In this document: in pieces, positions 1-53,775 of the stretch
Position numbering within the stretch: the stretch's first letter is position 1
How the letters are laid out: each line of letters opens with the position of its first letter
Notes under the pieces: model-generated
What the model saw: the letters and a program-made list of their open reading frames with translations, nothing else
Databases searched by the model: none
What the model was told of the DNA's origin: nothing
Assembly (NCBI GenBank): GCA_903866605.1
Contig: CAIPOF010000055.1
Span: forward strand, 1-53,775
DNA from: an uncultured bacterium
Lineage (GTDB): Bacteria > Patescibacteriota > Saccharimonadia > Saccharimonadales > Saccharimonadaceae
Length of the DNA stretch: 53,775 nt
Direction: 5' to 3'
Made by a program: the position numbers and the translations under genes

Positions 1-1137
1 ATAATTATGAGTGGTGATTTTTTTCAATTGCCACCAATAAATCGAGGTGATTCGCGGGCCGGTGGTTTTGTAGTAAATAGCAAAGTCTGGCAAGAACTAG
101 ATCCAACTATCTGTTATTTAAGTGAACAATACCGTCAAGATGACGAAGAATTGATAGACATTTTGAATTCAATGCGATCTGGTGAATTACGGCGCAATCA
201 TGCCGAGAAATTGTTGGCACGGATAGATGTTGAGTCAGGCTCAAGGGAATTAATGACTGAACTTCATACCGTTAATGTTGATGTAGATCGTCTGAATAGC
301 GATAGGCTAGACTTGCTGGGTGGTGATGAAGTATTTTATACACAAACTACAACAGGTAGTAAAAATTATGTCGAAAGTTTGCAACGATCAGTTCTATCAC
401 CTGCAACGTTACGATTGAAAAAAGGTGCTTTTGTCATGGCGGTAAAAAACAGTCCAATCCGAAAATACGTGAATGGCAGTCTGGGAACTGTAATCGATTT
501 TGAGTCAGCCACAGAATACCCAATTGTGGAGTTTAAAAACGGCAAGGTAGTGACAATGCAGCCCGACACCTGGGAGTTGCGCGATGGTGATAAAAAACGA
601 GCCAGCATTACGCAAATTCCACTGCGTCTGGCATGGGCTATAACCGTGCATAAATCCCAGGGAATGACCTTGGATGCTGCCAGAATTGATTTGCGGAAAG
701 CCTTTGTTGAAGGCATGGGCTATGTTGCGTTAAGCCGAGTAAAAAATTTGCGCAGTTTGTATTTATCTGGTATTAATCAAATGGCTTTTCGTGTTAGTCA
801 AGATGCCCAAACGATTGATGTTTTATTGCGAGATAAAGCTAGTAAAGATTTAAAAAAATTTGCTCATCTTGAAAATGTAGCTAAAAAAAGAAAAGAAGAG
901 GCACCTAAAAAAATAAAACAAAAATCGAGTGGTTGGACTGCTAAAATTGCAAAAATGCGCGAGACATACCCTAACGCCTACAAACCATGGGAGAAAAAAC
1001 AAGATGATTTATTAAAGGAAAAATTTCAAAATGGAGCAACAATTAAACAGTTGAGTGATCTGCTTGGCAGACACCAAGGATCGATTACTATGCGCCTGCA
1101 GAAACATTTTGGCGAAGATATTGGTATAATGAGTTAA
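1..1137 (+). CDS. PIF1/RecD-type SF1 helicase, C-terminal portion (5' end outside window)
   Basis: Frame 1 is open from base 1. It begins inside helicase motif GDFFQLPPI, followed by ITVHKSQG and GYVALSRV motifs typical of Pif1/RecD helicases. A Lys-rich linker and a small HTH-like C-terminal module (IKQLSDLLGRHQGSITMRL) follow. Confidence 0.75.
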   Translation: MIMSGDFFQLPPINRGDSRAGGFVVNSKVWQELDPTICYLSEQYRQDDEELIDILNSMRSGELRRNHAEKLLARIDVESGSRELMTELHTVNVDVDRLNSDRLDLLGGDEVFYTQTTTGSKNYVESLQRSVLSPATLRLKKGAFVMAVKNSPIRKYVNGSLGTVIDFESATEYPIVEFKNGKVVTMQPDTWELRDGDKKRASITQIPLRLAWAITVHKSQGMTLDAARIDLRKAFVEGMGYVALSRVKNLRSLYLSGINQMAFRVSQDAQTIDVLLRDKASKDLKKFAHLENVAKKRKEEAPKKIKQKSSGWTAKIAKMRETYPNAYKPWEKKQDDLLKEKFQNGATIKQLSDLLGRHQGSITMRLQKHFGEDIGIMS

Positions 1138-1139
1138 AT

Positions 1140-2174
1140 ATGAATGAACCATTTGAAAAAAATGATATTAAAATAGCTGTCGTCGGTGGGGGAACAGGTA
1201 GTTTTACACTTCTATCGGCGTTAAAAAGTCATACTAAACAGTTAGCAGCAATCGTTAATATGGTTGATGATGGTGGTAGCACAGGTATATTGCGAGATGA
1301 GTTAGGGACTTTGCCTCCGGGTGATGTTCGCCAATGCCTAGTAGCACTTAGTGATTCACCAAAAATTCGAGATTTATTTAATTATAGATTCGAAGAGGGT
1401 ACATTTGGTGGGCATCCATTCGGCAATATTTTTCTGACAGCGCTTGAAAAGATGACGGGTAGTTTTAGTGAAGCCGTTAATACCGCTTCGGAAATATTAC
1501 GTATCAATGGCATAGTAATCCCAGCGACACTTGACGACGTTAGGCTAAAAATGGAGTGGCCTGAAGCAAGCATGATTTTGCACGGAGAACGTGTTATTGG
1601 GGATGATTATTTCAAATATGATCCTCGTCGAGCTATATTATCTTTGGTTCCCGAGGCAATCGCCAATCCAATTGCAGTGACAGCAATCGAAAAAGCAGAC
1701 ATGGTTGTTATTGCCCCTGGTGATTTGTATTCTTCATTAGGTCCACTGCTAATAATTGGTGGAATTGCCGAAGCTTTGAAAAAAACAAACGCAATATGCG
1801 TTTATGTATCGAATTTGGTGACAAAAGACGGCCAGACCGAAGGTTTTACGGTTAGTGATCATGCCAAGGAAATTGAAAGATTTGTAGGTGCACCATTCTT
1901 GGACTATGTATTATATAACGAACAAATTCCCGCTAAAGAAGTTGCAAAAAATTATAAAGAGGAAAATGCGTTTTTAGTTAAAGCTGACAAAAAAACACTA
2001 GGTCGGGCAAGCTACAAGGCTATTTCTGGAGAATTTTTGGGCGAAATGGCTGTTAAAAAAGAATCTGACGTACTAATGAGTAAGCGATCATTGATCCGTC
2101 ATGATACTACAGCGGTTGCTAATGCACTGATTAATTTATTTGACTCTAGCAAGAAGGAAAATGATAGTAAATAA
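1140..2174 (+). CDS. yvcK: YvcK/CofD-like (UPF0052, gluconeogenesis-factor family) protein
   Basis: IAVVGGGTGSFTLL, NMVDDGGSTGILRDE and PPGDVRQCLVAL blocks are signatures of the YvcK/CofD family. The gene starts 3 nt after the upstream stop. Confidence 0.8.
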   Translation: MNEPFEKNDIKIAVVGGGTGSFTLLSALKSHTKQLAAIVNMVDDGGSTGILRDELGTLPPGDVRQCLVALSDSPKIRDLFNYRFEEGTFGGHPFGNIFLTALEKMTGSFSEAVNTASEILRINGIVIPATLDDVRLKMEWPEASMILHGERVIGDDYFKYDPRRAILSLVPEAIANPIAVTAIEKADMVVIAPGDLYSSLGPLLIIGGIAEALKKTNAICVYVSNLVTKDGQTEGFTVSDHAKEIERFVGAPFLDYVLYNEQIPAKEVAKNYKEENAFLVKADKKTLGRASYKAISGEFLGEMAVKKESDVLMSKRSLIRHDTTAVANALINLFDSSKKENDSK

Positions 2175-2863
2175 TGCAAAACATCGGCACATATTTTGTA
2201 GTTGATTTTGATAGATGCATAGGGAATATTGACGCGAGTTTTAATTTATTAAATGAAGTTGCTCATGAACTTATGATTGTCAACAAGGAATTATTTATTT
2301 CAATGCGCAAACAAGCAGAGTCAGAGGGCAAGCCTTTTAGTGCAATAGAACAGTTAAAGAAAAAATATCCCTCAACTAACCTGGATATTATTGAAAAAAT
2401 GTATTTAAAAAAGGCAAGCTTGTTGTCAAGCGAGTTGTTAGAACCAGGGGCGAGGGATTTCTTGGATTATTTGCATTTTAATAAAATTAATTTTTGCATA
2501 ATGAGTTTTGGTGATGAACGTTGGCAAAAGGTTAAGATTAAGGGTGCAGGAATTACCAAGACACCAGTAATAATAGTAAAAAGAATCGATAAAAGCAGTC
2601 ATATCCGAGAATGGCTTAACCCAAAAAGTGGAAAGTTTTTAATACCAAAGAAATATTTTTTAGATAATAAGTCAAAAGTAGCCAGTGAGATTGTTTTGAT
2701 TGATGATAAGGTGAAAGCATTTGAAAATCTACCATTAAACGTTCGCGGATATATTGTGCTGGGTTCATCTAGCACTCAAACAAAATTACAGATAGACGGA
2801 CTCCCTTCATCTATTAAAAAAGTTGATCTTATCAATGAAATAATCGATCAAGAATTTTTGTAA
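2174..2863 (+). CDS. Putative HAD-like hydrolase
   Basis: TAATG stop/start overlap with the upstream gene. N-terminal VVDFDRC (DxD-type motif) and distal LIDDK fit the HAD fold only loosely. Confidence 0.4.
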   Translation: MQNIGTYFVVDFDRCIGNIDASFNLLNEVAHELMIVNKELFISMRKQAESEGKPFSAIEQLKKKYPSTNLDIIEKMYLKKASLLSSELLEPGARDFLDYLHFNKINFCIMSFGDERWQKVKIKGAGITKTPVIIVKRIDKSSHIREWLNPKSGKFLIPKKYFLDNKSKVASEIVLIDDKVKAFENLPLNVRGYIVLGSSSTQTKLQIDGLPSSIKKVDLINEIIDQEFL

Positions 2864-2909
2864 TAAATTCATAGTAATTTTCTTACTCTGTATCTGTTAA
2901 CCCAAATGT

Positions 2910-2931
2910 TTATCCACAAAACTGTGAATAA
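2910..2931. promoter_or_regulatory. Convergent pair of DnaA-box-like 9-mers
   Basis: TTATCCACA (2910-2918, perfect consensus), a 4-nt gap, then TGTGAATAA (2923-2931). The second is the reverse complement of TTATTCACA, one mismatch from consensus. Confidence 0.3.
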
Positions 2932-2967
2932 CTCTGTAATTGTATATAAAATTATTGTAATTAGGGG

Positions 2968-3018
2968 TTGAAGTGAGTAATGGTGGGTAGTATAGTTAAC
3001 TTAGTGGAAATAAGTGGG
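2968..3018 (+). promoter_or_regulatory. Candidate dcw promoter overlapped by MraZ-type GTGGG direct repeats
   Basis: TTGAAG (2968-2973), a 17-nt spacer, then TATAGT (2991-2996). Boxes GTGAG 2973, GTGGG 2983, GTGGA 3004 and GTGGG 3014 form two pairs, each with 10-bp spacing, about 70 nt upstream of mraZ. Confidence 0.5.
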
Positions 3019-3086
3019 TAGCACCATCAAAAAACAAACACCACTAACATTAATAACCTAAGCGGAGCCAAAGAAGAAGCAATAAT

Positions 3087-3458
3087 ATGGCAGGCATAGA
3101 TTATTTCGAACGAAAGCTTGATGACAAGCATCGGTTGACGATACCGACAGAGCTTCGAAATGAATTTGCTAGCGGTGTTGTGTTGACTCGAGGCTTTGGC
3201 AAATATTTACATCTTTATCCAAAACAAGTATGGGATAGAGAAGTTGAGCCTAAACTGGGCAGTAGTATTTTCGACGAAAGAATAGCCGATCTGACAGTTA
3301 GGTTTAGGCGTGGCAAAACCGAGGCGGAACTTGATCAAAAACAAGGTCGAGTTACAGTCGAGCAGCATTTGCTTGACTATGCAGGGATTAGTCGAGGGCT
3401 GATTGCAGTCAGGGTAGGTACTTACTGGCGAATAATGCCACCCGATGCCGAAGTATAA
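3087..3458 (+). CDS. mraZ: Transcriptional regulator MraZ
   Basis: Two SpoVT/AbrB-like halves (DDKHRLTIPTELR and DQKQGRVTVEQHLLDYAGI). It is the first gene of the dcw cluster. Confidence 0.9.
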   Translation: MAGIDYFERKLDDKHRLTIPTELRNEFASGVVLTRGFGKYLHLYPKQVWDREVEPKLGSSIFDERIADLTVRFRRGKTEAELDQKQGRVTVEQHLLDYAGISRGLIAVRVGTYWRIMPPDAEV

Positions 3459-3781
3459 GGCTATAAGTATAATTGTACTTTAAAAATTTATTTCTAAATA
3501 AAGAAAACTCTCGAGATCAACTATCTGGTAGTTAGGCAGTGGGCTACGGGCCATATTAAAAAACCGCGCTCTTTGTTCAAAAAAACACACCTCCCAAAAA
3601 AACTCCACCTCACACATAAGTCTCTCAACCGAAGAATTTTAGCAGAGTATGACTTGCTTTTTGCAATCACTGTGAAAATTATTCGGAAACTTATAAATAA
3701 AACAAACACATATAAAAACAAAAAGCCATAGCTGCCAGTTAGGTGATCTCGAAACGTTCTCTGTGTTATCATAGAGAACAA

Positions 3782-4681
3782 ATGAGTACAAAAGAACATC
3801 CACCACAAAATTCATTACATGTTCCAGTTTTATTAGAATCGACGCTTGAACTGCTAAATCCGATGAAAGACGAGAATTATCTTGATCTGACGGCTGGATA
3901 TGGTGGTCATGCAAGTCGAATTTTAAATATTACTGGTAATTATGCCGAATCTGTCTTGGTCGATCGTGATGATTACGCCATAAAGCGTTTGAAATCATTA
4001 TCGGACAAGGGGACAAAGCTATTGAGCACTGATTTTGTCACTGCCGCAAGGCAATTGATAAAAGAAGGTCGTAAATTTAACATGATTCTGATTGATTTGG
4101 GGGTGTCATCACCACAACTCGATCAGAGCGAACGAGGGTTTTCGTTTACAAATAGTGGTCCGCTAGATATGCGTATGGATCGACGCCAGGCAAAAAGCGC
4201 TAAAACGCTGGTTAACACCGCCTCGCAGGAGGATCTGACGCGTATCATTACTCAATATGGTGAGGAGCCAGTTGGGTTCTCAAAGAAAATCGCGCTTGCG
4301 ATCATCGCAAACAGACCACTGTCAAAAACTGGAGAACTCGCCGATTTGATCAAAAAAACATATAGTGGCAAATGGAAAAAAATTCATCCAGCCACACGCA
4401 CCTTTCAAGCACTCCGGATTGCAGTCAATGATGAGCTTCGGCAAATCGAAGACATGTTGCCACTCTTGCCCGACCTATTAAAACCAGGCGGGCGAGTGGG
4501 CATCATTAGCTTTCATAGTCTTGAGGACAGATTAGTAAAACGCTTTTTCAAAGAGCAATTAGAATCTGGATTCGAGGCCGAAATCTTGCCATTGACTAAA
4601 AAGCCGATTAAAGGGAGTGACAACGATGTTCATAACCCGCGTGCACGAAGTAGCAAACTTCGTGTCGCAGTGAAAAAATAA
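3782..4681 (+). CDS. rsmH: 16S rRNA (cytosine1402-N4)-methyltransferase RsmH
   Basis: HVPVLLESTLELL, LDLTAGYGGHA, DLGVSSPQLD and SFHSLEDR motifs. ATG 3782 is preferred over the in-frame ATG 3743 because conserved sequence begins right after it. Confidence 0.9.
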   Translation: MSTKEHPPQNSLHVPVLLESTLELLNPMKDENYLDLTAGYGGHASRILNITGNYAESVLVDRDDYAIKRLKSLSDKGTKLLSTDFVTAARQLIKEGRKFNMILIDLGVSSPQLDQSERGFSFTNSGPLDMRMDRRQAKSAKTLVNTASQEDLTRIITQYGEEPVGFSKKIALAIIANRPLSKTGELADLIKKTYSGKWKKIHPATRTFQALRIAVNDELRQIEDMLPLLPDLLKPGGRVGIISFHSLEDRLVKRFFKEQLESGFEAEILPLTKKPIKGSDNDVHNPRARSSKLRVAVKK

Positions 4682-4784
4682 AACAAAAATAAAAGAAAGG
4701 GCAAAACACCATGCCAATTCACATCCCGGTACAATATTCGGACATAGCTCAAGTAGTCACTGTCCACGTAAAATAGTACAAAAT

Positions 4785-4826
4785 TGCTTCGTTCGTTGTT
4801 TTTTTAAAAAAATAGCGAACGAAGCA
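4785..4826. repeat. Perfect 11-bp inverted repeat (hairpin) between rsmH and ftsL
   Basis: TGCTTCGTTCG (4785-4795) pairs with CGAACGAAGCA (4816-4826). The 20-nt loop contains T7A7, which can extend the stem. Confidence 0.5.
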
Positions 4827-4859
4827 CCAACATAAACATAAACAGAAGTTATTAATAAA

Positions 4860-5210
4860 ATGTCTTATCAACGCACACAATCCTTTAACAGCAGGCGCCA
4901 GAAAAATTGGTCTCGCAATCAAAATACAGTTGCCTATGTTTCGGCTATCAAGCTTGGACCTGTAGCGCATACTGTACTTGTTGCACTTATGATTACGGTT
5001 CTTGGCTTAATATATTTAACCCAAGCGACTAAAGCAACAAGTTATGATTACGCAACCGAAAAAATTGACAGCCAGATTGCAGAGCTAAATACGCAAAAAA
5101 ACGATCTACAGATTGAAAATGCCAAATTAACTGCACTCGAAACTGTCAAAAATAGTAGTGTTGCTTCAACTATGACAACACCTGCTTCAACCGACTACGT
5201 TTCTCAATAG
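4860..5210 (+). CDS. ftsL: FtsL-like cell division protein
   Basis: 116 aa with a basic N-terminus, one TM helix (VLVALMITVLGLIYL) and a coiled coil (IAELNTQKNDLQIENAKL). It lies between rsmH and ftsI. Confidence 0.6.
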   Translation: MSYQRTQSFNSRRQKNWSRNQNTVAYVSAIKLGPVAHTVLVALMITVLGLIYLTQATKATSYDYATEKIDSQIAELNTQKNDLQIENAKLTALETVKNSSVASTMTTPASTDYVSQ

Positions 5211-5214
5211 GCTT

Positions 5215-6954
5215 ATGAATCTAGAATTACAAAAAGGTAGTCGTTCGAAAATTTTAGCGGCTATAATTGTTAGCCTTATTGTTGTTTTCATCGTCAGGTT
5301 ATTTTATTTACAAATTATTCAACATGGTTATTATGTTCAACAAGCTAATAAAGAACAGCTAAAACGATTGACTATTCCTGCAAAAAGGGGGCTTATCTAT
5401 GCACTAGATGGCAACATTCCAGTGCCGATTGTGATGAACCAGACAGTCTATACTGTTTTCGCAGATCCACAGACAACAGATGATAATAGCAAAATAATTG
5501 ATACAATTAGACAAATTGCAGGTGGAAATGCCCGCGATAATCTAGAATCATTGCTGAGTAAAAAAGATAGTCGTTATCAAATATTGGCAACAAGGATTAC
5601 TAGGACTCAGGCCGATAAAATTAAGAGAATCAATTTAAAAGGTATTGGCTTTCAGGAAGAATCACAACGGGTATATACAGAAGGCTCGCTTGCATCGCAG
5701 ACACTGGGATTTGTGGATTTTGGTGGTATTGGTAGATATGGAGTTGAAGCAAAACTAAACTCCCGACTTACAGGCACAGATGGTTTGTTACAGTCAGTCA
5801 CTGACGTAAGAGATGTGCCACTTACGATTGGTAATAATAATATAGATAAACCTGCGGTTGATGGTGCTAATATTGTCCTGAGTATTGATCGTAATGTCCA
5901 ATCACACGTAGAACAAGCTTTGGCTGACGGACTAAAACGAACAGGTGCTACGAGGGGAAATGCAATCGTGATGGATCCTCAGACTGGCAGAGTACTTGCA
6001 ATGGCTAATCTACCGACATTTGATCCAGCAAAATTCAACGAAGTTACTAATTCTGCAGATTTTAATAATGGTGTCGTTTCGGCGCCATATGAACCTGGGT
6101 CAGATATGAAAACACTTACAATGGCAACTGGGATTGATAAGGGTGTTGTCACGCCAAGCTCAACCTATGTTAACACAGATCATATTCAAGTTGATGATCG
6201 GACCATATCCAATGCTTCATTCGGTCAAACCGGAACAATAACATTTCAACATGCTATGAATTGGTCACTTAACACTGGCTTTGTAACTGTCGCAGAGCGT
6301 CTAGGGGATGGATCTAGCATTACATTAGGGGCACGAAACACCATGTATGACTATTTTTATAACAGATTTCATTTAGGACAACTAACTGGGCTAGAAGTTG
6401 CTGGCGAAGTTGCTGGCACAATAATACCCCCGACCTCTGAAGATGGAAATGCGGTTCGTTATGCAACTATGGCATTTGGTCAAGGGATGGACGTAACGAT
6501 GGTACAGGTAGCGTCAGCGTTTTGTTCAATTGTCAATGGTGGAAATTATTATCATCCGACAGTTTTAGCTGGGGTAATAGATAAAAATGGAAAATATATA
6601 ACAAATAAAATAGCGGGTGTCTCATCACCAATTTCAAAGTCTACTGCTGACCAGGTCCGTCAGATGACTCAGATTGCCAGAACTACAAATTTTCCGGGTA
6701 TAGATAAACCGGGTTATTATATCGGCGGAAAAACTGGAACGTCACAGGTTGCGAAAAACGGTACGTATGCAACTGACGAGACAATTGCAACCTATTTAGG
6801 CTATGGAGGTAGTGAAGAAATGACCAGGTATGTCATAATGGTACAGGTATCTGGTGATCATAAAGAATTTGCGGGTAATTATGATGCCATGCCAATATTT
6901 ACTGATATGTCTAACTGGATGATAAATTATTTAGCGTTACAACCGAAAGGGTAA
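5215..6954 (+). CDS. ftsI: Penicillin-binding protein / peptidoglycan D,D-transpeptidase (FtsI-like)
   Basis: N-terminal TM anchor plus transpeptidase motifs SxxK (GSDMK), SxN (ISNAS) and KTG (GGKTGTS). Confidence 0.9.
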   Translation: MNLELQKGSRSKILAAIIVSLIVVFIVRLFYLQIIQHGYYVQQANKEQLKRLTIPAKRGLIYALDGNIPVPIVMNQTVYTVFADPQTTDDNSKIIDTIRQIAGGNARDNLESLLSKKDSRYQILATRITRTQADKIKRINLKGIGFQEESQRVYTEGSLASQTLGFVDFGGIGRYGVEAKLNSRLTGTDGLLQSVTDVRDVPLTIGNNNIDKPAVDGANIVLSIDRNVQSHVEQALADGLKRTGATRGNAIVMDPQTGRVLAMANLPTFDPAKFNEVTNSADFNNGVVSAPYEPGSDMKTLTMATGIDKGVVTPSSTYVNTDHIQVDDRTISNASFGQTGTITFQHAMNWSLNTGFVTVAERLGDGSSITLGARNTMYDYFYNRFHLGQLTGLEVAGEVAGTIIPPTSEDGNAVRYATMAFGQGMDVTMVQVASAFCSIVNGGNYYHPTVLAGVIDKNGKYITNKIAGVSSPISKSTADQVRQMTQIARTTNFPGIDKPGYYIGGKTGTSQVAKNGTYATDETIATYLGYGGSEEMTRYVIMVQVSGDHKEFAGNYDAMPIFTDMSNWMINYLALQPKG

Positions 6955-6957
6955 TAA

Positions 6958-7995
6958 ATGCACAGCTTTACATTGATTGAACTAACACATGAACTAACCA
7001 GGACTTTTACGTTGAGCGTCGGTGCTTTTGTGCTGGCAATGTTACTAACTCCGATCTACACATTAATAGCATATAAATACAAATTTTGGAAAAAACAACG
7101 TACCAACAGCACGACTGGCGAAAAATTAGAAGTCTTTAATAAATTGCATGCTAATAAATTTAGACGAAATATTCCAACAATGGCGGGGGTAATATTTGTT
7201 ATCGCAATTTCTGTTATTACTGTTATTTTTAATCTAGACAGGGGACAAACTTGGCTACCGGTTGCAGCCCTTGTTTGTGGAGCACTTGTTGGCTTGCTTG
7301 ATGATATTATCAATGTTCGTGGGCAGGGTAAGGGTGTTGCTGGCCTACGATCAAGTCTCAAATTTCTGATGATTACAGCTATTGGCCTTGCCTTGGGATG
7401 GTTTTTTTATGCGAAACTTGGTGCAGTTTCGATCAACATTCCTTTTATGGGCGAATTTATGCTTGGTTGGTTGATTATCCCACTTTTTGCTTTTGCAGTC
7501 GTTGCTACTAGCAATGCTGTGAATATAAGTGATGGGCTTGACGGGTTGGCAGGAGGCCTGGTTGCGATTAGCTATGTTGCATTTGGTATTATTGCACTTT
7601 TTCAAGCACAACTTTTATTAGCGGGATTTTGTTTTACCGTCGTAGGCGCGCTACTCAGCTATTTGTGGTTTAATATTTATCCAGCTAGGTTTTTTATGGG
7701 AGATATAGGTAGTTTTGCACTTGGCACGTCACTTGGTGTAGTTGCAATGTTAACGAATACGTTGTTCTTATTGCCAATTATTGGAATAGTTTTTGTTGCT
7801 GAAGCCGGCTCAAGTTTAATCCAAATCATCAGCAAACGTGTATTTCATAAACGCATATTTATTTCGGCTCCAATACATCAGCACCTTGAAGCCTCTGGGT
7901 GGCCCGAGACAAAAGTAACGATGAGGTTTTGGATAATTGCTGTCGTCGCTTCGTTTGTCGGCGTATTACTTGCCATGGCGGGGGGCAGTATTTAA
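6958..7995 (+). CDS. mraY: Phospho-N-acetylmuramoyl-pentapeptide transferase MraY
   Basis: Polytopic membrane protein with NAVNISDGLDGLAGG and FMGDIGSFALG motifs. Confidence 0.95.
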   Translation: MHSFTLIELTHELTRTFTLSVGAFVLAMLLTPIYTLIAYKYKFWKKQRTNSTTGEKLEVFNKLHANKFRRNIPTMAGVIFVIAISVITVIFNLDRGQTWLPVAALVCGALVGLLDDIINVRGQGKGVAGLRSSLKFLMITAIGLALGWFFYAKLGAVSINIPFMGEFMLGWLIIPLFAFAVVATSNAVNISDGLDGLAGGLVAISYVAFGIIALFQAQLLLAGFCFTVVGALLSYLWFNIYPARFFMGDIGSFALGTSLGVVAMLTNTLFLLPIIGIVFVAEAGSSLIQIISKRVFHKRIFISAPIHQHLEASGWPETKVTMRFWIIAVVASFVGVLLAMAGGSI

Positions 7996-7996
7996 A

Positions 7997-9310
7997 GTGT
8001 TAAGAAATCGAAATATTGGTTATCTATCAAGTCTTTCAAATGAGGCTCAATATAGTGATAAAACACCTATACGTCGCCATAGACCTGACTACGCGATAAT
8101 TTTATATATGGGTTTATTGATGCTGATTGGTTTAATCATTATGTACGCTATTGGCCCACAACGTGCTAACGTTTTGAACAATGCCTATGGTGGTGATTAC
8201 AGCGGAACTTATTTCTTTTTTAAACAAGTTACTAGTTTAATATTTGCTTTAGTGGCTTTTGGGACAATGGCGATAATTCCATATACACTAGTCACAAAAA
8301 ATTCTGGCAAGATACTTCTTGTCGCGTTAGGGTCTTGTGTGCTACTGGCGATTGCTGGATGGGCGAATCTAGGTATTGCTCAACAATCATTAGGCGCAAC
8401 ACGTTGGTTTAACTTCGGATTATTGGGTAGTTTGCAACCTGCCGAATTTTTGAAATTTGCAATCTTGATATTTACAGCAGGTTTTTTGGGTGCAAAGATT
8501 AAACAAGGAAAAGTGAATGATACTCACGAGACACTTATCCCGTTAGCGATTATTGTAGCCATTTCGATGTTGTTTATTGTTGTGATTCAAAAGGATCTGG
8601 GTACTGGTATATCTTTGGTTGGAATTATTGCTTCGATGCTCTTTATCGGAGGAATTAATAAACGGAATGGGGGCATTATCCTATTGATATTTGCCGCCAT
8701 AGGAGCAATATTTATCATTAGCGCGCCTCATCGTATTGACCGAATAGCCACATATATCAAAGGTGACAATTCTTCTATCAGCGATGCCAGTAGCTACCAA
8801 ATAGAGCATGCAAAAATTGCAATTGGGACAGGGGGCTTATTCGGTGTTGGAATAGGGAATAGTGTTCAAGCAACCGGATATTTACCCGAAGCTATTAATG
8901 ACTCAGTCTTTGCTATTATGGGAGAAACGTTTGGGTTTGTAGGTTTGGTAATAATATTGCTGTTATTTTTAGCACTTCTAATGAGGATATTAAAAGTAAT
9001 GGATCATCTTGTTGATTATAGATTAAAATTAATTGCAGCCGGAGTATTTGGCTGGTTGGGCGCACATGTTATTCTAAATGTAGCATCAATGATAGGCATT
9101 TTCCCATTAACAGGTATTACATTACCACTGCTAAGCTTTGGAGGTACAAGTATGCTATTTATTGCTGCAGCACTTGGAATAGTATTCCAATTATCACATT
9201 ATACAATTCATCCATCAAAACTAAAGGAGGCGCAAAATGAAAATTTTAGCAGTCGGCGGGGGATCGGGCGGTCACGTCACTCCAGTCGTAGCAGTTTTAC
9301 GCGAAATTAG
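7997..9310 (+). CDS. ftsW: SEDS-family peptidoglycan glycosyltransferase FtsW
   Basis: Multi-TM protein with LQPAEFLKFA, GTGGLFGVGIGNS and PLLSFGGTSM motifs. The start is uncertain: GTG 7997 follows the mraY stop, while TTG 7937 would overlap mraY by 59 nt. The 3' end overlaps murG by 74 nt. Confidence 0.9.
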   Translation: MLRNRNIGYLSSLSNEAQYSDKTPIRRHRPDYAIILYMGLLMLIGLIIMYAIGPQRANVLNNAYGGDYSGTYFFFKQVTSLIFALVAFGTMAIIPYTLVTKNSGKILLVALGSCVLLAIAGWANLGIAQQSLGATRWFNFGLLGSLQPAEFLKFAILIFTAGFLGAKIKQGKVNDTHETLIPLAIIVAISMLFIVVIQKDLGTGISLVGIIASMLFIGGINKRNGGIILLIFAAIGAIFIISAPHRIDRIATYIKGDNSSISDASSYQIEHAKIAIGTGGLFGVGIGNSVQATGYLPEAINDSVFAIMGETFGFVGLVIILLLFLALLMRILKVMDHLVDYRLKLIAAGVFGWLGAHVILNVASMIGIFPLTGITLPLLSFGGTSMLFIAAALGIVFQLSHYTIHPSKLKEAQNENFSSRRGIGRSRHSSRSSFTRN

Positions 9311-10388
9311 AAAGAAACAACCTCATTGTGAAATTAGATTTTGGTGTGATAAAAAATTTGCCAAACAAGCCAGTGAGCTAATTGGGTATTTTGATAAAGG
9401 TATACCAGTGCATACAATTATGGCAGGAAAATTGCGTCGCTATCATCATGTGTCGGTGATGCGTCAACTATTATGGCCATCACTTGTACTTCATAATATA
9501 AAGGATGTATTTTTGGTGATAGCTGGATTTTTCCAAAGTTTCATTAAATTAATCATATGGCGCCCTGACGTTGTTTTTACCAAAGGCGGATACGTCTGTT
9601 TGCCTGTTGGTATCGCTGCGTATTTTTTACGTATTCCACTGGTTGTGCATGATTCAGATGCTTATCCTGGGCTTACTAATCGTATTCTTGGAAAATGGGC
9701 TACCTCAATCGCAACTGGTGCACCACTTAAATATTATAATTATCCTATTGAAAAAACACGATATGTTGGCATACCTATAGCAACTGAATTTCATAAATTT
9801 TCTGAAGCAGAACAACGATCAGCCAAGTCAAAATGGGGGATAGATGTAAATCAACCATTATTAGTGGTCACTGGGGGTGGTCTAGGCGCAAGTCGGATTA
9901 ATGATGCAATTGTTTTTTCACTAAAAAATCTGTTAAAAATAACATCAGTTGTGCTTGTTTCGGGGAATGGGCAATATGATGCCTTAAAATCCTTAGTACC
10001 TCTAAATGATAAAAATTTTCAATTACATGCATTTATATCAAACGGCATGGCATCATTACTCGGCGCGTCTGATGTTGTGATCGCTCGTGCTGGTGCGACG
10101 ACCATACTTGAATTAGCTTCACTTGCAAAACCAACTATATTGATTCCAAATGGTAGGCTAACTGGTGGACATCAATTAAAGAATGCAGAAGTCTATAAAA
10201 AAGCAAATGCGGCAGTAGTTATAAATGAAGAAAAAATGGTTGAGAATCCAGATATTTTAGTATCAGCAGTTGATCAAATACTGTCCAATAATGAACGTAC
10301 CAGTAACATGTCAAAAATATTTTCATCATTTGCACGTCCAAACGCAGCAAAGGATGTAGCAGATATGATAATCTCTAGTATTAAATAA
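9237..10388 (+). CDS. murG: UDP-GlcNAc:lipid I N-acetylglucosaminyltransferase MurG
   Basis: MKILAVGGGSGGHVTPVVAV G-loop, GGLGASRIN and ARAGATTILE motifs. AAGGAGG lies 6 nt upstream of the ATG. Confidence 0.95.
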   Translation: MKILAVGGGSGGHVTPVVAVLREIRKKQPHCEIRFWCDKKFAKQASELIGYFDKGIPVHTIMAGKLRRYHHVSVMRQLLWPSLVLHNIKDVFLVIAGFFQSFIKLIIWRPDVVFTKGGYVCLPVGIAAYFLRIPLVVHDSDAYPGLTNRILGKWATSIATGAPLKYYNYPIEKTRYVGIPIATEFHKFSEAEQRSAKSKWGIDVNQPLLVVTGGGLGASRINDAIVFSLKNLLKITSVVLVSGNGQYDALKSLVPLNDKNFQLHAFISNGMASLLGASDVVIARAGATTILELASLAKPTILIPNGRLTGGHQLKNAEVYKKANAAVVINEEKMVENPDILVSAVDQILSNNERTSNMSKIFSSFARPNAAKDVADMIISSIK

Positions 10389-10420
10389 TATGATGGATAC
10401 AGAGACGGAGTTCAAATAAA

Positions 10421-11350
10421 ATGAGTATTTTGAGAAAAAGGCAAAAAGACATACCTAGGAGGAGGTCGGTCGAAGGTATCAAAGAAAAAACTTCTAGCCC
10501 TAATATATACAAACGCAATCGTACTCTTACAGGGACGACATCTAATCAGTTAAACAATGTAAATTCAAAAACAGACCTAGAATCACCCAGGGTTCATGCA
10601 CGTAATTTATCGATAAGACGTCGAAAAATATCATTTATTTTAATTTTAATTATAATTTCAGCAATACCAATTTGGATTATGATAAGTAACTTTACGGCTA
10701 GTGTCAGTGTCAACATAAACGACGTTACGGTATCTAAATCGGTTACATCTTCAAAGTACGAACAAGCAATTCAGGATTATCTAAATATGAATCCAATGAG
10801 TAGGTTACTATTTATTTTGGATAAATCCGCCATGAGCGCATATGTATCATCAAAATTGCCAGAAGTATCAAACATTCAGAAAATTAACACAGTAGGTATC
10901 GGAAAAACAAATTTTACAATTTCAATGCGTGTACCAATAGCTGGTTGGCAAATAAATGGAAAACAGTACTATGTTGATTCGAGTGGAATACCGTTTGAAG
11001 TTAATTATTATTCTGCCCCACCGGTACAGATTGTCGATAACAGTGGTATAACGCCAAAAATTAGCTCAATTGCAATTGCTAGCACCCGTTTTCTAAGTTT
11101 TGTAGGAAAAGTTGTTAACGAAGCAAAACAGAGTGGTTATACTGTTACACAGGCAATACTGCCAGAAAATACAACAAGAGAATTAGAGGTTAGATTAAAG
11201 GAAGGTAACTATTTAATAAAATTATCAATAGATCGACCAGTAGGGGAGCAAATAGAGGATATGACAGCAGCAGTTAGGTACTTTGCGGAACATGGCCAAA
11301 ATCCACAGTATATTGATATTCGTGTAAGCGCAAGGGCATTCTATAAATGA
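10421..11350 (+). CDS. ftsQ: FtsQ-like cell division protein (POTRA-containing)
   Basis: Basic cytoplasmic N-terminus, a single TM helix (ILILIIISAIPIWIMI) and a POTRA-like region ending in YYVDSSGIPFE. It follows murG. Confidence 0.7.
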   Translation: MSILRKRQKDIPRRRSVEGIKEKTSSPNIYKRNRTLTGTTSNQLNNVNSKTDLESPRVHARNLSIRRRKISFILILIIISAIPIWIMISNFTASVSVNINDVTVSKSVTSSKYEQAIQDYLNMNPMSRLLFILDKSAMSAYVSSKLPEVSNIQKINTVGIGKTNFTISMRVPIAGWQINGKQYYVDSSGIPFEVNYYSAPPVQIVDNSGITPKISSIAIASTRFLSFVGKVVNEAKQSGYTVTQAILPENTTRELEVRLKEGNYLIKLSIDRPVGEQIEDMTAAVRYFAEHGQNPQYIDIRVSARAFYK

Positions 11351-11377
11351 AGAGGCTACCTTGCCACTCCCTCTTAG

Positions 11378-11399
11378 TGTTCTAAATATGTTCTAAATT
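11378..11399 (+). repeat. Tandem 11-bp direct repeat TGTTCTAAAT(A/T) x2
   Basis: TGTTCTA cores at 11378 and 11389, 28 nt after the ftsQ stop. Confidence 0.6.
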
Positions 11400-11980
11400 A
11401 AGGAAGGGGGTATAAATATCTGAAAAAACATATATAAATATAATACTGCAAAAAAGCAAATATACCAAAACTAGGTGAGAATAGTGTACTATTTTATAAA
11501 ATACAATATGTCTGTGGAAAAGCAAATGGCGGCTATTTGTCGAGCATAACGTGATCAAGCCTTATCAATGTATGTTTATATAGCGTATGTAATAACAGTA
11601 TCAAGTAAGTATAAAGAAATGTAATAAAAAATAAATATTAAATGTAATGCAGATAGCCCTTAATAGTGTACTCTCTCGCAAATGGCTCATTCATCTCTTT
11701 TACGTACAATAATAGACACATTGTAAGTCAACTAACGATTATATATAGAGAGTCGTAAAAGGTATATTGTGCGACGCATAGCGTGTGTGTCTATATGACT
11801 GTTTCTATGCCAAATATATAATATTATATATTTCTTTCGCCTTTCGACTTTCTATACATTCACATTTTTATTTTTGTACTACGCTCCTTATATCGTTTAT
11901 GTTATTTTGTTCTATCTAATTTAGCAATTAATTAAAACATTGTGTGTCGCTATGTTTGTCCCTATGTCCGGATTTAAAGG

Positions 11981-12002
11981 TGTTCTATTATTGTTCTATA
12001 AT
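11981..12002 (+). repeat. Tandem 11-bp direct repeat TGTTCTAT(T/A)AT x2
   Basis: TGTTCTA cores at 11981 and 11992, with a fifth core at 11908. All share the orientation of the 11378 pair. Confidence 0.6.
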
Positions 12003-12029
12003 ATTTATTGTTGCTGATAATCAAATAAG

Positions 12030-14672
12030 TTAGTGCTTTATTTGAAGCGTGCTGTCGATTTTTTCCGATGGTGTCACATTTTTCTTTTTGCGCGGACGTA
12101 TTCGTTTCCGTTTTGGCTTTGAAATCGTATCTGTACTGAAAGTGGTGGATGATACACTTTGCCTCGTCTGCCCCACTGGGGTGCTACTGTCGTCGCTAAT
12201 TGGCTTAATCCCTAGTGGCCACTTTATTGTATGCGCATGCGTATTAGATGGTCTCTGCTGGCTGTTGTTGACTGGTCTGATAGCTTCAGATATTTCTTGT
12301 TCTACCTCAGCTCGGCTTCGACTGAAATGTCGGCGAGTATTTTCAATGATTCGACCGGTGTTATCAATCTGAGGAATAGGAAGGGTTAATGTGGTGGCAT
12401 TAAAGGCTGGTGTCTTTTCGCCATTAACTACCATGTTCATTACGAAATTTCTATGATGCATCTGCAGCAAATCATTTGCTTCGAATTGTGGTTCGAATTG
12501 TTTTGCTAGGATTGGTGCATCGTCAGCTGAGACCCTAAATGAAATCATTGTACCAACATTACCAAAGACAGCATCACGTACATTATCGTCCATTTGGCTA
12601 ATATATTGGTTAGCAACGGTTAGGTTAAGGCCATATTTACGTGCTTCAGATAAAATTGTGGCAAACGAATCTGTTTGAAAATTTTGGAATTCATCAACAT
12701 ATAAATAGAATGGACGTCGATCTTCAATCCGTTCGATATCACTACGGCTCATAGAGGCTAATTGAATTTTGGTCACAATAAAGGAGCCTAGGATGGCTGC
12801 ATTGTCCTCGCCTATCAAACCTTTTGATAAATTTACTATTAAAATTTTCCCTTCATCCATTATCTTACGAATATCAAAAGTTGATTTTGGTTGTCCAACA
12901 ATATTACGAATAATTGGGTTGGCAGTAAAGGCACCAATCTTGTTAAGTACCGAAGAAATTGCTTCGGTTACGAATCTATCATTCCAAGTATCAAATTCAT
13001 TTCTCCAAAAATTCAAAACTACTATATCTTTACAATGCCCCAGTGTTTCTTCACGGAATTTTTTGTCTGTTAGCATCCTTGATATATCGAGTAATGTTGT
13101 GGTAGGACGATCAAGTAAAGCTAATATTGTATAACGAAGTATATATTCCAACCGTGGTCCCCAAGACTCTCCAAACATGCGCTTAAATACCCCTATAACT
13201 TCAGAGCTGATATTATTTTTTTGATCAGGATTAGTAACTTCTAGCGGATTAAAACCAAGAGGAAAGGCTGTATCAGCTGGGTTAAAATAAACGACGTCAT
13301 CCAGGCGACTTCCAGGGATAAAACGCATATTGTCAACAGCAAAATCTCCGTGCGGGTCTATAATCGCATAACCATGCCCATGGAAAATATCACTTAGTGC
13401 TAGTAAGGCTAGCGCACCTGATTTACCTGTCCCAGTTTGGCCAATAATATACATATGGCGCGATCGGTCAACTCGCAGCATGCCAAACTGATGGTTAACA
13501 CCGCGAAAATTTGTCATCCCAAAAGCACTAATGTTTTCGTCGACAGCACTTTCTCCTGTAATAATTGGCAATTTCGAAGGTGGTTCGGCCGTTTTGCTAC
13601 TGGCCCAAACAACATTTGGTGTTTCAACATTTGTATGTGGGAGGTGAAAAACACTGGCAAGCTCTTCGATATTTAATATGAAACCCTTATCATTAAATTC
13701 ACGATTGCGATATTTTAATAAATCATCTTTTTTGAAACTTGCACTAGACATTTTAAAACCATTCAGATTCGTACTATTAAACTGTTTGAACGTACCAACA
13801 ATTGCCTGCATGCGCAGATGAGCATTAGCAGTACTCTCCCCCAAATAAACAAGACGAATTTTTACTTGATATCCAAGTTTCGTTGCTTTTTTTTCAGCTT
13901 CTGAGACCCTGGTCTTATCACGTTCTGACAGATCTTTGGACCCATCACTGCCACTGCCTGCTTCTGGCGGTTTCCAGAGGGCTTCTAGCAGTCCTGTCAG
14001 CCATGAAAAATCACCAGCTCCACCAAAAAGTGAAGTAATTTTACCTTTTTTAACACCTGAAATCCAGCGCTCTGACGATTTATGCCAATCATCTTTAATC
14101 GGTCTTGCCAAAATCTGTATCCAAACTTCTTCACCGGTAGACTCTAATTTTGCAAGTGCCCCAGTGATACCGGCTAGCGGGTCAACTTCAAAGTTCTGAA
14201 AAGTTTTTATTGGTAGCATTTCACTATCTGTCAGTGTAATTTCGGATGAATAGACTACGCTATGCTTGCTTTCGTGTGTCACATAATCTTCATCAGCTTT
14301 TCTAATTTGGACACTAGGATATTGTGAATAAATTTGACCTTCAACAAAACTCCGCAGTGTTTTAGGAACCCATCCATAAAATCGAATTTGACCATCAACA
14401 GAGGCAACTTCAAAACTCAAATGTTCTTGTATGCCATGATTTAATCTAAGCTCTTCCCTATCTCGTAATATTCCATGTAAACTGGCGAAAAGTTGTTCAG
14501 CGGCCAACTCACTTTTATCGTTCGCTTTGGGTATTTCTAATACTAAAAGGTCGCTTTCGACGTTGTCAACATGGTCATCGTAGTGATAATTACGCCATGT
14601 TAAAAAAGCCAATACAAAAACGATTGGCAACCATACATACCACTGCAGTAAAAAATCTATAACAGACAACAC
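12030..14672 (-). CDS. TraD/VirD4-like (FtsK/HerA superfamily) P-loop ATPase with N-terminal membrane anchor
   Basis: N-terminal TM helix. Walker A is in HMYIIGQTGTGKSG, followed by AIIDPHGD. Walker B is in FYLYVDEFQNF. The C-terminal tail is very basic (KPKRKRIRPRKKK). The GTG start is uncertain. Confidence 0.7.
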   Translation of the reverse strand: MLSVIDFLLQWYVWLPIVFVLAFLTWRNYHYDDHVDNVESDLLVLEIPKANDKSELAAEQLFASLHGILRDREELRLNHGIQEHLSFEVASVDGQIRFYGWVPKTLRSFVEGQIYSQYPSVQIRKADEDYVTHESKHSVVYSSEITLTDSEMLPIKTFQNFEVDPLAGITGALAKLESTGEEVWIQILARPIKDDWHKSSERWISGVKKGKITSLFGGAGDFSWLTGLLEALWKPPEAGSGSDGSKDLSERDKTRVSEAEKKATKLGYQVKIRLVYLGESTANAHLRMQAIVGTFKQFNSTNLNGFKMSSASFKKDDLLKYRNREFNDKGFILNIEELASVFHLPHTNVETPNVVWASSKTAEPPSKLPIITGESAVDENISAFGMTNFRGVNHQFGMLRVDRSRHMYIIGQTGTGKSGALALLALSDIFHGHGYAIIDPHGDFAVDNMRFIPGSRLDDVVYFNPADTAFPLGFNPLEVTNPDQKNNISSEVIGVFKRMFGESWGPRLEYILRYTILALLDRPTTTLLDISRMLTDKKFREETLGHCKDIVVLNFWRNEFDTWNDRFVTEAISSVLNKIGAFTANPIIRNIVGQPKSTFDIRKIMDEGKILIVNLSKGLIGEDNAAILGSFIVTKIQLASMSRSDIERIEDRRPFYLYVDEFQNFQTDSFATILSEARKYGLNLTVANQYISQMDDNVRDAVFGNVGTMISFRVSADDAPILAKQFEPQFEANDLLQMHHRNFVMNMVVNGEKTPAFNATTLTLPIPQIDNTGRIIENTRRHFSRSRAEVEQEISEAIRPVNNSQQRPSNTHAHTIKWPLGIKPISDDSSTPVGQTRQSVSSTTFSTDTISKPKRKRIRPRKKKNVTPSEKIDSTLQIKH

Positions 14673-14748
14673 TATAAAATATCCATAATTACCTTTTTAT
14701 TGTCTCATTAGCCGAGTATCTTGGCAATGTTATAACTGGTAATGTTTT

Positions 14749-15810
14749 TTATGATGTTTGTTTTACAGGTTCAAATGTGTAGGTGGCCTTGGCTACACGC
14801 TTAAATTGGTCTTTACTCTGTAGATTCAAAAGAATAGTAGTTTCTTTGACTTGACGGCTTTTTAATACTCGTTTTACAATTTCATCACGATGTAATGGTT
14901 CAGGAGATTTCTTGAGTACGTCAGCAATAATATCAGCCACTGTTCCCCTACTGAATCCCCAGCTATCAAGTGCATAAATACCACGACCAATCAGTACAAA
15001 ACGACTATCTTTTATCAGTTCATTATGTATGGCTTGGGTTGTGACATCTTTACGCTTGAAGCTACTGTCTTTGATTGATCCAGCAATTTCTGAAAAGTGC
15101 ATTGGTTTATTCGTATCTGATAATATAACATATATTTTATCACGTATATTTTTAGGATTAACAGTCGGCCATTTGACGAGTCCCCAATTATTCCCTAGGT
15201 GTGCCAGCAGTTTTGATACGCTAGCAAGGGCACGAACATAATTCGGATGTTCATATGATAGTTGTTCATGTAACTGTTCAATCGTCAGAGGCTCACCATG
15301 TTTTTTGATCGCAGAAACAATTTTATCAACTTCACCGCAAATTTTTTTGGAATCACCATATTCAAGTATTCCAACACTATGAAAATAATTGTCGTTTTGA
15401 TTAACGACTGCTATGCCAGGCGCCAGCTCGGCGATAAAAGCAATCCTAGAACGATCCCTTTGGTTACTTGTTCCACCAATAATCTTATCTGTTAGATCTT
15501 GGATACGAGCAACACGTCCCATTTCAGTCAGTTCACGTACGAGCAATTTTTCTATACTATTTATTGAAGCAATTTTCCCTGTTTTTGTAGCTAATTTAAG
15601 CTTTGTCAAGATAGATTTTTCTAGTTGTCTCACACGTTCGCGTGTGATTCCCAGTAATTCACCAATTTGTTCAAGTGTTTCGCGACGGTCATACAAACCA
15701 AATCGACGCGTTATAATTTCTTTTTCACGTTCTTGATCAATAACGGTTAATATGTCATCGATATTAGCCTCTAGGTTGATTGGTTGGATGTTTTCGGTCG
15801 TATCGCTCAT
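14749..15810 (-). CDS. Sigma-70 region-4-like HTH protein with C-terminal HARE-HTH-like domain
   Basis: ETLEQIGELLGITRERVRQLEKSILTKLK matches sigma region 4.2. The C-terminal MHFSEIAGSI...IHNELIKDSRFVLIGRGIYALDSWG resembles HARE-HTH. No sigma region 2 was seen. Confidence 0.6.
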   Translation of the reverse strand: MSDTTENIQPINLEANIDDILTVIDQEREKEIITRRFGLYDRRETLEQIGELLGITRERVRQLEKSILTKLKLATKTGKIASINSIEKLLVRELTEMGRVARIQDLTDKIIGGTSNQRDRSRIAFIAELAPGIAVVNQNDNYFHSVGILEYGDSKKICGEVDKIVSAIKKHGEPLTIEQLHEQLSYEHPNYVRALASVSKLLAHLGNNWGLVKWPTVNPKNIRDKIYVILSDTNKPMHFSEIAGSIKDSSFKRKDVTTQAIHNELIKDSRFVLIGRGIYALDSWGFSRGTVADIIADVLKKSPEPLHRDEIVKRVLKSRQVKETTILLNLQSKDQFKRVAKATYTFEPVKQTS

Positions 15811-15867
15811 TGCTCTATCTTTCTTCCGTCCACCTCAGATATTGTTTTTAATATAAATCTTCATTAC

Positions 15868-15896
15868 ATTATAAAATATTATTTTTATAATGTCAA
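15868..15896 (-). promoter_or_regulatory. Consensus sigma-70-type promoter for the 14749-15810 gene
   Basis: On the minus strand: TTGACA (15896-15891), a 17-nt spacer, then TATAAT (15873-15868). It is embedded in a perfect 11-bp inverted repeat (15866-15876 / 15883-15893). Confidence 0.55.
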
Positions 15897-16019
15897 ACAT
15901 TGTGTATACTGTATTAATTATATCATGAAATAGACACGATAGACAAAACATTCTAAGCTGTACTATATTTAGGTTGGGATGTTTGGTCTATGCAATGTAA
16001 ATAGTGGTGTGGAAATTAA

Positions 16020-18467
16020 TTAGGCTTTTTTGGGTCGACTTTTTGTCTTTTTTGTTTTGCGAATTATGCCTCGTTTTTTACTTATTGGTGCATTTTTTAA
16101 CAACTCTTTTGCCTGTTCATGAGCTATCTTTGAAGGTTCAGTCCCTTTAGGGATTTTTGCATTTTTGGATCCATCAGTTATATATGGCCCAAATCGTCCC
16201 TTTAATATTTTTATCCCATCACCAAAATCAGCTATGTTCTTTTCGGCTTCACTTTTTAGTTTGGCCGCGTATAAATTGAGGGCTTCGTCGATTGATATTG
16301 TGTGTGGGTCAAGCGGTTTAATGCTGACGAAAAGCTTATTAACTTGAATATATGGCCCAAATCTTCCAATGTTTGATTTGACAACTTCTCCATCCGCGGT
16401 TTCACCAACAATGCGGGGCAATTCAAAAGCATGAAGAGCTTCATCTAGTGTCACAGTATCGATTTTGCGCCCCGCTGGCATTGGTGCAAATTGTGGTTTA
16501 TTGACTTTGTCGTCCCCGTTACCTAGTTGCAACATAGGTCCGTATCGTCCGAATCGAGCCAAAATTGGTTTACCTGATATCGGATCAATACCAATTTCGC
16601 GGGCTTTGGCAACTGTACTACGGTCAATATCATCAGAGTTTTCAATTAATTTATGGAATGGTGTATAAAAATGATCTAGCATAGTGTTTCTAGCTAGGGC
16701 ACCAGTTGCAATTTTATCAAATTCAGTTTCAACCGTGGCCGTAAAGCTATAGTCAACTATTGGCTCAAAATGACTATTCAAAAAATCACTTAGGACTTCA
16801 CCAGATGCGGTTGGGACTAATTTTCCTTTGTCGGATCCTGTTTTTTCGGAAATTATATCGCGAGAAATCGTGTTTTTCTGCAGATTTAAACTAATAATGT
16901 CCCTGGGTATTCCCTCGCCTTCGCCTTTTTCAGCATAACCACGAACCTGGATTGTATTAATAATTGTCGCATAGGTTGACGGTCGTCCAATACCTAAATC
17001 TTCTAGTTTTTTAACTAAACTGCCTTCGCTATATCGAGCTGGCGGTCGATCAAACATTTGACGAGCAGTTGCAGAATTCAAGACTAAAATATCGCCAGTT
17101 TTAACTGCTGGTAATATTTCGGCGTCTTTTTTACTGCCACCATACATTTTCAAAAAACCATCAAAGACTATAACTTCGCCTTTGGCCTCAAATATTTGGT
17201 CGCCTATTAGGCTATCATCTTTCGCAACACTGCTTCGCTCCAGGTCTGAATTGGGCCCCGGCGCCATTTCAGACTTGGGTTCCAGGGTGTCACTCGAGAT
17301 CATAGCCGAACGGCTCTGATTCGTTATTTTTATGGTAACAATTGTCTTTTCTAATTTTGCTGGTGCCATTTGGCTGGCAAGTGTGCGTCGGCGAATTAGG
17401 TCGTATAGTTTTTGATCGTATTCATTACTACTACCCTGCTGGCGTGACATATCAGTCGGTCGAATTGCCTCGTGTGCCTCTTGGGCATTGGCGCTTTTAG
17501 TTTTAAATGCTCGGACTTGGCTGTATTTTTCGCCAAATGTCTTTTTAATATAATCAGCCGCCATTGCAATTGCCTGACCACTTAAATTAACCGAGTCAGT
17601 TCGCATATAAGTGATTTTGCCTTCTTGGTACAGTTTTTGAGCGCTTGACATTGTTGCTCGGGCTCCAAACCCCAAACGGCTGTTGGCATCTTGTTGTAAG
17701 GTGCTGGTTGTGAATGGCGCCATTGGGTTACGTGTTGAAGGACTAGTTGTGATATCTGAAATAGTAAATTTTGCATCCATTAGGCTTTCTAAAAAGACTT
17801 GAGCCTGTGATTCGGTTTCGAATCTGTTTGGCAATTCGGCCTTTATGATGTCGCCATTATGTGAAAATTCAGCTACAACTTTGAATGAGAATGATCCGTT
17901 AAATGATTCAATTTCGCGTTCTCGTTCGACTAATAAACGAACGGCTGGTGATTGGACGCGACCAGCTGATTTACCGCCAGGCACTTTGCGCCATACAACT
18001 GGTGATAATTCAAAACCGACTAATCGATCCAGGATTTGTCGGGCTTGTTGGGCGCGCACCAGGTCCATATCAATAGTGCGGGGCTTTTTTATGGCCATAT
18101 CAATTGCATTTTTCGTAATTTCGTGAAAAACAATTCGTTTGGTCGTTTTCGGGTCAAGTTTTAACACTTCCGTCAAATGCCAAGCAATTGCCTCACCTTC
18201 ACGGTCTTCATCAGTTGCTAGCCATACCGTATCAGCAGTTTTAACAGCTTTTTTAAGTCCTGTAATAATTTTTTTCTTGTCACTATCCACTTCATAAACA
18301 GTTTTATATCCGTTTTTGGTATCGATTGGCAACGTACCATCCTTGGTTTTTTTAACGATACTACGGATATGTCCAACACTCGAAAGCACCGTAAAATCGT
18401 TGCCCAAATATTTCTGGATGGTCTTGCCTTTGGCTGGCGATTCAACGATTACTAGATTTTTGGTCAT
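16020..18467 (-). CDS. topA: DNA topoisomerase I
   Basis: TOPRIM start NLVIVESPAKGKTIQKYLG, DEDREGEAIAWH, active-site region ITYMRTDS, C-terminal repeats and a Lys-rich tail. ATG 18467 is preferred over TTG 18473. Confidence 0.95.
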   Translation of the reverse strand: MTKNLVIVESPAKGKTIQKYLGNDFTVLSSVGHIRSIVKKTKDGTLPIDTKNGYKTVYEVDSDKKKIITGLKKAVKTADTVWLATDEDREGEAIAWHLTEVLKLDPKTTKRIVFHEITKNAIDMAIKKPRTIDMDLVRAQQARQILDRLVGFELSPVVWRKVPGGKSAGRVQSPAVRLLVEREREIESFNGSFSFKVVAEFSHNGDIIKAELPNRFETESQAQVFLESLMDAKFTISDITTSPSTRNPMAPFTTSTLQQDANSRLGFGARATMSSAQKLYQEGKITYMRTDSVNLSGQAIAMAADYIKKTFGEKYSQVRAFKTKSANAQEAHEAIRPTDMSRQQGSSNEYDQKLYDLIRRRTLASQMAPAKLEKTIVTIKITNQSRSAMISSDTLEPKSEMAPGPNSDLERSSVAKDDSLIGDQIFEAKGEVIVFDGFLKMYGGSKKDAEILPAVKTGDILVLNSATARQMFDRPPARYSEGSLVKKLEDLGIGRPSTYATIINTIQVRGYAEKGEGEGIPRDIISLNLQKNTISRDIISEKTGSDKGKLVPTASGEVLSDFLNSHFEPIVDYSFTATVETEFDKIATGALARNTMLDHFYTPFHKLIENSDDIDRSTVAKAREIGIDPISGKPILARFGRYGPMLQLGNGDDKVNKPQFAPMPAGRKIDTVTLDEALHAFELPRIVGETADGEVVKSNIGRFGPYIQVNKLFVSIKPLDPHTISIDEALNLYAAKLKSEAEKNIADFGDGIKILKGRFGPYITDGSKNAKIPKGTEPSKIAHEQAKELLKNAPISKKRGIIRKTKKTKSRPKKA

Positions 18468-18704
18468 ATACAATGCTTCATACTACGCAACTTGTTTTGT
18501 TTTGTAAACAACTAGACAAGTAGATTATTGATTTTAGATTATAGATTATAGTGTAATTTCATAATTATTAAATAGCGCAAAATTAGTTGGAAAACATAGT
18601 ACATAGCCCCTAATTCCGCTTGCGCTTCAACAATGTAAAGTGTCATACTAAAATATATGAAAACAAAAAGTTATGGCGTTATCATACTTCGCCAAAGGAT
18701 ACGT

Positions 18705-19445
18705 ATGAATAAGCGTTCATTATCGCCTTTTAATACTATAAATCCAAAATCTATAATCTACTCAAATGGGTTTACCATAGTCGAGCTCTTAGTCGTCATA
18801 GTAGTAATAGGCATCCTAGCCGCCATAACCATAGTCTCATTTACTGGGATATCTCAAAAAGCTGTCAATACATCACTACAATCAGATTTATCTAATGCCA
18901 AAAAAGAATTAGCTTTATACTACGTTGAGCATAGTGCTTATCCAGTTGACCTTGATGTTAATAAATGCCCATACGATTCGACCCCTGCAACTGATAATAA
19001 ATACTGTATTAAATCAAGCACTGGCAATACATTTACATATAGTTCTACAAGTCCATATTCGTCATATATTCTAATAAACTCTAATACAAATGGCGCAAAG
19101 TATCGAATAACAAATAACTCAAGTCCAAATGATTGGATTGCTGGGTTAATTGGGACAGTATTAGAAAATAAATGGGTCTATAAATCCGATTTAAATACTA
19201 AATATACCTGGGGACCAAACCCTGGTGCTGTGTCTAGCCCCCAAGGAGTGGTTGGACTTGATGTGTCTTATCCTAAGTTATATGTGCTTGTGGCTGATAA
19301 CACTATAGATTTCTCAGCATATCCTGCTCGTCAAGCTTGTAAAAATATAGGTGGTAGGCTTCCCGTTACTAGTGAAATTATTGCAATTTACAATGGTCGC
19401 GCTTCATATGGAAATAATTTTAATATGGTTCAATACCAAGCCTAA
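18705..19445 (+). CDS. Type IV pilin-like protein with DUF1566/Lcl-C-like C-terminal domain, ended prematurely by an in-frame TAA
   Basis: Prepilin motif G/FTIVELLVVIVVIGILAAI. AAGGA SD lies 5 nt before ATG 18705; an alternative ATG 18657 lies 7 nt after a TGtCATACT extended -10. The C-terminal ARQACKNIGGRLP...GNNF is paralogous to the end of the 823-aa pilin. Confidence 0.8.
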   Translation: MNKRSLSPFNTINPKSIIYSNGFTIVELLVVIVVIGILAAITIVSFTGISQKAVNTSLQSDLSNAKKELALYYVEHSAYPVDLDVNKCPYDSTPATDNKYCIKSSTGNTFTYSSTSPYSSYILINSNTNGAKYRITNNSSPNDWIAGLIGTVLENKWVYKSDLNTKYTWGPNPGAVSSPQGVVGLDVSYPKLYVLVADNTIDFSAYPARQACKNIGGRLPVTSEIIAIYNGRASYGNNFNMVQYQA

Positions 19446-19562
19446 TATTGGACTGCATCAGAGTTTAATAGCACTAATAGTAATGAAATGAATTTTAATA
19501 CTGATGTCTGGGGCTATATGAGTAAAACTAACAATGGTAATGTTCGTTGTGTAGTGGACTAA
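19446..19562 (+). other. In-frame continuation of the pilin gene beyond the TAA stop (38 codons plus stop)
   Basis: It translates to YWTASEFNSTNSNEMNFNTDVWGYMSKTNNGNVRCVVD. This aligns without gaps to the C-terminus of the 51214-53685 protein. Confidence 0.6.
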
Positions 19563-19573
19563 TTGAAAAAAAT

Positions 19574-20431
19574 TTATCGTAAAGTCCACTGATTTCCACC
19601 TAACGCGCGGATTGTACCAGATATTTCCATTGTTGTTAAAGTCATTGAAAATTCACTAGCATCAAGTTCAGACAATAACTGTAATTCGTCGCCATCGCGA
19701 ATACCAGATTGTAACAGACTAATAATCTTGGATTCTTGTGGATTAGACCCCAGTGCCAGTGATGTTTGAGGTTGTAATAAATCTGGGGCAATAATTTCTA
19801 ACACATCCTGTGCACAAGTAATCGGATGAGCGCCTTGTTTTATTAAATTATTACATCCAGCCGACATCGGACTGGTTATATTACCTGGTACAACAAACAC
19901 TTCCCTTCCTTGTTCTAGGGCGTGCATAACAGTTGATAACGTTCCACTGCGACTTGCGGCCTCAGTCACTATCACTGCATCAGATAAGCCACTTACGATG
20001 CGATTGCGTTCTAGGAACTGAAAATCACGAGCTTCGGTAATAGGTTCGTATTCACTAATCATTGCTCCACCACCTTTGATAATATCTTTGGATAGATTAA
20101 TATGCGTTGACGGATAAATAGAATCTACGCTGTTTGCCAAAACTGCCAGTGTTATTCCACCAGCGTCGAGTGTTGCGCGATGAGCAATCCCGTCAACTCC
20201 TAGCGCAAGTCCACTAACAACAATAACCCCCTGTTTCGCCAAATCGAACGCCAGTTGATAAGTCACTTCCCTACCATAAGCGGTTGGCTTGCGAGATCCT
20301 ACAATGGCAACAGTTGGTCGGCGTTTTTCAGGTAATTTGCCGATAAAATATAATGTTTCTGGACATTTGGCAATAGTATCTATAATCTGTAGATATTTAT
20401 GGCTATGGGGTGATATTTTATTGATTTTCAT
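19574..20431 (-). CDS. dprA: DNA-processing protein DprA
   Basis: VAIVGSRKPTAYGREV, VVSGLALGVDGIAHRA and SRSGTLSTV motifs. Confidence 0.9.
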   Translation of the reverse strand: MKINKISPHSHKYLQIIDTIAKCPETLYFIGKLPEKRRPTVAIVGSRKPTAYGREVTYQLAFDLAKQGVIVVSGLALGVDGIAHRATLDAGGITLAVLANSVDSIYPSTHINLSKDIIKGGGAMISEYEPITEARDFQFLERNRIVSGLSDAVIVTEAASRSGTLSTVMHALEQGREVFVVPGNITSPMSAGCNNLIKQGAHPITCAQDVLEIIAPDLLQPQTSLALGSNPQESKIISLLQSGIRDGDELQLLSELDASEFSMTLTTMEISGTIRALGGNQWTLR

Positions 20432-20451
20432 ATAATTTATGTCGAAAAGTG

Positions 20452-20480
20452 TTGACTTATTGTCAAATAAGTGCTAATAT
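20452..20480 (+). promoter_or_regulatory. Near-consensus promoter with extended -10
   Basis: TTGACT (20452-20457), a 17-nt spacer ending in TGC, then TAATAT (20475-20480). There is no annotated plus-strand gene downstream. Confidence 0.55.
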
Positions 20481-20486
20481 CAGTCT

Positions 20487-20752
20487 CGATTGGTTACATT
20501 GCGAGATTAACCAAACGCACCTTATACCCCTATTCTAACTTATGTTAGATTATATACAATGTTTTTTTAAGGTAGACTACCCTCCAACCTTAAGAAATGA
20601 TACTTCGAGTATAAGCATTGTATATATACTAATCCCTTTAACCAGCAGGTGTCTGCGATTTAGTCGAGACCTACCTAGCTTGCCCCACGGGTGGGTTAAA
20701 GGGTAAAATAGCGCCCTCAGCGAAGCCCACCCTTGCTGTGGGCGCTTTTTTT
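20487..20752 (+). ncRNA. Candidate structured small RNA of unknown family
   Basis: Bounded by the promoter above and an intrinsic terminator. It has an 11-bp stem (20551-20561 / 20616-20626). An inner 11-bp hairpin (20563-20573 / 20587-20597) has one G-U that works only on the plus strand, and its loop contains CCCUCC. A 10-bp stem joins 20634-20643 and 20694-20703. Confidence 0.45.
20710..20752 (+). terminator. Intrinsic terminator, probably bidirectional
   Basis: GCCCAC-ccttgct-GTGGGC (alternatively AGCGCCC...GGGCGCT) is followed by T7 (20746-20752). On the minus strand the same hairpin is followed by AUUUUACCCUUU. Confidence 0.6.
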
Positions 20753-20771
20753 GCCCAAAATTTCGTCCTGC

Positions 20772-20885
20772 CGAACCATTAGGCTATCAAATCTTCCGGG
20801 CCGCTTTACGTGTGACTTTGTCAGCACGTGGCGCTAGGCTTCGCTAACGCTCTCATCCCTTCAGATTTAATAACCTAACGGTTCG
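20772..20885 (-). ncRNA. Candidate structured RNA element downstream of pth, unknown family
   Basis: A 23-bp closing helix (20772-20794 / 20863-20885) whose three non-Watson-Crick positions are G-U only on the minus strand. It encloses two hairpins. Confidence 0.4.
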
Positions 20886-20960
20886 TGATTACAAACATTT
20901 TGTTCCTTACATCCTTAATGGTATGAGATTGTATTGTCATATTCCAATAGCCAATAGCTA

Positions 20961-21527
20961 TTAGCTAATCTTGTGGCTTGTGTGTTCGAGTGAACTACTG
21001 CAAAATTGAGTAACTAATTTAACAGAATGCGGAATTATTTTTTCAATCAATAAGGTTAATTCGGGGTTAGTGAATTTTGCCAGTACAAATGACGCATCAT
21101 CTATTTTTACTTCTGACTCGATTGCAATACCTATTTTGATGCGCGTATACGGTGAGTCAATGTGGGTATTTATGGATTTAATACCGTTATTACCTGCGTC
21201 ACCGCCTTGTTTCCGAATTCGTATGGTACCAAATGGCAAACTTAAATCATCATGAATAACAAGTAAATCACTTGCGGTATCGAGCTTGTAAAAGTCGACT
21301 AACTTTCTGGCGGATATGCCTGTATCGTTATAATAAGTGGTTGGTTTAGCTAATATCACCTTCTGACCATCAATTTTAACCTCAGCGATAATAGCATCAA
21401 ACTTTGACTTTTTGGTCCATTTTGCGTCGTGCATGGTAACAATTGTGTTCAATACTAAAAACCCGGCATTATGTCGCGATAATGAGTAGTCTGGTTCGGG
21501 GTTGCCTTGGGCAAAAATCAGTTTCAT
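20961..21527 (-). CDS. pth: Peptidyl-tRNA hydrolase
   Basis: MKLIFAQGNPEPDYSLSRHNAGF, VIHDDLSLPFG and GGDAGNNGIKS motifs. It overlaps der by 4 nt. Confidence 0.9.
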   Translation of the reverse strand: MKLIFAQGNPEPDYSLSRHNAGFLVLNTIVTMHDAKWTKKSKFDAIIAEVKIDGQKVILAKPTTYYNDTGISARKLVDFYKLDTASDLLVIHDDLSLPFGTIRIRKQGGDAGNNGIKSINTHIDSPYTRIKIGIAIESEVKIDDASFVLAKFTNPELTLLIEKIIPHSVKLVTQFCSSSLEHTSHKIS

Positions 21528-22876
21528 TTAACTTTTTCCTCTTTTTCACGGTTGGCTTTAATCTGTTTTTCATCACGGAAACTAAATTTAATTGGCGTGC
21601 CAGTATAATTATAGGTTTCACGAAGTTGTCGTTCCAGATATCTTTTATAACTCCAGTGTAGATATTTAAGATTAGATCCATAAATAACAAACCACGGTGG
21701 AGTTGTGTCTGTCTGGACTATATAACGCAGTTTTGGATGAGTATTTTTAAGTCCTGCTGGAGGATGGCGCTGAATACTTTTTTGTAACATGTCGTTTAAA
21801 ACACGTGTTTTAGTTTGTTGTTTACGCCTATTATCGATATCTAATGCCAAATCAAATAATTTTGTAACGTTTTGGCCAGTTACACTACTTGTAAAAATTA
21901 GCGGTGTCCAAGGTGTAAAATCAAATGTTCTAGATATTTTGGGGGCTATTCCGTCACGAGTATAGGCGTCTTTGCCTTCGATACTATCCCATTTAGTAAC
22001 GACAATTACCATTCCCTTGCCTGCTTCGTCGATTATTCCAGCTATTCGTTGATCAAGTTGTGTGTTCAGCTCATTGACATCCATCAACAGCAAACAAACG
22101 TCTGATTCTTCAATGGCAGCCAAACTACGCAGGACGCTAAATTTTTCAATACCGACCTCTTGTTTGCCGGGTTTACGAATACCAGCAGTATCCAACAACT
22201 GAATATCTCGATTACCATATCTGACAGATACGCGATTTACATCCCTAGTGGTCCCAGCTACATTGGCAACAATCGCCTGTTGTTTGCCAGCTAGTGTATT
22301 AAATAAATAACTTTTGCCAACATTTGGGCGACCAATCAATGAAATGCGCAAAATATCATCAGGTACATATTCGCTTTTTTCAGGTATTTGACTGACAATT
22401 TCGTCTAAGACATCTGTGATGCCTTGATTATGTTCGGCACTGGTTCGAATAATTTTTTTAATACCAAGGCGTTTGAACTCGTCAATTGGCAAACTGTTTT
22501 TCAGATCGGCTTTGTTAGTCAGCAATATTACTGGTTTTTTACTGCGCAGGGCCTTTTTGGCTATTAAACGATCCTGGTCACTGGTATATTGGCTGCTATC
22601 AACGACAACCAAGATAATATCAGCTGTATCAGCCGCATCGGTAATTTGATCCTGAATTGATTCCTCAAACTCGTCATCGGGGTCTTTTAGCCCGGCGGTA
22701 TCAACTATCCAAAAGTTGTGTTTTTTGTATTCTACGCGTCCTAGGACGTTGTCACGAGTCGTTCCGGCTTCTCGGGCGACAATTGCTTGCTGTGAACGCA
22801 TAAAACGATTAAAAAGCGAACTTTTGCCAACGTTCGCTTGACCGATAATTGCAACTGTGGGTAATTTTGATGCCAT
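21524..22876 (-). CDS. der: Ribosome-associated GTPase Der (EngA)
   Basis: Two G domains (GQANVGKSSLFN/DTAG/NKAD and GRPNVGKSYLFN/DTAGIR/TKWD) plus a KH-like C-terminus. Confidence 0.95.
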   Translation of the reverse strand: MASKLPTVAIIGQANVGKSSLFNRFMRSQQAIVAREAGTTRDNVLGRVEYKKHNFWIVDTAGLKDPDDEFEESIQDQITDAADTADIILVVVDSSQYTSDQDRLIAKKALRSKKPVILLTNKADLKNSLPIDEFKRLGIKKIIRTSAEHNQGITDVLDEIVSQIPEKSEYVPDDILRISLIGRPNVGKSYLFNTLAGKQQAIVANVAGTTRDVNRVSVRYGNRDIQLLDTAGIRKPGKQEVGIEKFSVLRSLAAIEESDVCLLLMDVNELNTQLDQRIAGIIDEAGKGMVIVVTKWDSIEGKDAYTRDGIAPKISRTFDFTPWTPLIFTSSVTGQNVTKLFDLALDIDNRRKQQTKTRVLNDMLQKSIQRHPPAGLKNTHPKLRYIVQTDTTPPWFVIYGSNLKYLHWSYKRYLERQLRETYNYTGTPIKFSFRDEKQIKANREKEEKVK

Positions 22877-22930
22877 GATTAATGCAATTATAACAGAGAA
22901 AACACTAGTTCGCGAGCATAAGCTGTTAGG

Positions 22931-23182
22931 TTAGTTTTTCACGACTAGGCTAATAATAGCAACCAATGCGATTACAGCCCAAACAAAATTTAATGCCGCC
23001 GGTTGTTTTGCTTTTTTAATGAGTGAAATTGCTACAATACCAATCGCACCACTTAAATTTAGGATTTGATATAAGTAGCTATCTGAAGTAATCAATTTAA
23101 AACTAACAAGTGCGTAAGCGCCTAATATTGCAAAGGTTCCATACCAGCCAACTAATTCTGCAAGTTTATGTTTCTCTCTCAT
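22931..23182 (-). CDS. Small membrane protein (about three TM helices), function unknown
   Basis: 83 aa and almost entirely hydrophobic. It has a 4-nt ATGA overlap with the upstream pseudouridine synthase gene. Confidence 0.5.
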   Translation of the reverse strand: MREKHKLAELVGWYGTFAILGAYALVSFKLITSDSYLYQILNLSGAIGIVAISLIKKAKQPAALNFVWAVIALVAIISLVVKN

Positions 23183-23895
23183 ATCTTTACGAATTCAAAT
23201 TCGCCGGGCTTTATATCACCTAGCGCATAATTTCCAAAATTTGTTCTATGAAGTTTATTGACAGTATAGCCTAAGGCACCGAAGGTGCGACGTATTTGTC
23301 GGTTGCGGCCTTCATGCATGGTTATTATCCAGCTTTTTCGATCAGTTTCACTCATTCGTTCCAGTAGCAATTTGCTAGTGCCGTCATCTAATGTGATACC
23401 TTGATCACTTATCATCTGTTGATGCAATGGCGCAAGGCTGTTTTCCAAACGAACATTATATATCTTAGTTTTATGGAAACTGGGATGAGTCATCTGGTAG
23501 GCAAAATCACCGTCATTTGTCATTAAGATGATACCACTACTATTTCGATCTAATCTCCCAACAGGCTTTAAGTGGTGATATTTTTCAGGTAATAGGTCAT
23601 AAATCGTCGGATTATCACCTTGCCTTTTGCGTGAACAGACATAACCAACGGGTTTATTGAGTGCAATATATTGATAATCAACCGATTTATTTATCTGTTT
23701 ACTATCAACTGTAATTTTATCATTTTCACTAAATCTAGCACCTAAAGTAGCTGTCACATTGTTAATAGCGACTTTTTTTTGATCTATTAAATTATCAGCT
23801 TCACGTCTGGAAATACCTAATTGCAGAGCTAGGTATTTGTTAAGTCGCAGAAGCTTGTTATTGTATTGCGGTTGGGTTTGTTTCTGAGCCGTCAT
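23179..23895 (-). CDS. Pseudouridine synthase, RsuA/RluB family
   Basis: S4 domain (LRLNKYLALQLGISRREADNLI) plus the catalytic GRLDRNSSGIILMTNDG motif. Confidence 0.9.
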   Translation of the reverse strand: MTAQKQTQPQYNNKLLRLNKYLALQLGISRREADNLIDQKKVAINNVTATLGARFSENDKITVDSKQINKSVDYQYIALNKPVGYVCSRKRQGDNPTIYDLLPEKYHHLKPVGRLDRNSSGIILMTNDGDFAYQMTHPSFHKTKIYNVRLENSLAPLHQQMISDQGITLDDGTSKLLLERMSETDRKSWIITMHEGRNRQIRRTFGALGYTVNKLHRTNFGNYALGDIKPGEFEFVKI

Positions 23896-24805
23896 GAAGT
23901 CCTTGGTCGATAATAGTATTCATATCTGTTGGTGGCAGGTCTGCAGGGGGTCTTTGTGGTGTCGTTGGCTCCAAATTTGCAGGAGGTGTGGTTGTGTTAT
24001 TAAACGGATTATTCATAGGTATGGGTTGGGACGCCGACGTCGAAAATGGAGCTGTTGGTTGTGGCAGTTGCGTCGATGTTGTATCGACTGCTGGTGCTGG
24101 GGGCTCTGTTTTAACAGTCGTCTCACTTATTGGTGTAACTGTCACCGTTTCTTCTGCCAAAGGGGCGGTTGGGCTTGGTGCAATTGTCTCGTTCGCAATT
24201 GAAGTCATTGGTTCAGTAGTTGTCGGTTCAGCCATGCCAGGTGTTGTTTCTAGCGGTTTTGTCTCGGTAGTAGTCTGAGGAGTAGATTGTTCAACTGATT
24301 GGTCTATTGCGCTGGTAGGCATAGGAACTGGTGGAGCTAGTGGAGTTGTTTGGGATGTAGCAGATGTCTGAGTATTTATAGCTGCGGTCTGCACGGGGAC
24401 TCCAAATTTTTGGCTTGATGAATTCACTGAGACTGGTACATCTGCCAGTACATCATGGACAGTTCTGACAACGTCCTCGATTCCAACTTGTGATTTGACT
24501 AAATATCGATTTGCACCAAGTTTTTCTCCGCGAGTTCGTTGATCTTCACTACTAAGAGCAGTCATCATAATCACTTTAATGTCTTTGGTCTCTGGAGTCG
24601 ATCGCAAAATATCCAGCATATCAAAACCACTAATTTTTGGCATCATTACGTCACTTAATATTAAGCCTGGTTTTTCTTTGACGGCCATTGCTAGGGCTTC
24701 TTCACCGTCACCAGCTGATATTATTTCGTAACCCTCTGCTAATAGCCTTACACCATAAATTTCGCGTAAGCTTTTGTCATCTTCAACTAGCATTATTTTT
24801 GTCAT
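23858..24805 (-). CDS. Response regulator: receiver domain plus long Pro/Thr-rich tail, no recognisable output domain
   Basis: IMLVEDD, LILSDVMMPKISG and VIMMTAL receiver motifs, then about 190 aa of P/T/S/A-rich low complexity. GGAGG SD precedes ATG 24805. Confidence 0.85.
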   Translation of the reverse strand: MTKIMLVEDDKSLREIYGVRLLAEGYEIISAGDGEEALAMAVKEKPGLILSDVMMPKISGFDMLDILRSTPETKDIKVIMMTALSSEDQRTRGEKLGANRYLVKSQVGIEDVVRTVHDVLADVPVSVNSSSQKFGVPVQTAAINTQTSATSQTTPLAPPVPMPTSAIDQSVEQSTPQTTTETKPLETTPGMAEPTTTEPMTSIANETIAPSPTAPLAEETVTVTPISETTVKTEPPAPAVDTTSTQLPQPTAPFSTSASQPIPMNNPFNNTTTPPANLEPTTPQRPPADLPPTDMNTIIDQGLHDGSETNPTAIQ

Positions 24806-24856
24806 ATTTACCTCCATTGTAACCAAATATATTAAAAAATACCATAGTTCTTGTGT

Positions 24857-26869
24857 TTAATCTTTCAATTGCACTATCCCCTTATTTGGCGTTAGTTCGG
24901 TTTTTGGACGATTTAACTGTGGGGATGCTTGTTGTTTTGCTAGGGTACGTTGCCTAACGACATAGGCTGCTATCTGTTCTGGGGTCAGACTTTGGCCTCG
25001 TGGAACAGAATATCTTTGTTCTGGGGGTGGAGTTACAGGTGGTGGTATAGGTAGTGGTGCAGTCGAAACTATAGGTTCAGGTTCGATCGCAGATACGGGT
25101 ATTATTGGAAATTGCGCGAGTGTTGATACAGGGTCAATAGTTTTTTCAATTTTATATATTGGGGATGATGGGGCCGTAATGGAGGGAGTTGCCTCAAAGG
25201 CTGGAATTGTATCGTTCTTATTTGAGTTTGTTGAGGCGACTAAAGCCTCTTGTTGTGCTAGTTGACTAGCTTCTTGGTTACTAATCCTAGGAAGTTCTAG
25301 AAAAAATGTGCTGCCAATATTGAAGACACTCTCTACCCATATTCGTCCGCCCATCATTTCTGCTAGACGACGGCATAAATATAATCCTAGGCCTGTTCCA
25401 CCAATATCGCGGGTTGTTTTATTTTCAACACGGTAAAATTTTTGGAATAGATGAGGTATATCTTCAGCAGGGATACCAACGCCACTGTCTTTGACGCTAA
25501 CAATAATGCGCTCATCGTCACCTGATATGTCAATAAGTATTTCTCCTTTTGGGGTGTACTTGATGGCGTTCTCAACAAGATTATTGATGATTTCACGGAT
25601 GTGGTCGTTATCAAGATTGACGAAATAAGCAGGAGCTATTGATCTTTCTGTTGGTCTGTCTGGCATAGGTTTAAATATTAATTCTACTCCACTTTCTATA
25701 GCTTTTTGCCTTAAGCCTTGGACTATATCGTGAATAAACAAAACAATATTAACGACAGCTGGTTTATTCGATAATCTGCCGTCATCTGATTTTGTTACGT
25801 CTAGAAGATCCTGGAATAAATGCCCAAGATGCTCGGCTGATTCGTGAGCTTTCAAAATAAAATCTCGGCCCCTATTATCAATCGTTGCAGTTACGGGATT
25901 TAAGGCTAAACCAAGGTATCCCTCTATCGAAGCAACGGGAGTTCTCATTTCGTGACTAGCTGTACTAATAAATTCTGCTTGTTGTTGTTCTTCCGTTTTT
26001 TCTTTCGTTATGTCGTGAAAAACAGTGATCACGCCTGATCCAATCTCTCCTACTGGCGAAGCGACCAATGACAGCATTATCCTTTTTCCACTATTTGTCA
26101 TTAGAATCAAATTATTCGTTCTTATCTCTTGATTAGAATTTAATGCTTGCCGGATTGGATCATTAGCCATATCGAGCAACTCATCTTTTTGATTAAAGAA
26201 TTTTAGGACTGATTTATAGCTAAGAGCAATGGCGTCCTTTTTATTCCAGCCTATAATATTTTGAGCAGCTGGATTCATTAATTTAATAATACCTTTGTTG
26301 TCAATGCCAATGACTCCGTCACCAATGGCGTTAATTACAACCTCTGACTTATCCGTAATTTCTGTGAGTTCGTTAGCAAGACTGTTGTACGCTTTATTAT
26401 CATTTTCAATTTCATTTTTTGATAATTTTCCGTGCCAAATAATGATACTGGCAATTACTGGCAGTATGCTACTAATTATTGTGATAAATAAAATATTGAC
26501 TGTAAGGTCATTATCGAAATACTGCATGCCGATAAAAGTACCGACTGCTACCAATATTGGCAATGTTCCCCATATTCCAAATATTCCAGAGAATATACTA
26601 ATCAGCATCCACAATGAAACAAAGGGGGAAGCTGTTCTACCGGTGCTAATTATCAATGCTGCAATTGTAGCTGAAAGTAGTAGATAAATGGTAAGTGAAA
26701 CTAAAAATATGTATTTTTTAGGGGTCCATAGGTATGAGATAAAAGATATTAGCAGTGTCAGGCCGGCTAAACTTACTGCAGGTATACTATTCGAAAGGGC
26801 TATTAGTGTACCAGAATTTTTTGAAAAATATGTGAAAAAATAAATTGTGATAATTACAGTTGTAACCAA
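24857..26869 (-). CDS. Sensor histidine kinase (multi-TM, PAS-like, HisKA, HATPase) with Pro-rich C-terminal tail
   Basis: H-box FISTASHEMRTPVASI, with DSGVGI and GGTGLGL ATP-lid boxes. TTG start with GAGG 7 nt upstream. The tail is rich in P/I/V/T (PLPIPPPVTPPPEQ). Confidence 0.9.
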   Translation of the reverse strand: MVTTVIITIYFFTYFSKNSGTLIALSNSIPAVSLAGLTLLISFISYLWTPKKYIFLVSLTIYLLLSATIAALIISTGRTASPFVSLWMLISIFSGIFGIWGTLPILVAVGTFIGMQYFDNDLTVNILFITIISSILPVIASIIIWHGKLSKNEIENDNKAYNSLANELTEITDKSEVVINAIGDGVIGIDNKGIIKLMNPAAQNIIGWNKKDAIALSYKSVLKFFNQKDELLDMANDPIRQALNSNQEIRTNNLILMTNSGKRIMLSLVASPVGEIGSGVITVFHDITKEKTEEQQQAEFISTASHEMRTPVASIEGYLGLALNPVTATIDNRGRDFILKAHESAEHLGHLFQDLLDVTKSDDGRLSNKPAVVNIVLFIHDIVQGLRQKAIESGVELIFKPMPDRPTERSIAPAYFVNLDNDHIREIINNLVENAIKYTPKGEILIDISGDDERIIVSVKDSGVGIPAEDIPHLFQKFYRVENKTTRDIGGTGLGLYLCRRLAEMMGGRIWVESVFNIGSTFFLELPRISNQEASQLAQQEALVASTNSNKNDTIPAFEATPSITAPSSPIYKIEKTIDPVSTLAQFPIIPVSAIEPEPIVSTAPLPIPPPVTPPPEQRYSVPRGQSLTPEQIAAYVVRQRTLAKQQASPQLNRPKTELTPNKGIVQLKD

Positions 26870-27005
26870 AAAAGCAACCTCGCATATACGGCGATTCCAA
26901 AAACGAGTTAATGAGAGTGGTTTAATATTGCCCCCTACTACTAATAATACCTGATGACATTATGACGATTATGGTTAGTTTTTACAAGTAGCGTTGGGGT
27001 AAGAG

Positions 27006-27242
27006 TTATTTTTTTTGATAAAGAGTTATTGACATAGCAAGCGAGAATATTGTGATTAAAACGAGTAAAACAACACAAACAGCTGAAAGAGTTGCATCAA
27101 ATGATATCGGTTGAGATATGCCTAGAGATAGGAGTGCAATAATTGATGTTGCTAACAAGGCAATAATTAGATGAGCATGGGCTAATTCCGTTCGTAGCTG
27201 GTTTAAGTTTTTCTTATTTACTCGCTTTAAAATTTTTTTCAT
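27006..27242 (-). CDS. Hypothetical small membrane protein (two TM helices)
   Basis: 78-aa ORF with a basic N-terminus and two hydrophobic spans. No recognisable motif. Confidence 0.4.
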   Translation of the reverse strand: MKKILKRVNKKNLNQLRTELAHAHLIIALLATSIIALLSLGISQPISFDATLSAVCVVLLVLITIFSLAMSITLYQKK

Positions 27243-27366
27243 TGCTTTTCCTTTTTGGTTTATTATACCTCTAGATTAATATGCTTGTGGTTTATTGTCA
27301 ATCTTTAAAGTAAGAAAAAAAGTAATTACGATAGATAAAATAGTGCGTATCATGCAACCTACGTTT

Positions 27367-27780
27367 TTATTTTGTTTTTAATTTTTTGTAATTTTCATGA
27401 ACTTTTTTTATTAATCCATCCGTGATGGCCTCGTAGTGAGGGTTGTTAGCAGAACCATTCTTAAGCATGACACCGTCTTCAGCAGCTTTTGTAATATGCG
27501 TGTATGCTTGGTATGGCCTAGGAAGTTTTGGTTGTTCATAAGTCATATGTATGTGCTCGTGTAGGTCATTTGGCAATACTGATTGGCAAATTTCAAGTTT
27601 TCTCAAAGTTAAATACAGTATTTCACTGCCAAATTTTTTAGCATACCAGCAATCATGGTGGTTGCTAAATTCGAACTCATGGCTTAGGTCAATTTTAGTT
27701 TCAGGTAATTGTAGCTCAAAAGCTGGAACTGCAATACCATTTCGTGTTGGATATTGTTCTAACCAAAGACTTTTTTTCAT
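27367..27780 (-). CDS. Hypothetical protein with His-rich motifs
   Basis: 137-aa ORF containing SNHHDCWY and LHEHIHM. I recognise no family. Confidence 0.45.
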   Translation of the reverse strand: MKKSLWLEQYPTRNGIAVPAFELQLPETKIDLSHEFEFSNHHDCWYAKKFGSEILYLTLRKLEICQSVLPNDLHEHIHMTYEQPKLPRPYQAYTHITKAAEDGVMLKNGSANNPHYEAITDGLIKKVHENYKKLKTK

Positions 27781-27969
27781 TCGATCCCCTGCAGAAATTT
27801 ATGTGAATAAGAAAACAAAGAGTTTACTATTAAAGATGATAGTTTGGCATAGCCAACCTTTTCGTTATTAATATTAAACCTAGTTTTATAAAATCCAAAG
27901 CATAAGTGTATTAATAGATGAAGAAATTAATAAAATAAATTACCCATCCACAAGATGAGCAATGTATTT

Positions 27970-28044
27970 TGGTGATCTCGCCGGGGATTGAACCCGGATT
28001 TCCAGGATGAGAACCTGGTGTCCTAACCATTAGACGATGAGACC
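27970..28044 (-). tRNA. tRNA-Glu (anticodon CUC), CCA encoded
   Basis: The minus strand reads GGTCTCA TC GTCTAATGGTTAGGAC A CCAGG TTCTCAT CCTGG AAAT CCGGG TTCAATC CCCGG CGAGATC A CCA. The cloverleaf folds with one A-C at position 7-66. Confidence 0.85.
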
Positions 28045-28100
28045 ATGGGCACTAATTACTCTAACAAATAACAGGGGTTATGTCCAGGGATGCAAACTAA

Positions 28101-28478
28101 TTAATCTTGAATTTTTTCAATAATTGAAATCAGTTTTTTGGGGGTAATTTCAGCCTTAATCAAGTAGGCATCAGCATATTTTTCCATTGCAATTCGTGAT
28201 TGATCATCCTGTTGGAAATTTGTCAGGACAATTACATATGATTTTGGTATTAAATCTTCTTTGCCACCCCTAAGAGCTTCCAATATTTCGGTACCATGTC
28301 GTTCTGGTAACATAATGTCTAGCAAGATAACGTCATACGATTTATTGCGTGCAGCAACTAGCCCATCGTTACCGTCAACTACCCAGTCAATTTCATAACC
28401 TGCTTTTTTAAGACTACGTATATACATCTCGCCGATAAAGCGATCATCTTCAATACATAAAATTGTTTTTGTTGACAT
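28101..28478 (-). CDS. Single-domain (CheY-like) response regulator
   Basis: 125 aa consisting of a receiver domain only (ILCIEDD, VILLDIMLPERHG, VIVLTN, KA). Confidence 0.9.
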   Translation of the reverse strand: MSTKTILCIEDDRFIGEMYIRSLKKAGYEIDWVVDGNDGLVAARNKSYDVILLDIMLPERHGTEILEALRGGKEDLIPKSYVIVLTNFQQDDQSRIAMEKYADAYLIKAEITPKKLISIIEKIQD

Positions 28479-28480
28479 TT

Positions 28481-30025
28481 TTAACTCCTATACATTGAAT
28501 GATTCTTTATCCAGCCGTTACCTTCACTGATTAGGCCTACATTACTATTATTACTCGCTAACAGTTTATCTGCAACTGTAGAATAAATTGGAAGCGACAC
28601 AGTAAAAACTGATCCTTTTCCATCTTCGCTGCGAACACTAATAGTACCACCGTTAGATTCAACTATCGCCTTACTGATGTATAGACCAATACCTGTACCC
28701 GCTACAGATTCACGAGATCTGTGCGATCGATAGAATTTTTGAAAAAGCTGGCTGACAACACTTTCAGGCATACCGATCCCATTATCAGTTACAGATACAT
28801 CAACAAAATTGCCGTTTTGCTTGGCGGTGACATTGACAGAACCGCCATCTCGGCTGTATTTTATGGCATTATCAATTAAATTTCCAAATACTTGGCCAAT
28901 ACTAGCTCTATCGGCTGCAACGGTAGGTAGCTTTGTTGGCAAATCAACATTTAATATCCGATTTTGTGCACCAGCCCGAAGTTTCATATCATCACTTATT
29001 GTGTCGTAAATAGTCGAAATTTTGTCTTCGGCCAGGTTCATTTTAAGATGACGACGATCATAACGTGATGTGTTAAGAATATTATCGATGTAGCCCGATA
29101 AGCGATTTGATGATACCACCAAGCGATGGAATAGTTCTGATTGATCATCTACTAGGACATCAGCTAATTCATCCCCCAAGACATCAAGGTAGCCTCTAAT
29201 AACTGTGATTGGACCACGGAGTTCGTGAGCTGCGAATGAAATAAAATCTAGATTTTCTTCATCAACTATGTATGATTTTGTGCGGTCAATAAGTGTTAGC
29301 ACGGTCTCGGCCGTTGAGCCTTTTTGGTATGAGGCAATTACGTCGAAGAAACGTCTTCCCTCTTCATTAGGCAAGCGATCAGGGATTCTTGTCCAAACGT
29401 GTTCGTCGTGAACTGAATGCTCTTCGCAGGAATCTAGCCATGAATCAAGTGTGTCGTTCCCATTAAAAAGTAAATCAATTATTTTTATACCGTCAACATT
29501 AGTATGAATAGGGGCTGGTTTATTTGCATAAATAACCTGTCGGTTTTTATCAAGAGTTATAAATCCACAAATTGTCGTATTAAGTGCTTCAATAATTGAT
29601 AATTCTTGGTTATCATCTTTTTTTTCAGACTCATCAGTTTTTTGTTTATCTTTTACTGACGAAAGTTCATAGATTTTCTGCAGGGCATCACGAAACCCCG
29701 TTTTCTCATATTCTTTTGTGTTTGGATTCGGTGGTGTTAATGTAGATTTTTCTCCAGAAACATTAATAATAGCTGCTAATAAATCCTTGGTCGGGCGAGT
29801 AGCTGATATAACTATTAGAAGCTCTGTGGCAAGATTTATTACAAAAAAACCACCAAGAATTAGCCAAAACCCGATAGACCCAATGGCCAAAAATCCAGAT
29901 AAAATTATCAAGCAACCAACAGCAATCGAGATTATTATTTGTGAGACTATTATTAGGACAATTTTTTGTTTGATAAACTCTGGCCAAAACTGACTAGCGA
30001 TTTGCGGTCCCTTTTTTATTTCCAT
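28481..30025 (-). CDS. Sensor histidine kinase (two TM helices, PAS-like, HisKA, HATPase)
   Basis: H-box FISFAAHELRGPITVIRGY, with DNGIGM and GTGIGLY boxes. It ends 3 nt before the regulator gene. Confidence 0.9.
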   Translation of the reverse strand: MEIKKGPQIASQFWPEFIKQKIVLIIVSQIIISIAVGCLIILSGFLAIGSIGFWLILGGFFVINLATELLIVISATRPTKDLLAAIINVSGEKSTLTPPNPNTKEYEKTGFRDALQKIYELSSVKDKQKTDESEKKDDNQELSIIEALNTTICGFITLDKNRQVIYANKPAPIHTNVDGIKIIDLLFNGNDTLDSWLDSCEEHSVHDEHVWTRIPDRLPNEEGRRFFDVIASYQKGSTAETVLTLIDRTKSYIVDEENLDFISFAAHELRGPITVIRGYLDVLGDELADVLVDDQSELFHRLVVSSNRLSGYIDNILNTSRYDRRHLKMNLAEDKISTIYDTISDDMKLRAGAQNRILNVDLPTKLPTVAADRASIGQVFGNLIDNAIKYSRDGGSVNVTAKQNGNFVDVSVTDNGIGMPESVVSQLFQKFYRSHRSRESVAGTGIGLYISKAIVESNGGTISVRSEDGKGSVFTVSLPIYSTVADKLLASNNSNVGLISEGNGWIKNHSMYRS

Positions 30026-31104
30026 GTTACATCTCCATTGCTATTCGGAACGGCAACAATCCAAGTTTGGCCACGATCTAGTGGTATGTCTTTGCCCGTG
30101 GCGTCAGTAAAAGTGATTTGGTCTAATTTAGATGCTTTGTGCCAGGTTGCATTGGTGGCGTTTCCATTTTGAAAAATTACTGCCGCACCAGTTCCAACTG
30201 TGGTAATACTTTCTCGATAGCCGTCTTCTAAGACTGTTGATTCATCAACGCGCATTGCAATAACCACGCTAGGAGTGATTTGTCCAGATTCACGATCCAT
30301 GTGAGCTTCGCCGCCCTGGGAGCGTGAATAATTATTATCTTTTGTATTATATACGTAAGAACTATTATATAAAGAGCTACTGATAGTGATATCAATACTG
30401 GTAGCGTCCGTATTTGAACTCGTTTTTCCATCTGTACGACTAAATCCTGTAAAAGTTGATGAAGTATATCCTTTGGCATTATTTAAAGCTTCAAGTCTAT
30501 CAAAGCTAGTGTAAACATTATGTGGTGCATAACGATCGGTTGCTCGCCAATAGCTCCCAGAGTTAAAGAATTGGTCTAAGTCGCGGTAACTTCCATTACG
30601 TATTTCGGCCAAAGCCGCAGCGCTACCTCCAACATGTCCAATGCCAGCGTTAAATGCTGCTAGCCAATCAACGTCATAAAGGCGTAAGCTTCGAACTGGG
30701 CCAATTAATTGAGGTTTTTCTTGTTGATAAAGAACCAAAAAACGTGTTATCCCGCCCTCGGCAATGGCTTCAAAAACTACTCCACTATCTTTAAGACCTG
30801 ATTGCGGACGAGCGTCTGGGCTGTTTTCTATCATAATACCCGTGACTGGTTTTGTCATGGAGGCTTTATCGGCCAATAAATTGCCTGTCAGAGGCGAATA
30901 GTATTTGATAACTGGTTTAGGTTTAGGCTTTTCAACTTTTTTCACTATGGCAACTGGCGTAGCAGGTTTTGAAATAACGAAATAAGTTATTATTCCGGAT
31001 GCAAAAATAATTGTTATACCACAAACAATCCAAACAGCTTTTCGATGCTTGTAAATCCAAGCACGACAATTTGCCCAAAATTGTTTAATTTTTAGTAGCT
31101 TCAT
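30016..31104 (-). CDS. DUF3048 (YerB-like) membrane-anchored protein
   Basis: N-terminal TM helix, then GIMIENSPDARPQSGLKDSGVVFEAIAEGGITRFLVLYQQ, typical of DUF3048. Confidence 0.75.
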   Translation of the reverse strand: MKLLKIKQFWANCRAWIYKHRKAVWIVCGITIIFASGIITYFVISKPATPVAIVKKVEKPKPKPVIKYYSPLTGNLLADKASMTKPVTGIMIENSPDARPQSGLKDSGVVFEAIAEGGITRFLVLYQQEKPQLIGPVRSLRLYDVDWLAAFNAGIGHVGGSAAALAEIRNGSYRDLDQFFNSGSYWRATDRYAPHNVYTSFDRLEALNNAKGYTSSTFTGFSRTDGKTSSNTDATSIDITISSSLYNSSYVYNTKDNNYSRSQGGEAHMDRESGQITPSVVIAMRVDESTVLEDGYRESITTVGTGAAVIFQNGNATNATWHKASKLDQITFTDATGKDIPLDRGQTWIVAVPNSNGDVTWK

Positions 31105-31130
31105 AGCTTAAGCGTTATTATAACAGAAAT

Positions 31131-31258
31131 TGGTAGTTGGTAGTTAGTATATGGTAGGTAGTATTTAGTAGATGGTAGTGAGCCGTTGGCATATCATCAT
31201 ATTTATAGCTACTACCTACTACCTACTAATTACTATTTACTAAATACTACCTACTAAT
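31131..31258. repeat. Long imperfect palindrome built from GGTAGT / ACTACC units
   Basis: The left arm has five GGTAGT-like units and the right arm is their complement. An exact 16-nt pairing joins 31155-31170 and 31238-31253. The right arm overlaps the gltX stop (31247-31249). Confidence 0.6.
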
Positions 31259-32701
31259 TTGCGTAGCAATATCTATGGCTAACTTTAATCGAGAATTCAC
31301 TTTTTCAGGTCCAAGAATAGAAAGCGTTTCGTTTAGTGCTGGGCTAAATGGAGCCCAAGATATCACCAAGCGAATAATACTAAATAGGACAGCTGGTTTT
31401 TGACCAGTTGTTTCTAGCAGAGTGTTCAGATTTTGTTGGATTGATTTTGCATCATTATTGCTAGACGAAAGTGCAATTTGAGCACTTTTTAATAGACCCA
31501 TTATCTCGCCTATGTTCAATTTACTAAGATATTTGTCTTTTTCCACCATATCCCAATTTGGTTTTGGCTCGTCAAAGAAGTAGGATGTTAGTATCGGCAA
31601 ATCGGCCATTGTTTTTAGCCTATCTTGTACAAGTCCAAGAATTTGCATTTTATATTTCTCACTAGCCTGTTTAGCTGACTCTGGCCAAAAATCATGGACT
31701 CGTCTATAAAGTTCATCCAACGATAATCGACGAATCCACTGACCGTTTAGCCATAATAATCTTTTCTCATCGAAACGAGCAGGACTTTTTTGAATTCTAT
31801 CAAGTGAGAATTTTTGTATCAATTCATCGACGGAAAATATCTCTTGTTCGGTACCATCATTCCATCCTAGTGTTGCCAGGAAATTTATCATTGCTTCAGG
31901 CAAATAACCCTCTTTGGCGTATTGTAAAATATCCTTAGCACCATCCCTTTTGCCTAATTTTTTTTGACCGTCAATTGACATCACGTACGGAAGAGTTGCT
32001 AATATTGGCCGCTGTATATTAAGTGCTTCATATAAATTAAGAAATTTTGGTGTTGAACTAATAAATTCTTGGCTTCTTAGCACGTGTGTAATCCCCATCA
32101 TCATATCATCAATAACATGACAAAAGTTATAAGTTGGATATCCATCAGATTTGATTAATATAAAATCATCGATTACTTCTGGCCCAGTTGATAATTCGCC
32201 CATAACAGCATCATTCCAGCGATATGGTTTAGGATCCGATTTAAATCGTAAAGGCTTACTTTCAGCCCAAGTATTTACTGATTCACGGCGATGATTACGA
32301 TACAAGAATGGTATTTTATCAGCCTTAGCTTGATTGCGAAATTCTTCTAACTCCTCCTTGCTGTATGGATCGGTGTAGGCACGACCATTTTCGACAAGTT
32401 GATTTGCCCACTTTTTATATATGTCTAACCTTTTTGATTGAAGATATGGTGCGTTTGGACCACCAATACCTATTCCTTCTTGCCAATTTATCCCCAACCA
32501 TTTTAGACTTTTTTCAATTTGTTCAATGCTGCCTTCAACTTCACGGACCTTATCTGTGTCCTCGATACGCAAGATGAAAATACCATTATTTTTTTGAGCT
32601 ATTAACCATGAAAATAATGCTGTTCTAACACCACCGACGTGCATAACGCCAGTTGGACTTGGGGCGAAACGAGTACGAATTGGTAGTTGGGTTTTATTCA
32701 C
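31247..32701 (-). CDS. gltX: Glutamate--tRNA ligase
   Basis: FAPSPTGVMHVGGVRTAL (HIGH region) and KKLGKRDG (KMSKS-like). Full length for class I GluRS. Confidence 0.95.
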   Translation of the reverse strand: MNKTQLPIRTRFAPSPTGVMHVGGVRTALFSWLIAQKNNGIFILRIEDTDKVREVEGSIEQIEKSLKWLGINWQEGIGIGGPNAPYLQSKRLDIYKKWANQLVENGRAYTDPYSKEELEEFRNQAKADKIPFLYRNHRRESVNTWAESKPLRFKSDPKPYRWNDAVMGELSTGPEVIDDFILIKSDGYPTYNFCHVIDDMMMGITHVLRSQEFISSTPKFLNLYEALNIQRPILATLPYVMSIDGQKKLGKRDGAKDILQYAKEGYLPEAMINFLATLGWNDGTEQEIFSVDELIQKFSLDRIQKSPARFDEKRLLWLNGQWIRRLSLDELYRRVHDFWPESAKQASEKYKMQILGLVQDRLKTMADLPILTSYFFDEPKPNWDMVEKDKYLSKLNIGEIMGLLKSAQIALSSSNNDAKSIQQNLNTLLETTGQKPAVLFSIIRLVISWAPFSPALNETLSILGPEKVNSRLKLAIDIATQISR

Positions 32702-32734
32702 GATACCATAATTATAGCAGACACCACCTACAAG

Positions 32735-33679
32735 CTATAAGCTCGTCGCAATGTGTCGTATTTGTTCACCTGTCAATTTTGCATTACCACTGATTGTGTA
32801 TAATATACCTCCGTTTACCCATATTGCCGCAGTGTTGTCTGAATAAGTATATATTGTTAGTCCACCCTCTTGGGACTCTGAAGTCTGATTATTTGATTCT
32901 TTGTCAGCCTGAATTTTTACAGCGCTAGAATCCCATGAACTTTTTGTTTGATTAATAACAAACTTGCTACTTCCTGTTTTAGCTCGAAATTTAATAGTTA
33001 CTTTGTCGTTTGTATATGAGATTGGTCCATCAACGCTATATCCTTCAGGGCTATATTCTGGATAGGAAGCTTTGATGCCGGCTTGAAAGCTTGCAATGCG
33101 AACAGATATAGTGGGAAAATTTATATAAGTCAAATATCCTAAGATAATTAGTAAAACTGCACAAATGCTGAAGATGCTTATAGCAGTAGAATTTCGCTTG
33201 TAGAAATTATTTTTAGAATTGATATTTTTTGAAGTTTTATTTACGACTTCGTTGACTGGTTGCTGTTTTACAATTTTTGCTGAAGCTTCATTTTCGACCA
33301 TACTGTGTTGTTTTTTGGGAATTAAATTCATTTTTTCAGTGTTTGCAGCTACTGAGTGCTTAAAGGGCTTTAAGTCCATACGTTTTTTTGTTGGGTTCGA
33401 TTTTTTGGGTATTGTATCTGTTTGCTTGGCAAAATGTGATATACTTTTGCTTCGACTGATATCCATTCTTTGGCCAATTTTTCTGATTGGTGATTTAATA
33501 TCCTTTAATATCTTTTGAGGATTATAAGAGCGTATTTTATTCGATCTATGAGCCAGCGAATGAATATTGTTATCACTATTTTTTTCTTGGTTTTGCACAG
33601 ATTTTGCCTTTGTTATTGGCATACCGGTTGTGCTATCGTAATCCTGCCCATTTATACTAACAATTTTGTCATTTTTCAT
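32735..33679 (-). CDS. Hypothetical membrane-anchored protein
   Basis: Basic, low-complexity N-terminal half, one TM helix (AISIFSICAVLLIILGYLTYI), and a roughly 120-aa extracytoplasmic beta-rich domain. Confidence 0.5.
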   Translation of the reverse strand: MKNDKIVSINGQDYDSTTGMPITKAKSVQNQEKNSDNNIHSLAHRSNKIRSYNPQKILKDIKSPIRKIGQRMDISRSKSISHFAKQTDTIPKKSNPTKKRMDLKPFKHSVAANTEKMNLIPKKQHSMVENEASAKIVKQQPVNEVVNKTSKNINSKNNFYKRNSTAISIFSICAVLLIILGYLTYINFPTISVRIASFQAGIKASYPEYSPEGYSVDGPISYTNDKVTIKFRAKTGSSKFVINQTKSSWDSSAVKIQADKESNNQTSESQEGGLTIYTYSDNTAAIWVNGGILYTISGNAKLTGEQIRHIATSL

Positions 33680-33794
33680 TGATTATCTCGCAGATCTTAA
33701 TTCAAACTATTTATTTCAATACATTATATGCAATATTATCATCTTTCAGTTATTTTGTTAAATATATGTTTTTTGATATTAAATTAACGTAACT

Positions 33795-33803
33795 TGCTAT
33801 AAT
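33795..33803 (+). promoter_or_regulatory. Extended -10 element TGCTATAAT
   Basis: TGcTATAAT ends 14 nt before ATG 33818. No SD lies between them. Confidence 0.4.
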
Positions 33804-33817
33804 ATGTATACAGAATT

Positions 33818-35284
33818 ATGAATAAAAAGCTTACAAAGAAAAAACAACCAATAAAACAGATTTTAATCTATTCCATTATGACCATAGCAGTTATTTTGAT
33901 TGTCACTTTGATAACTTTTTTTATGTTAGGATTTAGGTTTGATGTCAATAATGGTAACTTACAGCAGTATGCATTTTTACAATTCAATTCTAGCCCGTCA
34001 GGAGCTTCTGCCTCGATTGACGGTAATGTAATTGGTCTATACACACCAACAAAAAAATCTGTTCCTGCCGGGAAGCATAATGTTGAGATATGGCGTGATG
34101 GCTATCAGACATGGCGTAAATCTGTTGACATAAAAGCTGGCACAATAACGTGGCTAAATTATGCCCTTTTGGTTCCGAAAAAGCTGGCAGTTGAACCAGT
34201 TGCAAACTATGATTCATTATATTCATCTCTTGCATCACCAAAGGGCGACGATTTGATTGTAGAAAAACAACCAAATTTACCTGTGTTCAACTTGGTTGAT
34301 CTTAGCTCAAATACTGTTAAATCATCATCTATCACAATTCCAGCAACACTTTACAGTGAATCGGCAACAATTGGCGTAAATCATACCTTTACTATCGATA
34401 AGTGGGATGAAGGCGGACGCTATGTTTTGATAAACCATACATATAATGAAAAAAATGAGTGGTTGGTATTAGATACTCAAAATGTCAACCAAACGAAAAA
34501 TATAACTCGATTATTTGATTTATCAATTAGTAAAATGGTGTTTTCTGGCACAAGTGGGAATATACTCTATTCATTAAATTCAGGTGACATACGTAAGCTT
34601 GATTTAGCTGCAGGGACGATATCCGCACCACTTGTTAGCAACGTAACTAGTTTTGATATTTACGGTGATTCCAAAATTATTACATTCGTCGGTAATGGAA
34701 AATCTGGCACAAACGAAAAAGTCGTTGGACTATACAGAGAGGGTGACGAAAAATCATCTGTTCTTAGGACAGTCAACGGCCAAGACATTAATTTACAAAT
34801 TGTAACCACCCGCTATTTTAATGCCAACTATATTGCAATATCTGAAGGTAAAAAAGTCGATATACTTAGCGGCAGCTATCCAAATACACTTGGCAATAAT
34901 ACGAATGGCATGAAAATAATTGCCTCCTTTGAGGCCACACAGAATATTGAAAACTTATCATTTAGTCCAACTGGTGAATATGTATTTATTCAATCAGGTG
35001 CATATTTTGCGAGTTATGATTTAGAATATCAGAAATTTACGTCATCGTTGATTGAAGGGAATGGACCAATATCTAGGTTGGGATGGTTAGACGACTATTA
35101 TGTTTGGTCGGATCGCGATGGCAGGTTAACGATTAGGGAGTTTGATGGAGCAAATGTGTATTATATAAATTCAGTGTTAACAGGACAGGCTGCAACTCTG
35201 ACAAATAATGGACGATATCTGTATAGCCTTAATAAAACGGGCACTAAATATCAGCTTCAGCGAGTTCTAATGCTACTGCCTTAA
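33818..35284 (+). CDS. PEGA-domain membrane protein with beta-propeller-like C-terminal region
   Basis: N-terminal TM helix. PEGA signature SSPSGASASIDGNVIGLYTPTKKSVPAGKHNVEIWRDGYQTW. Confidence 0.7.
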   Translation: MNKKLTKKKQPIKQILIYSIMTIAVILIVTLITFFMLGFRFDVNNGNLQQYAFLQFNSSPSGASASIDGNVIGLYTPTKKSVPAGKHNVEIWRDGYQTWRKSVDIKAGTITWLNYALLVPKKLAVEPVANYDSLYSSLASPKGDDLIVEKQPNLPVFNLVDLSSNTVKSSSITIPATLYSESATIGVNHTFTIDKWDEGGRYVLINHTYNEKNEWLVLDTQNVNQTKNITRLFDLSISKMVFSGTSGNILYSLNSGDIRKLDLAAGTISAPLVSNVTSFDIYGDSKIITFVGNGKSGTNEKVVGLYREGDEKSSVLRTVNGQDINLQIVTTRYFNANYIAISEGKKVDILSGSYPNTLGNNTNGMKIIASFEATQNIENLSFSPTGEYVFIQSGAYFASYDLEYQKFTSSLIEGNGPISRLGWLDDYYVWSDRDGRLTIREFDGANVYYINSVLTGQAATLTNNGRYLYSLNKTGTKYQLQRVLMLLP

Positions 35285-36534
35285 CCACTTTTACTTCCAA
35301 ATAGTCGTTCAAGAAGTGTTGGTGAATTTCCAGGGATTGACTTTGTAGTTGAAGTATCATTAACAGGAGCAGCGGTTGATGTACTTGGGTCAGGACTAAC
35401 CTGTTCTGCGGTTACCAGCAATCGATTTAGTGATGTGCCGACTGGGGTACATGTCAGTAGCGTTAATAGTGGTTTTGTGGTCGGATATACCAATTTGTTA
35501 ACTTCATTTGGTTTTACGACCTCTTTTTTTGTCACTGTATAGGTATAGCGTTTTGAATTGTAGTTGGCGTAAATCGTATCGCCGATATTTAGTTTATCAA
35601 GTTGGGCAAATATAAATTTGTAATCTCCAGAATCGAGTAAATCATTGCTGCTGTGGCCAGCAATAACGGTATTCCCAATTTGTCCTGGGTGGCTATCAGC
35701 TCCTGGGATAGCGAATTGAGCAACCCCTTTACTCATAGCCGTCATTTGTGATTCATAGTCGTTGCCAATGTCATAAATTACTGGCACGTCGACATTAATT
35801 TTTGGAATTATCAAACGCGGGTCTGGTCCAACCGCGACATCGGTATTTGGGTTTATGACAATATTCTGTGGGTCAATATTCCCAGGACTGACGTAGGCCA
35901 TAACGTTTGAAATTATTAATCTGTTATATTGCAAAAAAGCAAATATCAAAACGACAAGTAACCCTGAGATTATTGGAACAAAATGTTTACTTTTTTTAAC
36001 TTTTGTTGCTGAATTGTATACTTTTCCAATTAGTTCTTGGCGCATGTCGAATAAGGCCGTTTCGTTTGTAACGATTTCTGCTGACTCGGGCTGAGTTTGA
36101 GCGCGATTTGAAAAATAGCCTTGTTCGGTTCGTGGTCCTGGGCTTGGCCGGTTATTTAATGGTGGATCATTTGTTTCAGATTCATTACGTATTTTTTTAA
36201 GGTGATGAGTATAATAACCTTCGTAGTATTTTTGATAATAGTTTTGCCAGGCGGTATGGTACTGATTCCAATCATTTGTCTGAAGATTTGGCTTTTCGGA
36301 ATGAGTTTTTTGGTATGGATCGATATCTTCTAGAGGTGTCAATTTTTCATCAGAAGCAACGTTTTCACCTTGCCCAGTATCGCTATTCTCATATAGGCTA
36401 TCAATTTGAGATCTTATTATTTTAGCTGCAGCTTCTTGATGTTGGCGTGTCATATTTGTAGTTGCATCAACAGATTGCCCCTGTTGTGACAGTGACATCC
36501 CACTTTGACTGCGACTAGGTTCTTCTGGCTTCAT
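35281..36534 (-). CDS. Sortase-family transpeptidase with long N-terminal extension
   Basis: TM helix, catalytic His region TVIAGHSS, and Cys motif LLTLLTCTP. Confidence 0.85.
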   Translation of the reverse strand: MKPEEPSRSQSGMSLSQQGQSVDATTNMTRQHQEAAAKIIRSQIDSLYENSDTGQGENVASDEKLTPLEDIDPYQKTHSEKPNLQTNDWNQYHTAWQNYYQKYYEGYYTHHLKKIRNESETNDPPLNNRPSPGPRTEQGYFSNRAQTQPESAEIVTNETALFDMRQELIGKVYNSATKVKKSKHFVPIISGLLVVLIFAFLQYNRLIISNVMAYVSPGNIDPQNIVINPNTDVAVGPDPRLIIPKINVDVPVIYDIGNDYESQMTAMSKGVAQFAIPGADSHPGQIGNTVIAGHSSNDLLDSGDYKFIFAQLDKLNIGDTIYANYNSKRYTYTVTKKEVVKPNEVNKLVYPTTKPLLTLLTCTPVGTSLNRLLVTAEQVSPDPSTSTAAPVNDTSTTKSIPGNSPTLLERLFGSKSG

Positions 36535-36555
36535 CTATAGATTCCTGCGTACAGC

Positions 36556-36709
36556 CCTCACAACGTAAATCATTGCGATTCGAAACGCCCTCTCTGGTTA
36601 AAAACTGTCTTTTTGCAATCAACGTATCTATGGATATGTTTCTTTCAAAGAAGACAAGTTTATAGCTCATAGATTTTCGTCTCAAATCCCAACAATTTAC
36701 ATTGTGAGG
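36556..36709 (-). other. 15-bp inverted repeat enclosing 124 nt: structured 5' leader of the sortase gene or a MITE-like remnant
   Basis: CCTCACAACGTAAAT (36556-36570) pairs with ATTTACATTGTGAGG (36695-36709). The single mismatch is C-A on the plus strand and G-U on the minus strand. Confidence 0.4.
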
Positions 36710-36790
36710 ACTATATTTCTATTGTACACTATATTAATGGCTTCTACCGCTAGTGGATAGAGTCGATATGGAAGTCCTTTTACATTTTGC

Positions 36791-36876
36791 GCCGCGATGG
36801 TGGAATGGTAGACACGCTAGACTCAAAATCTGGTGTCCATTAGGACGTGCCGGTTCAAGTCCGGCTCGCGGTACCA
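36791..36876 (+). tRNA. tRNA-Leu (anticodon CAA), long variable arm, CCA encoded
   Basis: GCCGCGA TG GTGGAATGGTAGACAC, anticodon arm CTAGA CTCAAAA TCTGG, variable arm, then T arm GCCGG TTCAAGT CCGGC, TCGCGGT A CCA. Confidence 0.9.
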
Positions 36877-36956
36877 AACATGTATGAACAAATATTGATT
36901 TGTTGTGCATATAATTGATTGCAGCTTGACTATTAGACGGCATCAAACAAAAAATA

Positions 36957-38327
36957 TTACGGTCTTACATAATGGGCATTGGCGGAATTTTTCCAGTAAC
37001 TTGAAGAACGTGAAAAGTATTTAACTTTACTGGGGAATGATCCTCCATTACCCTCGACAGTATAGTAATTGCCATTATTTAAAATTTTAATTAATATGCC
37101 CGTATGTCCTTTGGAGAGATCATTTGTATGCCAACCTACTATATCACCTGGAATTGGATTTCCATTATTATAATTTTTTAATCTACTTCCAGCTTTTGCA
37201 AACAAATCGCTTACCCCACAAGCTCTTAATGAATTGCCGTTATCATAAGGTGGACATGGTCCATTTTGAGGTGCACATGGTGGTGTTAATGTTGACTTAT
37301 GATGAATAAACGATACAAAAGAAGCACACCAAGCAACACCTGGGCAACCTGTATATTTTTGGTATTCACCTAATCGGTCATATTGCCATTTGTTATTACT
37401 ATCCTTCCATCTACCTATATTATCCCCTAATGCTAGAGTTTCTCCGTAACCTTTACCAGTTTCGTTTTCAGCATTTGCAACCATCTTACTATTTCGAATT
37501 TGTTGTGCAGATAGTGCGGTTATCCCTTCTTCGGCAGCTGACGCAGCTCTGGCTGTTGAAACCTCGGTTTCAACAGCCGTGAATTCCTCTGATGTCAGAT
37601 TATCTCCATCAGAAGTATCTGGACTTTCAATTGCCGCATCTGGCGTAGCAGGCTCTGGTGTTATTTCTGCTATAGGATCAACCACATTCGTAGGGTCGGA
37701 GCCAGAGGTTGTCGGCTCGGTTGTAGTTGTTGTCTCAGATGCAACCGTATTCTCTGTCGCAGGTGCAGCAAATAGTGGAATAACAAAATTATCTATTGCA
37801 TATCCAACTACAGAGTTGCCAGACGTGACAGATTTAAATTCTTGATTTATTGCATCAATTGCTTGTTGTGGAGTTTGACGAGTTTGAACCATCGTGGCAG
37901 AAGTGGCTGTAGGCACTGAAAATATTCCAACCACCCAATTTACCACCGCGTATGCCGCAATGGCGACCACCAGGCCTATGACCGAGTATAATATTGTGTT
38001 TTTGGCTGCTGTTATTGATTTTTCATCACCACCTGATATGGTATAGCGTATTCCACCGTATATCAGCATTAGTACACTGACGGCCCCAACAATATATAAC
38101 AAGGTGTTTACAATATTTTTTACTACCGAGTTTGAACCAAAAAGATTGCTGGGAGTACCATTATCTGATCCATCAGTGTTTTGATGGGCTTTAGCGGCAC
38201 CCTTTTGAAGACCAGTTGTAACAACAGAAGCAAAAACGTTAGAATTATTAAGTAGGATTGTTGCCGAGACTAATATTGGGATAATTAATAGTGCAACAAA
38301 GATTAATTTTAGAGTTTTTATTTTCAT
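36957..38327 (-). CDS. Fusion of a TrbC/VirB2-like T4SS pilin module and a CHAP-domain peptidoglycan hydrolase
   Basis: Signal/TM segment, then two TM helices flanking GGIRYTISGGDEKSITAAKNTI (pilin-like). A T/E/P-rich linker follows, then the CHAP motifs GVAWCASFVSF, GDIVGW...GHTGILI and YYTVEGN. Confidence 0.7.
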   Translation of the reverse strand: MKIKTLKLIFVALLIIPILVSATILLNNSNVFASVVTTGLQKGAAKAHQNTDGSDNGTPSNLFGSNSVVKNIVNTLLYIVGAVSVLMLIYGGIRYTISGGDEKSITAAKNTILYSVIGLVVAIAAYAVVNWVVGIFSVPTATSATMVQTRQTPQQAIDAINQEFKSVTSGNSVVGYAIDNFVIPLFAAPATENTVASETTTTTEPTTSGSDPTNVVDPIAEITPEPATPDAAIESPDTSDGDNLTSEEFTAVETEVSTARAASAAEEGITALSAQQIRNSKMVANAENETGKGYGETLALGDNIGRWKDSNNKWQYDRLGEYQKYTGCPGVAWCASFVSFIHHKSTLTPPCAPQNGPCPPYDNGNSLRACGVSDLFAKAGSRLKNYNNGNPIPGDIVGWHTNDLSKGHTGILIKILNNGNYYTVEGNGGSFPSKVKYFSRSSSYWKNSANAHYVRP

Positions 38328-38429
38328 ACCTTTTTCCTTTTCGCTATGCGACTCTGTTTATTCTATGGTTTTTTATATCTACTTATACTTATAACAGAAA
38401 CTAGAAATAATATAAAGGATTTAAGTACG

Positions 38430-39233
38430 CTATGGCATAATTTTAGCAACTAAACTAGTGGTCACACTTTCAAGTGTTTTTTGTGGGCTCCATAGCCAAT
38501 AGGTAGCTGCAATGGTGGCTGTTTCGCCTCGCCATATTTTCATTGGTTGATCAAATGGCGTGCTAGTCACTTCCCCACTACTTGAAACCAATAATGTGTT
38601 TTGGTGAAAAACGGTAATGCTTATTGGATAAGTAATAGTAAATTTATGAATTGCTTCCACTAAATTGCTCAGCTGCATACTAAATGTCAAAACTTTTGGG
38701 TAGTAGACAGATTGAAATAATTTTTGCAATTGTGAGAATGATGCGACAAGCAACGTATTGGGCCGATCGACTAACAATTGACTGCTGTTTTTTAATAAGT
38801 CAATTGCATCACGCGTTATTGTCAGCGCCCCCTTGTAATCTTGGATAAAATTTTCATAAATTATAGCAGTCTCACTGTTACGTCCGGCGTCACCGATTAA
38901 TAATATTTCCGTTGCCCACTCGCCTATCGCTTTCATCTCAGTCAGGGCATCCTTAGCCAAACCTCCTGATGGGTTGCTGGATCCGAAAATAACCTCAGTC
39001 ATTGTAGTTGGGATAGATTTTTTTAATACGTCAGGTAATAGAATGCGAACTTCACCTGCACCGGTGCTAATGGCAGTGTTATAACTTTCGGCAACGCTAA
39101 TAAAACTAAGTTTATTCCCACCAATAATGCCAAGTTTTCCACTTTTTGAAAGTTGCTGAGGTTTTGACCATTCGATGTCGGGATAAAGTGGTTTGTCGGC
39201 AGTTTGTTTCTGCCAATAAGGATGTTCGTTCAT
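38430..39233 (-). CDS. Divergent YjeF C-terminal / carbohydrate-kinase-like protein
   Basis: GKLGIIGGN...STGAGEVRILLP and LLIGDAGRNSE resemble NAD(P)HX dehydratase blocks, but the C-terminal GxGD-type motif is not recognisable. ATG 39233 is preferred over 39257. Confidence 0.45.
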   Translation of the reverse strand: MNEHPYWQKQTADKPLYPDIEWSKPQQLSKSGKLGIIGGNKLSFISVAESYNTAISTGAGEVRILLPDVLKKSIPTTMTEVIFGSSNPSGGLAKDALTEMKAIGEWATEILLIGDAGRNSETAIIYENFIQDYKGALTITRDAIDLLKNSSQLLVDRPNTLLVASFSQLQKLFQSVYYPKVLTFSMQLSNLVEAIHKFTITYPISITVFHQNTLLVSSSGEVTSTPFDQPMKIWRGETATIAATYWLWSPQKTLESVTTSLVAKIMP

Positions 39234-39331
39234 CACACTATTATAACAGAGAGACATGAAATAGCGCCCCTTTGTTCGACGAGGTCGCTATTTCACGAAA
39301 CTCGGAGCGCGGGGCGCGAAAGATTGTTAAA

Positions 39332-39919
39332 CTAGGAGAGTTCGGGGTGGGGCCATCTGGATCCGTCGCCGAGGGCACAAATGATTTGGTACGCTGGTAC
39401 CATTTCATCTTTCAGGACGGTTTGATCACTTTTGACTTCGGCGCCATAGCCGATGAAGGCTCTTTTGCCGATCTTGACGCCATCGCCGATTTCGGTCGAG
39501 CTCTCGATGCGTGCGTCTTTCCTGATGCGCACGCAACCGCCGATGGAAACGAGGTTGCCGATCTTGACATGCTTGCCAACACGGCACTTCTCGCCGGTCT
39601 TGACTTCGGCACCGATTTTGGTGCCTCTACCAATCCATGCACTATCGCCTATCTTGGTCATGCAGCCGACGACGACGTTGTCATCGATGATGCTGTTGTC
39701 GCCGATTGTGCAGGCGTCGCCGATTACGACTTCACTGCCGATAACGACAGCATCGTCAATCTTGACGCCATCGCCGATCTTGCTGTTGTCGCCGATGATG
39801 ACGTCATCGTCAATCTTGACGCCATCGCCGATCTTGACGCTATCGCCGATAACAACATCATCACCGATGATGACATCATTACCGATCTTGGCACTGCTTG
39901 AGATTGATGCATTCTTCAA
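39332..39919 (-). CDS. Hexapeptide-repeat (left-handed beta-helix) protein, GC-rich
   Basis: About 27 consecutive hexapeptides (KIGNDV IIGDDV VIGDSV KIGDGV ...). TTG start. GC3-rich codons unlike the neighbouring genes. The open frames on the plus strand look like repeat artefacts. Confidence 0.75.
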   Translation of the reverse strand: MKNASISSSAKIGNDVIIGDDVVIGDSVKIGDGVKIDDDVIIGDNSKIGDGVKIDDAVVIGSEVVIGDACTIGDNSIIDDNVVVGCMTKIGDSAWIGRGTKIGAEVKTGEKCRVGKHVKIGNLVSIGGCVRIRKDARIESSTEIGDGVKIGKRAFIGYGAEVKSDQTVLKDEMVPAYQIICALGDGSRWPHPELS

Positions 39920-39979
39920 AGTCCCCCCGTTCCTAGTTGTAAATGAACAAATCTTGAGCGAATAATACTATGATATTAT

Positions 39980-40780
39980 CTATTTGTCAATTTTAATACT
40001 AATTGGGCAATGGTCTGAACCCAGAATATTTTGGTGTATCTGTACATCAGTTATTTTATTAACAATAGGCTTACTAACTAACCAATAATCAAGACGCCAT
40101 CCAACATTACGAACTCTTGCATTAGCCCAGTGTGTCCACCAAGTGTAGGCATCAGATCTATAAGGGAATTTGAACCTGTATATATCGACAAAGCCCGCTT
40201 TTTCGAATTTATCGAAACCTGACCTTTCTTCGTTGGTAAAGCCATGTTTTCCAATGTTTGATTTCGGATTGGCAAGGTCAATTTCATTGTGTGCTACGTT
40301 TAAATCGCCACAAAATAGAACAGGTTTTGTTTGTTCAAGTGTTTTTATGTGTTCTAAAAATGCAGGGTCCCATTGTTCGTGACGAAGTTTTAACCTGGAC
40401 AAATCACTTTTTGAGTTAGGCGTATAAACTGTAACAACCCAAAAATTATCAAATTCAGCTGAGATTACTCTACCCTCTTTTGTCGGATCACCATAACTAT
40501 CACTGGGTAGTTTATTTTTTTCAATGATACCATCTGCGAACCCGTTAATAACGCTAAGGGGTTTAATTTTGGAAAAAATTGCAGTTCCGCTATAACCAGC
40601 TTTATCGGCACTATTCCAATATTCAATATAATCTGGTAAATTTATTTCGGCCTGTCCTTCACGGGCTTTGGTTTCTTGTAAACACAAAATATCAGGCTGA
40701 TGCTCGGCCATAAATGTTTGAAAAGCACCTTTTTTTATAACTGCCCGAATTCCATTGACGTTCCAAGAATATAGTTTCAT
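39980..40780 (-). CDS. xthA: Exodeoxyribonuclease III
   Basis: MKLYSWNVNGIRA, LCLQETK and GSDHCPISI motifs. ATG 40780 has a GAGG SD. The in-frame upstream extension to 40885 is not conserved-looking. Confidence 0.9.
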   Translation of the reverse strand: MKLYSWNVNGIRAVIKKGAFQTFMAEHQPDILCLQETKAREGQAEINLPDYIEYWNSADKAGYSGTAIFSKIKPLSVINGFADGIIEKNKLPSDSYGDPTKEGRVISAEFDNFWVVTVYTPNSKSDLSRLKLRHEQWDPAFLEHIKTLEQTKPVLFCGDLNVAHNEIDLANPKSNIGKHGFTNEERSGFDKFEKAGFVDIYRFKFPYRSDAYTWWTHWANARVRNVGWRLDYWLVSKPIVNKITDVQIHQNILGSDHCPISIKIDK

Positions 40781-41075
40781 TACCTCTATTATAATACAAT
40801 TTTCACCCATTGTGGGCCTTTCTGTCCGATTAATATCTTTGTTTTCGTTCGTATCCTTCACATCATCGTAATAAACGATAACCAATCTCGTTTCGCGTTA
40901 ATAATTTAATCCAGACAACTTTGTATCCTGCGTAACTCGTTACCACTCAAACATACTCGGATAGCACGGTTGCCTGGATTAAAATATTACGGTAACTCAA
41001 CAGGTTATCTTATTATCACAATGAAATGAAGTCTACTAAATGCGCAAATCAAGTATGATATCACTTACTTTATTA

Positions 41076-41149
41076 CCAACAGACTGTGCCGGAAGGCAGC
41101 CGAACGCCACGTGCTAATCCAAAGGATTACACGTAGAGTGTGCTGTTGG
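41076..41149 (+). ncRNA. Second copy of the CGCCACGUGCU-hairpin-ACACGUA motif inside a closed stem; strand uncertain
   Basis: Closing stem CCAACAG/CUGUUGG. Hairpin UGCC-GGAA-GGCA. Hairpin 41109-41134 is homologous to 20808-20829 with a compensatory apical stem. Confidence 0.3.
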
Positions 41150-41193
41150 AATAAATGTAAGTGACAGCAGACGGTAGAAAGCAAAAACGTCTT

Positions 41194-41670
41194 TTATGAG
41201 TTTTTTATTGCTCGCTGAATATCACGCTCTTGGTCACGACGTTTCATAGTTTCACGTTTATCGTAATTTTTTTTACCTTTTCCAAGCGCTATCACTACTT
41301 TTATAAAACGTCCACCTGTCAATATTTTTATTGGCACGATACTCATACCTGATTGTTTTTTATCATATAAGTTATCAATTTGTTTGCGATTGGCCAGTAA
41401 TTTTCGAGGTGAAGTGTCAATACTTCGTGCGCCAACTTTGCCTTTTTCATTTAATTTCAAACTGAAACTGGCGTTGTTCAGCCACAATTCATTATCACGG
41501 ATACTGACGAAAGATCCTTTTAATTGAATATGACCGTCACGGGCAGCTCTTGTCTCTAGTCCTGTAAGTGCAATACCAACTACTAACTCATCATCCAAAG
41601 AGTAATCAAAAGAAGCCCTTCGATTTACGATGGATTTAGGTTTACTGCTGATTTTCTTTTTCTGTGCCAT
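41194..41670 (-). CDS. smpB: SsrA-binding protein SmpB
   Basis: IVNRRASFDYSLDDELVVGIALTGLE...LKGSFVSIRDNELWLNNASF plus a basic C-terminal tail. Confidence 0.95.
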   Translation of the reverse strand: MAQKKKISSKPKSIVNRRASFDYSLDDELVVGIALTGLETRAARDGHIQLKGSFVSIRDNELWLNNASFSLKLNEKGKVGARSIDTSPRKLLANRKQIDNLYDKKQSGMSIVPIKILTGGRFIKVVIALGKGKKNYDKRETMKRRDQERDIQRAIKNS

Positions 41671-41731
41671 GACAAACTAATTGTAGCAGATTATTGTAAC
41701 TGACTAATGTTTTAATTCTTAATTTTTGTCA

Positions 41732-41740
41732 TGCTATAAT
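41732..41740 (+). promoter_or_regulatory. Extended -10 element TGCTATAAT
   Basis: It ends 9 nt before ATG 41750 with no SD, implying a leaderless or near-leaderless mRNA. Confidence 0.45.
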
Positions 41741-41749
41741 CGATATTAT

Positions 41750-42925
41750 ATGAAAATACTAATTGCATCAGATTTATACTGGCCGACTGTCAATGGAGTG
41801 TCAATGGCGGCTCGTACTCTAGCCAAAGGGCTCGCGAATCGAGGCCATGAAGTTTTAGTCATTGCACCAAGTCAAATTGGTAAAAAATACAAAGAGGTTG
41901 ATGGAAATTATGTTGTTGCTCGAACCGCATCGACTGTCTTTCCTTATTATCAGAATTTTAGGATATGCCTATATCCGAATCTAGAAGTAAAGAAAATCAT
42001 CAAGGATTTTAACCCAGATGTTGTCCATTTAATGGGTTTTTTGATGATTAGCCAGGCCGTTATGAAATATAGTCAGAGATACGACATCCCAATTGTTAGT
42101 ACAAACCACGCTATGCCAGAAAACCTGATGGATAATCTGAAAAGGTTAGCGCCTCTATCGCGGCCAATAAATTATGTGATGAAAGAGTATATCGTTCGTT
42201 TCCATAAAAAAACCGATTACTTTACTATGCCAACACAATCTGCTTTGGACATTTTTAAACTATCGACTAGAAAATTAAAAATACCTGTTGAGGCAGTTTC
42301 GAATGGTATTGACCTTAGCCGTTTCAGTGTCGGTAAACCATCTAAAAAAGTTATTGATAAATTCAAAATTCCAACCGGTAAACCGATTGTTTCGTACATT
42401 GGTCGAGTTGATGCCGAAAAACATATTTCAGTACTGATTAACGCATTCGTTCGTGTCCTAAAAAACCAAGATGCTCACATGCTAATTGTTGGAAAAGGTA
42501 CCGAAACTGCAAATTTACAGGCACAAGCCAGGAATTTAGGTATATATGACAAGATGACATTTACGGGCTGTGTCAATGATCAAGAAATTGCTGATTTACA
42601 CAAAGTCGGAACTGTTTTTTGCATGGCCTCACCTGTCGAATTACAAAGTATTGCTATGTTGGAAGCAATGGCAAGTGGCAAACCAATTGTTTCAGTTGAT
42701 GCCGGACCATTGAAGGAATTATGCCAAGACGGCCGGAATGGTATTCTTTGCGAAACTGATAACGATAAAGAAATTGCTGATGCGATAATCCTTATTATAT
42801 CTGACCCTAAATTAGCCGAATCTATGGGAAACGAAAGTTTGAAAATTGCTGCAACGCACGACTTACAAAAGACGCTTGAAAGATACGAACAAATTTACAA
42901 AAAAGTGATTAGTTCACATATTTGA
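41750..42925 (+). CDS. GT4-family glycosyltransferase
   Basis: MKILIASDLYWPTVNGVSMAARTLAKGLANRGHEV N-terminus and C-terminal MLEAMASGKPIV (E-x7-E region). Confidence 0.85.
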   Translation: MKILIASDLYWPTVNGVSMAARTLAKGLANRGHEVLVIAPSQIGKKYKEVDGNYVVARTASTVFPYYQNFRICLYPNLEVKKIIKDFNPDVVHLMGFLMISQAVMKYSQRYDIPIVSTNHAMPENLMDNLKRLAPLSRPINYVMKEYIVRFHKKTDYFTMPTQSALDIFKLSTRKLKIPVEAVSNGIDLSRFSVGKPSKKVIDKFKIPTGKPIVSYIGRVDAEKHISVLINAFVRVLKNQDAHMLIVGKGTETANLQAQARNLGIYDKMTFTGCVNDQEIADLHKVGTVFCMASPVELQSIAMLEAMASGKPIVSVDAGPLKELCQDGRNGILCETDNDKEIADAIILIISDPKLAESMGNESLKIAATHDLQKTLERYEQIYKKVISSHI

Positions 42926-43763
42926 TGATTGCGTTTGCAACTTGATCTGGGGTTTCATAATGTGTTAAATGACCAACTTTTTTTATTATCACCAGTTCGG
43001 AATTTGAAAATAATTTCACCAATTCCCTTTGCCTTTTAATTGGAGTAACGTCATCTAACTCTCCAGCGATTAACAATGTTGGCGTGGTGATGCCAGTCGC
43101 TACTTCGCGAACGCTATAATGAATTGATGACTGGAAAGCTTCATCAACGGTCTGGCGATTGGCAAACGTGCTAAAGTGTTGCAAATGCTGGTTATGGATG
43201 AATTTTCTGGTCTTTTTATCATGAGTTTTGGCTAGCGTTATGCTCATTGCCATAACACTTGGTTTAGATGCCAACAGTCGTGTTCCGGATGATTCAGGTA
43301 ACTTTCGGCAAAGCCAATAAAACGCGACTGCTATTTGAGTTAAAATCGCATTAGATCCTTTGAGGGCCGGATAGCCAATGGGGTTAACGAGAATTAGTTT
43401 TTTTATGCTTTTTGGGTATTCTTTTGCAAAGTAGCTGACAATAATACTGCCAAATGAATGGCCTAGTAAAATTGGTGGCTCGTCTAAGTTTAACTCACTC
43501 ATGAACTTTTTTAACCATTTTACGTAATTTCCAATAGAATGTTCGTTTTTTAGTGGCTTTGATTCTCCAAAACCAGGTAAATCAGGTACAATAATCCTGA
43601 ATCCATTTAAATTTTTGGCAATTAAATCAAGTCCATGATGCGTTCCACGAAGTCCATGGATCATTACAATAACTGGTAATTTTGGATTGTCATTATAGAC
43701 CCAATAATCAGTCACATCCATTTTTAGGTGTTTAGCCATACTTAACATTATATCATCTATCAA
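42909..43763 (-). CDS. Alpha/beta-fold hydrolase
   Basis: VIVMIHGLRGTHHG, nucleophile elbow GHSFGS, and C-terminal GHLTHYE. TTG start with AGAGG SD. Its 3' end overlaps the GT4 gene by 17 nt. Confidence 0.8.
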   Translation of the reverse strand: MIDDIMLSMAKHLKMDVTDYWVYNDNPKLPVIVMIHGLRGTHHGLDLIAKNLNGFRIIVPDLPGFGESKPLKNEHSIGNYVKWLKKFMSELNLDEPPILLGHSFGSIIVSYFAKEYPKSIKKLILVNPIGYPALKGSNAILTQIAVAFYWLCRKLPESSGTRLLASKPSVMAMSITLAKTHDKKTRKFIHNQHLQHFSTFANRQTVDEAFQSSIHYSVREVATGITTPTLLIAGELDDVTPIKRQRELVKLFSNSELVIIKKVGHLTHYETPDQVANAIIKYVN

Positions 43764-43781
43764 TCCTACCTCTGTTATGTT

Positions 43782-45482
43782 ATGCTGGTACGGATGATTG
43801 CTGATATCACGATTACCGAAAAAAGTTTTGGTCCCAAAATACTAATGAGTGGGATTAAATTTAGTATTAACGACAATGAAAAAGTCGGTGTTATTGGTCG
43901 CAATGGTATTGGTAAATCAACCTTGTTTAATATCTTGACGGGCAGTGACCATGATTTTACGGGTGATATTATTTTCAAACATGGCACAGTTGTAGTATCA
44001 ACTGCCCAAGAACATCACGATATGGGCGATACTACAGTTTTACAATATATATTGACGGGTTTGCCAGAATATTCTAAACTATCCCATATAATCGAAAATC
44101 ACCCAAATACTATGGGTGACAATATGAAATTAATTGATGAATATACTCAGGCTTTGATGAGGTTTGACGACAAGGGTTTTTATCAAATCGAAGAACAAAT
44201 CGAACGCGAACTCGACAATTTTCAATTACCAGGTATTGCACACCGGGAGTTTCGAACCTTATCTGGTGGCGAAAAGCGACTGATTGAGGTTGTAAAAATA
44301 ATGCACAGCGATGCTGATTTAGCGCTGGTTGATGAGCCGACAAATCACATGGATTATATCGCTAAACAACAATATATTGAATGGATGAAAACGGCTCGTG
44401 AGGCAATGTTGGTTATTACTCATGATCGTGATGTATTAAATGAAGTCGATAGGATTATTGAACTAAAAGATGGCACCTGTGCCATTTATAAGGGCAACTA
44501 TGATGCCTATTTGAAACAAAATGCTGTTAGCACTGGTTCGAAAATGAATGATTTCGAAATGGTCGAAAAAAGGATTGCCAATTTGAAGGTAAAAGTTATT
44601 GACTATCAGCGGTTAAAGGAAAAATCACGTAATCCAGGTACTATTCAAAAGTTCAAACGTCAAGAGGAAAAATCACGAGCAGAATTGGCTGAATTGCAGA
44701 CGCTGGAAAAGCCAACTTTTTGGATCGATAAGGAATCGGCAGCAAATCTTAATTATAGGGTTTCAGCGCAATATGAAAAATTCAAATCAAAAAATATTAG
44801 AATGAATTTGCACGACGATGCATCGCGCAGTAAACACGTGTTAATTACAGTTCGAGATTTGTCATTAGGATATGACAGTCCCCTATTTGCTGGTATTAAT
44901 ATTGATTTACGTGAAGGTGAAGCATTGGAAATTCGTGGTCGTAATGGTGCCGGCAAAACTACGCTGATCAAAGCGTTGTTGGGTGGAACCAAATTTTTCG
45001 ACAGTGTTTCTTTATCAAGCATGTCAGATCGTACCTCGACGGGTGGTATTGTTCAATTTGCTGGTGAAATATTATTGGATAAACACGTTCGGATTGGGGT
45101 ATACGAGCAAGAGGTGTCGTCGACTTATTTTGATTTACCGCTTGAGGCTGCAATTGAACGTATGTATTTGGATCGTAGTCTTTCGATATCGACTACTAAA
45201 ATTCGAAGTTTGATGAGTGATTATTTGTTTACTGAAAATGACGGCAAAACACCGATTTTACACCTTTCAGGTGGACAAAAAGCTCGGTTTCAACTAATTG
45301 CGATGCTATCAAACAATCCTCAACTTTTAATTTTGGACGAACCAACAAATCATTTGGATTTGCCAAGTATTGAGGAATTAGAAATTGCTCTTAAAAAATA
45401 TTCTGGGGCTATAATTTATGTTAGTCATGATGGCTATTTTCGCCATGCCATTGACGGCGATGTTTTAAATATTGGCTTGTAG
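43782..45482 (+). CDS. ABC-F family ATPase (two ABC cassettes, no TM domain)
   Basis: GRNGIGKSTLFNIL / LSGGEKRL / LALVDEPTNHMD and GRNGAGKTTLIKAL / LSGGQKARF / LLILDEPTNHLD, joined by a charged linker. Confidence 0.9.
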   Translation: MLVRMIADITITEKSFGPKILMSGIKFSINDNEKVGVIGRNGIGKSTLFNILTGSDHDFTGDIIFKHGTVVVSTAQEHHDMGDTTVLQYILTGLPEYSKLSHIIENHPNTMGDNMKLIDEYTQALMRFDDKGFYQIEEQIERELDNFQLPGIAHREFRTLSGGEKRLIEVVKIMHSDADLALVDEPTNHMDYIAKQQYIEWMKTAREAMLVITHDRDVLNEVDRIIELKDGTCAIYKGNYDAYLKQNAVSTGSKMNDFEMVEKRIANLKVKVIDYQRLKEKSRNPGTIQKFKRQEEKSRAELAELQTLEKPTFWIDKESAANLNYRVSAQYEKFKSKNIRMNLHDDASRSKHVLITVRDLSLGYDSPLFAGINIDLREGEALEIRGRNGAGKTTLIKALLGGTKFFDSVSLSSMSDRTSTGGIVQFAGEILLDKHVRIGVYEQEVSSTYFDLPLEAAIERMYLDRSLSISTTKIRSLMSDYLFTENDGKTPILHLSGGQKARFQLIAMLSNNPQLLILDEPTNHLDLPSIEELEIALKKYSGAIIYVSHDGYFRHAIDGDVLNIGL

Positions 45483-45545
45483 TCTGGTGGTTTTGTTATC
45501 TTTTTGCTTATGGTATACTAAATTCATAATCATATGGGGTAACAC

Positions 45546-46064
45546 GTGAAATTTAATGGTTCAGTCCCAAAAAAAATGAATAGTTCCAATCGTTCGGATG
45601 GTTTTGCTTTACCGACCATATTAATAGCATCGATAATAATGCTATCAGTGCTGTTAGTGTCAGTCGCATCGACAGTAGCGATTAGGGTATCTTTATCAGC
45701 TCAATATTATGACCAAATGGCCAAAACTGCTGGTGATGCTGGCTTGGCTTATGCCAAGGCATGTCTAGATGCAAATAGCGGTATCCCTTTGTGGACTGAC
45801 GCTAATCCATTGACTCCTAGCACAGATTGTTCGGGTATTCAGTTATCCGGTTTTACGTGTTCTACTGGGGCAATAGATTCTAAGTGTTTTGTTACGATTA
45901 ATGATAATGTAGTTTCAACATTCTCAGTTGGCAAACCAGCTGTAAATAGCGGTAATAAGGCAACCGAAGTAAATTCGGTTGGTTCGACTAAATTATTAAC
46001 TTCGTCGTCTAGAACTGTCTGGCGTACATACAGCCAATCCAGTCGATTAACTATTCCTCTTTAA
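45546..46064 (+). CDS. Pseudopilin/PilX-like protein
   Basis: GTG start after GGGG. The N-terminal SDGFALPTILIASIIMLSVLLV resembles a prepilin-type hydrophobic helix but lacks Glu5. Confidence 0.5.
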   Translation: MKFNGSVPKKMNSSNRSDGFALPTILIASIIMLSVLLVSVASTVAIRVSLSAQYYDQMAKTAGDAGLAYAKACLDANSGIPLWTDANPLTPSTDCSGIQLSGFTCSTGAIDSKCFVTINDNVVSTFSVGKPAVNSGNKATEVNSVGSTKLLTSSSRTVWRTYSQSSRLTIPL

Positions 46065-46269
46065 TTAGTTGAGCATCATTGGAACCGTGGCGTAAGAAGC
46101 GTTTATTGCTGTTTTTAACTTTAATGCGAACAAAAAGTAAAAGTTTCATACAGATTCAAATTTGCTTATCTGTTAGGTGTCGGTTGCAAGTAATGCCAAT
46201 TGATTGAAGTTACAAACTCAATTTATCTTTTGACATTAGTTGCTAAGACCATGGCTAACAAATATAACA

Positions 46270-46295
46270 AATGATGCTGGTGTTATCGCATCATT
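46270..46295 (-). terminator. Hairpin terminator downstream of dus
   Basis: AATGATGC (46270-46277) pairs with GCATCATT (46288-46295). On the minus strand it is followed by the U-rich UGUUAUAUUUGUU. Confidence 0.5.
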
Positions 46296-46299
46296 AGAA

Positions 46300-47280
46300 T
46301 TATAAGTTGCGAAGTATTTCACGAACTTTAGACGTGTTTTTTGAGCTCATCATTTTTTCACGAAGCTCACTCGCACCTGGAAAATTACGGATATAAATCT
46401 TGAAAAAACGCTTCAAAGGATCAAATTTCGGTGTCATTAACTTTTGTATACCGTCATCATGCGTATGAGGTACGACTGAGTATCTATCGTATAAGTCTAG
46501 GTGTAAATTCAGTAGTCCAAGAAGCTCCTGGCGCGAATGTTCCTTAGCCTTTGTTTCGAATGCAAATGGATTAGTAAAAACACCACGTCCAATCATTACA
46601 CCTTCAATCCCGTATTCTTTTACTAATTCTAAACCATGCTGACGATTGATAATGTCACCATTGATTGTCAGTAAAGTATTTGGAGCGATCTCATCACGAA
46701 GTTTTTTAATTTTCGGGATAAGTTCAAAGTGAGCGCCGACTTTACTCATTTCTTTTCTAGTTCTTAGGTGTATTGTCAGATTTGCAATATCCTGTTTTAA
46801 CAAAAACTCTATCCAATTGTGCCATTCTGTAATCGATATATCGCCCAGACGAGTTTTGACGCTAATTGGTAACCCCCCACTTTTTGCGGCCTTTATCAGT
46901 TTACTAGCAATTTCTGGGGTTTGAATTAAAGCACTGCCGGACCCAGTTTTTAATACTGACTTATCTGGACAACCCATATTAATATCAATACCCGAAAACC
47001 CCATCCTTGCAAGCTCGACGCTCATCTTGGCAAATTCATCAGGTTTATTACCCCAAATTTGAGCTATAATTGGTTTTTCGTCATTATTAAAAATTAGTCG
47101 CCTATTGGCGTTTTGTCTGCCTTTTTCACTGCAAAAACTAGACGCATTTACAAACTCGGTAAAAAAAATATCGGGTTTGGCGGCAGATGCAATTACATGT
47201 CGAAAAACAACATCAGTCACTGACTCCATCGGCGCCAGTAAAAAAAAAGGTTTCGGTAAACTATTCCAAAAGTTCACCAT
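46300..47280 (-). CDS. dus: tRNA-dihydrouridine synthase
   Basis: LAPMESVTDVVFR, GIDINMGCP and TIHLRTRKEMSK motifs (TIM-barrel Dus family). Confidence 0.9.
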   Translation of the reverse strand: MVNFWNSLPKPFFLLAPMESVTDVVFRHVIASAAKPDIFFTEFVNASSFCSEKGRQNANRRLIFNNDEKPIIAQIWGNKPDEFAKMSVELARMGFSGIDINMGCPDKSVLKTGSGSALIQTPEIASKLIKAAKSGGLPISVKTRLGDISITEWHNWIEFLLKQDIANLTIHLRTRKEMSKVGAHFELIPKIKKLRDEIAPNTLLTINGDIINRQHGLELVKEYGIEGVMIGRGVFTNPFAFETKAKEHSRQELLGLLNLHLDLYDRYSVVPHTHDDGIQKLMTPKFDPLKRFFKIYIRNFPGASELREKMMSSKNTSKVREILRNL

Positions 47281-47281
47281 T

Positions 47282-50200
47282 TTATATTACGCCATCAATT
47301 AGATCTTGTTCAAATTTGAGTATGCCCTTGTATGTAGGTTCGTAGTTGGATATATCTGGCAGGTCTAACTTGATGATATGCAACCAAACGGCATTTATCA
47401 GTTTTGCAAAGTTGTTCAATTCGTTTGACTCAAGCTCAACATCAATTGAAATGACATCACCTGATAAGTTTGGTTCAACAAAACGAATTGTTGCAGATTT
47501 GATATCAAAATTATGATAATCTCGAGAATTTTCAATCATTAGTCTATAAAATAATAGTTGTTGTTTATATTTATGGAGTTTAATTTTTTCATATTCGGTT
47601 TTACCGGTCCATGTTCTAGCAGGTTTCCCAGTCTTGTAGTCGACAATCGACATAAGCTTATTCGTCATGTCGATGTCAGCCATATCAAGTTTGCCAGTCA
47701 AATGGGCCTCTCCAACAATAGAGTGTTGTAGCGCAAAGTTTAACTCTGTTTGTTGAGTTGGCTTGAAAGTGTCGTACCTTTTGTCAAAGAAAATCTGCAA
47801 AGCATCACTCCCCTTCTGCAAGAAATCGGAATAATCTGGGTCCTTCATATTTTGACTTTTCAAATTTTTTTCGAAATTTGAGACAATATCTTCAATAGCT
47901 TGTTTCTTCCCTGTCGAAGATAAATGGTTGTGGGCGTTTTGAAGAGTGTCATGAACTGCTGTACCGAATGCGGCATTTGGACTTTTCGCAGATGGGAAAT
48001 GTAACAAGTTCTGCAACAAAAATGTTGCTGGCCCACCACGAGACACATCCAAAAAATTATGCAAATGCGTTACGCTCAGTCGGTAGTTTTCTAATGTTGG
48101 TATTAATAAATTCCGCATCTTGTTAGAAGTCGGGCTAATCAATGGTTGGTACCAAGCCAGTTCCGTCGATTCGATCAATTGGTCAGAGTTTTTTGGCGCT
48201 AGTATCTGACTTGTTGGCCAGTTGGAATCAATCAAAAATGCAGCACGCAAAGTGTCTTTTCCGCTATCGTTGCTCAAACTATAACTAATATTTAGATTTC
48301 TCTTTGCCCTAGTAATTGCTACATAAAATAATCGCAGTCTTTCATCTTCGGTTTCGCCGGCTGGTGCAATTTGCAAATTTTCCGGATAGCTGATTAGGTG
48401 GCCTCGATTTCGTGCCCGCTCGCCCCAAACAGTATCGACAGCGTTCATAACATAAACCGTGCTAAACTCTAGGCCTTTCGATTTATGAGCTGTCATTATA
48501 TTTACAGTTTTGTCAGATTGTACGGCTCGACGAATGACGCTAATGGTACTGCCGATTTTTCGATTTAAAGCAATAAATTCAATAAATGTGAATAATGTCG
48601 GGGTTTGGTTCGGTCGGTATTCACGTAGTTTTGCGCGGATGGTTCGCAAGGACTCCAGGTATAACAAATAATCGTCTGCATTATTTTCCATTTTCTCGCC
48701 AGAAAAATAGTAATTATATATCGGACTAACAAATTCATTATTTTCATTTGCTGTAGGTAAATCCGTTTTACCGATAATGATGTCCAGCATATACTCCAGC
48801 GGAGTGCCATTTATCATTGAAGCGGCAAAGACTAACCAATTGTGAATCGGCGAAAACTCTGGTTTATCTGCCATAATGTCCAACCAATTTTTGTGGTTGT
48901 CGTAGGCTGTCTGACTAAGTTCCCAGAGCGTAATCGGCTGAATACCCCATGCCTTATGAGCTAAAACTTTTGGTAAATTTGCATTGACGTCGTCGTGGTG
49001 GCCGGATGCAATATCGATTAACAACTGGGATAGTTGCTCGATGAATTTGATTGGTGGAATGTCCAAAACATTGTCTCGCCTCTCATAATTTATTGGGATT
49101 TTAGCATGCAAAAAATATGGCAAAAGTGTCTGTATCTCGTAATGTCGTCTAGTTAATACTGCTATTTCGCCTGGTTTTTCGCCAGCACTGATTCGTTTTT
49201 TTATATCGTTAACTATAAAGTGGCGCTCATCTGCGATTGTTTCCGCTTCGAATAAAACAGTTTTGCCGTTTTGATTTCTAATATTTGCCGTAAGCTTTTT
49301 ATTAATATCGTTATAAATATTTTCTAATCTTTCTTTACCTTGAACGATTATTTCCCTGCTGCCCTTTAATATATCTGATGTCGAACGGTAATTTTCAGTT
49401 AATGTTATGTGTACTGACTTTGGGTAATTAGTTCGAAAATTGATAATATTGCTGATATTCGCACCCTGAAAACTGTAAATTGCCTGGTCATCATCACCAA
49501 CAACCATAATGTTTGGAGTTTCGCCCTGGATAGGATTATTCGTCAAATTATGTAAAATACGCATTTGTGCCATATTTGTATCCTGGAATTCATCAACCAT
49601 AATATATTGATATTTTTCTTGCAGATTAAACCTTAGGTCACCAAAGACTTCCATGGCATGAACAACGCGTAAAATCATGTCAGCATAGTCATAAAGAGCT
49701 GCTTTTTGCATGTTAGTCAGATATTTTTCATAGACAAAACAAAGAGCGCGCAGTTTTATCTGACGTTCGCGGGTTTTTAGGATAAAGTCACCTTTTTCAT
49801 TCTTTTTAAACCATTTGTTTTTCCAAGCCGTTATAGGCTTTGTTGAATTTATATTTTGAGATTCATCGACTGCTGATTCTAACGAATCAGCCAGGACTTG
49901 CGATAAAGGCGTGACCGAAGATAGAGTTGTTTGACTACTACTATGGCGGATTGCATCGATGTGTTTTTCAATCTGATCAGCTGTATTTTTGGAAATTCGG
50001 CTTGAAAGGATTGGCGCCAATAATTGTTCTGTTTTTTCGATAACAGCGTTATTTTCGTCCAAAATAGCTAGCAACTCGTCACTTGTCAAACCACTTTTTT
50101 TAAGTTCGGAAATAGCCGTCAAACTATCAGATAGGTGTGTGTATTCGTCATTCAATTTACTGGATAGAGGATTATCATATTTTAGTGTTTTGAATATTTT

Positions 50201-50572
50201 GCTGATAATTTCGTAACTGCTAAGTTCGTCGGCTGGCAAAAAATGTGCTCCCCCATAAAAAAACTGTCCGTTTTGATTTATTACCTCAACTCCAAAGCTA
50301 TGGAATGTATGAACTGCAACTTTATAGGCATCTTTGCCGATAATTTCGGTCAAACGTTGGCGCATCGCATTTGCACCGCTTTCAGTAAATGTCAAGCAGA
50401 GGATGTTCTCTGGTAGGGTGTCGGTTTTTTGTAATATATTTGCTGTTCGAACACTAATTAGTTCGGTTTTGCCAGTGCCAGGGCCAGCGATGACCATAAC
50501 TGGTCCATCAATAGCATCAACGGCTTGTTTTTGCGCCTGATTTAATTTTGCATACCTCTTCAAAAAATCCAT
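47282..50572 (-). CDS. UvrD/PcrA-type SF1 helicase fused to a C-terminal PD-(D/E)XK nuclease (AddA-like)
   Basis: GPVMVIAGPGTGKT Walker A, MVDEFQDTN, TAHKSKGLEF and FYVAITRAK motifs. C-terminal GKLDMADID...SIVDYKTGK and QLLFY nuclease motifs. Confidence 0.85.
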   Translation of the reverse strand: MDFLKRYAKLNQAQKQAVDAIDGPVMVIAGPGTGKTELISVRTANILQKTDTLPENILCLTFTESGANAMRQRLTEIIGKDAYKVAVHTFHSFGVEVINQNGQFFYGGAHFLPADELSSYEIISKIFKTLKYDNPLSSKLNDEYTHLSDSLTAISELKKSGLTSDELLAILDENNAVIEKTEQLLAPILSSRISKNTADQIEKHIDAIRHSSSQTTLSSVTPLSQVLADSLESAVDESQNINSTKPITAWKNKWFKKNEKGDFILKTRERQIKLRALCFVYEKYLTNMQKAALYDYADMILRVVHAMEVFGDLRFNLQEKYQYIMVDEFQDTNMAQMRILHNLTNNPIQGETPNIMVVGDDDQAIYSFQGANISNIINFRTNYPKSVHITLTENYRSTSDILKGSREIIVQGKERLENIYNDINKKLTANIRNQNGKTVLFEAETIADERHFIVNDIKKRISAGEKPGEIAVLTRRHYEIQTLLPYFLHAKIPINYERRDNVLDIPPIKFIEQLSQLLIDIASGHHDDVNANLPKVLAHKAWGIQPITLWELSQTAYDNHKNWLDIMADKPEFSPIHNWLVFAASMINGTPLEYMLDIIIGKTDLPTANENNEFVSPIYNYYFSGEKMENNADDYLLYLESLRTIRAKLREYRPNQTPTLFTFIEFIALNRKIGSTISVIRRAVQSDKTVNIMTAHKSKGLEFSTVYVMNAVDTVWGERARNRGHLISYPENLQIAPAGETEDERLRLFYVAITRAKRNLNISYSLSNDSGKDTLRAAFLIDSNWPTSQILAPKNSDQLIESTELAWYQPLISPTSNKMRNLLIPTLENYRLSVTHLHNFLDVSRGGPATFLLQNLLHFPSAKSPNAAFGTAVHDTLQNAHNHLSSTGKKQAIEDIVSNFEKNLKSQNMKDPDYSDFLQKGSDALQIFFDKRYDTFKPTQQTELNFALQHSIVGEAHLTGKLDMADIDMTNKLMSIVDYKTGKPARTWTGKTEYEKIKLHKYKQQLLFYRLMIENSRDYHNFDIKSATIRFVEPNLSGDVISIDVELESNELNNFAKLINAVWLHIIKLDLPDISNYEPTYKGILKFEQDLIDGVI

Positions 50573-50728
50573 TACTTACTATTGTAGTCGACTTTTTATT
50601 ACTAGTCGAGGTCTATTGCGCTGTTAGTGTTACAATAGAAATATATATGAGTCCCGTTAGAACTTATTACATGGTGAACCAATCAATCGCGAGACCTCTA
50701 GTATATATAGAAGGAGAGTTTTAACGGG

Positions 50729-51217
50729 ATGAGAGATAGAATGTATGACGAATTGGCATTAGAACGCTCAATCAAGCAGTATTTTGGTGTAGATATAGAC
50801 ATTAGCCATGTTATCGTTTTTAAAATACCAGTCAGTCGAACTGCCGTAGCGACACTTTTTTTAACAACCGAAAAACAACTATTAATGCATATATCCGGCC
50901 AATCAAAATTTTTATTTGGTGATGTTAAAAAACTAGTCTCTCGTATGGGGCTAAAAGCTGAACTATACTTCCCTCCCCAGGGTAGACCAGAATATTTCAA
51001 CGAAGTCGGAAACGCCAAGTTCCATGATGTTTTCCCTGGTAGAAAAAATATTATCGACGATGATATTATGTTTTATCGTCAACTTGCGCCTTATAACCCA
51101 GCACTCATACTAATTAGTGAAGTTAAAGATGGACATATATATCAATATGACAGTGATGCCATTAGTGATTGGCGCGTGGCAGCAAAATTTGCCTATCGAA
51201 GACTAAAAACCAGCTAA
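50729..51217 (+). CDS. Hypothetical protein
   Basis: 162-aa ORF with AAGGAG 12 nt upstream. Its amino-acid composition looks more protein-like than that of the antisense ORF 50698-51018. No family recognised. Confidence 0.45.
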   Translation: MRDRMYDELALERSIKQYFGVDIDISHVIVFKIPVSRTAVATLFLTTEKQLLMHISGQSKFLFGDVKKLVSRMGLKAELYFPPQGRPEYFNEVGNAKFHDVFPGRKNIIDDDIMFYRQLAPYNPALILISEVKDGHIYQYDSDAISDWRVAAKFAYRRLKTS

Positions 51218-53685
51218 TTATAAGGGCCGCCGACACCTGTTACGCACCTGACGTATTTAACCTCTGTTTTTGCACTTACTCCCCATTTTACCGGTTCATT
51301 AAGCGTTCTATTCACTGCCTGTGTGCCATTATTAGGATTTTGAGCAGCAGACCTGTAAGCATCAGTCGATTTAAAGTTATTCCCGTATGCACCAGAGCTA
51401 CTCAATATAGCTGATAATTCTGAAGACCATGGCAACCGTCCTCCAACAGCTTTGCACTCCTGTTGAGCTGGGTAGCTCCCCCAGGTTAAGGAGCTACCGG
51501 CCGCTCCAAAAGGATTAACAAGAGTCCAATAATTATTATTTAAATTGTCAATACCCGTCTGTGCGTGGTCATTATTCGTATCAGTAGTATCAGATGTTTT
51601 GAATTGGTATTTTGACGAAAGGTCAGTTTTTTTAACGCATTGACCCTCTAATTGAGTTCCAGCAACTCCTGGATACCAAGTGCTATTAGTAAAGTTGACA
51701 GTATATGAACGGTCCGAAGTAATATTAGTATCAGTTCTTGATGTGGTTGTGGAACCATCGCTCCAAGAGACACCATCATAACACATGCCAGCTGTGGCAG
51801 ATACTGCGGTGCCAGAGCCACCAGAAATAACAGATTGCCAAGTTGAACCTGATAATGAACCTTTGCCAGTCCCTATTGAATATGTCAAAGTATAATATGG
51901 ATACGATCTGGTATAACTATCTGATCCGTACCCACTCCAATCACTAACACCACCCGTAGTAGCGTTATAGCATTGGTCTGAGACATAAAGAGTATAAGCC
52001 CCTGGAGTTGAAGTCGTAAAATCAGCTGAAGTTGAAGTAACTGGTCCAGTCCAATAACCTGCATAATCAAAATAATATTGGTATTGCATCGAAGAGCCAG
52101 ACGGACAGCTTGAATTTGCGTACCAAGCCCATCTAGTCGTATAGCCACTTGGTTGTTCGGCTACATATACTGTTGGTGGTGATTGCTGGGGGATGGCAGT
52201 TAGAGCACAATTAGCCGTAAACGATTTATTAGTTGTTACATTAGTATCTGTTCTAGGGTTAGAGGTAGAGCCATCACTCCAGTTAACAAAATTGTAGAAG
52301 GCAGGAGGAACTGCCGTCACGGCCGTACCGGAACCACCGGAAGTCACAGTTTGAGGGTTATTGCCTAATATTGAGCCACCCGAGCATGGAAAATATGTAA
52401 GAGTGTATGTATTAGGTCTAGTATAACTAGCCCAACCTGATGCACTCCAATCACTAACACCACCAGTCGTAGAATTGTAACATTGGGCTTGGACATAAAC
52501 TGTATAAGTCAAACCTTTAGTCGAAGTCGTATAGTCTACCGTAGTAGCCGTAACTGGACTAGTCCAAGCAGGATCAAAACCAGTGTAATTAATTTTATAT
52601 TGGTATCTAAGTGAAGAGCCAGATTGACAAGTGGCAGTTGTGCTCCATCGCCATCTAGTTGTAGTAGATGTTGGTTGTGAGTCGACTACGACGGTTGGTG
52701 CTGGCGATGGTACAGGTATAGCAATAGTTGGTCTATAATAACTATCGGTTCCTGAACCGCTCCAACTGCTAGATATAGCCGCGTTATAACATTGAGCTTG
52801 AACATCCACAGTGTAGGTATGTCCTATGGTTGAAGTTGTGAATGATACAGAGCTAGCACTTTGTGTGTTCCATTCAGGCGTTAGCACAACTACCGAATCT
52901 ATCAAATAACGATACTGGTATTTTACAGAATTAGTACCGCATGAAACAACTGGCCATGACCAGGTTGTAGTGGCGCCAACAGTGTTTGCTGATACGTTTG
53001 GAGCGGCTGGTGGGGATATTGGGGTCGCCACAAAATTGGCTGTCACAGATATATCAGCCGTTACATTAACATCGGTTCTGGGATTTGCCGTTGAGCCATC
53101 ACTCCAGTTAGTAAAATCGTAGTAGGTTGCAGATGATGCTGTAACAGCTGTACCGCTAGCATTAGGTAGAACCGTTTGTGCGGTGGAACTATTGCCATCA
53201 ATTGTACCGTGAGGGCCGGCAGTATAGGTCAAAGTATATGATGAAGCGATTTTGACTCGTCGGCTACTGATTGTCTTTGTTATACCAGTGCCTTCTTCTA
53301 AATACTGAAGCTTATAATCAGAACCGTTACCTATACATGCAAATTGATCAGATGATAATGTCTGTCCGGCTGTACCAACTTCAAATGTTGATCCACTTGG
53401 CGTAGTCAAGGCATTTGGGTCTAGTCCTTTTAGGGTAGACGTTGCAGTAGTCGTACTGGTCAATACGGTACAGTTTGGGTATGCCCCATTTTGATCATAA
53501 TACTTTTCTAATGCTTCAGATACAACAGTTATTTTTGACATTCTTTGACTATTCCGAGAACTTGATTGAACTTTAGCATATGAGGCAATACCAATAGTTG
53601 CCAGTATGCCAATAATTGCGATTACAACTAATAGTTCTATCAAGGTATATCCCTTATTAGCTTTTCTTATCCTCTTTATAGTCAT
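51214..53685 (-). CDS. Giant modular type IV pilin-like protein with DUF1566/Lcl-C-like C-terminal domain
   Basis: Prepilin motif KG/YTLIELLVVIAIIGILATI. Three Listeria-Bacteroides-type B repeats (YTLTY...NWSDGST..RTD.N.T) and three FN3-like modules (..RW.W....C.....QY.Y......QCYN). The C-terminus is ECKAVGGRLP...YVRCV. Confidence 0.8.
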   Translation of the reverse strand: MTIKRIRKANKGYTLIELLVVIAIIGILATIGIASYAKVQSSSRNSQRMSKITVVSEALEKYYDQNGAYPNCTVLTSTTTATSTLKGLDPNALTTPSGSTFEVGTAGQTLSSDQFACIGNGSDYKLQYLEEGTGITKTISSRRVKIASSYTLTYTAGPHGTIDGNSSTAQTVLPNASGTAVTASSATYYDFTNWSDGSTANPRTDVNVTADISVTANFVATPISPPAAPNVSANTVGATTTWSWPVVSCGTNSVKYQYRYLIDSVVVLTPEWNTQSASSVSFTTSTIGHTYTVDVQAQCYNAAISSSWSGSGTDSYYRPTIAIPVPSPAPTVVVDSQPTSTTTRWRWSTTATCQSGSSLRYQYKINYTGFDPAWTSPVTATTVDYTTSTKGLTYTVYVQAQCYNSTTGGVSDWSASGWASYTRPNTYTLTYFPCSGGSILGNNPQTVTSGGSGTAVTAVPPAFYNFVNWSDGSTSNPRTDTNVTTNKSFTANCALTAIPQQSPPTVYVAEQPSGYTTRWAWYANSSCPSGSSMQYQYYFDYAGYWTGPVTSTSADFTTSTPGAYTLYVSDQCYNATTGGVSDWSGYGSDSYTRSYPYYTLTYSIGTGKGSLSGSTWQSVISGGSGTAVSATAGMCYDGVSWSDGSTTTSRTDTNITSDRSYTVNFTNSTWYPGVAGTQLEGQCVKKTDLSSKYQFKTSDTTDTNNDHAQTGIDNLNNNYWTLVNPFGAAGSSLTWGSYPAQQECKAVGGRLPWSSELSAILSSSGAYGNNFKSTDAYRSAAQNPNNGTQAVNRTLNEPVKWGVSAKTEVKYVRCVTGVGGPYN

Positions 53686-53728
53686 AATCCCCTAGGCCTC
53701 TAACTCTTGATTAATGTTTTATGTCTAT

Positions 53729-53775
53729 TTATGGTGTTGCTGGTGCAGCAGATGGAGTAGGTGTAGCAGGTGGAG
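53729..53775 (-). CDS. Possible 3' end of a gene continuing beyond the window (Pro/Thr/Ala-rich tail)
   Basis: The minus-strand frame reads ...PPATPTPSAAPATP then TAA (53729-53731). Only 15 codons are visible. Confidence 0.25.
   Translation of the reverse strand, partial: PPATPTPSAAPATP

Follow-up and report, generated by a model that had tools for sequence, protein, structure and literature searches.

RoxS/RsaE (Rfam RF01820) is a C-rich regulatory sRNA of the Bacillales, about 90-120 nt long with two or three hairpins including the terminator. It is transcribed from a free-standing gene that runs from a promoter to an intrinsic terminator, and is conserved well beyond a single genus. RoxS uses four C-rich regions, located in loops and linkers, to pair with G-rich sites in mRNAs (PMC5419742). 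Pairing at ribosome-binding sites is also the mode by which the Legionella sRNA RocR represses competence genes (PMC6744872); the streptococcal csRNAs likewise repress competence genes by pairing at ribosome-binding sites. In contrast, the raiA motif RNA (Rfam RF03072) and other orphan structured RNAs of bacteria, i.e., OLE, ROOL, and GOLLD, are independently transcribed, a few hundred nucleotides long, recognized only by comparative analysis, and of unknown biochemical function; raiA is often located next to the competence gene comFC. 6S RNA (RF00013) is an abundant, stable non-coding RNA with a rod-like fold, in which a closing stem of the 5' and 3' ends flanks a central bubble. Saccharibacteria, ultrasmall symbiotic bacteria, and other Patescibacteria have tiny genomes with very little non-coding DNA, and the TM7x transcriptome paper states that no small RNAs have been validated there (10.1101/2022.03.25.485537).

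We analyzed a stretch of 53,775 nucleotides of saccharibacterial DNA (hereafter the window), in which a preliminary description had proposed a promoter-to-terminator unit encoding a structured small RNA with a C-rich, anti-Shine-Dalgarno (SD)-like loop. We show that this unit is the gene of a folded RNA of about 265 nt that is conserved across the Saccharibacteria and matches no catalogued RNA family. Its function is inferred only, with trans base-pairing through C-rich motifs, as in RoxS/RsaE, being a tentative best guess.

A promoter-to-terminator unit next to dprA

The unit lies in the 529-bp gap between dprA (19574-20431, minus strand) and pth (20961-21527, minus strand). A promoter scan of the plus strand identified a -35 box TTGACT (20452-20457), a 17-nt spacer, and an extended -10 box TGcTAATAT (20472-20480), scoring 9/12 with a TG extension; the -35 box lies in the palindrome TTGACttattGTCAA (20452-20466). 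The only terminator-like site in 19500-21700 is also on the plus strand, with its core stem at 20725-20743 followed by GCTTTTTTTG. The full terminator helix, P4, runs 20705-20751, because the A-run pairs with the T-run. The predicted transcript spans 20487-20752 (plus strand), its 5' end being inferred from the -10 box. The 267 nt between promoter and terminator fold at -89.2 kcal/mol, compared to -57.1 ± 4.7 for 200 dinucleotide shuffles (z -6.8, no shuffle as good), whereas the minus strand gives z -4.2. Three long helices, P2 (20551-20561/20616-20626, 11 bp), P2a (20563-20572/20588-20597, 10 bp including one U-G), and P3 (20634-20643/20694-20703, 10 bp), appear in both the minimum free energy and centroid folds, and the loop at 20573-20587 reads UAGACUACCCUCCAA. 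A 54-codon ORF is present at 20542-20706. Every element listed in the preliminary description is thus present, and its observation is confirmed. It had missed the hairpins P1 (20490-20514), P1b (20534-20549), and P3a (20645-20679), and that the terminator loop (20724-20732, AGCCCACCC) is the most conserved part of the element.

We next tested whether the unit is conserved. DprA of the window has its closest relatives among proteins named Candidatus Saccharibacteria, and the region occurs in lake-water metagenomes. Using DprA as an anchor, we retrieved 80 loci from species-representative genomes, of which 56 are Saccharibacteria. A blastn search with the intergenic region showed that window positions 20432-20751 are conserved next to dprA, up to 90% identical where DprA is only 80% identical at the protein level; conservation stops at the end of the terminator. 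In 20 of 21 close relatives, the RNA region is more conserved than the dprA coding sequence. All 54 complete Saccharibacteria loci contain a homologue next to dprA, with a TTGAC-N17-20-TAnnnT box at the same distance from dprA and on the same strand. A covariance model of the 3' half found exactly one strong match per Saccharibacteria locus (36-149 bits) and one in the window (146.6 bits, plus strand), but none in the 24 loci from other phyla.

Given this sample was anchored on dprA, we also scanned metagenome contigs for the 20-mer around the terminator loop, which gave 120 loci. Of the 97 loci with at least 700 nt upstream, 80 have a divergent dprA located 255-442 nt away. The other 17 do not; most of these are confirmed by the model as full homologues whose neighbor is topA (divergent) or pth (upstream, same direction). 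The RNA is thus a free-standing gene within a loosely conserved pth/RNA/dprA/topA neighborhood rather than an appendage of dprA. The unit also converges on a minus-strand element at 20772-20885, with which it shares its terminator, as the preliminary description had noted. However, this arrangement is seen only here and in one other locus of our set (L017), and is not part of the conserved unit. A separate Rfam search with the minus-strand element gave no credible hit.

Evidence for the gene also comes from RNA of relatives of the window's strain, as assembled contigs without strand information. A freshwater-sediment metatranscriptome contains a 258-nt contig, 92% identical, that covers 20545-20752 and ends at the terminator. 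For a rumen homologue (locus L136), four independent RNA-seq metatranscriptomes each gave contigs of 163-234 nt that lie wholly inside the RNA gene (426-704 of that locus), with nothing in the adjacent flanks, including the first part of pth. A further homologous locus, L044, shows the same restriction to the RNA gene, with none in the dprA coding region.

A conserved, structured, non-coding RNA

The unit contains seven helices and the terminator hairpin, with the following consensus architecture. The 5'-terminal hairpin P1 (20490-20514) has the loop GCGA in the window; a hairpin is present at this place in all 54 homologues, with quite different stem sequences. P1 is followed by the linker J1/2 (20517-20533, GCACCUUAUACCCCUAU; consensus GCACCUUAUACCCC(C)UAU), a conserved stretch with invariant alignment columns that is predicted single-stranded and contains the first C-rich motif, ACCCCC. 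The small hairpin P1b (20534-20549, UUCUAAC-UUAU-GUUAGA; 96% of cells paired) hosts lineage-specific hairpins inserted in its loop. Its GUUAG (20544-20548) may pair either with the upstream CUAAC, forming P1b, or with the downstream CUAAU (20629-20633); both pairings are fully compatible with the alignment and neither shows double changes.

The P2 domain (20551-20626) consists of the outer stem P2, the inner hairpin P2a, and the variable hairpin P2b (20600-20612). Among 21 close relatives, 6 of 11 P2 pairs and 8 of 10 P2a pairs show double compensatory changes. P2a carries the apical loop L2 (20573-20587) with the second C-rich motif, CUACCCUCC, or UUACCUCC in animal-associated lineages; UACC(C)UCC sits in an apical loop in nearly all homologues. 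After J2/3 (AUACUAAY) comes the three-way P3 domain (20634-20703), containing the closing helix CCCUUUAACC/GGUUAAAGGG (20634-20643/20694-20703), the covarying hairpin P3a (20645-20679), and a G-rich junction GGGUGGG (20689-20695). An anchor-based tally that does not depend on the model alignment shows P3 positions 1-9 paired in 53-54 of 54 species, with six positions showing double changes; variants include CUCCUUAAC/GUUAAGGAG, CCCUCUAAC/GUUAGAGGG, and CCCCAUAAC/GUUGUGGGG.

The final hairpin, P4 (20705-20752; stem 20705-20723/20733-20751, T-run 20746-20752), doubles as the intrinsic terminator. Its consensus is a stem of about 17 bp with the 9-nt loop WGCCCACCC (L4, 20724-20732). L4 contains the third C-rich motif, GCCCACCC, which is invariant in 54 of 54 loci of the dprA-anchored set. 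All 16 modeled P4 pairs vary, 15 of them with double changes. The P4 hairpin carries a U-run in most loci; five lineages keep the hairpin and its loop but have lost the U-run, and carry a separate terminator 30-60 nt further on, indicating that P4 is a functional structure in its own right. Three architectural groups exist: the window-like group, one with a roughly 70-nt insertion in P3a, and the most widespread, which has GCGGACC...GUGAGGUGGGUCACGC in P3a and includes rumen Nanosyncoccus. The RNA is 240-450 nt long in relatives.

Compensatory changes support the helices. Over the full length of the 21 close relatives, using a structure that we specified, 94.4% of cells are standard pairs and 27 of 82 pairs show changes on both sides; none of 500 shuffles reached these values, and structures slid by 1-3 columns pair at 35-48%. 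For the 3' domain of 53 species aligned by the model, 96.3% of cells are paired and 33 of 38 pairs show double changes, again with 0 of 500 shuffles as good. Many conserved pairs are G-U, including an almost invariant G-U next to L4 and a U-G in 20 of 53 species at one P3 position. These pairs would be A-C mismatches on the other strand. Together with the model score (146.6 bits on the plus strand compared to 29.2 bits on the minus strand), the plus-strand promoter, and the extra terminators, this rules out a minus-strand RNA or a dprA 5' leader.

The 54-codon ORF is judged not to be a gene. From the homologous ATG, the frame runs 54 codons only in the window and two near relatives (loci L009 and L015), i.e., it is kept in 3 of 54 homologues only; it is 5-40 codons long in most of the other loci that keep the ATG (a few are longer), and the ATG is absent in 28 of 54. 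The ORF also has no SD, indels are of 1, 2, and 13-14 columns rather than multiples of three, and substitutions are compensatory for helices. Of the two outcomes that the preliminary description named as refuting, absence of a transcript and a small protein encoded by the 54-codon frame, neither holds: transcript contigs are present in relatives and the frame is not conserved.

Searches of Rfam 15 at the gathering score on the whole window, at E<=10 on 20380-21000, and at the gathering score on 20 diverse homologous loci returned only tRNAs and chance-level hits; ARAGORN found no tmRNA. Papers on comparative ncRNA discovery and on Saccharibacteria biology do not mention this RNA, and the searchable literature, queried for a described Saccharibacteria/CPR ncRNA, describes nothing like it.

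Possible functions of the RNA

Our analysis establishes an independently transcribed plus-strand gene with its own strong sigma-70-type promoter, variable neighbors, a fixed architecture maintained by compensatory substitutions, no conserved peptide, and RNA present in metatranscriptomes from the gene but not its flanks; that the RNA acts in trans, and everything that concerns its mechanism, is inference. The most likely single mode, although still tentative, is that the scaffold displays the three pyrimidine-rich motifs for base-pairing with purine-rich sequences in mRNAs (SD-like sites or G-rich 5' ends), which would alter translation or stability; P1 and P4 would protect the two ends. In line with this view, the motifs have mean predicted unpaired probabilities of 0.78 (J1/2), 0.84 (L2), and 0.85 (L4), compared to 0.36 for the whole RNA. 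However, a search for sites complementary to the three motifs in the 54-kb window and 411 kb of related loci, a sample with little power given that it includes no whole genome, found only the gene's own antisense and a promoter-box coincidence upstream of topA. Furthermore, only about 17 of 41 genes in the window have an SD-like sequence and many look leaderless. The interpretation in the preliminary description is therefore partly supported: a self-contained gene for a structured non-coding RNA is upheld, whereas the proposed pairing of the CCCUCC loop with ribosome-binding sites, as in Gram-positive sRNAs, is not shown, even though this loop is conserved and predicted unpaired.

It is almost as likely, if also uncertain, that this is a compactly folded RNA whose conserved loops serve tertiary structure. 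In this view, it would act as a scaffold or decoy for a protein (e.g., one that recognizes the C-rich 3' tail of 16S rRNA), or as a ligand-sensing or catalytic RNA, and not by pairing with mRNAs. Its size, multi-stem junctions, and conserved junction nucleotides are more typical of such RNAs than of simple base-pairing sRNAs, and lineage-specific expansions occur at fixed points. The retention of P4 where it no longer terminates transcription, class-wide conservation exceeding that of the neighboring protein gene, and the resemblance of J1/2 and L2 to the anti-SD tail (ACCUCC in several lineages) are also consistent with this reading. L4 has a perfect 7-nt complement within the same RNA (GGGUGGG, 20689-20695) and a GGUGG partner exists in 53 of 54 homologues, such that L4 may be buried in a pseudoknot. 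However, pairing of L2 and L4 with the P3 interior was not distinguishable from composition effects when compared to shuffled loops (mean z -0.66 and -1.24, respectively), and there is no covariation because the loops are invariant. Kissing between the P1 loop and L2 was rejected by inspection, since the P1 loop is not conserved in many lineages while L2 is. No protein partner or ligand is indicated by the variable gene context, and there is no similarity to any riboswitch or ribozyme in Rfam.

Other explanations are unlikely. Local control of dprA, through promoter competition from a shared palindromic -35 region or an overlapping antisense transcript, could be envisaged given that dprA starts 20 nt from the -35 box and has no SD, that the palindrome TTGACnnnnnGTCAA is conserved in many loci, and that the adjacency is kept in all dprA-anchored and 80 of 97 loop-anchored loci. 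The RNA product itself would then be secondary. Yet 17 loci carry the full RNA with its promoter but no dprA next to it, and promoter interference alone does not explain strong structural selection on the 265 nt downstream. Equally doubtful is a highly diverged version of a universal housekeeping RNA (a 6S-like RNA polymerase regulator, RNase P RNA, SRP RNA, or tmRNA) that the family models fail to recognize: the size, strong promoter, abundance in metatranscriptomes, and clade-wide conservation would fit, and 6S RNAs are notoriously hard to detect by sequence. However, there is no Rfam or ARAGORN match, the ends do not pair, there is no P1/P4 framework of RNase P or tRNA-like domain of tmRNA, and none of the universal RNase P or SRP RNA motifs, including the conserved P4 and domain IV motifs, are present in the sequence. 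A cis-regulatory leader or riboswitch is very unlikely; the complex fold does end in a terminator hairpin whose loop could join a pseudoknot, but no co-directional downstream gene is conserved. The next genes in the window are on the other strand, a new promoter or unrelated genes follow in relatives, and no alternative anti-terminator pairing with the P4 stem is evident. A small protein gene is refuted by the comparative data. More speculatively, and with low probability, the RNA may be a lineage-defining ribonucleoprotein or regulatory RNA that mimics the pyrimidine-rich 3' tail of 16S rRNA, with ACCUCC, CCCUCC, and CCCACCC motifs held on a pseudoknotted scaffold. By titrating SD-led mRNAs, or a factor that binds the 16S tail, it would set the balance between SD-led and leaderless translation in organisms where leaderless genes are common; this would be a global translational control RNA with no described counterpart.

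Comparison with described RNAs

An RNA of 240-450 nt that is kept in every lineage examined, has a near-consensus promoter, is more conserved than the neighboring protein gene, and is visible in lake, sediment, and rumen metatranscriptomes is likely to do something important for the saccharibacterial lifestyle. It adds a well-supported family, restricted so far to Saccharibacteria, to the short list of widespread bacterial RNAs of unknown function, and provides a new marker gene for genome annotation. It is also experimentally accessible, since Southlakia epibionticum and Nanosynbacter lyticus can be transformed and Tn-seq data exist (PMC10633639).

With respect to 6S RNA, the RNA described here is likewise an abundant, stable, clade-wide non-coding RNA made from a strong promoter, but its consensus structure is a string of independent domains with unpaired ends, rather than a rod with a central bubble, and there is no model match. 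RocR and the csRNAs are 60-150 nt and simple; this RNA also carries an anti-SD-like sequence and lies next to a competence gene, but we found no complementarity to dprA or neighboring genes, and dprA here has no SD. Like raiA, OLE, ROOL, and GOLLD, it is independently transcribed, has many conserved nucleotides and covarying helices, and is recognized only by comparative analysis; its usual proximity to dprA recalls that of raiA to comFC. However, there is no model match (for raiA, none at E<=10 in 20380-21000 or at the gathering score in the homologues), and the architecture, conserved motifs, and phylum differ. RoxS/RsaE shares the free-standing promoter-to-terminator gene, conservation well beyond a genus, and several C-rich motifs in loops and linkers, which are predicted to be unpaired in the present RNA. 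There is nevertheless no sequence or covariance-model similarity to RF01820 and no target, regulator, or chaperone is known for the saccharibacterial RNA, which belongs to another phylum and contains seven helices and a three-way junction in about 265 nt compared to two to three hairpins in roughly 100 nt. In general layout it resembles C-rich regulatory sRNAs, but it is two to three times larger than RsaE/RoxS-type sRNAs, more elaborate, and far more widely conserved.

A second structured element downstream of pth

A second structured element is located on the minus strand downstream of pth, at 20772-20885 of the window. This element is a 114-nt long hairpin with a branched tip (z -5.7), is single-copy in the window, and has no Rfam match. 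It is shared only by L017, one of the loci carrying a homologue of the RNA gene, where the stem contains two compensatory changes. The core of the element (20807-20840) sits at high depth in short contigs of one run, which suggests conservation in many strains. It may be another unknown RNA.

Promoter regions and possible leaderless genes

The -35 box of the RNA promoter is part of a conserved palindrome, TTGACttattGTCAA, in the region 20432-20466. The dprA gene starts only 20 nt away and has no Shine-Dalgarno sequence. The two divergent genes may share one promoter or operator region, and dprA may be leaderless. Across the whole window, many genes contain a TATAAT-like box 7-14 nt before the start codon and lack a Shine-Dalgarno sequence, e.g., those starting at 1140, 22876, 31104, 32701, 33818, 41670, and 50572. 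About 24 of 41 long ORFs lack a Shine-Dalgarno-like sequence, which suggests that leaderless mRNAs are widespread in this Saccharibacterium.

Two further features were observed upstream of the RNA gene in related loci. In rumen and animal-associated lineages, a conserved non-coding stretch of about 60 nt (ATTTTATAACAyTTTT...AATAACAATAAGCryTTTCACCCCTGTAAAA) lies just upstream of the RNA promoter, irrespective of which gene precedes it; this stretch is found at about 810-880 on the minus strand of the rumen locus L136 and also in L103, L110, L111, L116, L133, L164, and L181. In the related locus L044 (2966-3002), the A-rich segment and -35 box upstream of the RNA gene (AAAAAGTGTGAAAAAAGTGTTGACA) match many rumen contigs with unrelated flanks, at a depth of 417 in run X26. 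This looks like a promoter module that is reused at many loci in those genomes.

Alternative pairing and lineage-specific variation in the RNA

The GUUAG segment at 20544-20548 has two mutually exclusive conserved partners: the upstream CUAAC (20535-20539), with which it would form hairpin P1b, or the downstream CUAAY (20629-20633), with which it would form an extension of P2. This could represent a conformational switch or only a repeated motif.

In L025, L030, L032, L035, and L038, the P4 hairpin keeps its invariant loop but has no U-run; a separate GC-rich hairpin with a T-run instead follows 30-60 nt later, so these RNAs should be longer at the 3' end. One homologue, on the minus strand of L016 (2620-2800), carries an insertion of about 180 nt at the position of the variable hairpin P2b, and its total length is 451 nt. 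In the P3a region, L019, L021, L026, L029, L031, L032, L034, and L040 contain a lineage-specific insertion of about 70 nt with its own conserved sequence (GUUCAAAG...ACUAUNCAGUAGUG), which looks like an AGUA/GAA loop-E-type motif.

Follow-up and report, generated by a model that had tools for sequence, protein, structure and literature searches.

A dispersed family of structured intergenic repeats in Saccharibacteria with a member in the pth–dprA spacer

Known intergenic repeats and element E

BOX elements of Streptococcus pneumoniae and BIMEs of E. coli consist of short non-coding modules in varied arrangements. They are dispersed through intergenic regions in both orientations, and their transcripts are predicted to adopt very stable structures. 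ERIC and Correia (CREE/NEMIS) sequences are MITE-like imperfect palindromes of approximately 100–150 bp that occupy intergenic and UTR sites, are co-transcribed with their neighbors, and have hairpins that are preserved by compensatory changes; their proposed roles are those of RNase targets or mRNA stabilizers. The termini of ERIC and Correia sequences are conserved, and Correia elements are accompanied by TA duplications. The REP and REPIN sequences mobilized by RAYTs are strand-specific intergenic hairpins, in which single REPs are 20–40-nt palindromes with a 5′ GTAG that are near-identical within a genome, and a REP doublet forms a hairpin of ~100 nt. The attC sites are also imperfect palindromes (57–141 bp), with structure conserved over sequence, extrahelical bases, and folding on one strand. 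In these sites, the basal R and L boxes are conserved and the tip is variable, and the sites occur in co-oriented arrays beside intI.

Saccharibacteria live as ultra-small epibionts, and their ~1-Mb genomes are tightly packed; to our knowledge, very few non-coding RNAs have been described in them. In the 53,775-nt stretch of DNA analyzed here (the window), a structured element, designated E, is located on the minus strand at positions 20772–20885, downstream of pth. This copy (copy 1, subtype A, 114 nt) is one member of a dispersed, previously uncatalogued intergenic family of ~115 nt in Saccharibacteria. A full-text search of the literature found no such elements described in Saccharibacteria or the candidate phyla radiation (CPR).

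Like BOX and BIMEs, E is a short non-coding module that occurs in varied arrangements, either by itself or in mosaic units with one of two companion modules on its 5′ side (U1-E and U2-E); it is also intergenic, found in either orientation, and very stable in its predicted structure if transcribed. It has no sequence similarity to BOX or BIMEs, belongs to a different phylum (within the CPR), and differs from them in its three-way-junction core, its covarying stem of ~30 bp, and its strong G·U bias on one strand. Its copy number also appears to be lower, at tens per genome of roughly 1 Mb. E resembles ERIC and Correia sequences in size, palindromic form, intergenic or UTR location, and a hairpin preserved by compensatory changes, whereas its termini vary by subtype, no duplication was seen, and the conserved part is the apical core. 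Dispersal, size, and compensatory change were all observed in E, as in ERIC, Correia, and BOX elements, and its co-transcription is suggested by its position. E was rejected as a REP or REPIN because its GUAG (GUAA in copy 1) is situated at the 3′ foot of the core hairpin and its arms are neither one repeated unit nor REP doublets. It was rejected as an integron attC site because the base of its helix varies and its tip is conserved, the opposite of attC, and because its copies are scattered in both orientations; the attC-like GTTAGGT in one arm of copy 1 is absent from the other copies. We favor, with modest confidence, the interpretation that E is a new mosaic, RNA-structured intergenic repeat, comparable in kind to BOX, BIME, ERIC, and Correia, none of which is related to it in sequence.

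Structured elements in the pth–dprA spacer

The gene calls around copy 1 were confirmed, with der (21524–22876), pth (20961–21527; Pept_tRNA_hydro), and dprA (19574–20431) all on the minus strand and der and pth overlapping. The closest named relatives of the Pth protein of the window belong to Candidatus Saccharibacteria/Saccharimonadales. Copy 1 begins 75 nt after the pth stop codon, as the preliminary description had estimated, in a pth–dprA spacer of 529 bp (20432–20960). Its closing helix, P1, pairs the 5′ arm at 20885–20863 (CGAACCGUUAGGUUAUUAAAUCU) with the 3′ arm at 20794–20772 on the minus strand over 23 uninterrupted positions, comprising 20 Watson–Crick and three G·U pairs; on the plus strand, the three wobble positions are A·C. 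Both the 23-position pairing and this strand difference had been noted before and were borne out. The window contained three uninterrupted Watson–Crick and G·U helices of ≥23 bp at a span of ≤200, including that of copy 1, and 20 dinucleotide shuffles of the window contained none. The predicted folding energy of copy 1 was −54.9 kcal/mol for the minus-strand RNA (z = −7.94; 0 of 200 shuffles were as good) and −38.0 kcal/mol for the plus-strand RNA (z = −4.47).

P1 leads into a three-way junction with two inner hairpins. The second of these, P3 (20808–20829, minus strand; ACGUG-C-UGAC-AAA-GUCA-CACGU), is the most conserved part of the E family, in which it is near-invariant and represents the family signature; it has no second exact match in the window. 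Both hairpins had been proposed previously, but the first, in the P2 region (20831–20850, minus strand; GCGUUAG-CGAAGC-CUAGCGC), stands only partly: it is the minimum-energy fold of copy 1, but the GCGUUAG/CUAGCGC pairing is broken in two orthologous loci (G·G in L018; A·G and C·A in L075). Because the substitutions that break it are loop changes in the consensus form of P2 (GC-GNNA-GC; GC-GUUA-GC in copy 1), the consensus form is better supported; in the family consensus, the short P2 is accompanied by a second hairpin that is extended. Copy 1 is followed by a single-stranded 3′ tail at 20755–20771 (GGCAGGACGAAAUUUU), for which a flank profile of 78 distinct copies gave the family consensus GG-Y-AGAA-N-ACGAAWAU. 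An 11-codon ORF inside copy 1 (MRALAKPSATC) was rejected as a gene because its frame is lost in L009. A −10-like TGTAAT ahead of copy 1 was rejected as a promoter, as it is changed to TGTAAC or TGCAAC in the orthologues.

A GC-rich hairpin followed by a T-run at 20711–20752 (20725–20752 in the terminator scan) was the sole terminator-like site downstream of pth and copy 1. Although this hairpin had been thought capable of terminating both strands, only its plus-strand form is a canonical terminator, and its minus-strand U-tract is weak (UAUUUUAC). It was retained in all the related pth loci, at 0–45 nt past the pth stop codon where E was absent. Copy 1 itself was rejected as an intrinsic terminator, given that it is followed by GGCAGGACGAAA and the family as a whole by GGYAGAA, with no U-tract on either strand. 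Because copy 1 is in sense with these genes and the only terminator comes after it, it would be co-transcribed in the 3′ UTR of der–pth.

The comparison loci were gathered via Pth homologues with 78–88% identity. Eight loci from the same species, with an identical Pth (L001–L008), had spacers that were 100% identical to that of the window and were therefore uninformative for conservation. Among seven species chosen by Pth similarity alone, E was located between pth and the terminator in three (the window, L009, and L018) and was missing after pth in four (L011, L013, L015, and L016). In L011, L015, and L016, the pth stop codon lies 0–45 nt from the terminator, whereas the gap in L013 holds a GC-rich ORF; the pth loci without E differ from the filled ones by imprecise indels. 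The spacer of L018 was 92% identical to that of the window and contained the whole of E, with a second E core copy 1.4 kb away, and in L009, a P1 of different sequence surrounds the same core hairpin. GC-rich small ORFs of 107–125 amino acids, absent from the window, were observed beside pth in some of these relatives (L009, 2547–2870; L018, 2550–2927; L013, 3667–4020; all on the minus strand). They had no Pfam match and no mutual similarity detectable by BLASTP, and U modules and palindromes (GACCCTAGGGTC repeats) were seen alongside them.

The preliminary description had remarked on the large size of the spacer in connection with the element. The length of 529 bp is correct, but it is accounted for mainly by a second, conserved candidate on the opposite strand, not by E. 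This single-locus small-RNA candidate of ~266 nt (20487–20752, plus strand) is predicted to form five stem–loop domains (z = −6.9) and is preceded by a promoter-like site at 20452–20480 (plus strand; TTGACT, a 17-nt interval, and TAATAT with an upstream TG); the hairpin and T-run at 20711–20752 form its terminator. The strongest conservation in the spacer was found at approximately 20435–20752 and not in E: this block showed 82–96% nucleotide identity, compared with 78–88% amino acid identity in the neighboring Pth. At 80–96% nucleotide identity, the candidate was present in 12 or more distinct related contigs, without exception between dprA and pth; its second hairpin carries an insertion that varies, and it had no match in Rfam. 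The ends of several metagenome contigs (L007/L008, L009, L013, and L019; window ~20509–20544) fall inside the candidate or at E copies, which suggests that sequences that are near-identical across co-occurring strains, such as the E copies and the small-RNA candidate, break metagenome assemblies.

Members, structure, and strand bias of the E family

The E family extends far beyond the window. A 20-base pattern of the E core, searched in the JGI metagenomes, matched 94 stretches representing 93 distinct 200-nt contexts. In the genome collections, the core was found in one Saccharibacteria MAG at an unrelated locus, with a pattern that demanded the AAAGT loop and so left the commoner GAAGT variants outside its reach. 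No match to the core pattern was found in IMG/VR. A sequence search of the window allowing three mismatches detected copy 1 alone. We then applied a covariance model (R1; 115 positions, 45 pairs) to which the structure was supplied; RNAalifold, run on a plain MAFFT alignment, recovered the outer P1 pairs and P3 only. In the window, R1 identified copy 1 at 20771–20886 on the minus strand (81 bits, E-value about 1e-19) and a second copy, of subtype B, at 41053–41172 on the plus strand (copy 2; 102 bits, E-value about 1e-25), which had escaped the sequence search. Copy 2 is antisense to both flanking genes, and its 3′ end lies 21 nt from the smpB stop codon; the distal stem of its P3 covaries, with UAAUCC/GGAUUA in place of UGAC/GUCA. 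An identity as the tmRNA at smpB was rejected because neither copy 2 nor its adjoining U2 module has tRNA-like ends and the family occurs in multiple copies. R1 gave 111 matches over the 698 kb of fetched loci, including the two in the window, and the density of E in the DNA examined was approximately one copy per 25–60 kb.

The fold-trimmed length was 110–119 nt in 53 of 78 copies. P1 extends over ~25–35 bp, and its sequence drifts while complementarity is retained; among the copies, a bulge in the 3′ arm and a 1 × 1 internal loop close to the base are recurrent. A short inner helix occurs in several variants (CAACAG/CUGUUG, AAACGG/CCGUUU, and GGG/CCC), and the strands of the three-way junction are conserved (ACUGUG, CAGCCGAACGCC, and AGAGUG). 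The consensus P2 is a small hairpin with a GNNA or GAA loop. The arm sequences are common within subtypes but differ between subtypes, as they do between the two copies in the window, and the two copies in L018 (a and b) have strongly different arms within one genome.

No tmRNA, SRP RNA, RNase P RNA, 6S RNA, or familiar riboswitch class had been recognized in copy 1 at the outset, and searches with Rfam 15 agreed. Positions 20300–21100, searched on both strands at E-values of up to 10, matched no family (the best score was 16.7 bits, against a threshold of 60), and ten related loci gave no match. In the whole window, the gathering threshold was reached by two tRNAs and nothing else, and ARAGORN likewise detected two tRNAs and no tmRNA. 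Neither a conserved promoter nor a U-tract terminator flanking E was found in the terminator scan or the flank profile.

Base pairing in E has been maintained through sequence change. In the R1-based alignment, 90.8% of cells were paired, compared with 73.5% in column shuffles (0 of 500 reached the observed value), and 27–44% were paired when the partners were slid. Changes on both sides were seen in 36 of the 45 pairs and in 26 of the 27 P1 pairs, counts that are inflated to some extent because the alignment was fitted to the model structure and orthologous copies were counted separately. At the pth locus itself, the alignment of related spacers that had been suggested as a source of covariation gave a mixed result. 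Orthologues of copy 1 are present in L018/L019, L064, L075, and L094. Its five close orthologues retained 20–23 of the 23 P1 pairs; a compensatory change of both partners occurred once (C-G to A-U at position 5), alongside two changes from G·U to A-U, and one from A-U to G·U, but they also contained several changes that break pairs, concentrated at the site of the internal loop in the family.

The argument for a minus-strand fold, originally based on the three G·U pairs of copy 1, holds for the whole family. The sense fold was more stable than the antisense fold in 70 of 80 copies, and the mean difference was 6.7 kcal/mol. When the arms were aligned without an energy model, non-Watson–Crick positions on the sense strand were G·U in 127 cases and A·C in 19; an excess of G·U over A·C was seen in 47 copies, and the opposite in four (binomial p about 1e-20 for positions and 1e-10 for copies). 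G·U pairs made up about 8% of the arm positions, a proportion usual for RNA helices. These results show that the fold of E is selected on one strand, although the G·U bias fits RNA and single-stranded DNA alike. In terms of sequence comparison, the support for E is strong, on a par with that for accepted RNA motifs, with covarying helices, conserved junction bases, and selection on one strand.

Genomic context, companion modules, and possible modes of action

E was intergenic in 84 of 91 copies. The preliminary description had placed the element just downstream of pth, but the family is not specific to that gene; E is dispersed beside many unrelated genes and in either orientation. The 158 proteins encoded beside E fell into 99 clusters, of which the sole sizeable one was Pth, with ten loci carrying different E subtypes, and no other family, transposases included, recurred consistently. 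Relative to its two flanking genes, the orientation of E was same/same in 26 cases, opposite/opposite in 16, opposite/same in 10, and same/opposite in four, and ~40% of the copies ran antisense to the gene end closest to them. A role confined to acting in cis on the mRNA is therefore insufficient to account for one-strand selection in every copy. In two sets of orthologous neighborhoods, E was present in opposite orientations (L039 versus L052/L070, and L043/L071 versus L082). The nearest gene on the 3′ side of E was usually 0–70 nt away, whereas on the 5′ side there was a gap of 100–450 nt. In 42 of 85 copies, this gap contained sequence common to the gaps of other copies, always on the strand of E itself, and this sequence was one of two structured modules, U1 or U2.

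U1 is ~110 nt long, begins with GACGGGUCCUGCCG, and bears the sequence marks GACGGGUCCUGCCGUUCGG ... CCGAACGUCACCCGU; copies were found at L018 2150–2265, at L059 4607–4700 and 6600–6700, and in L025, L046, L056, L065, L098, and L112. In 11 of 20 U1-E units, an inverted copy of the U1 5′ strand lies just 3′ of E, so that an inverted repeat of 13–33 bp or longer encloses the whole 250–330-nt unit; the mismatches in these bounding repeats were biased as in the E arms, with 16 G·U and five A·C. In L059 (4600–6700), two inverted U1-E units flank an RNase H domain gene and a KwaB-like gene (Kiwa defence), a cassette layout that resembles a composite transposon.

U2 is a second structured repeat family of ~150–170 nt with the core GUAUCCUGCGUAACUC...CAAACAUACUCGGAUAGCA, and is usually located 40–60 nt 5′ of E. 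Its long stem is variable, its apical core is conserved, and its flanks are conserved as AAUAAACGACAACC ... GGUUAUCUUAUUAU. In the window, U2 occupies 40866–41012 on the plus strand, 40 nt 5′ of copy 2, and the U2-E composite had a fold z-score of −7.4. The U2 of the window was 78–88% identical over most of its length to sequences in L009/L010 (L009, 2270–2379), L020, L021, L027, L028, L030, and L042, and partial, shorter matches were found in L024, L033, L081, L104, and others; the gene contexts of U2 differed. Neither U1-E nor U2-E composites matched Rfam. A viral link via the U modules was rejected because the matches to a 17-mer of U2 came from one unrelated viral sequence and those to a 15-base pattern of U1 were at the chance level. 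The window and its relatives thus contain at least three uncatalogued families of structured intergenic modules, together with one conserved single-copy small-RNA candidate.

The functional form of E is probably RNA. In the interpretation that we favor, a transcript of the strand of E itself would form a very stable RNA domain, supplied by the U-E unit itself or through read-through of a co-directional gene upstream. Of 38 solo copies, 26 followed a co-directional gene, as did 15 of the 35 copies accompanied by a U module (Fisher p = 0.035), a modest effect that is expected if E needs transcription and U-E units supply their own. The RNA would probably serve as a structure that is recognized by proteins, resists nucleases, or directs processing, in the manner suggested for BOX, ERIC, and Correia repeats, and it may influence mRNA or act in trans. 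If E acts as RNA, the family offers a large, ready alignment for finding a protein partner or an activity.

The main rival to this RNA interpretation is a mobile element of single-stranded DNA. E may be non-autonomous mobile DNA (MITE-, REPIN-, or PATE-like), the single-stranded fold of which is used by a trans-acting enzyme of the HUH/Y1 or another type, and the RNA structure would then be a by-product. We consider this unlikely, although several observations speak for it. E is small (~115 nt), non-coding, multi-copy (93 contexts, and two copies in the 53.8-kb window), and dispersed in either orientation, and it flips between orthologous neighborhoods; different subtypes occupy the same pth site in different species, and in others E is absent. 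The inverted repeats of 13–33 bp and longer around U1-E and the inverted pair around the RNase H and KwaB-like cassette are also as expected of mobile DNA, and a G·T wobble bias is expected equally of single-stranded DNA elements. GAA triloops closed by C-G (C-GAA-G) and GCGAAGC are classic stable DNA mini-hairpins, and such loops in P2 and P3, like the bounding repeats, fit a single-stranded DNA element equally well. If E is mobile, it would be a marker of genome plasticity, in the form of cassette flanking and site turnover, in a streamlined lineage. However, no direct repeats that could represent target-site duplications were seen flanking E or the U1-E composites, no empty site with joined flanks was found in 754 kb, and no transposase was consistently nearby. 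The arms are always complementary, as terminal repeats would be, but their sequence is common only within subtypes and differs strongly between subtypes and within one genome, which argues for an old family under a pairing constraint rather than for recent bursts of transposition. Moreover, conservation lies in the apical core and not at the termini, and the share of G·U in the arms is typical of RNA.

A less probable alternative, which we regard as doubtful, is that E, alone or as U-E, is an independently acting RNA in which the junction is either catalytic, as in a self-cleaving ribozyme, or a ligand- or protein-binding site, and the 3′ tail serves as a seed in trans. The highly conserved junction nucleotides, the covarying stems, the constant size and bulge positions, and the conserved single-stranded 3′ tail are all consistent with this, as is selection on one strand whatever the orientation of the neighbors. 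E also clusters with other structured modules, as known small ribozymes do. On the other hand, solo copies, including copy 1, lack a conserved upstream promoter, and there is no terminator. No known ribozyme model matched, and a hammerhead ribozyme in particular was rejected: the CUGAC(A/G)A string of E forms the stem and loop of P3, whereas the hammerhead needs CUGANGA and GAAA strands left unpaired amid three helices, the position of hammerhead G8 is A in copy 1 and many other copies, and no Rfam hammerhead model matched.

Further-reaching is the idea that E with U1 and U2 constitutes a new selfish or regulatory RNA module peculiar to Saccharibacteria, present in tens of copies per ~1 Mb, in which the junction would be the active site of a new self-cleaving ribozyme class or would be recognized by an enzyme through which E is copied or moved via RNA or single-stranded DNA; we put this forward as speculation with a small chance of being correct. 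Finally, although copy 1 lies at an operon 3′ end, where hairpins are common, and Rfam models can miss diverged CPR RNAs, it is very improbable that E is a chance inverted repeat, an ordinary pth terminator, or a known RNA family in diverged form, considering the absence of the helix from all 20 shuffled windows, the 111 covarying homologous matches, the lack of a U-tract on either strand, and the results from Rfam and ARAGORN, the latter of which found only the two tRNAs.

Three other structured or repetitive regions were observed in the window. A hairpin of ~166 nt at 36545–36720 on the minus strand, between a gene of 417 amino acids and tRNA-Leu, is very stable (−73.3 kcal/mol, z = −10.4) and is closed by an uninterrupted helix of 26 bp; apart from a 24-nt match, it was not repeated in the fetched loci. 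At 31120–31260 on the plus strand, there is an intergenic, imperfect palindrome rich in GGUAG/CUACC, with arms of ~39 nt (z = −4.8), and similar low-complexity stretches rich in TAG or GGTAG precede several E copies elsewhere. At 39442–39898, an 18-nt periodic repeat (GCCGAT..GAC, 9–10 copies) lies in overlapping ORFs at 39272–39965 and probably represents a hexapeptide-type repeat protein, unrelated to E.

Follow-up and report, generated by a model that had tools for sequence, protein, structure and literature searches.

A strongly conserved, multi-copy folded RNA element in the intergenic spacers of Saccharibacteria

Introduction

The ERIC/IRU elements of Enterobacteria are imperfect palindromes of ~127 bp that lie in transcribed intergenic regions. 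They share with the element described here, designated A, the size class, a long imperfect hairpin, an intergenic location in either orientation, presence in many copies and conservation across species, but the core of A, a three-way junction, is invariant and not palindromic, selection clearly acts on one strand, and the element is restricted to Saccharibacteria and bears no sequence similarity to ERIC. REP/BIME (REPIN) sequences are likewise dispersed extragenic hairpins arranged in inverted head-to-head pairs and mosaics, and the within-genome homogeneity of A in some genomes also recalls them. REP units, however, are simple palindromes of 20-40 nt with a conserved GTAG end, occur in hundreds of copies and are mobilised by RAYT, whereas A is ~140 nt long, branched, and starts with 5' ACGUY; no RAYT (Y1 HUH) domain was found among 148 neighbouring ORFs and ~40 further representatives. 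With MITEs such as the Correia elements of Neisseria, A has in common the presence/absence polymorphism, the occurrence of the same module at unrelated sites, inverted-repeat flanks in some instances and the formation of long hairpins when transcribed. Unlike in MITEs, no terminal inverted repeats conserved across all copies are evident, its arms covary, and many of its copies are ancient and positionally conserved.

A different set of resemblances connects A to 'sibling' sRNAs and to the rod-shaped RNAs of ribonucleoproteins (Y, SRP, 6S), in which the ends pair as a long stem, a conserved module occupies one end, and paralogues vary in their stems; by this analogy, the conserved part of A would be a protein-binding site. 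The A element nonetheless differs from Y RNA, SRP, 6S, tmRNA and RNase P RNA in having no Rfam match and no rsr/Ro-like neighbour among those seen, and from typical sRNA genes in its higher copy number, more abundant signs of mobility and lack of an evident promoter and terminator.

Saccharibacteria (TM7) are epibionts with reduced genomes. No small RNA had been validated in TM7x according to a transcriptome preprint of 2022 on this organism. The A element has no entry in Rfam and no description of it was found in the literature; the family defined here, with more than 160 sequences and covariation of riboswitch grade, therefore provides a concrete, testable RNA for Saccharibacteria.

Two copies of the A element in the window

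The window, a stretch of 53,775 nt from an uncultured bacterium of this group, contains two hairpins that are genuine copies of a strongly conserved, multi-copy, previously uncatalogued folded RNA element of Saccharibacteria. The initial annotation had placed the first on the minus strand at 20807-20833 (20804 with the trailing AAG) and the second on the plus strand at 41105-41135 (41138 with the trailing GAG), and both sequence and coordinates are correct. The two are identical in the AAA loop, in the bulged C and over the flanks of 11 nt and 7 nt, and pairing is complete in either apical stem, GAC/GUC in copy 1 and AAUCC/GGAUU in copy 2. The closing stem described for copy 2 (CCAACAG 41076-41082 / CTGTTGG 41143-41149) is present as well and continues outward into a 21-bp rod spanning 41061-41164, with a minimum free energy (MFE) of -49.5 kcal/mol for the copy 2 fold (z = -4.35). 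In both copies the hairpin forms the tip of a long rod that carries a three-way junction at its end.

The window has exactly two occurrences of the motif CGCCACGTGCT-(paired stem)-ACACGTA. Specifically, the pattern CGCCACGTGCTN{5,25}ACACGTA has two matches, against a mean of 0.00 in 100 dinucleotide shuffles, none of which gave two matches. The full covariance model also recovers exactly two copies, at 97.8 and 86.7 bits; the next-best match in the window (31144-31237, 15.6 bits) was rejected as a third copy, being a low-complexity, GGTAG-rich palindrome devoid of the core.

Throughout the family, A is about 135-145 nt long, and its 5' end (ACGUY...) pairs with its 3' end (...RACGG-YAGAAA) to form an irregular rod of 35-45 bp on which the three-way junction sits. 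Almost no variation is seen in the strands of the junction (ACUGU, AGCCGAA) or in the lower and middle parts of P3 (CGCC/ACGUG-C-U ... A-CACGU-AGAG-UG). Compensatory changes accumulate in the rod, in P2 and at the tip of P3. The 3' tail (YAGAAA) is A-rich and no U-tract follows the rod.

Copy 2 (41043..41181, plus strand) lies beside smpB and matches the model at 41058-41168 (E = 2e-27, the 97.8-bit hit), its outer limits having been set by alignment with the related locus L045 and other copies. Its 5' and 3' ends pair as the rod with the three-way junction on top, and it terminates in the 3' tail GACGG-UAGAAAG. The hairpin noticed at first corresponds to its P3 arm (41104..41141, plus strand), which consists of an invariant mid-stem block (CGCC/ACGUG-C-U ... 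A-CACGU-A-G-A-G) and a variable apical stem-loop (AAUCC-AAA-GGAUU). The small hairpin reported ahead of it also exists, as P2 (UGCC-GGAA-GGCA, 41087..41098, plus strand), in which pair columns 44-45/69-70 covary; its description as GNRA-like is only loosely true because the family consensus of P2, GCC-GGUA-GGC, has the loop GGUA. Next to P2 comes the junction strand AGCCGAA, also conserved (41098-41104 in copy 2). Downstream, a weak hairpin AGACG...CGUCU followed by UUUUAU (41169..41198, plus strand) overlaps the smpB stop codon and could be a terminator for copy 2; a consensus terminator scan did not call it.

Copy 1 (20772..20885, minus strand) represents a variant subtype, matches the model at 20775-20881 with the 86.7-bit score, and folds like copy 2 (z = -8.1). 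It sits between pth and a conserved plus-strand RNA, RNA-X. At the same position, a copy of the same subtype is found in L053 and a copy of the standard subtype in L143 and L192.

Family size, covariation and strand

An exact-pattern scan of Saccharibacteria genomes returned ~27 copies with different, perfectly paired apical stems, all in low-G+C MAGs of Saccharibacteria type, and ~90 high-G+C chance matches in the same kind of scan were all without the hairpin. When metagenomes were scanned with the exact pattern, 119 of 120 loci were low in G+C, and 59 distinct apical segments, almost all perfectly paired, were counted among the metagenome A loci. A search with the covariance model yielded 115 copies in 100 metagenome loci. 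A phage or viral origin was rejected, as the IMG/VR scan produced two chance matches, in G+C-rich coding DNA and without a hairpin.

With homologues added, the earlier proposal that the hairpin is under selection for pairing, within a larger conserved fold, is borne out by overwhelming covariation. In the covariance-model alignment, 96.1% of cells are paired, compared with 25-45% when the partners are slid, double changes affect 23 of the 30 pairs, and none of 500 shuffles reached any of the observed covariation measures. A hand-independent MAFFT alignment still assigns compensatory changes to 18 of the 30 pairs. Compensatory changes that keep the common fold, above controls, mark A as a structured non-coding RNA.

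G-U outnumbers A-C in the A pairs by about 6:1 (146 vs 23, one invariant G-U excluded), and the fold is therefore strand-specific. The same asymmetry would arise from tolerance of G-T wobbles in single-stranded DNA, where hairpins formed during replication, natural transformation or conjugation could act as priming, recombination or uptake-related sites, and where the opposite-strand, head-to-head pairs formed by A, which leave no space for promoters, would be reminiscent of the ssi signals that occur in pairs on IncQ plasmids. The recurrence of dprA as a neighbour, with comEC found once, fits such a DNA-level signal, but the dprA adjacency is explained by one inherited locus, and the junction strands and non-helical nucleotides are conserved as they are in folded RNAs. 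Moreover, no known single-stranded DNA signal has this architecture or copy number, and A shows no orientation bias with respect to genes, which mostly follow the direction of replication, making a role at the DNA level quite improbable. We infer that A acts as an RNA.

Known RNA classes and transcription signals

At the gathering threshold, Rfam 15 (4227 models, including tmRNA, SRP, 6S, RNase P, Y RNA, riboswitches, ribozymes and group II intron D5-D6) detected two tRNAs only in the whole window; at E<=10, the two A loci gave chance-level matches below 25 bits, and six related loci gave no match. ARAGORN found tRNA-Glu and tRNA-Leu only in the window, with no tmRNA or tRNA-like RNA, and nothing in L143, L192, L053, L161 and L203. 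A divergent SRP, tmRNA or 6S RNA was rejected because the copy number and the branched apex do not fit and Rfam gives no signal. Hammerhead and other ribozymes, group II intron domain V, SRP Alu, k-turn and retron msr/msd were set aside since their order or sequence does not fit, in a comparison made by eye with consensus features; alongside it, no reverse transcriptase gene was seen nearby and no Rfam match supported any of them. An integron attC site was discarded too, RYYYAAC being present at the 5' end of some copies and not general. A type I toxin-antitoxin system (Sib/Ibs-like) was dismissed for want of a conserved small ORF in A or in its partner element B (described below), where the window reads AUG-UUU-GAG-UGG-UAA (4 codons) and L045 has at that place ~45 non-homologous codons.

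A cis-regulatory leader or riboswitch was excluded because A has no constant co-oriented upstream position and its neighbours have diverse functions. An intrinsic terminator was excluded by the A-rich 3' tail and by the scarcity of terminator-like sites within 130 nt downstream (9 of 94 copies vs 23 of 94 in the control direction). No conserved canonical sigma-70 promoter was found upstream of A copies, where a weak AATnTT occurs ~9 nt before the 5' ACG, and a canonical promoter plus terminator around each copy was looked for and not found.

This dearth of own signals would suit a cis-acting element of the neighbouring mRNAs, either a processing or 'punctuation' site, for instance with RNase III cutting the rod, or a barrier to 3' exonucleases or an insulator against read-through from one housekeeping operon to the next. 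Such a role agrees with the placement of A between tandem or convergent housekeeping genes, in many cases at a distance of 0-30 nt from the end of a gene, with the stability of the hairpin on both strands (-55.6 and -52.6 kcal/mol), and with the length and almost complete pairing of the rod, which RNase III could plausibly cut, judging from the established specificity of this enzyme. It accords poorly with the random orientation to flanking genes, given that pairing is selected on one strand (the G-U:A-C excess), with an invariant three-way junction that a simple barrier or insulator would not need, and with the missing U-tract after the rod; we regard a cis-acting role as improbable.

Neighbouring genes and the ribosome-rescue proposal

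In the window, copy 2 is convergent with smpB (41194..41670, minus strand; PF01668, a named Saccharibacteria SmpB). The gene of an xth-like exodeoxyribonuclease III is at 39980..40777 (minus strand); in relatives it lies 22-66 bp downstream of smpB. Copy 1 lies on the same strand as pth (20961..21527, minus strand; PF01195 in the orthologue), which is 80 bp upstream of it.

From these two positions a role connected with smpB, pth or ribosome rescue had been proposed, with A as a regulatory RNA of translation rescue or peptidyl-tRNA recycling; the diversity of neighbours, the absence of an orientation preference, the empty smpB site of relatives and the occurrence of the same module of B and A in an unrelated sbcB/uvrA context in L045 leave it unsupported. 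The 167 copies examined in Saccharibacteria DNA adjoin ~146 different clusters of neighbour proteins, mostly general housekeeping genes (including uvrA, dnaK, rpoC, rpoD, ackA, murB, prfA/B and tig), so that copies stand essentially at unrelated gene ends, the outcome that had been named as telling against the proposal. A is confined to the intergenic spacers of such genes in either orientation: relative to the flanking genes, 30 copies are same/same, 35 opposite/opposite, and 22 and 15 mixed, and 45 of the downstream genes share the strand of A, against 57 that are on the other. Because A is found many times between housekeeping genes, adjacency to smpB or pth is no sign of a rescue role.

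Copies do recur in the pth-dprA region (at least six lineages, with Pth identity down to 60%), at the smpB-xth site (three lineages) and beside class-I release-factor genes (four times), which would speak for the rescue proposal, but this frequency is the same as that of uvrA (8), ackA (6), dnaK (5), and murB, rpoC, tig, rny and dinB (4 each), and the recurrences look like inherited positions. Furthermore, in relatives whose SmpB is 83-88% identical, the spacer between smpB and xth measures 22-66 bp and a copy is absent within 20 kb, and a conserved RNA at the smpB locus is ruled out by L001-L006, which lack it; the copy near pth may stand on the upstream or the downstream side of that gene or past dprA; and neither the window nor five related loci gave any tmRNA-like or tRNA-like feature with ARAGORN. 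Many recurrent neighbours are translation-related, but recurrence is biased towards conserved housekeeping genes, and genes for DNA repair, chaperones and transcription recur to the same extent, so that we claim no enrichment of translation genes. The distribution of copies largely refutes a link to ribosome rescue, which we now find hardly credible, and this removes a tempting but wrong inference, that of a ribosome-rescue RNA beside smpB.

Inheritance, mobility and a possible trans-acting role

The positions and orientations of A recur among genomes (pth-dprA, smpB-xth, the 3' end of rpoD) and are mostly inherited vertically, with occasional gain and loss, movement of whole modules and homogenisation within genomes. 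The explanation that we tentatively prefer, at a little short of an even chance, is that each hairpin is the apical arm of one of two paralogues of a multi-copy, Saccharibacteria-specific structured RNA. This would be a dispersed small RNA, at whose invariant junction a trans-acting factor, either a protein or an RNA, would dock, and the rod may stabilise the molecule or offer a handle for its processing, for instance by RNase III. The copy adjacent to smpB would then stem from one lineage-specific insertion of a module made of B and A and would not regulate that gene.

The main rival explanation sees in A a mobile repeat, selfish and non-autonomous (REP/REPIN, ERIC or MITE-like), whose fold would be the substrate, as single-stranded DNA or RNA, of a transposase or nuclease encoded in trans, and whose core would be kept for propagation and not for the host. 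For several features it is as good a fit as a trans-acting sRNA, or better, namely the near-identical copies at contig ends, the truncated copies, the TIR-like flanks and the movement of modules. Specifically, the smpB-xth site is polymorphic for presence and absence; the same 340-bp B and A module, 77% identical, stands in L045 between the unrelated genes sbcB and uvrA, flanked by a 34-nt inverted copy of the B arm (88% identity); S1/S3 inverted repeats flank 13 of 42 modules composed of A and a further element, C; truncated A fragments adjoin full copies; and five copies in one MAG, 87-100% identical, lie at contig ends and break the assembly. The exclusively intergenic location, the lack of orientation bias and of a consistent promoter or terminator, and the head-to-head arrangement of A with its partners (40 pairs vs 1 in tandem), as in REPIN/BIME mosaics, are also in keeping with a selfish repeat. 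TIR-like flanks were seen around composite modules only, and the copy in the window has none on its right.

Conversely, no transposase, RAYT or reverse transcriptase was found among ~270 neighbouring ORFs, and no target-site duplication was recognisable when the filled window site was compared with the empty smpB-xth sites of L003 and L001, a comparison whose power is limited by divergence. The rods are wholly different between copies and yet paired, whereas the terminal repeats of real MITEs are conserved in sequence. Many positions and orientations are common to genomes whose proteins are only 60-85% identical, and the copies are therefore old and maintained rather than decaying; the invariance of the core is on a par with that of riboswitches and housekeeping RNAs. 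A selfish repeat is a serious contender that we rate as unlikely on balance.

Partner elements and RNA-X

A often stands head-to-head with a second hairpin element, which is another A or a B: among the pairs of A and a partner, 40 are divergent, none is convergent and one is in tandem. In the window, the partner of copy 2 is a B element, a second conserved long-hairpin RNA (40849..41036, minus strand), whose rod base is ~15 nt from that of copy 2, a spacing that in B-A pairs leaves no room for conventional promoters. The 9-bp stem reported at 40906-40914 / 40974-40982 exists and is the inner part of this 188-nt hairpin on the opposite strand. B folds at -76.6 kcal/mol (z = -9.7) on the minus strand vs -50.5 kcal/mol on the plus strand, its sense strand is the more stable in all 12 copies compared, and it is conserved in L045, L084, L071 and ~14 metagenome loci. 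For the C element, the comparison of MFE between strands is ambiguous (23 of 39 favour the sense strand).

The outer arm of B is what has been misread as an N-terminal extension of xth, and the over-extended start of that ORF is hereby corrected. The non-coding stretch between xth and smpB is real, and its length, given before as 413 bp, comes to about 416 bp (40778-41193), since xth in fact begins near 40777.

It is conceivable, with a small chance in our estimation, that A and its partners B and C supply the RNA of an undescribed ribonucleoprotein system specific to Saccharibacteria, in which the invariant three-way junction of these abundant, rod-shaped RNAs is bound by a dedicated protein. 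If so, the head-to-head A/B and A/A' modules would be the functional unit, and the system might serve transcript punctuation or processing in compact, promoter-poor genomes, or supply an RNA cargo or decoy in the epibiotic lifestyle. The presence of A together with at least two companion elements, B and C, and with an RNA of ~265 nt beside pth-dprA suggests that conserved RNA structure abounds in the little intergenic space that these genomes have.

Lastly, a G+C-rich hairpin flanked by an A-run and a T-run (20701..20756) is nearly invariant in four genomes; with a terminator called on the plus strand (20725-20743 followed by T7), it is a candidate bidirectional terminator common to copy 1 on the minus strand and RNA-X on the plus strand. 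RNA-X itself (20487-20752, plus strand) is bounded by a promoter and a terminator and carries a conserved ACCCUCCA loop.

Two copies of a branched element in the window

The window derives from Saccharibacteria (TM7) and is low in G+C; its SmpB has hundreds of relatives at 80-92% identity, several of which bear the name Candidatus Saccharibacteria or Saccharimonadales. The pattern CGCCACGTGCT-N-ACACGTA, which captures the hairpin pair proposed in the initial annotation, has exactly two matches in the window, at 20807-20833 on the minus strand (copy 1) and at 41105-41135 on the plus strand (copy 2), against a mean of zero in 100 dinucleotide shuffles. Every coordinate of that annotation is confirmed, and direct reading of the sequence bears out its description: the two copies share identical flanks (11 nt and 7 nt), the bulged C and the AAA loop, and their apical stems are unlike yet both fully paired (GAC/GUC in copy 1, AAUCC/GGAUU in copy 2). 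The hairpin (P3) is one arm of a larger folded element, here named A. Specifically, the closing stem CCAACAG/CUGUUGG is part of the rod formed by the paired ends of copy 2 (41061-41164), the interior of which is a three-way junction made of a UGCC-GGAA-GGCA hairpin, a 5-7-nt junction strand and the conserved hairpin. Copy 2 (41043-41181, plus strand) folds with a minimum free energy of -49.5 kcal/mol (z = -4.35), and copy 1 (20772-20885, minus strand) matches its architecture (z = -8.1). R1, a covariance model of A, detects exactly these two copies in the window, with 97.8 and 86.7 bits; the next match, of only 15.6 bits, was rejected as a third copy, being a low-complexity palindrome. Its source is an intergenic, long imperfect palindrome rich in GGTAG/CTACC (31115-31260).

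A strand-specific structured family

Element A is a genuine, strand-specific and deeply conserved branched fold, and constitutes a multi-copy family distributed throughout Saccharibacteria. An 18-nt pattern searched in 185,579 species-representative genomes retrieves at least 116 loci; among the matches listed, approximately 27 come from loci with 39-46% G+C (one with 55%) titled Saccharibacteria, Saccharimonadales, Saccharimonas or "bacterium", and the other 90 or so, in loci of 48-74% G+C and devoid of the hairpin, were dismissed as chance. The apical stem is perfectly paired in all of the approximately 27 low-G+C matches, with variable sequence, length and loops (e.g., GAC/GUC, GGCG/CGCC, GACCCC/GGGGUC, GACCAC/GUGGUC, GGCC/GGCC, AACCU/AGGUU). 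A 21-nt version of the pattern finds at least 120 loci in JGI metagenomes: 119 of the 120 listed are low in G+C, and the listed matches carry at least 59 distinct apical segments, nearly all perfect hairpins.

In the RNAalifold structure of a MAFFT alignment of 22 copies, 18 of 30 pairs undergo compensatory changes. Moreover, R1 identifies 115 copies in 100 metagenome loci, and in their alignment 96.1% of the cells are paired, versus 25-45% once partners are shifted by 1-3 columns, both sides change in 23 of 30 pairs, and none of 500 shuffles matches any observed pairing measure, although this alignment is fitted to the model and its counts lean towards structure, a bias that affects neither the MAFFT result nor the raw apical-stem list. 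G-U pairs far exceed A-C pairs (146 versus 23, one invariant G-U pair left out), indicating that pairing is selected on one strand only. A reading of A as a signal in single-stranded DNA appears quite improbable. The consensus reads 5'-ACGUY-(rod)-CCAACAG-ACUGU-[GCC-GGUA-GGC]-AGCCGAA-CGCCACGUGCU-[variable hairpin]-ACACGUAGAGUGUG-CUGUUGG-(rod)-RACGG-YAGAAA-3'.

Rfam 15 contains no family matching copy 1, copy 2 or six related loci (gathering threshold or E<=10), and ARAGORN predicts no tmRNA. The candidate identities of Rfam family, tmRNA, riboswitch leader, intrinsic terminator, REP and type I toxin-antitoxin locus were discarded, as their defining tests failed. No description of A was found in the published literature searched, and a preprint on the TM7x transcriptome notes that this organism lacks validated small RNAs. 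The family is real, large and absent from Rfam, and belongs to the known kind of dispersed structured intergenic RNA elements.

Genomic placement and neighbouring genes

An nhmmer profile locates 167 non-overlapping A copies in the retrieved Saccharibacteria DNA. They are intergenic, with only 11 inside ORFs of at least 80 aa according to a crude ORF call, and their spacers (65 tandem, 22 convergent, 15 divergent) mirror the background. A role in cis, as a processing or insulating element, is compatible with this intergenic placement and is judged unlikely; no preference in the orientation of A relative to the neighbouring genes was found in the retrieved loci.

The proteins adjoining A fall into approximately 146 clusters. 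The recurrent ones include UvrA (8), a surface-repeat protein (7), acetate kinase (6), Pth and DnaK (5 each), MurB, a class-I release factor, DprA, RpoC, trigger factor, RNase Y, TilS and DinB (4 each), and SmpB, S2, L27, L31, Obg, Der, GatC, SpoU, FtsJ, ClpP, GrpE, FtsK, RpoD, SbcB and a DEAD-box helicase (3 each). The initial annotation drew attention to the vicinity of smpB and pth and to a function tied to translation rescue. Pth and SmpB do recur, within a set of diverse housekeeping genes, and A is not specifically associated with smpB, pth or ribosome rescue; a rescue-linked regulator is hardly credible.

Within each neighbour cluster the relative position and orientation of A are mostly constant, and hence many copies occupy inherited positions. 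The pth-dprA region carries an A copy in the window and in six retrieved loci (L053, L143, L192, L135, L162, L076), where Pth identity falls as low as 60%; the copy is found in the pth-dprA spacer, upstream of pth or past dprA, and the A subtype in this slot differs between genomes.

The smpB-xth site and the companion elements

The spacer between smpB and xth is as in the window in same-species contigs (L009-L011), and the arrangement is the same in two further lineages, L161 and L203 (SmpB 88% and 85% identical). In L001-L005 (SmpB 85-88% identical) the spacer is just 22-66 bp, in L006 it holds unrelated filler, and no A copy is present anywhere in the 20-kb loci of L001-L006. In L045, a module with 77% identity to the 340-bp one of the window (40842-41181) is located between the genes for exonuclease I, a small membrane protein and UvrA. 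The composite module at smpB, made of A and a companion element B, is lineage-specific and has been gained, lost or moved between lineages. The different insert of L006 (10478-11054, ~578 bp) is higher in G+C and may be a small gene. A 456-aa protein of the window (36957-38327, minus strand) is, by the precomputed Pfam assignment of the identical L009 gene, T4SS-pilin-like in its N-terminal region and has a CHAP-like domain at the C terminus.

B is a conserved 188-nt hairpin (40849-41036, minus strand) in the upstream half of the module, head-to-head with copy 2. The 9-bp stem previously described as an element of its own is present and is the inner part of this hairpin. B is far more stable on the minus than on the plus strand (-76.6 versus -50.5 kcal/mol, z = -9.7), its sense strand is the more stable in 12 of 12 homologous copies, and its conserved apex is GCUAUCCGAGUAUGUUUGA-[hairpin]-GAGUUACGCAGGAUAC. 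As listed, the xth ORF begins at 40885 (TTG; MVIVYYDDVKDT...), and its N-terminal extension (40778-40885) corresponds to the B hairpin's outer arm; the true start lies at ~40777 (MKLYSWNVNG), downstream of a TATAAT-like box kept in L003.

B occurs in approximately 18 loci and diverges from an A copy in all of them except L233, where the two are in tandem. Forty A copies have a head-to-head partner within 700 nt (another A in 22 cases, B in 18), versus no convergent and one tandem arrangement. A further element, C, is the upstream neighbour of A in approximately 50 of 141 loci (L165, L170, L160, L176, L207 and others; not in the window), with a mini-version in L001 (10478-10535). It is a conserved ~100-nt fold with consensus ACGGGUGRCGUUCGGYGGGGC..CCCC-[hairpin]-AGGGGYGGACCGRRCGNCAGGACCCGCA, also rendered ACGGGUGRCGUUCGG...GGGG..CCCC...AGGGG..GACCGRRCG.CAGGACCCGCA; no Rfam family matches it, and the comparison of sequence folds leaves its strand ambiguous. 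C shares the block CCGAACGCCAC with the core of A, as reverse complement under the orientation chosen here, and the motif CGGCAGGAC with its 3' tails.

Signs of mosaicism accompany these modules: a 34-nt copy of the B arm follows A in L045 as an inverted-repeat flank, S1/S3 inverted repeats flank 13 of 42 C+A modules, and truncated A fragments lie beside full copies. In the MAG CAIUMO01, five A copies (L050, L099, L112, L125, L128) are 87-100% identical over a ~190-nt unit, lie 46-89 nt from contig ends and adjoin housekeeping genes (ValRS, RpoD, DEAD-box helicase, aminotransferase, FemAB); the counterparts that other genomes carry at the same rpoD 3' position are only 68-77% identical to them. 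This pattern is suggestive, albeit not conclusive, of gene conversion or re-insertion at preferred sites. Since A evidently breaks short-read assemblies, MAGs probably understate its copy number.

Transcription signals and candidate function

The genomic behaviour of A is most like that of ERIC, REP/BIME and MITE-type extragenic repeats, whereas its conservation pattern resembles that of protein- or ligand-binding structured RNAs. A selfish repeat of the REP/ERIC/MITE kind, whose fold would be a mobilisation substrate, is a possible but doubtful explanation; no transposase, integrase or reverse transcriptase is found among the neighbouring proteins. Our best guess, tentatively preferred and short of an even chance, is that A works as RNA: the invariant junction and the P3 stem would dock a trans-acting factor, and the rod might be a stabilising or processing handle.

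Consensus scans reveal no promoter or terminator around copy 2. Upstream of A, 82 anchored copies share only a weak AATnTT ~9 nt before the 5' ACG, a terminator-like site lies downstream in only 9 of 94 copies, and the rods of B-A pairs start ~15 nt apart. With signals this scant, expression of the sense strand is the chief weak point of every RNA-level model.

Around copy 1, the same scans detect only a plus-strand promoter and terminator, which belong to another RNA. This RNA-X (20487-20752, plus strand; promoter at 20452-20480) is a non-coding ~265-nt stretch between dprA and copy 1, with no Rfam or ARAGORN match. Its promoter is strong (TTGACT-17-TAATAT, TG-extended), and its terminator consists of a G+C hairpin followed by T7. 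RNA-X is near-invariant in L143, L192 and L053; it probably represents a genuine small RNA gene that is as yet undescribed and that converges on copy 1. Its RNAalifold structure has 86 predicted pairs, of which 9 are compensatory, and a conserved hairpin loop displays the anti-Shine-Dalgarno-like sequence AGACUACCCUCCA.
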